From: Takakia lepidozioides
Lineage: Eukaryota; Plantae; Bryophyta
NCBI GenBank assembly: GCA_030704615.1
Contig: CM060731.1
Span: 11,036,001-11,100,000 of the forward strand
Reading direction: 5' to 3'
Length of the DNA: 64,000 nucleotides
This document shows, in pieces, positions 1 to 64,000 of the stretch (the first letter of the stretch is position 1; each line of letters starts with the position of its first letter). A program made the translations under genes and the position numbers. The notes under the pieces were generated by a model. It searched no databases. It was not told the origin of the DNA and worked only from the letters and a program-made list of their open reading frames with translations.

Positions 1-260
1 GAGTGGGTCCAAGTGTTTTGGAGCCCATCTGCCTACAAATTACTTGTACATGTATTATATTATTATATTAAATGTAGATGTTTCCAAGAACTGTTGTCGG
101 GGCCATGTCATCTATTCATTATGTTTCTATGGGGAACCCGTTGATCGGGCTGCCAAAGCCACCCGCAACATTGAGGGTTCTTTCTATTTTGACCCGACTC
201 TCAACTATCAACTGCCCCTACATGTCTTCTCTGACACTCCAAGTCATGAAAGTAGGCCCA

Positions 261-311
261 AAACTGAGTGGGGATTGAACCCGCTGATCTGCCCATTTTG
301 CAGACAGTTCC
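261..311 (-). ncRNA. isolated degenerate anticodon-less tRNA-like unit (same fold as the 33.7-34.2 kb array)
   Basis: Minus strand reads GGAACTGT-CTGC AAAATGG GCAG-ATCA-GCGGG TTCAATC CCCAC-TCAGTTT: D-like hairpin, T-arm with B-box, imperfect acceptor-like stem. An A-box-like GTAGCTCAGCT lies upstream on the minus strand (about 370-360). Confidence 0.4.
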
Positions 312-663
312 CCTCCCACCCTGAAATCCTAACGACCAACCAAATCATGCAGCCACATAGCTGAGCTACAAAGAGAAGATGAGCAAGAAAAACAACAAAC
401 AACAAGCACATGTAGGAGCTGAGTATTGTCCGTTAAAAATCGTGCGCAGAAGAGATCAGCTCAACGTGAAGTGCACATGTGCAATGGCGGGCACTTAGTA
501 GCACATATATTGAAGGGCTGATGATCGCAATAGCCCCCATATTTGCATTCATATTGACACAGCGCCGCAACACTAACAGGCATTCACAGCATGCAATATG
601 GTATCTTTCATAGCATGGAATAACAAAAAACCGTTAAAGCATGGCCACATACTGGAACATTAA

Positions 664-1317
664 CCCTTAAACGCCCGCGAGGCCGAAACTGGGCCTCGAA
701 AGATTTTTCAGGAACCATAACTTTTTCATATCTTGATCAAATTTTGCAAAATCAAAGCCGTGGATTTTCTCCCATCGTCTAGTTTGCAGATGGGAACCCT
801 GATAGCTCTAATTCCTGATTAGATAGTTGCAATTGCGATTTTTTTGGAGCGGGGTATGTGGCGAAGCGTGGAGGTTCCCGCGTTGTGGTTGTGCACGCTC
901 CAGTTCCCGCACGTTTGCAGGTGGTCTGACACCCCTGCTTTGACCAACCACCAGCAGATGTACACTTGGCCAATTTGAGCACTTTTTGGCTTGTTGGATG
1001 TAGGATGTGGTGGGGATGACCAGTGAGATGCATCAGCCCAATCGAGTTCCATCCCGTCATCCAAATTTCAGGAAAACCACTTGCAATTTTATTTTTATTT
1101 TTTTTGCCCCAAAAAATGCACCCCACATGCAACGGTGGCGTTTTTCTGATTTCCATCCGATTGGCCTGGAATTTGGTAGGTGTATGCAGGGGGTAGTTAG
1201 GAAGATAATGTCAGGTCAAATTTTAAAATCCCTTTTTTCCCGGAAATTACAGGGTTTTTTCACCCCAGGGGTAGTGATTTTGGGAAAAGTCAAACTTACC
1301 CAGTGGGCGTTTAAGGG
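664..1317. mobile_element. non-autonomous piggyBac-like element
   Basis: TTAA at 660-663 and 1318-1321; perfect 13-bp TIR CCCTTAAACGCCC/GGGCGTTTAAGGG; subterminal region homologous to elements at 33091 and 39260. Confidence 0.85.
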
Positions 1318-1589
1318 TTAAAGGGAGGTAAAGGTAGTAGCCTTCATTTCTGTAAAACACTGGCAGAGCGTCGCATGAGCACTAACACCAGTGCAGCTTG
1401 CAAACACTTGTGCATAGTGCAACATGAAATACATCCATAAGTCCACGCAGTATGGCCACAACCAGCAAGTTCTTCGGGTAATAGCCAGCAGGGGACCTAA
1501 TTATCACGCACAACAGGAACCCATCATAGCTTGCAATATACAACAGTAGTATCACGAAATGGAGCAACGCATCTCTGTAAACATGCTAA

Positions 1590-2007
1590 GAGCATCCCCA
1601 CCCTTGAGCCCAAAAGACTCCCTGTAACGCCAAATTATTGTGATTGATTCAGGGCCTGTTGGGTTCTGTGGCGAGGCATCCCTGACTCACGCACACCCTT
1701 ATCCTTGAATTGCCCATGCTATCCCCGCGCACCTCGGTTCCCATTGGCATGAAGGGTCATGGTCGCGACGAAGATCTGACACGCACGCACTAGACATGGG
1801 CATGGTCACGTTGACTTGGATTCAGGGGCAGGTTCAGGGCCCTGAATATGGCGCTCGGGTTCAGGGCACAGAACGATATTCAATGCCCGTTTTTTATGGG
1901 ATATAGGGTTCAGGGCAAGGGTGTGTGAACGTTGTCCCGCCCACCTTGAAACTATATACCCCAATATTCTGTTGGTGTGCTGGGTTCAGTGTAGGGTGGG
2001 GATGCTC
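1590..2007. mobile_element. PIF/Harbinger (Tourist-like) MITE
   Basis: TIR GAGCATCCCCACCCT/AGGGTGGGGATGCTC flanked by TAA on both sides (1587-1589, 2008-2010); internal TTCAGGG repeats. Confidence 0.8.
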
Positions 2008-2010
2008 TAA

Positions 2011-2478
2011 GTGCGAAAGTGAATAGAATGAAAGAGAGGGAAAAGAAAAGCGTTTGAGTTGCCAAATGGGGGCCAAGGGAGAAATGGCAGCCGATGCCAC
2101 CCTACATATCTTGGGGATCCGCATAGCAAGGTGCCATAGCGGGTGCTTTCATGCCACATAGGGCGAACAACCTTCCTGGCCGCCGGCGGCTCACTTGAGC
2201 CGTTGGACCCCGGGTACATGCCCCCATACAAATTGGGCATGCAGATGGTCAACCCTGCGTGGCCCCTCTCCTGCCATGCGTTTTTTGACGAGCTGGTTTT
2301 TGCAAAAATTTGCAAGTCGGAGTTTTGCGCCAAAATTGATGTTTTCAATGCAGGGTGTGGGCCCTGTCAAAAAATTTATTGCTTCATGAACCATGTCTTT
2401 ACACAACATTTGAAAAAGATATGGCAATTTTTTTATAGGCCGAAATCCGATTTAGGTTGCTTAGGAAGTTCAAGGTTA
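2011..2478. mobile_element. probable right end of a second piggyBac-like family
   Basis: Ends GGAAGTTCAAGG-TTAA; the reverse complement (TTAACCTTGAACTTCCTAAGC) resembles the terminus at 46190 (TTAACCCTTGACCTCCCAAGC). Left end not found. Confidence 0.35.
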
Positions 2479-2804
2479 ATTCTATAATGTACATAAGAAC
2501 AATATTGAATTGTAAATACAATACTAGCAAACTGTAGCTCAATTGGATAGTACAGTGCGTGCCTGCAAATTGCCAGGTTACTTGGACAAAGATTAGTTTA
2601 TCCTCTCATTTTAATCAAGGGGCTTGAAAGATGAATCACATCATGTATGCTTTATATATATATATATATATATTTGCAGCATCCTCCATTTCCTCTGGGC
2701 CTAACACCAACCCTCCGCCAAGCCTGCCCACTAAAACCTCAACATCTGCCGTCAAAAATTGAATCAAGGAAAATTGATCATATAATATGGGGTATTATAA
2801 GACT

Positions 2805-3116
2805 CGAGTGCTCGAGTGCAGTGTTTTTTTTTTACGGCAAAAAATCGTCAAATTTCGACCTGGAAAATGGGTCAGCGCTACTTGTACAAAAGAATTAGGG
2901 GGGGGGGGTAAAATCTGAAATTTTCACAAATAAAACACCAGTAGTTGAGAATTAGGAGCTTAATTTTGTAGACGTGGACCAGTTAAAACATGCCACTTGG
3001 AATATAGCCATTTTTCTAGCCCTGTCACCTCGTTATTCTCGCAGTGGGCACGGGATAGAATTCACATGTGGCCTCGCCTACCATTTTGGAAAAATAAAAA
3101 TAAAACACTGCTCGAG
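2805..3116. repeat. inverted-repeat-bounded MITE-like segment
   Basis: CTCGAGTGCAGTGTTTT near 2811 versus AAAACACTGCTCGAG near 3102-3116; TSD unclear. Confidence 0.35.
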
Positions 3117-3499
3117 AGACTCCTCCTGGAGGAGATGTAAATTACAACATCCTTCATCACCAAGCACTAGTGCCTTCCATTGGAAAGAGGATGCTTTGAA
3201 CCCTAGATCACTTAACTTACGAATAGACACGGCACAAACACCCATTTGGGCTACCTGCTTTAGTACAAGATTATAATGTTTTAATGGGGTCAAAACTTAT
3301 TGGCTCTCTTTTGTATAGAGACTATGCATAGTGTTGAAGTCAACGGAACAATGTGGTCAAAGACCTTACACCAAACCTTACACCATGTCAAGGCTCCGAT
3401 TGGTGTGTTGTGCTGAGTCATGCCCCTTAGTCAAGTCACCTCCCTTTATGTTTTGCCGAGCAAGAGAGTTTTGGGGCTTATTATTTTGTGTGTGGCTAA

Positions 3500-3707
3500 A
3501 TTGTCAGTGCGGCAGCTGCAGTATGGTATATATGACTGCAGTGAGAGATATTACTTGGTTCATATGACTGTAGTCATCCGGACCGTACCATCCTGTACTC
3601 ATTGTATTGACTTGGTTTGCACGACTTACAGTCATAGAAGTCATATGTACCGTTTATGACTGCAGAATAGTCATATATAGTCATAAATACCGCGATCTGT
3701 TGTAGTG
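3500..3707. mobile_element. CACTA (EnSpm) element terminus with subterminal repeats
   Basis: Ends TTGTAGTG (rc CACTACAA) preceded by clustered ATGACTG/AGTCAT subterminal motifs; other end not found. Confidence 0.55.
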
Positions 3708-6700
3708 TATGTTAGCCAATCTACAAAGTTCTAAGTAAGAACAAACATTAAGATCAATAAGATGTAGGATTTTCAGATCTTACACATCAATTTTTCTATG
3801 CATTATTTTCTACATCTTATTATAGATTTATGAAGTCATGAAATCTTATAGACGTACTTTTGTTTAATATTCATATAGAGATAATGCAACAAATTTGTAC
3901 ATATACGAATTGTACATATAATAGATGATGAATGTCTGTTACCACTCCTCGTGAACCCATGTTTTTTTATTCATCACCTCTATCCACCGGCCTTTCCAAA
4001 ACGATCGAGATGCAAAGTGAATAACATGATTCGTTTTATTTTGTTAATGTTGAAATGGTTTGTTACACCCTAATAAATGAGTCCAAGGATGTATATGCGT
4101 CCATGACGAATATACGAGGGGGCAAATATGTTGTCCATTTGAACCTTCATCTCGAATGGGTTATACTTGACCGTCAATCATCAAGACATTGGTGTTGTTT
4201 AGCTTATTTAAAAAAAATTGCGTTGTTCTGATTGGAGTAGTTTGGTTGTCCTAAACATCATCATACATACTCATAGAGTTTAAAGAGCCAGTGCAATAAT
4301 CTAGAGAGTTTCTATTGAAATTTGTGAACTAAACTAAAGAAATTTGAATTGTATATCCCCCGTGGATAGTAGTTTATTCCTCTCTCTCGGTCTTGCTGCC
4401 TGGTCTGTGCGCATTCAAATGAGAACCGTTTCACTGGTGTTGCATCTAGCATATGACTTATTGGCACGAAAAACTAACGTTCTTGTATATTGAGAGAGTT
4501 TTTGCTTTGGATATTGCACGATATCCCAATACAATCAACTTTATTAGTAACAGTTGTACTTATGTATGTGTTTTTGTGTGTGGATGCGTTTTTTTGCCTC
4601 CGATGAGTACATATATTTTATTTGAATTTTTATATACGAACTATAATTAAATTGATGATCATGTGTATTGTTTTCGAGTATGTTTGGGATTAAGCACAAA
4701 GGGATATCGGTAGTACACGTCTATGCTCTGGGGATAACCTTGAAGAAGCAGCCTCTGAGGGGAGCAAGAAGAAGTATGCCGAACTCCCCTCGGTTCTCTT
4801 TAATAGATGAGAGGTTAGAATTTCAGTGAAGGAGATTTCCGGAGTCATGGGACTCCCCTCCTCTTTGCATTTCTGTAGGTTGGCTGAGTGTTGCATAGAC
4901 AGTAGGAATAAGTTTGATTGTCACTTTGCAGACTTGACCTCGTTGCGTGAAGCCGTGAAGAACTGTAGGTCACTCTTTCAGCGTCATCGATCTCTCCACA
5001 TTAGAGAAAAAACTTCATATTGTTGGGAAGACCATTTTCTTAAGATGGCACAAATAACATGCATCAGCAGGACTTCAATGTGTCATGTGCCACGTCATGA
5101 GTTTCCCAAATGATGATTGATAAATTGTGTCTTCAAGCGTGTGATGAGTGGAAAACAATAACCACCATGCTTTCTACCTACAAAGATCAACACTGCATTC
5201 TACATCACTCACGAAAGATATCTAAGCCATCCAAATTCATGAGCTGCTATTAACCCATATGAATACAAAGATTAAGACAAAAATTTAAATTTCCAAATAC
5301 ATTAGAAGAATCACAACAAATTGTTGGGCTGCAAAAAGATGTGGTTTGTAAACCTGTTACCAATCACATTTGCAAAGAATGGCAAACAAGCTAATGGCAG
5401 GGGGTGGGAGGGAGCAGGACTAGGAGCAACACTCCAACACTTGTCATGTCTTGTTTTACCTACTTTAAGAATTTGTTTATCTTGTTCTTCATTTTCTCTC
5501 TTGCTTTTACGCACGATGCAATATGCTCACTTAACATGGTGACGCGCATGCAGATTAAATGGTTTTTTGGACCATGTCAATATGGGTGCAGATGGCTGCC
5601 TTGTCAGGGGCTGCGTTGAAGCTTAGTACATTTATCAAGACATTGATATTGCTCAGCCATTGGACTTGCTCATCAAAGTCGTTTCACAATTTACCAAACT
5701 ACGAGTTTCCTGGTTTGGCATGCTGATGCTTCCTTTTGACTTATGTTTTGCTGCCTTTGATGAGATTGTTTCTAATTGGCTATTCGCTAGGAGTGACTGA
5801 TGTCTAATGACTTTTTTCCAGACCTTCTTAAAGTGAGTTGACTTCTCTGCATAAGTGTAAGATGTTGATAAGTGGATAACATCCTCGCATGCCTACAGTG
5901 TTAGAAGAGGCATTCATATCCCCACATAAATGGAGGTGATGTAATTCGACGGTGTAGATAGCCTTCGTATAGATCACGTGGTTTGATTCGATCACATGGT
6001 TTAATTCAATTTTTGTCATAAACGGTGCATATTGAGGGTGAAACTGCATGTTGGAAACTTTGGTTTTTTACTTTGAGAACATCGACATATTGCATGCAAT
6101 ATAATGATCCCCCACGTCTTTTATTTCTTTCAATACGAAGATCACAATACAACTTACTTAAAAGCATGACATTTGGACATGCGGTCATGTTTTCAAGAGA
6201 CCTAAATGCATTTGACTTTCTAAAAGTACCAAAGGCTGAGACACTAAAGGTAGTGCCAAAGTTGACAAAATTTTCAATTGTCGGAGTAAGAATCTTGAGT
6301 TAAAAATGATTCGGTTAAATGATCAAAACATATTTCCCAAAGAGAATCAACAGAGATGATACTTGATCAAATACATTTTACAAAATGGCAAAAATCTAAA
6401 CAATGTGCAAGCATTTCTTCACAAAACATACATCAATTATGAGGAGAGGCCGAACAAGAAGCTAGAGGTAGAATCTGAGAGAAAAGATTGGGGAAACCAT
6501 TTTCCCATAAGCACCATGATTCCAAAGCTACCCAATATCCACACTTCTCAAACCACCTAGCTAAATTGTTTTTTGACAAAGTTGCTTCCAACACAAAACG
6601 ATCGCCTTACGATCAACGTCTCCCTAAGAATATATTAGCTTTAAGTTTTTTAATAATGATGTTATCCGGGGACCAAGTAGAGGTGAGCTTGAGCCAAAAC

Positions 6701-6779
6701 CATGTAAATTCTAGTCAACCATAAATGTTTATCTAAATTAAAAAACCCTTTGATGCTATGCCTTAAAATGGAATAAAAA

Positions 6780-7150
6780 AATTATATGTAATTCTAAGAT
6801 AATTTGGATATATAAAAAGACAAGGAAAAAAAGATGTTTATGCTCAACTTCTTTAGGATTGCACAACTCACAAAACTGAACTTCTTTGTCCATCCTCCAA
6901 TCTCAATCTTTAGACAATGAAATACAACTCTCTATATTCCAGGACTGCTATATAGCTTTCTTACTAGGGTTCATAACCCCTATATCTGATAATAGTTTTG
7001 TGATCATTTTGATACATTCGATCACTCACGAGATAGCAACCCCCTCTAGATACCAACATGTCCAAAATTCTCTTAAAAGGTGGTTGGGATTATTTGTTCA
7101 ATCCATTTTTTCAAATTAATGTGTAATTCTACATATGCACTCTGGGGCCT
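6780..7150 (-). mobile_element. degenerate RTE/RTEX-like LINE C-terminal fragment
   Basis: Minus-strand frameshifted translation HCLKIEIGGW...CELCNPKEVEHKH resembles the SHxLxIExGRW...CxxC...VExExH motif of RTEX LINEs. Confidence 0.4.
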
Positions 7151-7629
7151 AGTATCTAACGCGTCTATAGGTCCTTCCATTGGATATGACCATTTTTTAT
7201 TTATTTTATTATTATTACTTTATCTAGTGTTGCTATTAAATTATGCCATCCATTTCTTGAGAGTGTCCATGATATCTGTTTTTTATCCAACAAATATCAT
7301 AGTGATATTTTTTACAAATATTTTGCATCTTAAATTGTTCCATTTTTATCTCTTATCTCTATCCTATGAACATATTTGTTTCATAATGATATTATTCTAG
7401 GGGATTTATAATGAGAATAATCTCAAAATATTCCAATGTACATGTCGCATGAGCTTATTCTCAATCTCATGTGTTTTAAAATTTTATCTTGTGACTCATA
7501 TATCAATATATGAGTATATATATATTGTAGTAAAAAAGAATATATTTTGGCACATCCTGGCCATGAGATGCTGCGCTCAAGGTCATCGGACATCGTGCGA
7601 GGGCACGTGGTGGCACTCAATGCACTATC

Positions 7630-9582
7630 CAACTAAGCAACCAACTAGGGGTAACATAATAATATTTTTTGGAATAATCACAATAACAGTGATCACCCTA
7701 TGCTGGCTAGCCCCCCCCCGGAATGTTCACATTTGCTATATTTGACCCACGTACGATCATCTATGAATCAACCCCACCATTACCAAAGTATATGAAGTAT
7801 CCAGAGCCATCCCTCTAAATTAGTCTATGTACACCACTCAGACAGCCCACAAATACCATGTACTTTCTTTGCACAATTAAAGCAAATATTAAACTAGTTG
7901 TTTGGCCCTACTGCCATAGTCTATGAACCGCAACAAGTGCCCCACATCTACCCTCGCATCAACCCAGACAAATGGAATATGGCCACCCCACGACCACCTT
8001 GGTAAACCCAACAACAACACCCATTCGGACAAATGCCGGACTTTACAAACTTAGCCCCTTTAAAATTCCCTTCCCACCAATGTGTATATACAGATGTCTC
8101 CCTAAAAGATGCACATGCAGGGTATGGTACATACTCTCCCAATAACAATTCAAGAACATACAACCGTCTTCCAGGTCGTCAAAATATTTTACGTATAGAA
8201 CTCATGGCTATACATGATGTGTTGAAAGCACTACCATGTCATCTTGGTTCGACCACCTACTACCTCTTTACAGATAGCTTAGTCTCTTTGTATCTCCTCT
8301 CTAACCAAAACCTTAAATCCTCCTCCCAAATTCATCACCCTGACCGTCACCTCATTAATGCCATCATAGATATTGTATACTCATCCCCAATACAAATTCA
8401 TCTCCACAAAGTCAGATCCCATATAAGTATCACGGGTAATGAGATAGCAGACGAACTTGCCCAACTTGGAATCATCCAACCTACTACTTACCCCACGACT
8501 GACTCTATTCACTTGGCATATCCATTCTAGCTGACATCCACTAAAGCTAGATTCCCGGACATAGCCCCCATTCGGGACCTGCATGCATATATGACAGAAG
8601 AAACTATGGATCAAATCCGTGCATCGCCCACCTTTCTAAAACCCTAGGTATATATCCAAATGGGTTACGCCACCTCAGCTGCTCCACCATATGTCTAATC
8701 ACTTATGGAAATCTCCAATAATCACTGATGCCCAAATTAAACAAACTCTCCGATTTCGATACGGACAATACATGGGCAATCAACGGCGTAATTTATTTTG
8801 GCCTATATTATATTCTAACAAGAACTGCACGTTATGTTATTCCCAACCCCCTCGAGTGGACACATGGCCGCATCTTCTTTTCCACTGTAAACATCCCATT
8901 ATCCATGGACTTCACATTACTCGACATAATCAAGGAGTTTGGCAACTCCATAAACTTCTTCTCACACACCCTAAAACTAGATGGTACAACCTCATTAATG
9001 CAGGCACATTTCAAGGTAGGCCACCGGACCACACAATACCTTCATGGTTGCTACCATGTACATGCGCTAATCACCCATGCCTCTGTTTGGCAAGATTATG
9101 TCCAGATATTCTTCTTGTCCAAGGACTCCCCATCTCGTCGACAGCACCAACAGGTCCACTCCCCTCCCTCACTATCCACATCATTGAATTTACCTTCTGT
9201 CATGACAGAGATCCCGACCAATCCATTATGTTCAAACGTGAAAATACGAACCCCTAGTTCTAGCCCTCCGTCAATAAGGATGGAACACTGCCCCTCTGAC
9301 AATTATCACCACTGGTGTCAAAGGGGGAGCTCACTGTCACAACAGTCTAATCCTAAACAAAAACCTTGAACTGCCTCATAAATATACCCCCCCCCCTATT
9401 ACGAACATTACACTTCACGGCCATCACTTCACTAACAGCCATTATCCTCAACAAAAGGAAGATTGAAAGTGGCCAGCTTGTCGCTTAGTAACTGGTTCTT
9501 GTTACCATAGAGCCCACCCCCCAAAGGGAGCAGTACCCACACGGGGAAGAGGCTCTTATTTATGCTAGCTTTGGCTAGCGTC
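7630..9582 (+). mobile_element. 5'-truncated non-LTR retrotransposon with RNase H, zinc finger and restriction-like endonuclease (Dualen/RandI-like)
   Basis: ORF 8033-8530: RNase H motifs (YTD, RIELMAI, FTDS, KVRSHISITGNEIADELA). ORF 8691-9257: CTLC..H....C, RHN, PDILL, IIEFT (PD-(D/E)xK RLE). 3' end has a hairpin followed by (AT)n. The 5' boundary is approximate. Confidence 0.75.
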
Positions 9583-9776
9583 ATATATATATATATATAT
9601 ATTACGCAAGGGATCGCTTGTTATAGAACGATCATCATTGTTAGATTACAACCTAACCGACATATGAGTCAATGGGTCCAATCAAAGACGATATGTACGT
9701 GCTATTTTATAAATAGGAAACACATCCATTTTGTTCAGATGTACCGAGTTTCAAGTTCTCTCGCATATATGACCCT

Positions 9777-10290
9777 GCCTCTCATTGTTTAATAATAGGG
9801 TCATGAATGCACGGGCGGGCCCCGCCAGTATGACCATGGGGTGAGCTCATAAGCCCACCGCCCATTCACCGGGTCGGCGAGATTCTGAATTTTTTCTAAG
9901 TCCTTGTTAATCTACAGTGGCAGACCTTCTAGCGGACTAGGCAGACCCTCCAGCAGACCCTTTCGACAAAATATATATTCAATAACACACATTACTGCCA
10001 CGACACAACATAACAATATTTGAACTCCATGCCTCATGTTTATCATTCATTGCTCTTAACCACCACACTACCCGCCACTTTCTAAAAGTCCTTGCAATAA
10101 CTAATGTGTTATGTGCATATTGTGGGCCCCAGCAGACCAGCCTGCCGGGTAGACCTAGCAAGCAGACCGGCGGGGATTGGCGGGTCCGGGTAGGGGCGCT
10201 CCCACCCTTCGCAACCCTTCTGCCACACGCGGGCCCCGCCGCAGCCACACGCGCGGGCATTCATGACCCTATTATTGTTAAATGAGAAGC
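9777..10290. mobile_element. Mutator-like MITE
   Basis: About 45-bp imperfect TIR (GCYTCTCATT...AATAATAGGGTCATGAATGC); 9-bp TSD TATGACCCT (9768-9776) / TATGACCCC (10291-10299). Confidence 0.7.
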
Positions 10291-10822
10291 TATGACCCCC
10301 TACTAATCAGCACAATATGTACTGCACAAATCAATCAAAACTAATAAGTTATTTTAAAATACTCATAATCATGCTCTTGAAACATAATGTTCTTAAAAAA
10401 GAAATAGAAAACGGTGGACAAGCCCTGGAAACACTCTCATTTCTAAGTACAATATGTTGGAATATAATCATTAGGACTAATACAATGGAATAAGCTGAAG
10501 TTTGGATAATACCACTTTATGTTGAACTCATAATTCTAGAGCTCCACTTCCTTAGCATCCACCCAATAGGAGAGCGGTTAGGGCACAAACTTGCCTTACA
10601 AGCAATAGAGGGTTCAAAGTCAATATGTTAGGGGTTACCCATTACTGCCAGCTGAGTTGTAAAGGAGGATCATCCTATCAACCGGTCATCTAATTTGTGT
10701 GTATTTTGAGGATTTTTGAGTTGTGGAGAGCCTTGTTGCCCAATAATAGCAATTAGAATTTTAATATCCACCAGTATTGGGCGGTTCTTTGCTTTTTATG
10801 AGAACCGACCGTTCCCCACATC

Positions 10823-11075
10823 GGGTGGTAGCTCAGCTGGTAAGTGCACGTGTATCGCCCTGGTGGGTCGGGGTTCAAATCCGCTGCCCTGCCTAGTGTG
10901 TGGATTGTTAGTGACAGGTTGGTCTGGTGGTGACGTTTCCCTCCTGTGCATGCATGGCTTGTCTGAAAGGGGGTTAATTTTTCCACCTCCTCAAGGGCCT
11001 GAATTGTGAGCAGTCGCTCCCAGGTTTCCTTGGAAGGGAAGGAAAAAAGAAAAAAGAAAAAAGAAAAAGAAAAAA
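10823..11075 (+). mobile_element. tRNA-derived SINE, copy 1
   Basis: A-box TAGCTCAGCTGG, B-box GGTTCAAATCC, body, A-rich tail; homologous copy at 41690-41915. Confidence 0.85.
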
Positions 11076-11161
11076 CTCTGTTCCAGTTTGGAAGTGGACG
11101 GCGGAATCTGCCGGTGCTGGGGTCTAAAGGATCCACTATGTATCTTTCCGGTACCCATTAA

Positions 11162-12390
11162 TCCTTAAGTGGTATATCCACCCATTTTGGGTCGGTTGGG
11201 TTCACTTAACCAGCCATAACTTCCTGTGGTTAAGGCTGATTGGCCTTTTTTGGGCTCAATCGACAAATAATCGGGTCCCCCTTCATATGGCATTGGCCAA
11301 TTGGTCAATGACTGAAGGGGTAGGGGTCTGGACCAATTGGAAGGTGGCCAACTCAGCTTTTTGAGGCCATTTTGGCGCCCTTAACCTGCCCAAGTTGCTG
11401 ACATGGCAACTGCGGTCAGGTTAGGGTGAATGAATGATACCCCATAAAGGGATGGGCGGCACACTTCCCCAAACCCATTGATTGCCCGGCATGGGTATGG
11501 CGGTCTGGGTATTCCCAGGCCTGCGCCCTAACCTGAGATCGACGGCGATGGCAGCTCTGGCCCACACCATGGGCTCATAGCAGGCCGGGCTGGAGGGAGT
11601 GCAGCCGCTATGGCGGCAGAGCTCGCGGCTTGAGAAAACTCCCATGAGGAGTGGGCCAAACCTAGGGCGGGGGTTTGATAGGGTTGGGGGTGGGGTGGGC
11701 CCCCATCAAAGCAGGGCCGGGTAGCCAGAGGAGCTCCCAAACCCCGTGCCCTTCTGGGCTACTGCTTCAAAATGTCCTAGGCCTGCAGGCTATAACATAG
11801 GTGTGCCATTTGAAGTCTTGGGGACGGGAACCTAAAGATGCGGTGGCATTGGCTGATTGGTCCCAAACTTTGTCTGGGACTTCATATGAATGCCCATGAC
11901 ATTTCAACCGGAGGGGATTGACCGGCTGAAGTTTTTTGTATACTTTTAGGAAGAGAGATTTTGGCCTGCCCAAAGAAAATGGCATATTTTGACCCCCCCA
12001 ATTTGTCACTACAAAGGAGCCCACTTGAGAACATTTCAGAAAAAACTGAAAATTTCTGAGAATGTGTCAGTGTTATCAGGTATGGAACAACATTCTTGAG
12101 ACTCTCAAAAAGAAAAAATTAAAACTGCCCAAATACAATAAAAAAACTGCTTTTTTTGGCACCTATTTCTTAGTGGAGATTTTTTTTTGTCCCCACTCTA
12201 CACTTCATAATCTTCAGATCTGGCGGTTGGATTTGGATGAAACATTTTGTGGTGGGAGGTGCGGTAGGTGGGAAGTAATTCCAACGGTCAGTTTTACAGG
12301 GACACAGAGATTCTCCAGATAAAAAAGTTTTTGTGGGCCAGGGTCATGTTTTTCCACAGAAGGGTGAAAATGAGTTTTGGCACTTAAGGG
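11162..12390. mobile_element. non-autonomous piggyBac-like element
   Basis: TTAA at 11158-11161 and 12391-12394; TIR TCCTTAAGTG / CACTTAAGGG; right end matches the terminus at 33091 (CCCTTAAGTGCC). Confidence 0.7.
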
Positions 12391-13556
12391 TTAATTACCT
12401 TCAATGTTTCCAGATAAGCTTGGGCGGTTCTCAACGTCTTTGAACTGGTGGTAGACTTGTATTCAAGTTTTCACAAGAAGGCTGTGAGAAAACCTGACAT
12501 AGAGTATGTGGTTCTAAGCAAGATTTTTCAACATGAAATATGATGTTTATGCCACAGATGACATGTTGCTGTTTTTTTTCTTTCGTTTATTCTCTTTTTC
12601 TGGGTGGGGGTTAGGGGGTTACTTGCTTTTGGAAAAATTTCACCAACAACAAAAATTTTGGATAGTGGATTTTTGAAAGTATTAAGTTTACAATGGGGAA
12701 CTTTGCCTGTGAAACCTAGTTCTTAAAGGAAGAAGTTAATTACTAAAGGATAATCGCATACCACGTCAACTGTGACATTTAAGCCCCCTCCAATGTCATT
12801 GAGGTTTCAAAGTAAACCTCAACCACAATATTTGCTCAAGCCATTTCCTCTACGCACATATGAGGACCCACTTAGCCTTGCCTCTCGCCCCGCTGAAGTC
12901 TGTCGATTCGTGCTTACATGGTCCCCATGGTCCCCTTAACCCCCACAGGTTCCTGTGAAGTGTGTCCCCTCCACAGGTTCTCAACGGCGTTTACTAAGGT
13001 ATGGAACCGCGATCACAACTGCCAACAAATCAAATAACCGCCCAACACTGGACTCCACCCCGCGAATATAGTGGCTCATTTCAAGGGAAGTGACACCAAG
13101 TTGACACTTGCTTGAGCAGAAGTCAAATTTCTTTTCTCATTCCATGAAGATATCAATATAGTAAGAGAATACTCCAGCCAAAGCCAACGTAAATACGGCA
13201 AACGCCAACACCCTATCTCTATTATCAATATAGACATGCATATTAAATTCCTAGCAAGTCAGCGAACCTAGGGACCATGTGGGTGTTTGGGCCATACTTG
13301 GACAAATGCCAATTCTAGTCCAACGAATTTCACACCACTCACAAAGAATCTCAAATCTTCCAAATAAAATTTCCACTAGGGCCCCTGTCCCTTGTTTATC
13401 AAAATAAAATAAAAATCTCAAATAGTTTGAGTTGTATGGACGAAATATCTGCCCATGTATTTCTCATATGTATTGTGTTCAAATGGGTTTTGGTTAGATT
13501 ATAGAACTGATCTCAAATATCAACTCATTTTGGGACTCCCCAATACAATGATCATG

Positions 13557-13557
<1 letters not shown>

Positions 13558-13601
<44 letters not shown>
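13558..13601. repeat. (CT)n(CA)n compound microsatellite
   Basis: Direct reading of the sequence. Confidence 0.9.
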
Positions 13602-15861
13602 TGGTCAGAGGGAGTCACAGGGACTATGTTTGCTTTGTGGGTATTTGAACAATTGACATCCCTGGGTTTCTTCTTCCCAAATATCGTGTTTTGTAGTTTG
13701 TGGAGAATAGATAATTCACTGTTGACTAAATGTAGGGGTGGAATCAGATGATGTGGAGGGGCGTTAACATATGCTTAATACAATAAGAATACTGGGAGTA
13801 ATCTGCACGACAAGCTGCCCAGTTGTTGGGTCCAGTGTGTTTGGCAAACGCAGAATCCATCGTGTGATCCGCTGTTGTTTGTCGCATGCATGTTCGCTGC
13901 ATATCCGATACACTCCAACGTATAAGTAGGCATGCAACCGTGGTGGACCAGAGCAGCACATTTTATATCCAAGTTTCTACTGTGGAAATGCATGTCGGAA
14001 TGATAGTTTGCGTCCACCACTCCTTCGTGTTAAATCGTGGTTGTGCAGATGAAATTAGTCTCTACACATGTGAAGGAAGTTGCCAGCCTGCGACCAATTA
14101 AAGCGGTCGGCTAGATTTGCTTGCTTCTTCGATCTGCTACTTTGGCTGCATCTGCAAAAGTCTTTCCTCTAATCTGGCCCTGATCTCTACCACATCTCCA
14201 CACCTGCATTCACACTTGGCCACTTGGCCACTACCGTGTGATCAGGGTGTGATCCGACTCTACTGTCCCCAAAGATGCTCCTAGATCCCTCCTGGAAACT
14301 GCCAGGGGGATTACACTCGACTCAGTTGGGGGGAATTCACAACCGGCCCGGCCATTATTTCAAGCTGGACTGTTTGTTTTGTGGACATTCTATACATGAC
14401 AAAGAGAGGTGCAAGGAGACACAAGCTGTGGAAACGCTTGGTGGAGAATACGAGTATACATCCTAAAGCGCAGGATGTCCTCTAAGAGTTTGAGGATCTG
14501 AGATATGCGTCAAAGGGAAGGAGAGAGCAAAACTACTAAAGCCTGAAGGTATATTAGCAGCTAGACGTGCTGCTTCCCCTCTCCCGCTCTTTCTCTCTGA
14601 TCAAAGCTGGGCCCGGACTTATTTCGACAACGGAAACGCGAGCGACACCAGATGAAAGTTGGTCGTGTATATATGATGGTCATTGTTTCAGTGTGTTTGA
14701 ACCTCATAATCCCGACAAGGAGCTAGCTGTATCGTGTGTTATGCCTCTGTCATGAATTTCACGGATGGTCACGATAATATTTAAACAGATGCATGAAGGG
14801 GCCCGCGAGTATTCGACGTGCTAAGGGTGGTGGATGGAGATACACTCAGAACGATCAGAACGTCCTAGGTAGGTGGAGAGAGGAAGAGAAATTAGGCAGG
14901 CATCAGAAATCGGTAGAAGTAACATGTACTCAGGTGCAGACAATGTCGTATGCTATATCCTGTTGGCTAAAATCTCCAGAACTTGTAATGGAGGATTCAG
15001 AATTGAAGAGAACATCAATATAGAAAACCAAGTGGCAGGTCCCTCCATCGATCCTTGAACAGGAAATTTTTAGCTCGTATAAGTAGGCCACTGACCAGTC
15101 AAGAATCGTCTGATCTTCGTAACTAAACCCCTCTGCTATGGATGAGCAATCTCTGCAGAGACAGAATAATGTCCTTCTGGATTTCGCTACACAGAGCTTC
15201 ACGGACAAAAAGTAAGGGTGTTATGTCTCCACCGCTTCCATGGGACAAAATCCTTCCCCTCTCGAGGTAACTAAACACAACTACCCGTCTCAATCCCTGG
15301 ACTGTGTGAGTCGACTCTGAAACAACCCGGTGCCCTGGTGATGGATGTAGAAGGCGTGTAGATAGATAGTGAGTTAAATGGGCTGAATCCATGTCCGCTG
15401 CACATGTATAATGACTCCTAGAAATTTAATTAATCTCGAGATGTCCCTTAATTTATTGCCTCATGAGGATAGCGGCGAGCATGCTGTTGGACTCTCTGTG
15501 GCTAGTCTCAAAGAGGCAGGTAGAAGAAAAGAGACTCGTAGCCGTGGAGGAAAAACGACTTTGTGCACTAAGGTCACATATGCATGTTTAACGTGAGAAT
15601 ACCACGCATATTGTGTCTGTTACAGCTGAGCGCATGGTCGTCATTTACTGAGCTGCGGATTGATGTTGGTGCAGGATCGAAACGAGCGCCATAGATCCCT
15701 ATCAATTCCAGAAGACCGCATCCGGATGTTAAGACCTCTCTGAATCTCAAATAGATAACATTTGATGCCTTCCACCTTCGCCGATACCGTACACTTTTCT
15801 TCATCTCAGGTTTTGTGAGCTCGAAGTCAAATTATAGGAGCCCTACTGGACGTCACACAAG

Positions 15862-18623
15862 ATGGCAAAACCATACCTCTTCACCATTATTGTCCTTTCT
15901 TCCATGCTGGCAGTTCCTATCTATGAGGTTACAGGTCAAACAACACCGATTCAGACAGAGGCTTTGCTGGTTTTTCAAAAGGCTGTGGACCCAGGAGGAA
16001 AAAGCCTGGGTGGCATCTGGGGTGCAGGAAACCCCTGCAGCCCATTATGGAAAGGATTACGTTGCAAAAACTCAAGCGTCACCGCCATCGATTTGTCCTA
16101 TATAACACTTGATGGCTATTTGCCACTCACGCTAAGCAAGCTGCCCATGCTGCAGGTCAGTGTCAACTACCAGTAACGGTTATTTCTTTGTTTGTCTAGA
16201 TGATCTTCGCAAAGAATGAGGAATAATTTTTGGGTTTGGTCATTCTATAAGTCCACTGATTTACCACCTTAAAGAACAAATTTTACAGAACAGATCGTGT
16301 TCTAATGTTCAAAATCTTCTTACAATGGCTCGTTGCAGTTGCCTCTTCTTCATTTCTTTCGTGGTCACTTAATCTAGACACAACGGCTTTAGTTAGAAGT
16401 ATTCAAAAACTGTTTGTTCATGCTATCCCTGGAAGTAACCATTGACCAACCCCTCCAGCGGTTTTGCTTGGGGAATGAAGTTAAATATAAGAACAAATAA
16501 AAGAGTTCCTCTACCGTATGCATGAGCTTGCGTATCATGATGGAATAGAGTGGTGCACACTACATGTATGAAGGAGAAAGCTTGAACTTACAAACTATAT
16601 CCAATGTGTCAAATGTCGTATTTGGTTCCAACTCGGATTGAATATGTATGGCTGCAGACGCTGAACGTTGCCGGAAATGCGCTGATCGGCGGCATTCCAA
16701 TGGATTTGGCCGACCTCGGGGGCATACAGGTTGTCAATCTTTCACACAACATGCTCGTTGGCCAAATTCCAGCTTTGATTGCGAACATATCCACACTCAC
16801 CGCGCTTCTACTGGACGACAACAATTTTTCTGGCAGTCTTCCCGATACAGTTGTCCCACAAAACTTCGACGTAGGTAACAATAATCTCAGTGGTTCGATT
16901 CCATCAGCATTAGCCCAGAAGTACAGTGCCCAGGTTTTTGCTGGTAACCGCTACCTTTGTGGTAATCCTCTAGCTGCATGTCAACATAGTAATAGTACCC
17001 AGTCACGGTCCAAGCTGCCTGTAATCATAGGGGTTATCGTGGCGGGAGCTGCACTTGCTTTGCTCGTCGCCGCTGTTGTTTTCTGCTACTACAATCGTCG
17101 AGTAAAGTACTCACGATGGGTGGCTTCCGAGGAGAAGCCTCCAAGAAAAGGTGACGAGATGGGAGAGCCCCTGTCGGGCACCTATTCCGAGAACTACAGT
17201 GCCTACTCTTCCCAAGTAGCCCCTGAAGATGACAAGGCAAAACTAGTCCTCATTGATGGGAGCCACCGGCCTTTTACCCTGGAGGATCTTCTGAGAGCCT
17301 CGGCCGAATTACTAGGAAAAGGAAGCTTTGGGACAGCGTACAAAGCAGTGCTTATGGAAGGCGCCCAAACCGTAACTGTCAAGCGACTGAGAGATTTAAA
17401 AGAGACAGGGAGGAAAGACTTCGAGAAGCAGATGGCACTTGTGGGGCGACTCAAGCACCGTAACGTCGTGCCCCTCAGGGCTTACTACTACACTGACGAG
17501 GAAAAGTTGGTGGTATATGAGTATCTTCCTCATGGCAGCCTCTTCTACCGTCTTCATTGTAAGTACCGTTCATTGCTCATTCCCTCTAGGTTTGTGTTGG
17601 CCAGCCGACATACTCGATTATGTTGGAGTAACCAATTTTGAGACCTGTAGTTCCCAAATCAAAGATATTGGACTGCTATCACCCCATCAACCGTAATTGT
17701 TGAACTGGAGGAAATTGAAGGGATGAATTCCAATCCATGACAGCAAGACTAGGTAGACTAGTTCTGAAGAATATTTAAAGTTTCGTCCAGCTCGGTATGA
17801 GACTAACCGATCAGATGTGGATCTGTCACAAATTTGCAGCAGCAGATCCAAACCTAGAACCTCTTAACTGGAATTCTCGTCTGGGGATCGCTCGCGGGGT
17901 TGCGCGCGGACTTGCCTATCTCCACAACGCATGCGAGGCTCAAGCAATCCCACATGGGAACATCAAATCAACAAACATCTTAATCGACGAGGAGGAGGAG
18001 GGCTGCATTGCAGATTTCGGAATGGCGCCTCTCATTAATCCAGCAGCGGCCACATCTCGTATGATGGGATACAGGGCCCCAGAGCTCCATCAGACCAGCC
18101 GCATTTCCCAAAAGTCTGACGTTTTCAGTTTTGGCATCTTAATCCTTGAGCTCCTAACTGGGAGGGCGCCTGCTCAGCAGTTTCAAGCAGGAGATGGAAT
18201 CGACCTTCCACGCTGGGTGTGTATTTCGGCCTGTCCCAATCCGTGTTCATGGGTCCTTGATCTAAAATCCTAGCGTGCTCTAAATCTTATGTTTGATGTA
18301 CTAAATGGGTATACGTGCATGATACGGAACTGCAGGTGAACTCCGTGGTGAGAGAGGAATGGACAGCTGAGGTATTCGACAAAGAGCTTCTCTCCAAGTA
18401 CAGAAAAGGAGAGGATGATATGTATGCCCTGCTGAAGGTGGCCATGGAGTGCGTAGCAAACAACCCTGAAAGACGCCCCAAGATGAGCAAAGTTGTGGAA
18501 GATATTGAAGAAATTCGATCTTCACCTGCAAACTCACCCCTCCGACAGTTCACAGACTACTCAGCGGAAGAATTTATTTCCGAGGACTATTCTCTCGACT
18601 CCAAATCTTTCCCTCGTTACTGA
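15862..18623 (+). CDS. LRR receptor-like kinase, LRR-III atypical (probably inactive) type; exons 15862-16155, 16658-17558, 17840-18216, 18336-18623
   Basis: Signal peptide, LRRNT (W..NPC..WKG..C), LRRs, GNRYLCG.PL cap, TM helix, FTLEDLLRASAELLGKGSFGTAYKA, HGNIKSTN (HRD Asp replaced), KSDVFSFG, VVREEWTAEVFD; splice phases consistent. Confidence 0.93.
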
Positions 18624-19996
18624 AGGCCACACTCAACAGCACATACAGCATGATTGTTCATACCAACACAGAAATCGGTAAAAGTGACTCGGCCAAGTAC
18701 ACCTCCAACCGTTGTCACCTTCTTGTAGACTTCGTAGGTCTTCTTCATGGATTTATGCTGAGAATAACTACTTGGAATGAGTTTAACATTGCATAGAAGT
18801 CCAACAGAATGTAAGTTAGGTGTCCCATACCTTGAATTCCCAGAGGATCTTCATGCATCAAGAGAACTTGGAAGCCTCTATTCTATTTGGTGGGCATGCA
18901 TGGGTCAAGTCTATAGGTAGCTGACAACCACGGTTTTTTTTGGGGAGCTGTCTTGTAACTAAAACAGATGGGTAGTCAAAGGTCCATAGGAACTGAGAAA
19001 GCGTAGACTGGTTATTCCAATAAGGTCTTGGATTTGGTAGATATTTCTCCTAACAACGTCCATTTGTATGCAAGCAACAAGTTGAGGACTCAACATCAAC
19101 CCAAGCTTTCTACCTTGGGATGTACCTGTTTCATGGGCCATAGACTGGATTGGGTGATTAAAAATTTTAGTTCATAGTTTTGCTTCCAGACATAGATACA
19201 CTTTTCGGAAGTACAAACAGTGAAAGCCAATGCAATCGAATAAGGTGTGGAGGCCAAAATCAAATCACTAACAAAAGACAGGACAGTTTCCCTCCTTGGA
19301 CAGCAATCGACTGCTGACAAATGGTTCCAGCAATACTAACAGTTGGACAACATCCAAGGATTAGAAATCATGAGCAAGGGTGCAACAATAGTATAAGAAG
19401 CTGCTTTTTAGTGGCGCAAGTCCTACCAATCCCGAAACTGAACTTTTGAGTCATGAGGATGGTGGTCAAAACCATTGAAGACATTACGGGACTCAAGACA
19501 ACAACAACCTTGAAGAAAAAAATTAGTTCCAGTTGTCACACTCATAGTTCTGACTTTCCAAAATGTAATCTGAACAAATAATACCACAAGAGACTCTCCC
19601 TGGCCAAGAAATTGCTCCCTACCAGTAACACCTCATTGTAACATATACATGACTACAACTAATAACTGCCTCTTTTAAAAAAGTAGATGAAGGTCAGCAT
19701 ATGAAAGGGCATTACCAACTTGTTGGGACCTCTCTGGCTAGTTCAAAATGTACACAAAAGCTATCTCTGGTAACCAAATATATACATTCCAGATGCTACA
19801 GACCATGTAGACCCTTCCAACTCCGACCCCTGCCTGAAGTCCTCGTAAGAACAGATAATGTAAGTATTCACAATCCGGGATGCCCACGTTTAGGCATATC
19901 CTTTATGCACGTTGTGGACAAAGTATGACTCAAAACTTTACTCTGTAGAAATAAGATGCTTCTAAACATGGCGCAAATGCTCTGTTTGCTTTGAGC

Positions 19997-21680
19997 TCAG
20001 AAGGTGTGGTACAAAGCAGCTGTGAACATCACAGCCATGGATGCTGCGAACAGAGCAACAACGCCTGCTGGGCTGCCTTCTCTCTTCACAAGACACCGCT
20101 CCCCTGCACAGAGAAGTCCAGGGATGTCAGGAAAAGAGCAAGAAGGGCAAGGAAGAATGGAGTTGACAATGGGGGAAAGGTTGTGGGTGTGGCCAACTTC
20201 TCAGGGCCCACCTTGACAATCAAAAGCATTCGTTGAGGGGGAAAGCCCACTCTCTAGGCAGCGCAGACACCAAAGAAGAGTGACCAACAATGTACTCGTC
20301 AATCTGGGACTGTCATTCCATGTGAGTTTAGGAACTGCCTTTCTGCATGGAGCAGAAGGGGTGGAATTGCGGGAAGAGATCAATGGGGTGGAAGGGGGAA
20401 ATAACCAGTGCCAGAGCCTCCAGAAAGGAGGACTGGAGGGGGGCAGTGAAGGTAAGATGGCTGCATTCATACCTGTCCAACCCATGACACCCAGAGATGC
20501 TCCAAGACCTAGAATATATGCATCAATTCCTGTTCGGCTGCAATACATCCAATAAATTAGATCTCCATTGAAATCAAGTTGGAGAGATATAATCAAGAGA
20601 CAAAAAAGGAGCTGTCTTACCTTGCAAACGGTAATGAATGAAAGGGGAAATTAAAAAGGGGCAAACTTGACTTCCTAATGACAATAGAAAGAGAGAGAGA
20701 GAGAGAGAGAGACTCACGCATTGAGGCGCATAGCAGCAACTGCTAAAAGGCCAAACAGACCTAGGCCTATGCGAAAAAAGTCGTAGTCCAGACTGTCCTC
20801 CTTCACCCAAATTGCAATACAGTAGCCCAAATGAAATGCTGCAAATGCTAGGGTCAGAACAGGAAGCAGAAAGACATGGTCATCACCATCATCATCCCCT
20901 CCACCACCTCCCCCATCACCTCCTCCGTCATCTCCCCCCTTTCCATTTCCAGGAGGTCCGCCTGCAACATATTTTCCACAATTCACTATGGTGGTGCCTT
21001 CCATTGGTGCCTTCCAACCCTCCAGCTGTTAATTTACAAACCCTTAGTCAAGCCTAGTAGCTTAACCTTCCAACACTTACAACTGCACATTGGGAGTAAG
21101 GCGAAAGGAGTAGAATTGTTTAAAATGAAAGAAGAAAGATGAAGCTACCCGCAAGACATGCCGTGCACATGAATGGTCAGCCCCAGACACCTCATGCCAG
21201 CAGTAAAGTGTTATTACGAACAGTATGTGCGTCGATCTATCATACAATATCTAAATACGCGGATGAACAAGGAACCTCTGGGAAGAAGCACTCAGACACC
21301 ACAAACAACCTACCTGTGGTTTCCTTCATTTGGCTTGCATCCTTCCTCCCAAACCCATTCATCATCTGCATTGCCCACGGGCTGTACCTGATCTCCAAAC
21401 CAGTGCGCGCACTCAGATCACTCAACTGTCTCTCCAGAAAATACTCGGGAAATGGTGCATCGTCATCTCTGAAGCAAACAATGGATGGACGTGCCACAAA
21501 TGGCCATGAAATGCCGGAGTTTGTGGTCTCCAAGGCCAGCTTTGGCACCATGAAATCTTCCCATATTGTTCGAGGGAAGAAAGATTGCACTGTGATACTT
21601 GTGCACTTGTGAGATGCTGAAAAAGCTAACTGCCGCGGCAGACTGGCTTGTGACCAGTAAACCCCTACACATTGTGCCAT
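19997..21680 (-). CDS. Tmemb_14/FAX (fatty acid export)-like plastid membrane protein; exons about 21680-21314, (21082-21081?), 21025-20718, 20537-20473, 20103-19997
   Basis: Transit-peptide-like N-terminus, Gly/Asp-rich linker, about 4 hydrophobic helices ending GER...PAGVVALFA (compare FAX MGxR...PAGVV). The last three exons join in phase; the first junction is unresolved. Confidence 0.7.
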
Positions 21681-23567
21681 ACTGACCTGCCCTCTTCCCA
21701 CTCTCCTCTGCCTACTCTGGCTTTGTGAAGGACAAGGGTGTCCAATATATGACTGCAGAACTAGGCAAAGCATGATACCAAGTGCAAAATACCTGTATCT
21801 CTCTATAGTTGCATATTCCTGAGCTCCATACCGAGCTTCATTTGTGTCTACAATTTCTGATTTTCTCTGATTGGGAAGGAAATCTTAGCCTATGTTGCTA
21901 CTTCCACTTATCCATCAGGAAATGCTGTGATGGACAGTCAGGTCCAAACCTAAATGCCGTACAGGACACCCACTCAAAACAGATCAGCAGTGCAAGACAC
22001 AACTACAAGATCATGCATGATGTTCAGGTATCACGCTCCATAGATTCAAGTTCTCATGCCCAAGGACCACCAAAGTCCCTTGCCAGAAATACCTGCGAAA
22101 CCAAGGACTCTCATTTTAGCTATGCAGCTGCACAGTATACTGGAAAAAAAAGTGGAACCTAATTTGAGCAAATCATATCTTCTGCATAGCAGATGCTCTT
22201 AGTGTGGCATTGCTCGCAAGGACGAAGACCGACGACACTCACAACACTCCTAAGAGTTTGAAGGCCCGACACACTCTCTCGCACTTTTTTCTCAATAGAT
22301 TCTTACACACAAGCTGCAAGCTTTGGACCACCAAATAACATGAATTAACTTATTGTCATTTTAAGCCCCTTTGTACACAAATTCAGTTGTAAATTAAGTC
22401 CCTTTGAAGTTGCAACTTTGCACCACCACACTTCAAATTGAAGTAATTAATCAAATCGAATCACTGACAGGGAATGCCTTCCCCGTGACCAAGAAACCTG
22501 GTCGATACGACATCGATCGCCCCTACGATCGATGACCCAAAAATAACCACACCTCAGCACGCCCTAAAATATCCGCTCAAATCCAGAGCACGCTTCTATT
22601 CCAACCCCCTTCCACCTCACGATCACCTGTAAACAGCCGTCGACATACCAGCACATAATCTTTCAATTGAGGCCGCCTCCTGCTCCTCGATCACCTCTTC
22701 AAACACAAACACCTTCAATCCCACATAGCAAGATGCATCAGCATCTCCAGATTCAGAATGCTCGATCAAACATCAAAACAGCCCCCGGGCGGATCTAGTC
22801 AGACTGCATTTCCCGTCTTCACTTGTGACATCCTCACCACCGCTCCCCCGCAAGCACGGCTCTTCCTCAATCCCTCTGCCTCGCGTACAATTCATCCACG
22901 TGGCAGCACGGCCTTGGTCTTTTCAGATGGGTCCACACAACAAATACCTGGCTAGACTTTGTCTTTACGTTTCTGCAATTATTTCCATACACGTGGATAA
23001 TATCTAGACTGCCGTAACGGATTCATTCATCTTTCATCCATCCTCTTTCGGCCAGGGCGTGTGACGCCACAGTCACGGGAAGCTTGTTATATATCCCGCG
23101 TCTTTTTGGTTCCCACGTCACGTGGAGCGCACATAATGAATGACAAACTCCATAATGGATGAAAAATGGCCGAAGTTGGAACAGTGGTATACTGGCAAGA
23201 TAAGCATGCCCACTGTCCTTTCTCGACACTGTCCCGTCCGACATTCCTGTCCCTTGGGATCCTTATCTGCAAAGGCACCAAACGTGTGACATCTTTTTCT
23301 TTTTCTACATATGTACTCAAGCCCCCAGAAATGCATCTACTGTAGCAAATGTATGTTTGGATTGAGTCCACGGAAGCAGCAATGCAGTATGTGGATATAA
23401 TTAGTGAGAATACAGTATTAGCAATATCTCTAACGTTGTGTAAGACTTATGTGCATTTTCTGGTGTATCAAAAAATCCATGGATGATAGGCCAATTATAG
23501 GGCAACAAGTCCAGGACTCACCCTTCTCTACTTTTGATGATGTGGGATGAGGAAATCAAGAGTGCAA

Positions 23568-23980
23568 TGTCACAGCCTAGATTAGCAAAGGTCAGTTATG
23601 GGCTTAAGCAAGCCATAAATAGTAAAAGTATATGAAAGGCTTTAAGCAAAGCCATATATAGTAAAAGTATATATATAGACTTAAGCAAAGTCTAAAAGAA
23701 GAATAGAGCCAACTAAAACAAAAAGTAAGCTATAAGAGCATGGAGGGATATCAGGAATAGCTACATCCTGGATATCTTAGAGCAGAGGGGGGTGAGACCT
23801 CAAAGAGTACTTAAAGGGGATCTGGTGCTAAGTTGAGGGAGGAGAACACAGTCAAAGAACAGAAGGACAAGTAGTCAGGAGAGCGTGATGATCAGACGTG
23901 GTTACTCTGAGTCTTGATAGAGCAAGGCTCAGAGGTGGCTTAGTTGTTAAGTACTTTCCATACGCGGTTTGATCGTTACG
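23568..23980 (+). repeat. 5' LTR of a Ty3/gypsy element
   Basis: TGTCAC...GTTACG bounded, with internal ~38-bp tandem repeats at 23603-23690, followed by PBS-like TCGTATCAGAGC (iMet type) at 23983-23994. Confidence 0.6.
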
Positions 23981-26900
23981 TTTCGTATCAGAGCGATACT
24001 AGAGATGACAGATCAGGGGAGTCAGGGTGCAGATGTACCACCAGTTGAGCTTAGGCCACCAGTAGAGGTTAGGCCCGAGTTTAATCAGCCTCCTCCGTTA
24101 TTGTTTCAACAAGTGTCGGAGGAATTACAGATGATGAAGGCTAGTTCAGCGCAGATTAGCCAAGTCGTAGGTTTGGACAGACAAACCAGTCAGGGAACAC
24201 TGCAAATGGGTCGCAAGACTCGTGTCATGAAAGACTATAGTTCACCAAAGTATACGGGTACAGAGTCTGTTCGTACAGTTGATGCAGTAGAGTAGTGGCG
24301 CTCTAAATTTGAGTAATACTTTCCCCTATGTTGCATTGAGACCGATGAAGCAAAGATTTCAAATGCGGTGGTGTACCTGTACGACGCGGCACATCGTTTG
24401 TGGAGGAAGTTGGAGGCTGATGCAAAACTTCCCGTCACATGGACAGAGTTTCGGACAGTATTCAATACCAACTTTGTACCACCAGACGAAGAAGGCCGAA
24501 ACATACAGTCGTGGAGGTATCTGAGACATGGAACTTTAAGTGTTCAGGCATATGCAGATAAGTATCGTGATCATACCTTAAAGTTGCCCAAGGATGTCAC
24601 TGATGCAGTACAACTTGTTTTCTTGGTACATGGTCTTAAAGATGAGATTAGACCCAATGTCCAAAAAGCTAGAAGTGCGTCTTTGCAAGATGCAATAGAA
24701 CTAGCTTTGATGTACGAAGGTAAACAAAATTGCATCAAGCCAGAGAGGCTGGAACCAATTATAATCAGTCAAAACGATTTTTTGGAAAGTCAGCCAATTG
24801 GGGAACCAATCACTTGAGTGAAGGTTGGATTCAAAAGGAAAGATCCCCTATGGCTGAGAGGGTTTTTCAAAAATCAGTATTGACGCCAGAACAAAAAGAC
24901 AAAGCCAAGAGAGAAGGCTTGTGTTTTGGATGCCTAGGGCCACATCAATGGAAAGAATGTCCACAAAACAGCCATAAGAAAGTGGCAATGGTGCAAGTGA
25001 GAACCCAGGGGGATAATCCTGAAATTGTTGGTGGACCTTCCAGAAAAGCTTTCTTGGTGTCCATGAAGAAGACGGTGTCGCATGCACGAGACTGCTTCCT
25101 CTCGCAAGAGGCCAGCAATGGATATCAGTTTGAGGGAGCACATCTGATCAAGATGATTGGAAAGGTGCAAGGTGAGAAGGTACTTGTATTGTTTGACACT
25201 AGATCCACACATAATGTAATAAGCTCACACCGGTTAAGAATTGAATTTACCCATGGAGCCTTCATCATACCAGTACACGGTGGAGATGGTTGATGGCAAG
25301 GGAACGGAAATATGGAATAAACGAATCCCAATTCTCAAATTGACCATACAAGAGTATTCTGAGAAATTGAGTTTTGAAATTCGCTTATCTCATATTTCCG
25401 TTCCCTTGCCATCAGCCATCTCCACCGTGTACTGGTATGGTGAAGGCTCCATGGGTAATTTCAACTTCTTAACCATGTGTGAGCTTATCTTGAACTTAGA
25501 GAAACTTTGTTCTTTCCGTTTCACCCAACCATCCTCAATGGTGTTTTGTGGGACTTTAGTGGTGGACGCAGATGAAACTGATCCATCCACTCTGCGCAAT
25601 TTTCTTGATTAACCCTTTCCCCACACCTTAGGATATGCTCATCCTCTCTTTGAGCTTCTCTTATCTCCGCTAGGAGATTGCTCTCTATTACTGTAAAAGC
25701 CATCTGATACATAATACGAGACAATGCATCAGCTACCACATTATCCTTACATCTTCGGTACCGAATCTCCATGTGGAACTCCTGCATCAATTCAGACCAT
25801 CGAGCTTGACGTCCTTTGATATCATGTTGGTTACAGAAATAAGTTACAAGTGTCTTCTGATCTGTATAGACCGGTAAACACGCCCATACAAGTAGTGCCT
25901 CCAAACTTTTAAGGCATTTATAATAGCATACAACTCTTGCTCATGTATGGGGTATCTCTGTTGAGTTGGATTAAGCTTTTGGCTGTCAAAAGTAACTGGC
26001 CGACCCTCCTGACTTAGGACCGCTCCAATAGCAATGTGACTAGCATCCGTTTCCAACACAAAAGGCTTTTGTAGATTTACAATCTTTAATACATGTACTG
26101 TAGCTACAGCATGTTTTAACAGATCAAAACTTGCTTGTTGTAACCCAGTCCACTCGTATAATCTGCTACAGTGTAACAAATCAGTAAGCGACGTTAATTC
26201 GTGATTAGTCCTTGATATACTTCATATAGAAACCAGCAAAACCCAAAAATGACTACAGCGATACTACATCAAGTGGTCTAGGCCATCTGAGTATGACAGT
26301 TACCTTCTTAGGATCTATCTTGACACCACCCACACACAATGTGTCCTAAATACTCCACCTCAAATTTAAACCACTCAAACTTGTTTGGATTAGCATACAG
26401 TGTAACTCGGCATAAGATTGTTAGAACTTGACGGAGATAAACCACATGTTCCTCAACTGTTTTACTGCCACAAATTTTGTGGTCAAAGGACCAAACGCAT
26501 AACCAAAAAAACTCGAAATGACACAAGACTTGGTTCGCGTAGAAAAGCGTGTGATTGAAAGCACAGAGGGGGAGGGGGCCTAAAAGTATTAAACACTGTC
26601 ATCCTTCATCTGATGATAGCCGCTCTTGAGATCAATCTTGCTGAAGATTGAGGCTCCCTGTAAAGCATCCATCAAATCATCAAATTCGAGGCATAAGATA
26701 TCGATAACTTGGACGAATCTGACCCAACCTTAGGTACTCGTCCAACATTGTTCTAACCACCTCTTCTTCCTTTAAACTTGTCCTATAAGGAGGTCGACTT
26801 ACTAGACTAGATCCAGGTATAAGCTCAATTCGATGCTCAACATTCCGTCTAGGAGGCAAATGATCCGGCAACTCTGAACGAAAAACATCTGCAAATTCAG

Positions 26901-27543
26901 CTTGAATTTGAAGTACCCAACTTGTCATGGAATTGTCTACAGATGGAACCATCTCTGTTCCGTATTCTACTAAGACCTCTTGCAAAAGACATAGGTTCAG
27001 ATACTTACAATCTGACACTTGAAGAACTCGCATTGCTGTAACCAAGGGCGTATCTGGCAAGTCGCGCTCACCTCGTATCATGATAATTCTATCCTCATGT
27101 TCAAACTGGTACACACGAGTCTTGAAATTGATACTATGTTCTTTCTGAGCATGCCACCTTTTCCCCAATACCACATCATATCTGGCCAACTTGGTAATCT
27201 CAAAACTCCAAGACAATATTGCGCAGAGTGATGGATCAGTTTCATCTCAGTCCACCACTAAAGTCCACACCATTGAGGATGGTTTGGTGAAACGGAAAGA
27301 CAAAGTTTGCATTCCAAGTTCAAGAGAACTTCGAAAGAAGATTCTTACAGAATGTCATGACAGTCCTTGTGCAGGATATCTAGGGGTTGAGAAAACCTAT
27401 GAGTTAGTGCGACGACACTTTTGGTGGCCTAAGCTCAAGGCAAACGTGCATGAGTATGTGACATATTGTTTCAGGTGTCAGGTCACTAAAGTATAACACC
27501 TGAAATCTCCAGGATTGTTACATCCGTTGGAAATTCCACAAGG
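23568..27543 (+). mobile_element. degenerate Ty3/gypsy LTR retrotransposon with internal inversion
   Basis: Gag (WTEFRTVF, CFGCLGPHQWKEC knuckle) and protease (LFDTRSTHN) on plus, 24006-25380. RT/RNaseH (LPPRRNVEHRIEL, VLETDAS, NVVADALSR) on minus, 25500-27208. Integrase Zn domain (CHDSP..GYLG..KT..FWW) on plus, 27219-27543. Many stops and frameshifts. Confidence 0.9.
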
Positions 27544-29486
27544 TACAAACATATTTTATGTCTAATGTATATCATCAGCATTATACACGTTAGTTGACTT
27601 TAGGTACGTCAGGTCCCCCTTACATTACATAATTTTGTAATTACAGGTTTTTGTAGACACCCTATTTGAATTAAAAAATAACTAGACTTTTTAATAGCAC
27701 CCAAATTTACTTTACAATATCATATAATGTTCAATTTGAACGGAAAAAAAAACAGTAGCAACACATGCACAACAAACAACAAATATTATGAACGTTATTC
27801 AGACAAATATGGCCTACTATTGTTCACTAACAAACTCATTCAATGTGTCTGCATCATTGCTATCTAACACATACAAGTTTTTCTTTGGCTGATAAGTTAA
27901 AGTGACAGTAATCATAATGGTGAAGGAAATCCTAGTTCATAAATCAGGAATCATAATGTTGAAGGGAATCCTAGCTCCACAATCCCCCCCCCCCCCCCCC
28001 CTGTTTTTTTCTTCTTCTCATCTATTCTTTTTAAAGAAATTTCTAACACAAAGACAAAGAAGTACCCCTATTTTTTTTATAAATGTAATTTTTATAATAC
28101 CACAACCCTTTCTTTAAAATAAATCTTTTAGAATTTTTATTTTTCAAGAATTTGTTGGACCCCATGTTGTATCACATGGTTTGGAATTCATGCCGAGTGA
28201 CTTCCCATAAGGCATCACAGTGGCCAGCCTTGGTAGGTATTTAGATATGAGATACCACATGTATTTGCTGCACAAAATGTCCATTAACTTATGGTGGCCC
28301 AGCTCCCATTCCTTACTGTCCAACAGATGACTCTTCCAGCCCTTGCCTCAGTCCTTTGACTTTCTGTTTCTAGCTTCTAACTCAATTTTAACTAATTCCG
28401 GACTTGAGATGAGTCCAAAAATAAGGATAAGTGAATAAATAAATCATATATGAAACCCAAAAAATAATTTTTATTCCACTAACAATACGTTAGTGCTATT
28501 ACAATTAGTCATATATACTTTGATCAACTTTAGAAATGTTCGCGGATGTCGGACAAATGAAAAAACTTTGACTCTAATGCCAATTTTCACGAAGAGAGAT
28601 AAAGAAATAATATATACTTCCACAACATCATGTAGAGCTTAAAGTCCAAAACTGACAAAAGGTGGAAACAAACATTAAAATCAGGAGCGCTCATTATAGT
28701 TCAGATCATCCAATAGAAATGACAAATCAAACTTTGACACAGATGAGAATAGATCATTTTTATTTTCAAATGTCATTGAATGCACAATGATATTCACTAC
28801 ATGCGACCTTGACATGTAAGTCGAACTATGCAGATACAACTAAAGAACTTGCGATTTCTACAACAAATTGTCCATATGCCCTGCCACAGCCGTAAATAAT
28901 ACTATAATTGTTAAGAACTAACATCATGGGATGACATATTCTAGACTTGAGAAGCCGTCACGAATGATGATTCCCTTCCCAAACGACTTGTATTCAGGGG
29001 CTGAGTTCGAAGACGCCTCCCTATGCCCCATCCGATTTCAGCTTGACTTTCTGCACCAGACGAGAATGATCTATACTCGGAATGGTCGAATAGATCATCA
29101 GAATTGATACTGGAACGTGTGGTTGACGAAGTTGAAGATCTTGAACCATTCACATCTTGAACCATTTCGATTTTGAACCATTCTGACGAATGTTTGCTTT
29201 CTCTTTGAGATCCAGAGTCCTCAACTCATACTCGTAAGTCACTGAAAAATATCGAAGCCCACAAACCCAATAAAAAAACGACCGGCTAATTGAGAAACTA
29301 AAATAAAGAACAATACAGATAATCGGGCTGACTTGTCCACGGATAGAAAACAGAAGGATCCAAATATCACCCATACCAAGACCATAGTGGGTGATTCCGA
29401 TCTATCGCTGCACGAGATGCTTTTGCAAAGCTCTCACTCAGATACTCAACAACACTAGATACTCCTATCATGTTTGAGATAAATGG

Positions 29487-29858
29487 CTACACTACATCAT
29501 TTATATTAGACAGCTTATTTTTTGACCCATTAAAAGTAAGAGGGAAATATCCAGTATTTACAGGGTTTCTGAGTGATTTTGATGGTTCATCATCCACAAG
29601 AGGGATTTGCCCTTCCCTCGCAAACGTTTTTCCAGGAAAACTAGTAAGAACGGTTTGAATATCCTTAATGAGATATCTCATCCCAGGCTTAATATAGCCG
29701 GCTGTCGCATTGCAATGCTCATTGGACCAAACAAAACAGAAGAGCTTCATCATATCAATGGGCACAAAACATTGTAGCATCTTAAAAACAATGTCTGTTT
29801 CAGAGCAAGACCAAATGGTGACATGAAAGTTTTCAAAAAGACGCCTCAGGAACTCCAA
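29487..29858 (-). pseudogene. FCP1/NIF HAD-like phosphatase domain fragment
   Basis: EFL....F.V.IWS...W.NEHC...LVDDEPSKSLRNP..T..FP..F.G matches the C-terminal NIF/FCP1 pattern; N-terminal DxDxT not seen. Confidence 0.6.
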
Positions 29859-29899
29859 ACGTCATTTGAAGCTCATTGATTCAATTTATTTTAGCTTAT

Positions 29900-30500
29900 A
29901 TGTATGATAGAGTCATTGGGATATTTACTCGGAAATTCTTATATGTTCTACACACTCGTCCATATTTTGTACTTGATAGTACTTTTACCTCTCCAAACCC
30001 CTATACCCTAAACCTCATTCAAATATTTGAAGTTCATTCAAATCATTTTTCCAGCTTTGGGTATAATACAATTATGGTTAAAATATAACTTGATTGAACG
30101 TTTTTATAGGTCATAAACTTTCCTGCATATTTGTGTGATTCATACTTATAATTTTTCTAAAACCTTATATCTATGTTGGAAGCTCGTTATAAAAACACAT
30201 TCTTACTTTGGGGAATACATTACTTTGGGGTACAATGTATTCAAAGTTGAGATATTTGATTGAAAGTTCTTATAGGTTCGATGCACTGTTGTTTTTTTTT
30301 TTCCCCATCTTCATACTTTTTTCTTATCCTAAACCCTACAATACCTCGAAACCTCATATCCTGAAGCGAGTCATTGAAAAAATAAATGTACATAGCTTTC
30401 AACTTTGGAGTACATTGATACTTTGGTTTGGAGAAATTATTTCGATTAAAAATGTCTAGAAGTTCCATAGGTTCCATACATTTTTTCATATTTTACTAAT
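29900..30500. repeat. degenerate AT-rich tandem repeat, about 165-195 bp period, about 4 units
   Basis: Recurrent motif TTYYTATAKGTTC at about 29937, 30100, 30267 and 30462. Confidence 0.45.
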
Positions 30501-32544
30501 GTTGATTTGGATTTCTCTTGTGAGTAAGACTTTTTATTTCCTTGTACCGTTTTGATTTTGAATATATTTTAGTTCGCCTTCGGGCCTTGTATTCATGTGT
30601 TAGTATTCATAAATTTATATCCATGGTTAATCTTTTGCAAGAGTCAATTTGGATTCGAGACCGACATTTTTTTTTTTTTCAAAACAAAGTATTTTGTCTA
30701 AGTTCGAATCTTCATTTTTACAAGCTACCTATTGGGGATAGCAGACTATTTGACAACATGTACTGGGTAACGATGTCTCATGGATACGTGCGTTAATTAG
30801 TATATATCCTTTGTATTGGCTAAATTTGTATATCGTTCGTCGACGTTTAATGAATTTGGAGTCATGCAAATTGTGTTATTAATATATATCATTTGCATTG
30901 TCTAATGTATGTCATTCGACTTTGATGTCGACGTTTAAGGAATTTGGAGTCATGCACATTCACTTGAAAACTAAATCTTGATTCATTGCTTCATAATATT
31001 GTACTTATTTGATTTTAATTTTAATGTAAAATTATATTAAGTTTTGTCCGGATTTAAGCCAAAAGTCCAGAATTAGTTAAAATTGAGTTTTCTATGTTGT
31101 CTCGTTTTCCAGATGTACCTTTGTTTGGTCTTCTTGTGTCCACTCCTTGGCTTTTTCCCATCGCCTTGCAACAACCCCAAGTATATGTATACTGATATGA
31201 CATACAAGAGATACCTCCAGCAGAGTATCGTCACATTGATAATGTTCTGCACCCATGTCGTTGCCATCCATGCTGCAGTTTGCTTTCCCTTCTTCTTCTT
31301 GAGTTGTATGACCCTGCTTGACTTTTCATTCTCCCCTTCTTCCTCGCATCACTCTTGCTATCACTCACAGTTCTAATTGTTGGTTCCTTCTTCTTCATCA
31401 TGCAGACTCTTGGAAGAACCATTGACTCAAGATGACATCTCTTTCTCTCACGCCGGTAGTAGACACACAGTAGTGGTTTGCTGCTCAACATTGTCTTTGT
31501 TTGCTTCTTTCCACTTTTCCTTGTCACTCGTCTCTTCTTCAATCCTGCTAATGCTATCATTAATCAGTGTAGTGTTCTCTGCCTTTTGTGCCAGCCTAGG
31601 AAAGAGGTGAAGACATCATGCAACCTGGGGTTGTATTATGTATAATCTAGAAAATAGCCTACTATGTATGCCAAAAATAGGAACATAAAAAAATCAACAT
31701 CACCGTTTCTTCTCTCTACATGTAGCTATGTGGGCCTACTGGATGGATGTTGTCACTATTTCCATATCAACAACGTAGAATAGTGATTGGTGCATGGAAC
31801 AGGGGCATCTGAGCTGAAAACATTGAATGTTCTTATTGCACTTCAAACTATAATCAAACCCTGTATGGGACGGTTTTGAGATATTGTCTTAATACAATGT
31901 CACGTGCTCTTCATCATGTTTATGCTTTGATGGGATGACACTATGTTCTCCAGTCTCAATCACATCCGTAATGACATGATCAGTGGCAGTGTGTAGGGGA
32001 TTGTGTTGGTTGCAATGTTGTAGTAGGGCCATCGTAGCATCTGTGTTGCTATTTAGAGACAGTAGAAATGGTATTGCACATATATGAATAACAAGTTGCA
32101 GCCCCCAGGTCACTGCAACCAATCGTCCAACCCACAATCGATCTATATCACTAGTGAAGTAACGCATTTGAAACCTCCAGTTGCATCTGTCACTTCAACA
32201 AAAACCACTGCAAGTGGTTTTCCTAATTGTTGACTCCACTTGCAAGTCGTGAATGCAACCAACAGACAACTCACCACGCCACGTGGTAGGGCCTTTAGGC
32301 CTGCACGTGTCCTACCTCTACGAGAGCACGTGGAGTTCCGACACATTTGCCACGCGGTTGAATGTCCACATTGAAGACTATGGGGAAGTCCCCCCCCCCT
32401 CTTCAAAAGTCCACTATGGTCGAATCAAACTGATTGTGACATAGCTTCCTTGGGTTGTTTGGATGCTTTATCTGAGAACAAATCTGTACAGTTTATTAGA
32501 TTTGATTAATCTAATGCAAAACTTGAGAATATTCTACATCTTTT

Positions 32545-33086
32545 TGGCGCCGCTGCCGGGGAAATACCAATTGAATGGGCTAAATTAAAATATTATAGTA
32601 GTGTGTGAAGGAAATTATTGGATTAAAGGAGAAGTGAAATACTAGTTGCTATGGATGATTATGAGACTGCATTGTTGGAAACTCGTGAGGTTAGGGCTTT
32701 AAAAAAGTTAGAGGGAGAAGAAATTCTAGAAAAGCATTTTCAAGAGTGAAAAAAATGTTCAAAGCCTAAAGATTTCAAGAGTGGAAAAACATGTTTTGCA
32801 AATTCTAGAAATGGATCCATTGTTGGGATACTTGATCATTCCAAATCAGAAAGGAAATAATGGTGCGAGATCTGACATATATATATTTTTCTATCATAAA
32901 GATAGTGTAAGGTGTGCCAATCTGAAATTCAAGAGGTGAAGTTTCAGATGTCACAGTCACAATTGAATATTGTTGATCCCAGATTTGTTGATGGTCATAA
33001 AGTGAAGAATACAATTCAATCTTCAGTTGAGTTACTGGAAATTTGTGGATTTTAGCAAAAATTTGGTAGCCGAGTCAAGAAGAATA
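32545..33086 (+). mobile_element. Athila/Tat-type gypsy PBS and start of internal region (LTR upstream)
   Basis: TGGCGCCGCTGCCGGGG at 32545-32561 after an ...ACA LTR-like end; truncated by the piggyBac terminus at 33087. Confidence 0.6.
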
Positions 33087-33090
33087 TTAA

Positions 33091-33360
33091 CCCTTAAGTG
33101 CCCAGTGCCCAATGTTGACTTTTTGAAAAAAAGTGGACCCCAGCTCAGAAAAATGAGAATATCTCAGCGAAAAAAAAGTTTTTGGGAAAATTGACCAGAC
33201 ATTATGCTCATACCTCCCCCTTGCAGACACCTGTAAATTTCCAGGCCAATCAGGCAAAAATTAGAGAAACGCCACCGTTGAGTGTGGGGCCCATTTTTTG
33301 GGCCCCTCCCAAGAAAATAAGGGAAATTGGAGGAATTTGCAATTTTCAATGATGGGATGA
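33091..33360. mobile_element. piggyBac-like terminus and subterminal region
   Basis: TTAA (33087-33090) then CCCTTAAGTGCCC; about 250 bp homologous to the ends of the 664-1317 and 39260-39902 elements (AAACGCCACCGTTG...GGCCCATTTTT). Partner TIR not located. Confidence 0.75.
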
Positions 33361-33693
33361 AATCTGCATGACCTCATCCTGCTTACAGGTGTTGTCCAGC
33401 ACATTGGCATTCTGATGAGCCATAGAATGCAAAAAATGGATTCATATTTTCTGATTTACAGCTGGTCAAAGTAAGGGGGGTCAAAATGCCATAGGCAGCA
33501 GCAGTTTTGCTGAAGCACAAAGACAGCCTGGTAGTGCCTGGCATGTGCACATAAGCTTCCACCATCTGCTCTCATTCTTTTGCCCAAGTTCCACACCAGC
33601 CTAAGGCACACAAAATGGAGTCTAGCAACATGAAGACAAAGGCCAGAATCAAGCACAGCAGCCAACTACTTCATCTCCTACCCATAGTGGGAG

Positions 33694-34207
33694 AGCATGG
33701 GTGGGATTTGAACCCACAGAGCTGCCCCAGCTGGCAGCCCATGCTGAAGCCAAATTCCACACAAGCCCAAGCTCCCAAAATATAGAGATGCAAAACAACA
33801 GCCTCACCTTTATCTCCCACCCTTAGTGGCCAAGCATGGGTGGGATTTGAACCCATGGAGCTACCCCAACTGGCAGCCCATGCTGAAGGCTTTTGGCCAA
33901 GTTCCACACAATCTGCACACTCCGAAAGTTTAGAGACAATGAGGCAGCCACACAAGCTTGAAGGCCAGCAAAATTCCAACACAATGAGGCAACATACAAA
34001 CCTGAACACAGATAATTCCATTGTGTGAGTGGGAATTGAACCCAGTGGCTTGCCCCAACTGGCAGCTCACACAAAGAAAGACCAACATGTGGCCAGCACT
34101 AGCATCAAATCAGACTTAGAAAAACCAGAGATGAACCCACCTTTACACGTCGAATTGTGTGAGTGGGAGTTGAACCCACTAACTTGCCCCAATTGGCAAC
34201 TCACACA
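33694..34207 (-). ncRNA. array of four 52-nt anticodon-less tRNA-like units (33694-33745, 33833-33884, 34022-34073, 34156-34207)
   Basis: Each unit: 7-bp acceptor stem, G, D-like hairpin YTGCC-ARYTGG-GGYAR, 4-nt linker, T-arm NTGGG-TTCAANT-CCCAC. Compensatory changes between units. Confidence 0.6.
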
Positions 34208-34961
34208 TGAACACAAGGGGGGAGTAGTTCCAATTCTGAATTGCATCTGCTTCTCTCTAGTGTAGTCCAACAGGCATTCATCTTTTTGTCTCCATTGTCC
34301 TGCCATTGACTGGGGTCGGAAAAGTGTTCATTCCAAAGCTTCTCCTCATCTCTGTTACCTATTTTTGGATATTTTCCTACTGCTACATCGGCAACAACTT
34401 GTCAAAGTCACTCTAAACCACCACAGATCCACCCAACGATCTAACTTATAGGATTCAATATGCATCTCAGGGCCGAGTCTGATGAGAGGGCAAAACAGGC
34501 TGAAATAGGTTGAAGAAGAAGGTGCCCTCACCACATTGTTCTTGACCTTGTGTCATGACCCATGGAGGATTTGACCGACCATCAACCCAAAAGGACCTCT
34601 TGTGTGTGTTGCTTGTGTCTGTAGTCAGGTAATGTTGGTATGTGAGATCGAACCACCACGATGCAGCTGAGCAGGCAGAGATTGAAACACGGCTTGCTAA
34701 GACCAAGCTGACTCTCCCAAGAACGGCGAGCTTCTCCTTGTCTCGTCTCTCTCAAAAAACGGCGAGCTCGCAAGAATGTTGGGAGCTTCTCCTCCTCGAC
34801 GAGATGACGAAAATGTCGAACTATGTCGGAGCATTTGCTCAAGAGTGGGTAGGTCTGCAAAGCCTCCATCCCGCGCTCCAACATCATCACATTCCATGAC
34901 ACAACATCTCTCGTAGGCGCAGGAGAAAAAAAAAACCCAAGTCGCAGGCCTCTGTTCAGGG

Positions 34962-35025
34962 AACCCTATAAGCAACTTTTTGAATTTTTTTAACCTTTTG
35001 CAAACCCTATAAGCAACTTTTTGAA
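34962..35025. repeat. short direct duplication AACCCTATAAGCAACTTTTTGAA x2
   Basis: Direct reading of the sequence. Confidence 0.7.
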
Positions 35026-35384
35026 AAAAAATTATTTTTTTGCACTTTGATTCATTCTAGTGGTCATAGGCTAAAATCCTACTACCATCATCATCCCCTT
35101 CTATTGTTGCATCTGCCAAAACTCTCAGCCAGGACTTAAGCGAATTTGCTCATGAAGTTCGATATACCTAATCTTAAACCGTTAGATCTTAAACAATCTA
35201 GACCGTTAGATCTTATACAATCTATCGATTCAAAATCATTTCCATGTACAACCATGATCATTGCGTATTTTAATCTCATATATCTTGCGATGCTTGTTAA
35301 GCCACGTCCATCAAAGTCCAATTTATTGAACATATATCAAATCCCCACACATATTCAAAGCTGATAGGAATTTGTGGTAAATAT

Positions 35385-35926
35385 GGATGGATGAGCTCAT
35401 CCAATGGATGGATCCATTCATGTATATGCCTTCAAAATGACACGTGTAGTAATAGAATCATATAAATGCCTTTAAAATGACACGTGTAGTGATGTAGTCA
35501 TATAAATAGGGTTATGAAACAACCTGCACTTAGGCAGTCATAAGTTTACATGTCATGTCATGCTGTGGATGAACTCATCCAATGGATGAATACATTCGTG
35601 TATGTGGCTTCAAAATGACACGTGTAGTGATGTAGTCGTATAATTAGAGCTGTGAAACCATCTTTAGTCATGGAGTCATAAAATTCCATGAAACGTCGTC
35701 CACGTGTAGTTAAACATATCACACTAGTCATATAAACCATCCCTGTCATCGTGGTCAACAATGTTTGACCAATGCTCCCTAACTTTCTAGAGTCATGTAG
35801 TTCCATTACTACAGAGTGATAAAACTATGATTGCAACGCATTTCAACGCTTTGTAGTCGTATACCTAGTGCAGTTTTTATGACTCCGCCAAAGCCGTAGT
35901 CCTAAAAACGCTCATATCTTGTAGTG
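35385..35926. mobile_element. CACTA element terminus inserted into the piggyBac transposase
   Basis: Terminus TTGTAGTG at 35919-35926 (rc CACTACAAGA); subterminal repeats AAAATGACACGTGTAGT x3 and a duplicated GGATGARCTCATCCAATGGATG block. Confidence 0.7.
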
Positions 35927-36430
35927 CAATTTTTTGATTCCCATGAGCATGTGAACAGCAAGCCAAGCCTTCAATCCACGAATGGTGATAGGGTACCACC
36001 ATCTACCTCCTTTCAGGTTTCCATTCTGGTTTTCTGTCCTAGCATACAAGTTGGTCATGTTGCAAATTTGGCGCATGACCGACAGTGGCCAAAACAAATT
36101 GAAAAGTCACTGGATTTGCTGAATCTCCAAAAGGCAAACGAGAACCCGAATCCCCACCTAACCATGTAATGTCTGGCAATTCAGTAGCAGTGGAGTTGCA
36201 CATGTCATCACCAAACAACTCAGCAGGACCCCACTGCTCCCAATTGGGCGGCAAATCATATAATCCCACCTCACGCCCTAGATTCCCCGTGTCCACACAG
36301 TAGTCCATCAAGTCAGGATTGTCGATGTCAACAAGGTCATTGTCTTCTGGATTATAGTCACAATCAGAATCTGATTCACTATCATCTACTTCCCCCTCAG
36401 GAAATTCGGCTTCATAATCCAACCCCAAGA
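35927..36430 (-). pseudogene. piggyBac (PGBD/DDE_Tnp_1_7-like) transposase N-terminal remnant
   Basis: Acidic N-terminus (DDSESDSDCDYNPED), then after a frameshift FNLFWPLSVMRQICNMTNLYA...WYPITIRGLKAWLAVHMLMGIKKL, matching the F.LF...TN.YA...W...T...K......MG pattern of piggyBac transposases. Cut by CACTA at 35926. Confidence 0.75.
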
Positions 36431-36497
36431 GCTCAAGGATAGTGCACAACATTAAATCATGAAGATTACACACAACACATGACTGTGACGATACCAC

Positions 36498-37740
36498 ATG
36501 AACACCAATGACACCAAAAAAAGAGACAGTATAATTCTCTGTACCATTCAGGATGTCCCATGTCTTGTCTACCACAGTGCCATATCCAAATTCGGGAAAG
36601 TAAAGGGAGATTGTTCAGAGTCACTGCTTTGGAAGGTACCTCTGCTGTGGAAGTCCCTTCTAGGTCTGCTGTCCCTGTTTTGCTCGAATTATACCATGCT
36701 TCTACTTATGCTGGCCATTTGGGGGTTGCTAAAACTATCAAGAGATTACAGGAGCATTGTACCACTGCAAGGCTTAGTTAAGGATGTCTCAGCTTTCATT
36801 GCAAGGTGTGTGCCCTGTCATGCTAAAACCATCCTACCTAGAACTGCAACTCCCTTGCCTTTACAGCCTATCCCGGTGACTGAACCATTTGCCAGGGTTG
36901 GCTTAGATCTAGTCAGACCCCTTAAATCCACGTCCAAGGGCCATGCATACCTTGCGGTTGCATCGGACTACCTGATGAAATGGGTTGAGCTCCGACCTCT
37001 GGTTGCTAAGGATAGTGATGAAGTGGTGCAATTCTTCTTTGATAAGGTGATTCATCGTCATGGTTGCCCTATGGAAATCCTCACGGATCAAGGTACAGAG
37101 TTCTGCAACCAACTTATGGAAATTGTCTTGTTTAATCTCAACACTAAGCATGTCGTTACTGCTCCCTACAATCCCCAATGCAATGGTTTGACAGAACGAT
37201 TTAACAAAACTATATGCCAGATGCTCGAGAAGAATGAGACACTCTTTGATGAATGAGATATTACTGTGCATATTCTGCTCTTTGCCTACATGACTTCTAT
37301 CCATACCAGTACCAAAATCTCACCTTTTGAACTTTTGTATGGTAGGAAATGTAGAACCCCTTTGCATATCTCCTGGCTGCAGGTCTCGGCTACTGAGCCT
37401 GAGAATTGTGAAGTCTTTTTGCTTTCCATGGATGCTAGAAGACGTAGTTTGAGGGAAACTGCCAAATCTAACATTGTGTTTGCCCAAGCTGCTCAAGCAA
37501 AGAATTACAACCGCCGAGTTGTGTACTCTGAGTCATTCAAGGTAGGCCAGTCTGTTTGTGTGAGACTCCAGCCTGGTAAGCATATTTCCAAGGCCAAACG
37601 AAGAATTGATGGCCCTTACCTTATCTCTGATATTCTTCCTGGCAGACAATATGTCTTGCTCCCACAACATGCCTCTACTCCTCACTTAGCTAGCTCCATT
37701 CATGTTTCACTACTTGTTCCATGCACTCTTACTTTTGATC
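36498..37740 (+). mobile_element. gypsy/Ginger-type integrase remnant (Zn-binding, rve DDE, GPY/F)
   Basis: H...GHLG..KT, CxxC, PFARVGLDLV, ILTDQGTEF, YNPQCNGLTERFN, SPFELLYGR, GPY; frameshift and stop present. Confidence 0.85.
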
Positions 37741-39259
37741 TCACTTGTTTGAATGTTGAGAACCGTCAGGTGATCTTCACCCCCACAGCTCGGACAGCTC
37801 GCATTCAAAACATGACATCATCTTCTTTAGAATAATGTTTGAATTTTGTGCTAGTTTTCTGCACCATTTGTAGCACTCGGGGTTTTTCCTATAGGATGTT
37901 TTGTCCTCCACCCAGCTTGCAGGGTGAGGTATTCTTCCATAGGTTTTTTCATCCCTTGTGTGCCAGGTGTGTAGCTTGTTTTGGCTAGGCTTCATTTTTG
38001 TTCTCCCTGAGCTCATCACTCGCAGGAGCTCGCAGTTTCTTGTGGCCCCAGCAGGCTTCACATATGTGGAGCTAGGATTCATTCTCACCTTACTTTTCGA
38101 CATGGATGAATGGAGGAGGGATGCGCTCCGGATGATTTAAGGGATGGACAAAGCCAGGATGAAGTCTGGATGAACTTACACCTTGCGCATGAGGATGAGC
38201 TGGCAACAGCTGATGGCTTTATCAGGGGCTGTCTTATTCTAACAGCTAGTTCAGGATTAGATTAAGATGGGACTAGGTGATTTGGCTTCTTTCTATGGTT
38301 GTGCTGGAAGGGCATCTGGAGGACCTATGTGTAAGTGCCACGCAACACTAGGATTAGATTATAACCTAATACTATTTAAACCTCACTGCCGTGGCAGTGA
38401 GGGTGGTGGCTTTTTGGGTCTTACGCGAGCGTACGTTGGGTTTTAGATATGACTTCATGTATCGAAATACATGATTTGAAGTACGATGCAATGTCATGCC
38501 AGAGTTTTCATAAAGAAGGTCACCCTTCTCAATTTATGCCACTACCTGCTCCGTAGTGGGAATGTCCAACCCTTGAGTGGTTGGATGAAAGTGTTAGGAG
38601 GTCTGAGTTTGTGGCGTCCTCTTAGTAAGATTCCGTCTTATCTGCCAGGCCCATCTATCGACTACATTCCCCAGATAAGGTTAAGTTCGGTAGAGGAAGG
38701 AGAACAAACCCATAGCGCCGGAATCAGGCTTCACATACTGAGGGCAAATAAATAAAGTAGTGGCGTCCATTCTGAAATAGAACAAAATTTTGTCATGCAC
38801 CCTATACCCCGGGTGTGTGTAGAACTTAGGGTTTAGGGTTCCAAACATACCCAAACTGATACCATACTAGTCACGGTAGCTGGCGGAGCAATAGTGCGAT
38901 TGCGAACAGTAGTCAGCGGGGCAGTTTTTTTCAGACGGGAGGGGTAGCAGTTATGGCGTTAGGGTGCGCCATGTTGTGTTTGCTATGGGAGGGGTTTCAA
39001 TTTTATGGCTGGATCTTTGATGTAGGGAGTCGCAAAAGATTGAACAGTCGGCTTTGTGATTGCAATTTGTTTTTTTTTTACCTTTTGTATGTTGCCCTCA
39101 ATCTGGTTTTTTTTTTCAGCTTTGAATGGAGTATGATGAATGTTGGGTTATACCATACTATTGTATATGCTACCCCAGTATGTCATATGAGTTTTTGCCA
39201 TACCCATGCCTAGAACCAGAGTATCTCAAAATTGGAAATACCCATACCCATCCTATAAC

Positions 39260-39902
39260 CCCTAAACGCCCGCAGGCCTCCGTTGACTTTTCCCAAAAAA
39301 TTGACCCCCGACCAGAAAAACGAGCGTAATTTTTTGAGAAAAGTGCGTCTGCAAGAAACAACCAGACAATATGTTGCCACCTACCCCTGGCAAGTCCTGC
39401 CCAAATTTCGAGCCAATCAGACAAATGCTGCGGAAACACCACCATTGCGAGTAGGGCCCATTTTTGGGAATTTTTGCAAAAACAAAATAAAAAAAAATGG
39501 AGATTTGCAAGATTTTGCATGTCGGGATGGCATTGGCTCGGCCTGCTCTACCCCAAAAGGTGTTCCCCACGTCCCCCTTGCTCCAACAAGCCCAAAATCA
39601 CCAGAATTGGAGCCCATGGCAGGAGCAGGGACTTGGTCAAAGTGCAGGGGGTATGAGATACTCTTTTATGAGCTATGCACAGGAAAACAAAGAGGCGGCA
39701 ATCAGAATCCCCCCAAAAAAGCCCTAGATTTCTGCCGTCCCTCCTGGTCCATCCTGATCTGGGCAATCGCTCTCGCATGGACCATCCTGCCATCGACACG
39801 CATTACACTCAACAAAAAAAATCAGAATCGGCCAAAATCTGCAACTGCAGACCTGTTTGAGCCCAGAAAATGGCCCGTTTTTGGCTGGCAGGCGTTTAAG
39901 GG
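39260..39902. mobile_element. non-autonomous piggyBac-like element with ATAA TSD
   Basis: ATAA-CCCCTAAACGCCCGC ... GCAGGCGTTTAAGGG-ATAA; inverted homolog of 664-1317. Confidence 0.8.
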
Positions 39903-40446
39903 ATAACCTACTGTGGCCAGTCCTAATCTACCCCCGGCCCTGCCGGTTGGACCCAACAGCCAAGTTGGACTTACCAGGACCAGTCTGGTAAATGGACATA
40001 TGTACTAGTACAACACTGGTCTAGACGTCCTATTTGGTCCATAAGCTCAACACTCCGCTGTAAAAGCTGATCAAAGAAGTAAAACCACTAAGCTTTTGCT
40101 AACACTCCAACATAGACCAACAAGAATCCATCCGTATATACATCACATGTGTCTTCCCCTATCCTATCTCAAAATCTATCCTTCGCTCATGAATGACGCC
40201 GCCAAACCCCCATTCTATAATTAATCAACCCCCATCGGGATTTAAAAATAAATAAAAATAAAAATAAAAATATTTTAAAACAGAATTAGAATTATAAGAG
40301 AAATCTGGCCTGACACATATTTTACACTAATATGACTATCCTAAAATATTAATCATTGTAAACCTGGATCCCGACATTCTCCAAACCAAATTTAATATAA
40401 AGTAATATAATTTCTGGTATACCCTTACCTATACCCTTGTACATAC

Positions 40447-41534
40447 CAGTGTTGTGCGGTTCTTGCCATATTGAAGGAACCGCCGGTTCTGGTTCCTTGA
40501 TAGATTTAAAGAGGCGGTTCCGGTTCCGGATCCGGTTCTTTTTTATGAAGCGGTTCCAGTTCCGGTTCCGGTTCCAAAATTCATGAGCAGATGCCGGTTC
40601 CAGTTCCGGGTATTTTTTGGGAAGGATCCGCCGGTTCCAGTTTCCGGTTCCTGGTTCCGGTTTTGTATTTTTTGAATATATATATATATATAATTTTATC
40701 GTTTTTTTAATAAATCTGAAAATGATTAGTTATATCAAATATTTTGACCATGTTGAAAAGAAACAACACAACATTCATAAACAAAGAAAGCATAGAATGC
40801 ATAGAAAGCAATTGTTCACAATTGTAGTTCTACAAGACAATGGAGTCGTTGTTAGAACCAGGTCTATAACGGCTTTCTACTACAATTGTGCACCATGAGT
40901 CCATCCTTTGGTGAGACAAGAGACACATTAAATTACATATTTAGAAGCGAGTACCTGGACCATGTCAACTCCATCCATTCAATCATGTGGGCCGCTCGGA
41001 TCCTCTGCCAGCCGATGCCATTCTTTCACAATCCAACACCTTGCAGACCTACCTACATCTTCTTCCCCACTCTCATTCTTCCTCCCTTCTACAAATGCTC
41101 CATGCCTTCCTCCATAACACCTAGTCCAACATTCAACCCCGGACCCACGCACAAAAGCAGCCAACCCTCTTGTAACGTATCCCTACACAAACAACAGTAA
41201 TGACACCGCGAGAAGTGTCACAACTGGAAATGGACAAACATCTCACAAACTGCGAGACCACAAAAGCAGGAAAACCAAACCTTCCCCCCGCGCTGCTCCC
41301 TCCCCCGCGCTGAAGTCGCGCTACTGCTGCAGATCGTGCGTGAGAGACGACAGATCGCGGGAGGAAAACCAAAAAAAAAAAAAAAAAAAAAAACCCGAGT
41401 GCGGAACCGGATCCGCCACTGACCCCGGTTCCAGTTCCAAGCCGGTTCCGGTTCCAGTACTGGTTCCAATACGGGTTCCAGGAACCGGAACCGCCGGTTC
41501 CAACCCGCCTAAGCGGGTACCCGCACAAACACTG
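40447..41534. mobile_element. non-autonomous hAT element
   Basis: 8-bp TSD GTACATAC (40439-40446, 41535-41542); TIR CAGTGTTGTGCGG/CCGCACAAACACTG; dense CCGGTT/GGAACC subterminal repeats. Confidence 0.9.
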
Positions 41535-41689
41535 GTACATACCCCGGCCAACTAGCACATACTAGACCACAAAGATCCCGCAGTAAAATTCAGAAGCAAC
41601 ATCAACAGGTAGCTGGGCTTCCTAGTGGAGTAAAAAGAAAGAACCCTCCTCCATGTCTTTTCTGCCGCATGACAAATAAGGAAACAAAG

Positions 41690-41915
41690 TTTTTTTTTTT
41701 TTTGAAAGGAAACCTGGGAGCGACTGCTCACAATTCAGGCCCTTGAGGAGGGGGGAAAATTAACCCCCTTCCAGATAAGCCATTAGGCACACATAGAAAC
41801 ATCACCACCAGACCAACCGGTCAACAAACAATCCACACACCAAGCAGGGCAGCGGGTTTTGAACCCCAAACCACCAGGGCGACACACTGTGCACTTACCA
41901 GCTGAGCTACCAGCC
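41690..41915 (-). mobile_element. tRNA-derived SINE, copy 2
   Basis: Reverse-complement homolog of 10823-11075 with A/B boxes and a poly(A) tail. Confidence 0.85.
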
Positions 41916-42967
41916 AATGTGCAACAATGTTCCAAGGTCTTAGAAACCTGCTTACAGTTGCATAATTTACAGGTTGAGGGTGTGTCAGTAAAGTAATCAA
42001 ATGCGGGTATGAGCTTTGTAGCTTTTGTGCATTTTGTTGGTCTTGTCTCAAATGGAAATATTGGTCAAATATGTCGCAAGTTAGAAGACCTCATTGGGCT
42101 TGAATCTCAAATACCTTTGTCAACGGACGTAGAAGGTAATAACTAATAACATTGTGGTTCCTTTACAAAATACACGTCATCATCCTAGACATTAGATCCC
42201 AGTAAAATGTTCACCAGGATCAAATTGCAGGAATTATAAGTAAGAAGGACAAACGAGCAGCTAGTCGCGTATGGCTCCCCTTTGTGAATAGTGGAATCTA
42301 AGTTACTTTAACGTGTGTAGTCCATGTCACCCTATGTCTGTTTGATCAGCAATTTCAGACATGATAAACAGACGCCTAGGGGTGGTCATTCAACCTGACA
42401 TGAGGCCACTAGTTGTCACAGATTTCTTTTACAAAAAGCATATCAATAATGAGGCAGCTGCTGCAAAGCTGTTTAGCCATCTAAATCTGTTTTTGACCCA
42501 TATTTCTCCTACCGGTTTCAGAGTTGATCTTGCTATGTTGAATAAGGGCATTCTAGGATAACTTTCTAAATTCTTCTGCTTGACATAGAGGGTTAGCATC
42601 TGACATGAGCTCACCACTGTACTTGGTGAAGTCTGGTTGTAACGTTTCTCCTTGCATGACATGCATTTGAAATGATTTCTGTGTGTACTCTCCTCATTTA
42701 TTGCTGGGAGAGGTTTGCTGAAGCACCGAGGTTGCTAGTCTGTGGACAATTGGGAAACTTGCAACATAAGGGGTACTCTTGGACCACTTTGGGAGTTGCA
42801 TGTCATCCATTCCAGAATGTATGTCTTTGTTCAGATGACCTTTCACCACTCTTCGATCTGGAAATAGTCTGGAATTCAATTCGTCCAGCAATCAACAGAT
42901 CACAGTGCAATTGACTGATTCCATGCTCCAAGTTCGGTCGGAGACCCTCAGGTACACCATTGATGTA

Positions 42968-45162
42968 CTAGTTCTCAGAGATGCCAATGCCCCATTGATG
43001 CCGACAATGCCTAACTTCAGGAACACTGGTGTCAACATTGCCAACCCCTATACCAGGGGGTCCATGGGCAAGGCATCTCCTCTGGGTGGTCAATGAAGCA
43101 GGGCCCTGGCAGATTTGTGCGGCTGCACAAGGGGTCAGGCAGCTTCTCCTTATTGAGTCCATATTGCAGAAATACAGTGGGTGTGATGCCTGTCAGCCCA
43201 TGTGCCACATACCCAAATGTGGAATGAGGTGTAGAGATCATTTCAATCACAAAGCTGAGCAACCACATATCTGCTAACACTTTCTTTTCATGATCTACCG
43301 TCCCAGTCTGCTGTTTCACCTCAGAACTGGGGCTAACTACTGTGACCTGACTGCCTTCCACAGTCAAGTATATGATATACATCTCTGTAAGATTTTCATG
43401 GCATTCCCGTCTAAGGGCAGTTACCAAGATAGCAACCTTGTTGGAGGGAGGTCAGCTTTATCCAAATCTTTTGTGGCTGGCAGTGCAAGGGATTCTGAAG
43501 TGGTAAGATTGGGAAGGAGGCCTTCAATCACACTTGAATATATGCATGCTAACCATGGGAGTTGTTGCTCCATGTGCGCACTTGGATTCCCACTCGTCTA
43601 TCTGCCACCGCCAGGTATGCATCATGAAAGCGAGTTATGCGCCCCCATATTTCATTGTTGGGACTCAGGAGATACCTGCCAGCATGCAGAAAGACAGCTT
43701 TATCTGGAAAAAATTGAGTACTTCCCGAAAATCTGGTAGGAAGTAGAGACCTGGAACACTCTACTGGTTGCTCCAATAGATTAACCAGGGTATGTGGCTG
43801 AGAAGCTTCTGCTCTGCTGGACAGAAGAACCGAAGGTCTTGTTTTGGGCTGAGATTGGACAGTTTGTAACCAGGTACTTTGGCGTGTTAAAGATTTTCCC
43901 AATATTTGTGGTTCCATTTTCTTTCATCAGGTTCAGAGCCATGTCATAGAACAAGCCATGGTTCTCAGACTGCTCCAGCACAGCAGCTTCAGGAAAGCCT
44001 TGAGGCACCAACCATGAGGAGTCAGGAAATGGTTCACACAGCAGGTGCTGCAGGCTGGCCTCAGGAGTGATCAACAATGCTCGTTTGGTTATCAAAGAAT
44101 ACACAAAAGCCGACACCAGAGAGATGAGCTAATTTCCCTCTCCATCAAGACACTTCCATACCACATACTGGCATCCATCTGGTGCCCTCCCTTCCAACAG
44201 CATCTTTGTCAGATCATGGCCATGCACACATCTTTGGTGCAAGGCCTCATAGTCTCTCAGAGCAGACAGAAGTGGAGTAGATGGGGTGTAGTTTGTGGCT
44301 CGCCAAAAGCAATGTCGCTCATACTTGCTTTGGCAGCTTGGATGGCTCTTACTTGCGAGGGACCTGTGATGTGGGTGATACTGGTGCGGGGCTGTTATCA
44401 CTTCGCCTGGGAATCCAACAGTCGAACAGTCTGCACCACCCAAGGCTACCGCAAAGTCAAATTGCTTCCTCAATTGCTGAATCAATACTCTCTCTGGGCG
44501 TGGGTTCTATGGCCACAAGGCTAAGGCAAACGTCTTGTGAGTACATTCTCTCCCTGTCACACACACACCCACCCACACACATACAAATCCACATACACAC
44601 AATGTTACCCAGCCGGTCTTCCTTTGAGTCTGGAGACGAGAGACACAGAATCAGCGACAACCATTTGTCTCATGCCATGCTCTGGATTCTTGAAGGTAGA
44701 CTGATTTGGATTTCTAAACAGTTGAATTCTGGGAATTCACATGAAACAGGAAAAGGTGAGATGATATATATGTTGATTATATGATGGTCATCAACTACCA
44801 ATGTCGTTGGGGCCGATGAGGCGGCGTCTGTTAGGAGTGGCAAGGAGTGGTGTGGGCACCGCCAGGCTCTGATGCATGACGTCAATCAGGCTAAGGAAGG
44901 CCAGAAACAGGCCAAGCAGGCCGAGGAAGACTGGTCAGTCTGCATTCCACTTCCTTCTTCACCCGCCCAGAAACTATTTTCTTATTCTCTGAACCGATCT
45001 AAAATGCGTGATCACAGAACTGGTTCGGTGTTTTGTGATCACATGGCCGTCGCAATCTGCAAGACAGTCTGAGAAAGACCACCCCCATCTCCTGTGAAGC
45101 CCTCGACAAATTTTCACCATCAGAAATTCAAGGGTAGCGCAGCCCCTTCTTGCGCCATCCAA
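42968..45162 (-). pseudogene. GT37 xyloglucan galactoside 2-alpha-L-fucosyltransferase (FUT1-like) pseudogene
   Basis: LRDYEALHQRC, CQYVVW...GEGN*LISLVSAF (stop at 44129-44131 at the Arg position of GLGNR), LLCEPFPDSSWL, GRYLLSPNNEIWG, GIQVR, STFGYVAHGL. TM anchor near 44900; several stops and frameshifts. Confidence 0.88.
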
Positions 45163-46193
45163 CTCAAAGGGCTTGGCTTCTCAGATTGACTTGTATCAGT
45201 GCTTCCTGCGCGCTGATTCCTGTTCCTTCCAGATCTCTTTCTCTCTGTGCGACATGTGTGAAGAGAGTGGGTTTGCGGCAGCTGCCAAGTTTCAAATTGA
45301 ACGCTCACTCACATGACACCGTATTTCCGTTGTATCCTACTAGCCAATCTAGCCCATGCCTTTTTTCATTCTTTTTTTTAAGAAAAAACTTATTAGCTAC
45401 TCCCCAGCTTTATTTGTGATTTTACTCCCTTTTTTCTTAATTTTCCTTCTGAATAACCTAGCAGGCAGGGCAGGTGGCATAATAAAAATTAGACAACTTT
45501 TTGATAAGCTCAAAGAAATATCGACAAAACACAAAACCCTAAAAACAAAGGGATGCATGGGTGCCAGAGAGAAAACATTGAAGCTATAGTGTTTCCCAAG
45601 GATCTCATTGTGCATTTCTCTGTTGTTGTCCTGTGTCACTTTCTATGCACAGACGGTGGGAGCCAAGACTAATAACCTTTGGGGAGTTATACCCTTACGG
45701 AATATCTCATAAGCGTGCCACCTATATAAACCTGGACAAAAAGATCACTAACAAGACCGGACGAGGAGTTGGTGTCACCCGTATGGATCAAGTAGGTGTT
45801 CCTGTTAAATATGGAATGTAAGTCACTGGACATCGTGATGCAAACTCCTATGCAAAGTAAATCATAACGTTTAGCACATTGTATTTGAGTGCATATAGTT
45901 TATGTAATTGTTGTCAATGTTTCTGGTCCTTATAAAGGTTGTGTAAGCTAATTTTTTACTGATTTTTTTTACTGTATCTATGGTTTAGGTACAATCAGGG
46001 TTCACAAGCTGCAAGAGATTGAGCAATACAGAGAGTGATTTCTCGTGAGTTAAAGTCTGGCATAGCACTGTGTTTCGAAGACGCGCTACAGGAGGAGAAG
46101 GAGCGTTGTTTGTCGCAGTTGCCGCAAAATGTAAGTCTTGATCATAATATATTTTTGTTTGGGAACTACTTTGGTGTTTGGAATTACTATTAA

Positions 46194-46490
46194 CCCTTGA
46201 CCTCCCAAGCCCGTTTTCAACATTTTGGCCATTTAAACGCTGCCACGTATGCAAAATGCCTCCAAACCTACAATTCTGGTCTTCTCTTATAATGAATATC
46301 AGTCTCGCCCCATCGATAATAACATGGTTTTGCTGCTGCCCCAAATAACTCTGGCTGCCGAAATAATTATTTGGCCGAAACTAGAGCCACTCATGGCTGT
46401 CCATACTTCTCCCCTCAAATTGCGAATAATATATATTAGTCTATTACATAATCGTATTTCATACAATTAAGCTGGGCAGAGGAGTCAAGG
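46194..46490. mobile_element. degenerate short piggyBac-like MITE
   Basis: TTAA-CCCTTGACCTCC ... GGAGTCAAGG; right TSD degenerate. Confidence 0.4.
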
Positions 46491-47949
46491 CCAATTGAGG
46501 CAGCCTTATCCAAACAGATCAGATTACATATTTTGTACACCCAAAAAGCCAGCCCCATGATCTCCCCAAATTACCATCTTACTGGCTCTGCTGGACCCAA
46601 GACTACGCACGGAAAGCTTGGCAAGTTAGTTTTCAGTATCCCTCTAATCATCCCAGGTTCCAAGTCAATACAACCCTTATCCTAGACTTGGGCCATTTTA
46701 AAAAGCCAAGTTGTCATCTCCCTGACTTCAAACAACCCCAACATGAGTTGACTCACCACCCCTCATCGTAACTTGTGAACCATAGTCAGTTACTTGCGCA
46801 ACCGATCCCCACCTAAATTAAAAAATATCGTTCCACTTCCTGAATTAATAGACTCAGCTACACTACCTAAATTAAAAATAAATATAAAAAATCAAAATGA
46901 AACGACGTGTTCGCAATGTGGTTGCTGAAGTGACATTTTTCTTACCTTTAGTTTTTACTAATATATTTGAAAATCTGACGTGACGCTGAATTATGGGGCA
47001 CTCTGTCGTTGCCTCATCTCTTCCACTGGTCGGACTACTGCTGTATATCCAGAACTTCGTTGCTGCCATACAGTGAAACATAATAAATGTCGTTGTACAT
47101 GTTAACATCATGAATGAAAAAAAAACTGACCTAAGCAATTGAATATCTGCAGCAATAAAACTGGCCTGAACAAGAAAACCTTTAAAAAACTATGGGAATT
47201 ACGTATTTATTTTATTTTTTATATGGCGTGGATTGTTGATAGAGTTGGCCCTCCAAATGTTTCTTACTGTCGTGACAACCAACGTGCCAAATTAATACCT
47301 TAATTATTATCCACAATATTCAAATGTTTACAACAAATTATGGGCTAGACAACCTTTCACTGGCCCAATGAGACGCCTTCACCCAATGGTTGCAGCTACA
47401 ATGCAAAAACATCATGCGTACATGCCACATTCATGCATGAAAAAATGTAGTATAAGTCTAGGATTAAGATGCTAACAGGCTCCTACCTATCCCCATTTAT
47501 AATGACAAAGCACTTCTACAAGAGGCCTATGGATAGCCTATTCAAATAACCTGCGATCACCCAATGCTAAGGCCAAAACCACTGTTGGGCTTTATGTGAA
47601 ATGAACTAAGGCTGTGACTGTAAGCAATGTTACAAAGTGTCATCGAAATCAAACTCAACAATAAACTACTTCAACTTACAAATGGTACCTCAGCTAACAA
47701 ATGGTACCTCAGCTACCGCTTTGCTACCTCGTCTAGTTCTTGTTGTGTTCTGAATACACCTATGTGCATATTTCAAAGTCTCATTTTTTTTATGAATGTT
47801 TCAGTTGTCCAATACTATAAGTGGTCAGGCGGTTCCAATTATGTGCACACATTCTATGAATCTTCAAAAGGTGCCCGCAGGATATCAACATCAACTCGTA
47901 CTGGTGGTTGTCATCATCTTCTTCAATGTTGTCTTCATCCCAATATTCA

Positions 47950-48369
47950 CTCAGGTACACCATTGATGTACTAGTTCTCATAGATGCCAATGCCCCATTG
48001 ATGCCGACAATGCCTAACTTCAGGAACACTGGTGTCAACATTGCCAACCCCTATACGAGGGGGGTCCATTGGGCAAGGCATCTCCTCTGGGTGGTCAATG
48101 AAGCAAGTCCCTGATAGTTTGTGCGGCTACACAAGGGGTCAGGCAGCTTCTCCTTATTGAGTCCATGTTGCGGAAACACAGTGGGTGTGATGCCTGCCAG
48201 CCCATGTTCCACATACCTAAATGTGGAACGAGGTGTAGAGATCACTTCATCCACAAAGCTGATCAACCACATATCTGCCAACACTTTCTTTTCATGATCT
48301 ACCATCCCAGTCTGCTGCTTCCCCTTAGAACTGGGGCTGACTACTGTGACCTGACTGCCTTCCACAGTC
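47950..48369 (-). pseudogene. partial direct duplicate of the FUT 3' end (copy of 42947-43365)
   Basis: Colinear, highly similar sequence with indels and substitutions (TVEGSQVTVVSPSS...ADMW...LPDPLCSRT). Confidence 0.9.
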
Positions 48370-49782
48370 GTATCATGTTCCATATTCTAAGGTCATTAGT
48401 ACAAATATATCAGAGTACCATACTGTGAATACTGTGTCGACAAAAACAACATGTTGCCTTGTCATGTCATGTCACGGAGCACATACCATATACTTCATAT
48501 GTTGCCCACATGTACATAGTACATAGGCAGCAGCACATCCATGTATGCATGAAGTTGCCTGGGAATTATTTGCTGGCTAGGACCACAACTCCGGTGCCAT
48601 CTCACGGGCGGCTGCCGGCAGAAGTCAGTCCGGGAAGTCCGCCCGTGAACACCTGAATCAACAACCTAAGAATTGTCAAGTGATGTCAATGAATTAGGTG
48701 CATCCACCCTACGAGGGATTGGTGAAACACGAGGAGTAGTGTAAGAACTTTTTGCATTACCATAATTTATGCTTCCTTGGGGAGGCGTCGACATCCCTTT
48801 TACTTCTTTTTGTTGCATGCATGTGATCTGACGGTACTTGTGCTCGATTCAGGCAGTGTCCGATTATGCTCCTCCACTTACCTCAGATTCAATATTAAAT
48901 TTTTTAGAATGCATGAGGTTGTAACTCACCGGTAAGGGTAAGGTGAGGCGGCGAGGTGTGGGGCTTGATTCTTGATAGATGGGTGTGGCTCATGTATCTC
49001 CTCTTAGTACATTTTATACCTCTCCAAATTTGGACTTAGTCAAATTTTGAGAGTTACACAGAGTGGAGTTACACTCCCTTCCGTGTAATGCAGTGTCACC
49101 CCGTTGGAGTTACACTCCGTTCAGTTCCACATCACTCTCAAGAGGGGGTGGGGAAGATTTGACATGCTGGAAACCAGCCTGTCCTGTCAGAGAGCAGGAT
49201 TGCAATGTCCATTAAGAGTGTTCTTCCCAGGACTTGCCCCTAATAACAATTTGGAACTTAATAGGCCACTATAAACATGACCAACCCAAGCTCAGGCATT
49301 TGGGGGTTAAGAACTTGAGTAACTTAATAGGTGTGGAAAGGTTGGTAAACCATATATACTACAAATACTATATTGACACTCTCCATGTGACATCAACGTA
49401 AACGTGAGACATGGATGCATGGTAGGCATTAATGTACACCCTTACACTTTGGATCTCAATAATAACAATGTTCCCCTCTCCAACCCATAAATTGAGGCCC
49501 AAGGAATACAACCCCTGCATAATCCTTGGCTCTGTGAAAAGGTAGGGACCAACAAACCTCACAGCAACCTTTCCCTCAAATCTGAATCATTTATTAAGAA
49601 GGATACTTTTTCAGAAAATACAAGAAAGAGAATTGGTGCGGCGACTAAGCCATAAATGGCACGGTTGTATTACACAGTCCCTAACAACTCTAAATCAAGA
49701 CCATGCAATGTGAGCATGCAATCCGCTAGTCCAGCAAAACTGATGTTGCCAACACTGCAACTTTTGCTCAACACTGAATCTA

Positions 49783-52700
49783 TTATTTTTTCTTCTTTGA
49801 CTTTGTGGGCTGTGAAGTACTTCTTGATAACTTCTGTGTGAAGGAAGTTCCCTGCAAGTCCATCCCATTAGAATTATATTGGTTAAAAATGCTCATCTAA
49901 TCAGAATTACATGGACCTAACATCAAAATCTGTCGTGTGGATAACATGCAAATATTCAGCTCACTCTGCACTATTTGAAAACCATTACAGACATATGCTA
50001 CACAAATTGGAGTCTTTGGAAAGGGGGCCAACAAGAGTGGAGTCAGTGTTAGCAAGAGAGAGACTGACCTGAAGCCACTCGCTGTTAGAAGCATCAACAG
50101 TGCCACGTGTGCCTGTCTCAACTTTCTTAGACCTTCTTGTCTTCTGCGGTCAAAACATGTCGGAAACCACACAGTTAAAAATTAATAACTTCTTGTAGTT
50201 GGCTTGCATAACTTCCACCTTATAAAGGATCAACTCCTCCTTTACTCAAACAATGGGTCACGTAGTTCATCACCAAGTAGCAGAATAAAAGCTGTTAGAA
50301 ATGTGATTGAAGACACAATCACATGTAAGGAATCTTCCGCCAGGAATGGTAGAGACCATCCAATATGACTACAAAGGTGCTATATCTGGAAAAGAAGCTC
50401 TACATGCAATTTGCAGGTAGCACGCATTTAACAGATAGTAACCATCTAATGCACACAGTACTCCAAGAGAATGGGGCACAGGCTGCTACCTTTGATAGTT
50501 GCTGGAATTGACTGTACATCCACATGCCAAGAAGTCCCAGCAGACCCAAACCCAGAGTGACGAGGAACACAGTTTCCCCGCTAAGAAAACCACTGGCCTC
50601 AACTACCTCCACTGTGCCATTGTAAAAGACAGTTCTGTGCAGCTGTTCCTCCACCTCATACACCACACTTGCCACAAGATCAAAGCTTCCTGGCTGCAAT
50701 CACCACTTAGTCATTCCAGTTACCAGCAGCAGCAACCAGGAGTTGTACACATTGCAAATTATTGCTGAGCCTACGTTTAAACAGAGCAGAAAAAATGGGA
50801 TGGGGTATGGGATGAGGGTACAATACCAGGCCTTTGTTTTTCACTTGGCATCAGTTAGATGCAACTATTTGTCTAGACAAGCAGCATATGTTTAGTTCAA
50901 ACTGCCAGAGCAGTTTGAACTTCAGCTAGCCAAGGAAGAGATGAACTTCCCTGTAAACATTGGCCATCGCATGCCCGAGGGATATCATCCCCCCTGGAGC
51001 TTCTGACAGGAGGGTTAAAAACTTTATTTGAAGTCGCAATAGAATGTGAACTGTTGCTCGCAAATACAACAATTCACTCAATTCTGTGCATTGCAAGAAG
51101 AAACTGCACTAGATTCAGTCTGAAGCTAACCACACTGACAGCCCACGCATTACCTGGAGATACTTGTTCACCGTGAAAGGATACGAGAAGGACGCCTGTA
51201 TGGCAGGAGGCACAGTGGCACTTTCAAATTCCTGCAACCACCATCTGCCACTGTAACTATCCAATCTAGGTCATGCCTTTATTGGTCCCCTTTCCACAGG
51301 AATTTATTAAAATCGAGTTTGTCCATCACACATTTAACTTGGTGGGTCAGGACTCCCTCCCACCCAAAAAAACAAAGAGAAAAACCTTCACACCAAACCT
51401 AACATTGCATGTGTTCCAGCTGCTGCCTCCACATTATCCAAGACCTTAGAACTCAATAGACACAACTACTCCAGTGCATCCCGCTCCACCTCTAGTCAAT
51501 ATGTTGAACCCAGATCTCTATACACCACATACTAGACTCTCCCCAACCAACAACTTTGGCAGTGAGTATAGGGACTCAGTTTGGCCTACCAGGTCAACCA
51601 ATGAAATGGGCAGTCATTGCGAATTTAAGCCAAATATTCTGAAGTGAATAAACACCAATGCCATTCACAGAAGTCTCTCTACACCTGGCCCTTGCCAAAC
51701 TACAGAGGATATGAAGAGTAAGGACATTACCTGAGCAGTGAAGTTTTGGACGAACATGCGATGATCAAAAGGTAAATGAAGGCTGGCCCGAATCAGCACC
51801 ACCTTCAGCGGCGCCTCCCCTGTATCCAATCTTGCACCCCATATTCCTCACTACACTCTTTTCACCAGCAAGAATTCTAGAATACTGTAGGGCACTCAAT
51901 CTCCATACTAATAAGCAGGTGTAACATCACATTATACCAGGCCTGTCCAAACTGAAGTGAAAATTTGACAACCCATGCTAGGCCAGTTTCCGGTTTGATC
52001 CTGATTGGTTTATGATTGCAAGGGGTTGAGAACTTACATAGCATCACCAAAATTAAGCAAACATATTCATCAATGTACCTTGCAGCATGGGCATCTGCCA
52101 ATACTCATCATCTTACTGCATAAGTCAAACTTCACACGCATTGCATGACATTGACCCCCTCGATGATGAAGGCAATAAGAAACCCACACATGTCGGGCCA
52201 CAACATCATCATGTCTGTCTTCAAGGTTGTTCTGCTGTGATATAGGGCTTATTTTGAGAAAAGCAACAGCAAAGACTAGAAAGAAGATGAGCTCACCATT
52301 GTTACTGATTCCCACCAATATCTCTGCTGGCTCTCCTGCTGTCAACGCTGCAAAGCTCCAAGTCCATCCACAGATAATTGACACTCAGCTTAAGAGAAAC
52401 AGGGGTGCTTTGACAGGCGAGTATGGAATATTCTCCATCCCATTGCCAACTTAATTGACTTCTCCAGCTGTTACAACGAAGAAGTAACAGCTGCAGTCGA
52501 CCTCTCCCATCTCATCATCTGAGAATGATAAAACAAGGAAAGAAGAAGCCTCAAGACCATCAAGAAGCCAACTTAACCACGGCAGAAAATTTGGAACATA
52601 CTCTTTTGAGGATTCTTGGGAAAGTAGAAGACGCTCTCCACACCAGTAGCAGATCCAAGAATGTCATCGGCAGTCACGTCAGAAATCCGCTCATCAACAA

Positions 52701-53391
52701 GCCCCACTTCGCCACCCTCTCCTCCTACTCCAATGTCCTCCACCTCATCTTCACCTGCGGCGGTCACCACTATGACCAACCAGCTCCACGATATAGAGAA
52801 AATCCACGTGCAGCACACAAGTCACCCAAACATCTATGCAAGGACTTTATCACATACTTCGCATGTACTCCGTGACAACAGGTTGGAACTATTACTTCTG
52901 GAGCATGCCATGCCATTCACTTGCAGCTATAGGACCTCACGATAGTAAAACCTCAGGCAGATGCAGCGGACTGATCGCACATTGCTATGGCTTTTCCGAA
53001 CTAGAAAATTTCCCACTACGCGGTTCCATGCAGAGTTCACCAGCTGTAGGTTTTCAGCCCTAAATCAGGCAACATGTCTACACCGATGCTTCTCAGCACC
53101 ACACTATCCACTTTCATTCAACCAGCACGAAAAACGCCAGTGCTTTGGCAGACGTGGTAAAAAGTGCTTGAATCTCAGCTCACAAAACGCCTAGAAAACA
53201 CCTGTCAGTCCCCGCAGATACACACGACCATCCTCAAATATATGAACAAAGAAGGGGAATGAGAAGACCACAAAGTCACCGCATTCGGGAGAAAAATGCA
53301 AACCTGCCACAGACATAAACGAGTGCGCCAGAAGCAGAGACACCAGAAGCAGCACGATCAGACTACACCATGTCCGTCTTGGACTCGCCAT
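49783..53391 (-). CDS. SSR1: translocon-associated protein subunit alpha (TRAP-alpha); exons 53391-53304, 52754-52602, 52347-52297, 51819-51731, 51231-51154, 50693-50490, 50143-50069, 49851-49783
   Basis: Signal peptide, acidic N-terminus, AGEPAEILVG, ASLHLPFDH..VQNFT, YLQPGSFDLV, FYNGTVEVVEASG, TM, KKVETGT...EWLQGT, C-terminal KSKKKK; all splice phases consistent. Confidence 0.93.
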
Positions 53392-54232
53392 CCTCGCGAT
53401 CCAGCCCCACACTGCAAATCTCTCGAGTCTTACGATCGCTTCCCTCGGAAGAGACGACTGCAGGAGCTCAGTTACTTGACTCTACACCCTAAACCAGCCC
53501 ACCCCCTGGATGAACTCTTTTGCCAGCTTTTCTTTGTATTGGTTCCCCCTCATCCTAGAAATCTAGAATAACCTCCCTAAAGGTTGCCCCGTCAAGTCTG
53601 ATTTTGTCAAGAATAGGACGGATGCCAGACCCCTTTATAAAGGTCTTTCCTTTCATCCCACCCCCCAGGGCTAATTCACTACTACCTCTGCCTTCTTCCC
53701 TCGGGAAGCACAATATATCTGGGCCAAACCTCAACCCAGAGACTGGAAAGTCCCCCACTTGCCTATACATTATATAACTGGTTAGTAGTTTAGGACCAGC
53801 TTTATTTATAACTTGGGTGACCATCCAACATACACTTATGTAGCTTTGAACTCCCGACCACTAGTAAAGCAACGTTGTGGTCCAACCAGTGGGCCAGTTC
53901 ATGGATGTTTCATAATCTACATTTATATGTGTATATAAAATGCAGTTAAAGAAATTCAGCTAATAGAATAAGTGGGGAAGTCTGACTTATGAAAATAATG
54001 GACAGGAAAATGGCAGGAAAAGGGGGAATGGGTGGCTGGAAGAGAAGCTTGAGAGATTGAGGGAGGCAAGGCAAAGTGTGTGTTGGTATGCAGGGAGTGA
54101 TGGTGTGGTCACAGGAAGAAGCAGTCCTGCAGGCACACAATGCTGGGGCTCAGCAAGCATGCTGGCAATTGACAAATCCTTTCTTGTTGCTGAGTGAATA
54201 GGAGGAGGGGGAGGAGGAGGAGGAGGGGAAGA
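53392..54232. promoter_or_regulatory. probable shared divergent promoter region (SSR1 / carrier)
   Basis: Head-to-head ATGs 841 bp apart; two TGGGCC site-II-like motifs (53720, 53890). Confidence 0.4.
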
Positions 54233-55165
54233 ATGGGGGAAGTGGCCAAGGATTTGGGTGCAGGGACGACGGCAGGAGTGGCACAGCTGCTGGTGGGGCA
54301 TCCGTTTGATACCATAAAAGTGAAGCTACAGAGCCAGCCCACACCTCTCCCTGGACAGGCCCCAAAATTTTCTGGTGCAATGGATGCTGTCAGGCAAACA
54401 CTGGCTGCAGAGGGCCCCAGGGGTTTGTACAAAGGGATGGGAGCTCCCCTGGCTACTGTGGCAGTGTTCAATGCAGTTCTCTTCACTGCAAGAGGGCAGA
54501 TGGAGGTGTTACTTCGGGATGGGCCAGGATCCCACCTGTCTGTTTCTCAACAAATGGTGGCCGGTGCAGGAGCTGGAGTGGCAGTTTCATTTGTTGCTTG
54601 TCCCACAGAGCTTGTGAAATGCAGACTGCAAGCACAAAGTGCTTTGGCAACTGTAGAAGCCCCTGTGCTTGCGACGGTGGGTGGGGGCGGGACTGCGACG
54701 GTGGCGTCCGCTGTTCGATACAGTGGCCCTCTCGATGTTGCTCGCCAGGTATTGCGGTCTGAGGGAGGAATTATTGGGTTGTTCAAGGGTCTTACTCCAA
54801 CTCTCATGCGAGAGGTGCCTGGTAATGCTGCCATGTTCGGCGCCTATGAAGCCACCAAGCAATTGGTAGCGGGAGGGAAGGACACTTCACAACTTGGGCG
54901 CGGTTCGCAGCTCTTTGCTGGTGGAGTTGCAGGTGCAATGTTCTGGGTGTCTGTCTATCCAACAGATGTAATCAAGAGTGTGATCCAGGTCGATGATTAC
55001 CGGAATCCAAAGTATAAAGGTACCCTTGACGCATTCAACAAGGTGTTTGCAGCTGAAGGTGTGAAGGGACTTTACCGAGGATTTGGTCCTGCCATGGCCC
55101 GCAGCGTCCCTGCCAATGCTGCATGTTTCCTAGCTTATGAGTTGGTGAGGGAGATGCTTGGCTAG
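54233..55165 (+). CDS. BOU: mitochondrial carnitine/acylcarnitine-like (BOU-type) carrier, single coding exon
   Basis: MGEVAKDLGAGT..GVAQLLVGHPFDTIKVKLQSQP and three PX(D/E)XX(K/R) SLC25 repeats; uninterrupted 310-aa ORF. Confidence 0.92.
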   Translation: MGEVAKDLGAGTTAGVAQLLVGHPFDTIKVKLQSQPTPLPGQAPKFSGAMDAVRQTLAAEGPRGLYKGMGAPLATVAVFNAVLFTARGQMEVLLRDGPGSHLSVSQQMVAGAGAGVAVSFVACPTELVKCRLQAQSALATVEAPVLATVGGGGTATVASAVRYSGPLDVARQVLRSEGGIIGLFKGLTPTLMREVPGNAAMFGAYEATKQLVAGGKDTSQLGRGSQLFAGGVAGAMFWVSVYPTDVIKSVIQVDDYRNPKYKGTLDAFNKVFAAEGVKGLYRGFGPAMARSVPANAACFLAYELVREMLG

Positions 55166-57278
55166 TCTGATGTGTTAATTAATATGCAGTCTCGTGCCTA
55201 TTGCATGTTGTCTGCAAGCATTGAGCCGAGGGCTAAACAGCTGGATAGCTCTGTACTATGCCTGGATCAGATCATTCTTAATTTGTCATCCCATTGATTT
55301 GGATAGAAATCTGGTGGATATTCTAGGGTGTATCATATTTGCTGACTTTCTCACCCTCAGACTGGGTGTTGCCACGAAGAAAACACAGCAGCTTCTGTAG
55401 TGAGTCCATGTTTCCCCCTCCATTCTTTCAAATATGAATTAGTACTGTGAATCAGAGAGAGTCTCAGGAAGAAAATTTGTCTTCCGTGCATCATCATCAC
55501 ATCTAAAATCTGGATGGTTCTTTGTAACGTACAAGTCTGAGCAGTATCACCGCATCCTCCCCAACATCCTCTAGTTTCATGTAACAACCACAAATCTGGT
55601 GAAGGTCCACATGTAATTTGCTTTTCTGTCAAGAAGGTAATGGGAAGAGAATTTTCCTTTGCAACCAGGATCCAGTCGGAACTTGTCAAGAAAAGAGTAG
55701 TGGACTCTCAATCTCAATCTGATGTGAGTTTATGACAGGGATGTGGAGAGGAGGGCCAGCTAGTTCTTGTCCACTTTCCACTATCCATATTCCAGTGTTC
55801 ACTCAAAAGCTGGTTGCGAATCAAGATTTCTTTTGTCCGCCAGGAAGCCTCTAGCATACTGTATTCACTGTCTACCACAGTGCCGAGCACCCATTTTGGT
55901 AGGTGTTAGTAGTCCATGGTTTGAACAGACATGGATCCCTTGGAGTAGCCAAGTGATGTGTGTCTTGCAATGCATTAGGAAACTGCCAGCCCACAAGCTT
56001 TGCCAGACATACTGTTGCCTATTTATCTCCTGTAATTTCATATGATCCTTGTTCAAAGTATGATCACACGTCTAAACGCAGTGCAAGAAGACATTGGAGT
56101 CTCTGAAGTGATAAATACCATCTGGACTGCCATGGCCCGCAGCAGTTAGTCAGGCCTTAAACTCTAGTTTCTCTTTAGGAAGTGACTGAACAGTAACGCC
56201 TCAATCCTAATTGGAGATATATCTGTATGCAAGTGAAGGCAGTGCAGGCCAGGTAAGAGGTCATACAACTTTTCATTATGGTATTACTAACATAAGAGTG
56301 CCAAGAAGATCACCATTTTCTTTCCCCCCTACATGACAGAAAGGGTTTTTATTATGCCTTCCCCTCGATTGGCATGCCGATAGAACCAAGACTGGAAAGT
56401 GTCAAATATTAAAAATTCTTTCAAGTTGAACCAACACACTCATTGCTATTGGTGATATCATGGGCAAGTCCCAAGAACACTGCTACCCAAAAGAGCAAAG
56501 CGTCCAAGGCAACTTTGCCCTGAAGAATACATGGACCTGGACCTGCTGAACTGAGTTCTGCAGGTCATCCCACACAGAGAGGCAACAATAGGATAAATCT
56601 TCATCAATGTGGTGCGTCCATAGCCTTTTATGCACAGAGCATAATGTTGAGCCTGAAAGGGTACACAGCATACCAATCATTTGAAATGCGCACTTCTGCA
56701 GGGTTAGGCCATCCCATCTTCAGCCATTCCTTCTAACCCTAACCTTGACCTCCCCTGAGGGGTAGCCCAGTGCCATCAACACCACCTACAATGTTGTGTA
56801 TGAAGCATCCATGCCACAACTTATTCATGAAGATTTGACAAATGCGATAACTGCAAATTCACCCAAGCAGAAGCTGGTTGATGCCCAGAAGAGGCTGTTT
56901 CATATAAACCCTTGGTGCAACCCATACATGACCTACAAAAACTGCCTGTGCTCAAGTGTTAGAAAGTAACACATACTAGAGTGCAGCAGAATGATCTCAA
57001 TTAGTCAAGTCTCCAGATATATTCAAAACGGAAAAGGACTGCCTTGAAACTGACTTCTCAGCATCTCTATTCTTCTCAGCTGGAGGGATAGAGGATAAAT
57101 AAGCAGCACCCTCTTAAGTGGCTCGAAGTGCAAACACAATAACATGGCTCTTCGAGAGTCCAGGTTACCATATCAGAAGTTTGCAACTGGTTTAGACGGT
57201 AAATGAGCTTCCTTCACATTAATGGAACCCCCTTAAATCAACAAACATGTCATGTGTGCTTTGTACATTCTGAAGGGT

Positions 57279-60200
57279 TCAAGGCTTCCATGGAGCTTGA
57301 GGCGGAGGTGGGGATGGGAACATGGGGGGGATTGCAGCAAAGATGGTGTTTGCATCCACACCACTGTGCGTGACAGTGGAGAGGGCAGCCAGAGCTCCAA
57401 CCAATCCTGCATTGCCTGCAATTGTTGGCTCTGCTTGGTTGTAGTTGGTGCGCTTATCATCGTACTGATCGTGTTTATCCGGCCCCGCAACCATGGCACC
57501 CTCAACGACATGCGGATTTGGTGCTTTCTTGTCCCGCCATTGAAATCCAGCTGAGCAACCATACCTCACTCCATTCTTGGGGATGGAAGCGGCACGATGA
57601 TGCACTTCTTTGGGATACTTGCTGCCGAAGCCCACTAAATAGCTCATGCTCAATGGGTTTTTGCCCAATACATAATCAACCTGCAACCGTCCAATAACAA
57701 AATTACTTCTCTTTTTCAACTCTATGCACCATTTATGGTACAGTAGTACGTACTATCAAAGCAATCACATCACTCACGATGTCTTTGGCAGATCATATGA
57801 GACTATCATGTTGTGATTACTGTTCAAAGACATGCCCAGCTAGTCTGAGCTTATATCAGTACTGGTTTATATCTGTTCTGGAGTAAAATTTACCATAAGG
57901 AAAACAGAAAACGTCGCATTTCCAAGAGAACTTGGGCGTCATGATCAGGTACATCCACAGGGACCATTCAAGTTGAAAAAGGGTTAGGAGATACTGACCT
58001 GCGACTGGGAGAAATTACGCAGTACACTTGATAAGAAGAAGTTTGGGCCACAATCCCAGCCTGGGACATCAGCTGCGTCCAGGTAATCGGCATACAGCCC
58101 TCCCAAAAATGCAGCATTTACAGCATATTGTAGCGGTTGAGGATGGCCATGATTAAATAGAGTCAGCCCCCCTGCTTGATACACCACATGGCATCAATAA
58201 TCTATCATCCCCTTACCCCCACAGAGCATACATACCCTTGTAAACTATTGACACAAAAAATTTAAGATTTCCAAAACTACACAATCTACCAACTCACTGT
58301 GAAGGGCACTGTTGAGAAGCTCATGCCACAAAGATTCACCTAGCGTAGCTTGTTATTTCTAAGGGCAAGGAATGGTCAGATTAGTCATGTGACTGACTCA
58401 CATACTCTTCAAGAAGAACCTTTAACCAACACTCCACCTGCACTACCTGCCTAAGAGGAGCAAGAATTTGGCCCCAATAAGTAACTAGGTCAGCTTCCGA
58501 CACACACTTTGACAAAGGTTAGGCCAGAAGGGGAAACTGCTCACATATCTTCTGAGGATGTAATAGATGCTTGGTAAAGGCATGCCCAAAGCATCACGGA
58601 CCCCAGCTTAGATACAATGTCAATAACAACACTTGCTGCCTGAGGAATGGACCCCGTGTTCTCTTCAAGTGAAGGTGAACAAGGGTTTTCCAGAAACAGA
58701 CAACTAGTAGCAGACAGGGAGAAAAAGGGAAGAGAGAGTGAGCAGCAGGGATAGTGTTGTGCCCTAAAACCAACAGGCGGTGTAGCAAGAAGTGAAAGGG
58801 AATATAACAGATGTAGTACTTGTTTGAATTTGATATTTTCGTTGTGTCCTCCAGAACTAACAACAACACCATTTGGTGAGTATTGCTGGGAGACCTGCCA
58901 TTGACACTGTACTTAAAGTAATATATTCACTTCAGGCAAGAGGACATAAACAAGGGTGTGAAGCACACCTTTTGTTCGGTTGAACGTGCTGAAGACAGGC
59001 AGATAGGAGCACATAACAATGTTTGTCTCATTATGGTACTGCTTCAAGACCTGCTCATATGGATAGGGTGGTCCTTGCAACATCCGCAACCTTGACAAAA
59101 GTAGCTGCAAGGTAACATTGTATACATCAAAATGGAGCATAATGACCACTTCTTGCTAGGCTAGAGACCATCATCTCTGTAACTAATCTGAACAGAAAAG
59201 TATATAATACTCACTGAAGGTACACACACCTGAGCACCGATGAGCTTGTTGTCCCAATCGAAGACACCATAGTAGGGGCCGCCCCCCCTAGCACCAGCAT
59301 GATCTGCAAGGGCCTGATTGGTGACCAGACTGAGGTAGGTGTTGTTCCCAGTGGCATAGTACATCCAGGCTCCTCCCCAAACAAACTCATCCCAGTAACC
59401 TGTGGAGTTGTAGAAAACAGCCTCTCCAGGTGGTAGACTTGTACTGTAGCGGCCCCTATTGCCTCCACTCCTGGCATATTTGTAAAGGGCTTTGGCACCG
59501 GTCACCAGCTTTGTCGAGTATAGAGGGTTGTCCTTGAACACAATAGAGGCAGCTGCTAGTGCTGCCGCCATCTCAGCAGCCAAGTCTGTAGCTGTTGTTA
59601 TGGCAATTGCTGGACGAGGATAGTCCATGTCCTCAGGTCTCTCCCAGCAGGAATGATCATTGGGGCTTGAGGAGTTCCCTACACCTACCTGCATTGTCCG
59701 GCATGCCAGCGCCACACTTAAAATTTGTGCCCTGAAGTTGGGAATGTGGAAGAGATGGCCTTCCCAAAGCTGTGCAGTGTCAACTAAAGAGATAGATGCT
59801 GTAGAACTGTCAGATACAACAGACTAGACTCAGGAGAGGTTAGACCTCCAAATATCAGTTTGCATACCTGTGCAAATATCCATTGGATATTAGAAGCATT
59901 GAAGGTTTTCAGCATGTAGTCTGTGCCCCACTTGATGATTTCTTTCACATGGACCAGCTCGCCTGCAGCTTCATACTTTGATCTATACTCGATCACACTC
60001 CAGCTCAGTAGAGTCATTGAGAATGCTCCGGGGAAGCCGAACTTGATGGCGTCGCCGGCGTCATAGTAGCCCCCCGTAAGGTCCGTTGCTGGTCCACCTT
60101 GTGCGTTCTTCTTCCCGTCGTTCATACCCGATGTCCCTCGCCAAGATACGTTGTTCGAAGGTGGCAACTTTCCAGCTTCATCACCAATAACCAGTGTCAG

Positions 60201-60846
60201 TACATTGGAGTAACATCATGACACCAGACATGAACGCTTTTGACTCAAATCGTCAGGCTTATGTGTGCGTCCTTCATATACAATTGCTTGCCAAATTCGC
60301 TGAGATGATCGCTTCGAGCTCATGGGTCGGGCACATACAAGCATTCAACAATGTCGCTATGTGAAGAAGAAATCCGAGTTCGGGACCCTAGAGACTATTC
60401 TGGTATAAAAATAGGGGATGAGGGAAACGGATCCACAGAGTGCTCTGCAAACGCAAATACCAGAGTGCCTCAAGGCCAAGAAACTTACATTTTTGCGCAT
60501 CGAAAAAGTGAAGGGCCTTTTTCAAAGCGATTGTGTAATTGTCCAGAGGCGGCGGGTGATGGTGATGCCGGGGCGCAACCTTCCAAATAAGAATAGAGAG
60601 GCCCACAATCACCCCGGCAGTCAACAAGGCACAACAAAACATGAGAAATAGCTTGCGGCTGCATGTCATAAATCCCAAATCAATCTGCTTTTTCTTCTTC
60701 TTCGTCGTCGGCTCAAGGAGCCAGCTTTGTTGCGTCTCCTCCAAGCTCTTTACAGAGGCTCGATCGAAGTCCAAGTTCCTGCTATGGTTATCCTCTGCAC
60801 CTGAATCCTGATGCAACTCCAACGGACCTCCCCATGGTGAATACAT
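57279..60846 (-). CDS. KOR1: membrane-anchored endo-1,4-beta-glucanase GH9A (KORRIGAN-like); exons 60846-60489, 60175-59868, 59688-59230, 59104-58969, 58171-57999, 57680-57279
   Basis: [23 protein letters not shown] cytosolic tail, [47 protein letters not shown], Pro-rich [10 protein letters not shown] end; splice phases consistent. Confidence 0.95.
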
Positions 60847-61799
60847 TGTGGCAGAGTGTGGGTGTTCTGCCTGGACTTCCCTTCAGAAAGACTTCCCAAC
60901 ACGCATTCAATGCGCAATGCTCCTAATATCACTGTACTGACCACAGTCTTGGCAGAGCATAGCCTGGCTCATGAGCCAGTTGGTTAAGCTGGATATGTGA
61001 GTCGACTCTGGAAAAATAATCACACACTTGGTTGAAATCCACCGCTTGCGCCTAACCTTACCTCAACATCCCCAGCGACGAGGCCTGCAAATTAAGATCG
61101 ACCCACCCCTGCACTCCTGTCGCTGTATCGAAAAAACAAGTCTTCGCAAGTATCATTCATATCCACATTCTATGAGCACGCGTAGAACATCCACATATAT
61201 AGCGCAAGGACCTCTGTCTCAAATGGCAGGCCTTTAGATCCCTGGTAGATAGGAGCGAAAATGTCTTTGTCCTATCCTCCTGGCCTACAACTTTCCTGCA
61301 GGCCGGTTCCCTTCTCTACGGGACAGTATTTGCAGCCTTGGTCTGAAATCTCAGAAGGAAGAGCCTTCTTACACTCTCGTTCTTGAAATCTTCCCTTCAA
61401 AGCCACCTACATTCACAGGTGTTGTTGACAAGACAGAGGAGACTCTGAGACACAACAGTCTTGATGGTCTTGACTCCGAGCTGAAGCACAACAGACAACA
61501 TTTCAGGCTTGTGTCCCAATGCAGGTCCTACATCCGCAATGCTTCTCCAACGCCTCCCAAGAGTTGACATGCACTTGCACAGAGAGGTATGGTGGTCAGG
61601 GTCAAGGACACCGACACCCACCCCCAGAAGCTCAGGGCAAACTGAGAACCTCCACAGCTCCTTCCAACCTAAACCTCAATAATGCCTGCCACCCAAGCTT
61701 TATTAGCAAGCCTCCACTCCACCAGACCAGGAAGTAGATGGACACCAAAGAGTACAACTTGGGGGTGTCCCCAACCAAAGCTCCACCACACTCACTACT

Positions 61800-62170
61800 T
61801 GTCCATTGCTTTTCTTTCCAGGTGGGTACAAGTAAAGTTGAAGATGTGTAATACTAAAGTTAGTGACGTTCTATACTTATTAGGTAGTACTTAAGCTTAA
61901 GTCTTCACTTGCAATGTGTGGGACTGCTTTGCTAAACTGGGTTCGGATCGGCTCTACAGTATCGCCAATGTTGGGTGTTACATGTGTAGCTTGACTGTTC
62001 AACATGTGAGCTGCCTCAACACACAACTGGTAGTCTAACAGCTCATTATAAGACTCCCCCCTTGTCTTCACCACCACCGACATTGCAATGATCCAACTTT
62101 GGAGGAGCTCAGGACGAAAAAGCTCTAAGGCTTGGGCATAAGTTAGCAGTTAGCCTAACTGCTATTGGGA
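61800..62170 (-). mobile_element. possible Ty1/copia 3' remnant (PPT and LTR)
   Basis: Minus strand shows degenerate ADLxTKPL-like coding followed by an AAGGGGGAGT PPT-like tract near 62060. Confidence 0.3.
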
Positions 62171-64000
62171 TAATAATTAGTATAGTAGCCTTCTGATGCT
62201 CCAGTTGCTTTTCTTTCATGTCAAGTTGTGGGTTCTCCCACACTGCTGGCTCCCTCCCCCAGGCATGGCCGGATCAAGCAAAGCAAGGTTAGACTCCCAG
62301 GGTTGTTGTTCAGTAGCAGGCAGGTGACATGTGATGAGTGATGGGTCAGAGCGAGTGTGTGAATGTTGGCAAATAATGGTGGTGGGCCTCCTGCTCAGCA
62401 AACCTCCCCGCCCTCTTCTGTGTCGCCAAACCACAAAATATTCACATTTGAAGCCAAAAAGCAAACATTATTCCATAGACTTAGTGTGAATGAAAGCAGC
62501 ATAATGCCAAGCCGGGGCCACACCTAACTTATGAGTGCTGCTCTCCTCCTTCGTTAAGGTTCCGTCTAACGGTCTCTTTGAATTTTCGTCACAGAATCAC
62601 AACACAAAAAGCCTCCCTTCCCCATGCTCCTATGCACCTCTGGGGTTTTTTTTTCCCTTTTTGTGGGGATTTCCTCATGTACAGTTTGATGAAAGTAAGG
62701 ATTTTTTTTTTTTCCCAAAGTTTGTGAATGTGATTTAAAAGGGCTAAATTCCCTCTTTTTATTTATTTTTGGCATGAGGGGATGATTTGTGGGTCCAGGG
62801 ACAAACAGTCCCTGTGGGGTGTGTCCCTAACACTGTGTGGGGTGATTGGTGGAGTGATTGACCAGGGCTGCCCGAAACACGAAAAATAATGGCTAAACCT
62901 GGCGATGATGAGCAGCCAGTTGTGCATACGGTAGGCCCCGTGGCTATACTCCGCCCAATGTGCGAGGTGGTTTCGCCATGTTTCGCCACGAGTCGATTAG
63001 GTCAAGGGCTGTACTCATGTGAGGGCAGGTTGATTGCGTGGTGGGCCCAGTTCGAAACACGTGTGAATGGGATCACCGCCGCAATAATGCTGGCCTCCTC
63101 CCACACGTGTTATTATAAAGGTGCCACGCTCCGCACCTTACTCCCGTTGGATCCAAAACTAGGTCTCGATCTTTGCCGTTTGTTGCCGTAGGTTGTGTAG
63201 AAGAGGTTTCTTACCTACGACAGCAGTGTGGATGAATGTTCTGATTCGCTGTTGGATGGAGCTGCATGCAGGGCGTGACGGATCGTTGGGTTATCGTTGG
63301 TAGTTATTCGTTGAGGGATTGGTGAGAAAGGGGTAGAGGGCTGAGCGATTTTTTAAATTGATGCCTAGTCTCCTCTTATACTAAAGAGGAGCCAACAAAG
63401 AGAAAGATATAGACAAAATATTAAATTAAATCGATCTTGCCCCAGCCCGCTGCCCGACGAAAAATACATAGCTTGTGCCTGAGAAATTTGGAATAACTTG
63501 TCCGATCTCGCACAAAATACGAGTACTGTACGGCTGGGGATATCCCAGTGCTTCTCTTGTCCTCTACCCATTTTTGGAAGAAAAGAAGACAATTATACTA
63601 CGCCACATGTAATATCCGGTATACCAAAAGAGCTTATACTGGAAAATATTCCACCCGAGTCCAAGATTCCAAAAACCACAAGCCAATATTCCAAAAGCAG
63701 ATGCTGAGATTCCAAAATCATGAACTTTTCATACATAGCACAAGCAAAAGATTCTCTTAACCAAGGCCAAAATACTTTACATCGTGGGGAACTTACGGGG
63801 CATCTAACACCGAGCCCAAATACATAGATATTACGTTCTCCAAAAGTATGTATAAAGTATACTGTATACATGTATCTCCAACCCATGTTCCTGCTCGTAT
63901 GATATGTTTTGGTCCGTGAACTTACACCCAAGGTGGCTTAGGGTTGCAGGACATTTGGGCACTCCATTTGAAGTTGAAGGAGCTTCCGGGTCAGTCAATT

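Follow-up and report, generated by a model that had tools for sequence, protein, structure and literature searches.

Anticodon-less tRNA-like units in a piggyBac element of Takakia lepidozioides: candidate signals for host tRNA-processing enzymes

Described tRNA mimics and the Takakia array

Structures that mimic tRNA, and that thereby borrow RNase P and RNase Z, are found in a few animal long non-coding RNAs, in plant mitochondria, in one herpesvirus, and in synthetic guide-RNA arrays. The mascRNA/MEN-beta tRNA-like element resides in the Pol II transcripts MALAT1 and NEAT1, and its anticodon region is reduced. RNase P and RNase Z cleave it and it receives a CCA tail; the result is a free RNA of roughly 60 nt and a poly(A)-independent 3' end. 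Plant mitochondrial t-elements are tRNA-like structures that serve solely as RNase P/RNase Z processing signals at mRNA ends. In the TMERs of MHV68, in plant tRNA-snoRNA dicistrons, and in synthetic tRNA-gRNA arrays, tRNA or tRNA-like units alternate with other RNAs; in these Pol III tRNA-linked cassettes, the parts are separated by RNase P/Z. Finally, tRNA-carrying retroelements have full-length tRNA-like heads, which are used as a Pol III promoter.

The array described here lies in a stretch of 64,000 nt from Takakia lepidozioides, referred to below as the window. It shares with mascRNA (RF01684) a small tRNA-like fold in which the acceptor and the T-arm are intact and the anticodon region is reduced. 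However, no Rfam family reaches its threshold over the units. The best sub-threshold matches are to tRNA-Sec (28.6 bits versus 47) and to mascRNA-menRNA (21.7 bits versus a gathering score of 42.5); that is, the units are not members of RF01684. The array also differs from mascRNA in that it has no upstream ENE and A-rich triple-helix, as judged by eye, in that the unit is repeated four times, and in that it is found in a plant, on a DNA transposon, where the enzyme would be a protein-only RNase P. The t-elements are organellar, single, and located beside mitochondrial genes, whereas the context of the array, i.e., piggyBac and other nuclear repeats, is nuclear. Unlike the tRNA-linked cassettes, the array has spacers without any hairpin, snoRNA or other family signal, and its units lack the full tRNA length that carries the normal A/B-box promoter. 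Like tRNA-derived SINEs and tRNA-in-LTR miniature retrotransposons, the array is mobile, tRNA-derived sequence with a B box; in contrast to these retroelements, it sits on a cut-and-paste DNA transposon, as an internal array of units without an anticodon arm. A tRNA-derived SINE was considered and rejected, given the internal array, the absence of a tail and of duplications at the unit edges, and the single solitary, divergent unit (261-310). Set beside these systems, the array would be a candidate processing element of the tRNA-mimic type in a new carrier, in array form, and in a plant.

The original prediction for this DNA had known of no described equivalent, and our own search of 8.4 million articles and preprints, in which journal coverage was incomplete, likewise found no published tRNA-like elements in piggyBac or other DNA transposons. 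Metagenome, viral and prokaryote collections gave no matches to the strict D-loop plus T-arm pattern, and proteins from spurious ORFs across the array, used as queries, gave none either. In metagenomes, a pattern with two T-arms recovered tRNA clusters and two other loci, L002 and L008, and no anticodon-less units. L008 (2217-2399, minus strand), from a soil metagenome, carries two identical 41-nt minihelices at a distance of 142 nt, in each of which acceptor and T-arm are present and both the D arm and the anticodon arm are missing; they lie in GC-rich DNA, within a direct repeat of 142 nt. According to ARAGORN there is no tRNA at this place, and except for the T-arm these minihelices are unrelated to the plant units. 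L002 (560-1340, plus strand) is a tandem satellite of ~68 nt with the T-arm GGGTTCAAATCCCAC in every repeat; it is probably tRNA- or SINE-derived, and eukaryotic.

Fold of the units and variation in their stems

The four units, U1 to U4, each fold alone into one common three-helix shape. The outer part of this shape is a 7-bp closing (acceptor) helix, followed by one unpaired base; the inner part consists of two 5-bp hairpins joined by a 4-nt linker, the first with a 6-nt loop, AGYTGG, and the second with a 7-nt loop, TTCAANT. In tRNA numbering, the bases kept are A14, R15, Y16, G18, G19, G53, T54, T55, C56, A57, A58 and C61, and the linker takes the place of positions 26-48, i.e., of the anticodon arm and the variable loop. 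The window contains no tRNA gene according to ARAGORN (0 genes), nor any Rfam tRNA match at the gathering score. A T-arm pattern of 15 nt, by contrast with the 0.01 occurrences expected by chance, is found there five times.

The four units of 52 nt on the minus strand, their spacers of 87, 137 and 82 nt, and the invariant GG of the D-loop and TTCAA of the T-loop in U1-U4 are as originally predicted. We scored the units with a covariance model, R1, built from U1-U4 and scanned against the 64,000-nt window. The first unit in the direction of transcription is U4 (34207-34156, minus strand, as are all units and spacers; 52 nt; 77.7 bits), with the acceptor TGTGTGA/TCACACA, the D-stem TTGCC/GGCAA and the T-arm GTGGG-TTCAACT-CCCAC. 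It is followed, after the 82-nt spacer (34074..34155; fold z of -0.81 versus shuffles), by U3 (34073-34022; 52 nt; 74.6 bits), which has the acceptor of U4, a C.A mismatch at D-stem pair 9-24, and a C.C mismatch at the first T-stem pair. Next come the 137-nt spacer, without a stable fold (33885..34021; z of +1.15), and U2 (33884-33833; 52 nt; 75.1 bits), whose acceptor is AGCATGG/CCATGCT. The non-Watson-Crick pairs of U2 are G.U at 11-22 and A.C at the first T-stem pair, both of which are Watson-Crick in one paralog contig. The 87-nt spacer (33746..33832) leads to the last unit, U1 (33745-33694; 52 nt; 79.3 bits), in which 17 of 17 pairs are Watson-Crick and whose fold, taken alone, has an energy of -27.1 kcal/mol (z of -2.65).

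The U2-U1 spacer and the neighboring period have a common 5'-flank motif (GTGTGGAAYTTGG...CTTC) and a common 3'-flank motif. The flank motif appears again at about 33580-33600, and a sixth, decayed unit 3' of U1 was considered there; R1 finds none at this position. We also noted that the 3' flank of U2 (33786-33832, minus strand) contains GGGTGGGA, the perfect 8-nt complement of TCCCACCC, which comprises the T-stem 3' strand and the start of the acceptor 3' strand; for U1 (33664-33693, minus strand) the complement is 7/8. This pairing could compete with the tRNA-like shape, and it is used for U1 in the minimum-energy fold of the whole region.

A further unit, U5, is solitary and divergent (310-261, minus strand; 28.8 bits with R1; E about 1e-6, namely 1.1e-6), and its surroundings do not align with the array. 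Its acceptor sequence is a third one (GAACUG/CAGUUU), its D-stem has 4 bp, G18 and G19 are present, and its T-loop is UUCAAUC. The elbow set, i.e., G18, G19, T54, T55, C56, R57 and A58 together with the G53-C61 pair, is invariant in U1-U4 and present in U5.

The acceptor of U1/U2 differs from that of U3/U4 at 4 of the 7 pairs, and both are 100% paired; pair counts thus bear out what had been predicted for this helix. D-stem pair 9-24 reads C-G, C-G, C.A and U-A from U1 to U4, so the predicted switch from C-G to T-A in U4 stands, whereas the mismatched first T-stem pair of U2 and U3 had been glossed over. Standard pairs account for 95.6% of the pair cells in the four units and for 94% in the five; changes on both sides are seen at five pairs in the former set and at six in the latter. 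The covariation score is 0.38-0.42, versus 0.16-0.20 in shuffles, and 0 of 500 shuffles reach the observed value (for the five-unit set, 0.42 versus 0.16 shuffled). When the partners were slid by 1-3 columns as a control, pairing went down to 29-56%, the five-unit set giving 30-56%. The sample consists of five units and a few variants from paralog contigs, with perhaps two or three independent stem replacements, and the compensatory variation of the stems is a suggestive signal from five units rather than a statistically proven one.

Conservation has sharp edges around the units. U3 and U4 are 88% identical, whereas their 40-nt flanks are 50% and 51% identical, for a random level of 47%. For U1 and U2 the identity is 92% in the unit and 53% and 68% in the flanks; over the 129-nt stretch around each of these units (unit included), it is about 79%. 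The claim that the spacers are much less conserved than the units therefore holds for U3/U4, and only partly for U1/U2. In one paralog contig, which covers 34022-34224, five of six differences fall in the 82-nt spacer and one in the 104 nt of U3 and U4, where U-A becomes U.G and the pair is kept. A second paralog contig differs from U2 by six changes, of which two restore Watson-Crick pairs, two are in the linker, two are in the D-loop, and none breaks a pair.

It is quite improbable, in our estimate, that the array is a functionless relic, i.e., a tRNA-derived fragment tandemly duplicated in one piggyBac lineage, whose stems have been kept by youth, gene conversion or inverted-repeat template switching and not by selection on RNA. 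Template switching can yield compensatory-looking changes in a single step, and such an origin would be in line with the existence of only two or three independent stem versions, with the mismatches in U2 and U3 of the present copy, and with a contig depth that suggests only tens of family copies. It does not, however, account for the 88% identity of U3 and U4 within sharp 52-nt edges and between flanks at the random level, for the fact that the invariant bases are those that form the elbow, or for the same architecture, with a third acceptor sequence, in the divergent U5. Nor does it agree with paralog changes that avoid breaking pairs, although one variant (34187) does break one. The pairing, the covariation score and the sharp 52-nt edges thus support the predicted nature of the units as selected, structured tRNA mimics without an anticodon arm.

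The piggyBac context of the array

The suggestion that a mobile element carries the array is now given substance: the carrier is piggyBac, as identified by a TTAA|CCC end at 33087 and by a co-oriented 5' fragment of the transposase. At 33087, the plus strand reads TTAA|CCCTTAAG, i.e., TTAA followed by a CCC-type piggyBac terminus. In the orientation of the units, this end region (33087..33693, minus strand) comprises the TTAA at 33087-33090, the terminus CCCTTAAGTGCCC and a subterminal stretch of about 600 nt, and the array starts 603 nt inside the end. Related ends are found in the window at 660(+), 1305(-), 12378-12394(-) and 39256(+); their identity with the 33087 end is about 70% over some 215-270 nt. 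No inverted partner end with up to 3 mismatches is found to the right of 33087. The piggyBac copy that bears the array is truncated or rearranged.

The broken transposase 5' fragment (36584-35927, minus strand) is about 1.7 kb upstream of the array and co-oriented with the units. Pfam gives no match on the fragment itself. Among 1.84 billion representative proteins, ORF 36042-36614 has a sole match, P0001 (E of 1.2e-10), which is encoded on Logan contig L001 directly upstream of a gene piece with the DDE_Tnp_1_7 domain (PF13843). The window is collinear with L001 across the start of this DDE domain (E of 2.6e-12 and 3.4e-16). L001 is a short contig, the only one in the library to match the transposase fragment, and it ends before any 3' region; the putative location of the array 3' of the transposase gene is indicated here by the shared orientation. 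Integrase-like ORFs, by eye of the Ty3/gypsy type, adjoin the fragment on the opposite strand (36600-37835, plus strand) and may explain the missing 5' end of piggyBac. Elsewhere in the window, an ORF with an RNase H domain (8006-8527, plus strand; PF00075, E of 1.4e-12) is probably part of a retroelement, and another (29490-29861, minus strand) has a borderline match to NIF phosphatase (PF03031, E of 1.6e-4, exactly the cut-off).

A very-high-copy repeat (34225..34775, assigned to neither strand) starts 17 nt upstream of U4. Contig depth rises there from about 100-240 to 25,000-190,000, compared with ~5 for unique sequence, and contigs of the array family end or diverge at 34224. In the present copy, this repeat separates the array from its native upstream sequence; because the sequence upstream of U4 has been replaced, the link from the array to the 3' end of the transposase is less direct. 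The repeat matches neither Pfam nor Rfam. Two runs guessed to be RNA likewise contain it in abundance, and the copy in the window has T at many positions where the family has C, which looks like decay by deamination. The interval 34258-34965 was considered as a fragment of a PPR gene and then as a tRNA-derived SINE head; neither has Pfam or Rfam support. Between the transposase fragment and the high-copy repeat, 35388-35700 contains 40-nt and 138-nt repeats, tandem as well as dispersed, that are built around ACTACACGTGTCATTTT.

Summed contig depth in one DNA run, which is a rough guide and not a copy number, is roughly 20-40x that of the unique flank for the array and 25-140x for the terminal region. 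It suggests that the array family has tens of copies only. A contig of runs X1 and X5 connects 33486 directly with the final base of U3, 34022, and has only 28 nt on the shorter side of the joint; it is a faint hint that some copies may be without U1 and U2 as well as the 207 nt that follow U1, i.e., that a two-unit form may exist.

An element of ~660 bp at 660-1321, flanked by TTAA and with inverted CCCTTAAACGCCC ends, looks like a piggyBac-type MITE, and the further single ends at 39256-39530 and 12378-12394 are related to it and without a tRNA-like unit. In the window, none of the short elements with the same termini as the array-bearing copy (660-1321 and the related ends) contains such units. 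Since these short, same-ended elements lack them, transposition does not seem to require the array in cis; the array appears to go with the longer, gene-bearing form of piggyBac. The same elements make it most improbable that the units are DNA-level cis elements of transposition, namely subterminal repeats bound by the transposase, or cruciforms. The array does lie in the subterminal 0.6-1.1 kb of the element, and piggyBac ends carry internal repeats; yet DNA binding would leave the tRNA-specific loop bases unexplained, and G.U pairs work on one strand only.

These G.U pairs bear on the strand more generally. They are found at 11-22 in U2, at 1-52 in U5, and in a paralog variant at 34184, and on the plus strand each of them would be A.C. 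The D-loop and the T-loop are of the tRNA type when read on the minus strand only. Taken together with the strand of the transposase fragment, the loops and the G.U pairs lead us to favor units that would act as minus-strand RNA, and not as a double-stranded DNA signal.

Host tRNA enzymes and the candidate processing signals

Land plants have a protein-only RNase P (PRORP). The stack formed by the acceptor and the T-arm is what RNase Z and the CCA-adding enzyme recognize as well. Cleavage by plant PRORP is not reduced when the anticodon domain of a pre-tRNA is deleted, and it is abolished by an additional deletion of the D domain (Gobert et al. 2013, PMC3562450). PRORP needs G18, C56 and a purine at 57, puts no constraint on positions 1 and 72, and is inhibited by a 3' CCA (PMC3562450). 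According to Mao et al., the acceptor-T stack and the T-loop are essential for PRORP, and the D/T elbow provides tight binding (PMC4975455).

The units have the features that PRORP and RNase Z look for, i.e., a 7-bp acceptor, a 5-bp T stem, a D domain, G18, C56, R57 and no 3' CCA; the D hairpin, G18, G19, C56 and A57 are kept in all of them. The parts that vary, namely the acceptor sequence and the linker, and the parts that do not, namely the elbow bases and the 12-bp stack, correspond to PRORP's published requirements. The predicted recognition geometry hence matches what the two studies describe (PMC3562450, PMC4975455), and by structure the units are candidate substrates. In its acceptor, D and T domains, its G18, C56 and R57, and its lack of a 3' CCA, the minimal PRORP substrate resembles them closely (PMC3562450); that substrate, however, was engineered from mitochondrial tRNA-Cys, whereas the units are natural, repeated, and part of a nuclear transposon.

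On the basis of this match and of the piggyBac context, our tentative reading, to which we give slightly less than an even chance, is that the units are tRNA-mimic processing signals in the minus-strand transcript of piggyBac. The four units would act as RNA, as cis-acting tRNA mimics downstream of a bryophyte-type piggyBac transposase gene. In the minus-strand transcript, each unit would fold into a 12-bp acceptor/T-arm stack with an elbow formed by the D-loop and the T-loop. Host PRORP would then cut at the 5' edge of the unit, and RNase Z after the discriminator base. The transposon transcript would thereby be cut at fixed points, giving a transposase RNA that ends without polyadenylation; the other products would be four mascRNA-like RNAs of 52 nt, probably CCA-tailed, plus the spacers. 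The element might conceivably benefit through the 3' end or the dosage of the transposase mRNA, or through escape from RNA silencing. Beneath this model are features that our analysis establishes, namely the structure, the compensatory variation, the sharp edges, the strand, the piggyBac context and the absence from short derivatives. Several points count against it. No A-rich, U-rich or triple-helix element is seen by eye upstream of any unit, so the 3' end of the cut mRNA would be unprotected. In the present copy, U2 and U3 carry a mismatch at the first T-stem pair. The small sample of five units and the replaced sequence upstream of U4, both described above, weigh against it as well.

The structural evidence would serve equally for units that remain uncut in the 3' region of the transposon mRNA. 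Here they would bind host factors that recognize tRNA, such as the CCA-adding enzyme, eEF1A, exportin or La, and these would stabilize, export, translate or move the RNA. Plant viruses with tRNA-like structures at their 3' ends, and mobile plant mRNAs with tRNA-like motifs, offer analogies. Contigs that run through the array in runs guessed to be RNA suggest that some RNA keeps the units. Nevertheless, a terminal cap does not need four copies, no CCA anti-determinant is found 3' of any unit, and units with an intact elbow (G18, C56, R57) and free flanks are expected to be cut (PMC3562450). We consider uncut elements distinctly unlikely.

The same contigs carry what trace of transcription there is. 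The array stretch is in none of the runs on record as RNA. Two runs whose RNA nature is guessed, X6 and X7, have contigs at least 85% alike to it. In X7, every bin of 33666-34257 has contig coverage and the terminal 33074-33665 has none; in the DNA runs, this terminal part exceeds the array in abundance. Logan contigs show neither the ends, the strand nor the level of an RNA, and it is as a weak indication that we take this pattern to be hard to obtain from DNA contamination, and to fit array-containing transcripts that stop close to the 3' side of U1.

A different use of the units, as DNA, is unlikely in our judgment, though of the kind that the original prediction had put forward in its Pol III version. 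They would be small Pol III genes, each giving a tRNA-like RNA with a trailer, or else TFIIIC sites, i.e., B-box arrays that shield the transposon from silent chromatin in the manner of tDNA/ETC insulators. A B box close to the consensus (GGTTCAANTCC) is indeed present in every unit, together with an A-box 3' half (AGYTGG). The 5' half of the A box is mismatched, however, and the two boxes are about 12 bp apart. In tRNA genes, this distance is about 30 bp or more. The compensatory changes, moreover, sit in the acceptor helix, which TFIIIC binding does not need. A run of at least 4 T is found within 31-78 nt 3' of each unit, but the chance of finding a T-run within 90 nt is 0.42 over the window and 0.66 in the local sequence, and these runs were rejected as Pol III terminators because they are not significant. 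The high-copy repeat begins 17 nt upstream of U4, a distance classically seen with elements targeting Pol III genes; this is one anecdote. Promoter use by Pol III is thus doubtful: the good B box stands, and the half A box, the spacing and the ordinary T-runs speak against it.

As for the spacers, their folds are no better than those of shuffled sequences (z from -0.81 to +1.15), they match no Rfam family and show no hairpin, miRNA or snoRNA signal, and no target-like matches to them occur elsewhere in the window. Hairpins, miRNAs and snoRNAs were rejected on the fold z-scores and Rfam. The release of functional spacer RNAs, which had been suggested for this array, accordingly finds no support.

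Beyond the processing signals themselves, a broader proposal is that a piggyBac family has evolved a minimal tRNA-mimic array that hijacks host tRNA processing, which we regard as doubtful, if conceivable. Under this proposal, PRORP and RNase Z would yield a poly(A)-independent transposase mRNA, CCA-tailed RNAs of 52 nt and defined spacer RNAs, and with the released RNAs the element would regulate its dosage or escape RNA silencing. If true, the array would be an RNA-processing cassette encoded by a transposon, for which no counterpart has been described in DNA transposons.

If the processing reading is confirmed, the units would offer a natural set of 52-nt substrates for PRORP and RNase Z with built-in sequence variation, and compact, plant-derived processing signals for multiplexed RNA expression. 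Because piggyBac is a widely used tool for gene transfer, natural RNA elements that accompany it would also be of practical interest. For the transposon family and its host, confirmation would mean that a natural, repeated and minimal tRNA mimic resides on a cut-and-paste transposon of a land plant, and that DNA transposons are able to draw on tRNA processing to express themselves.
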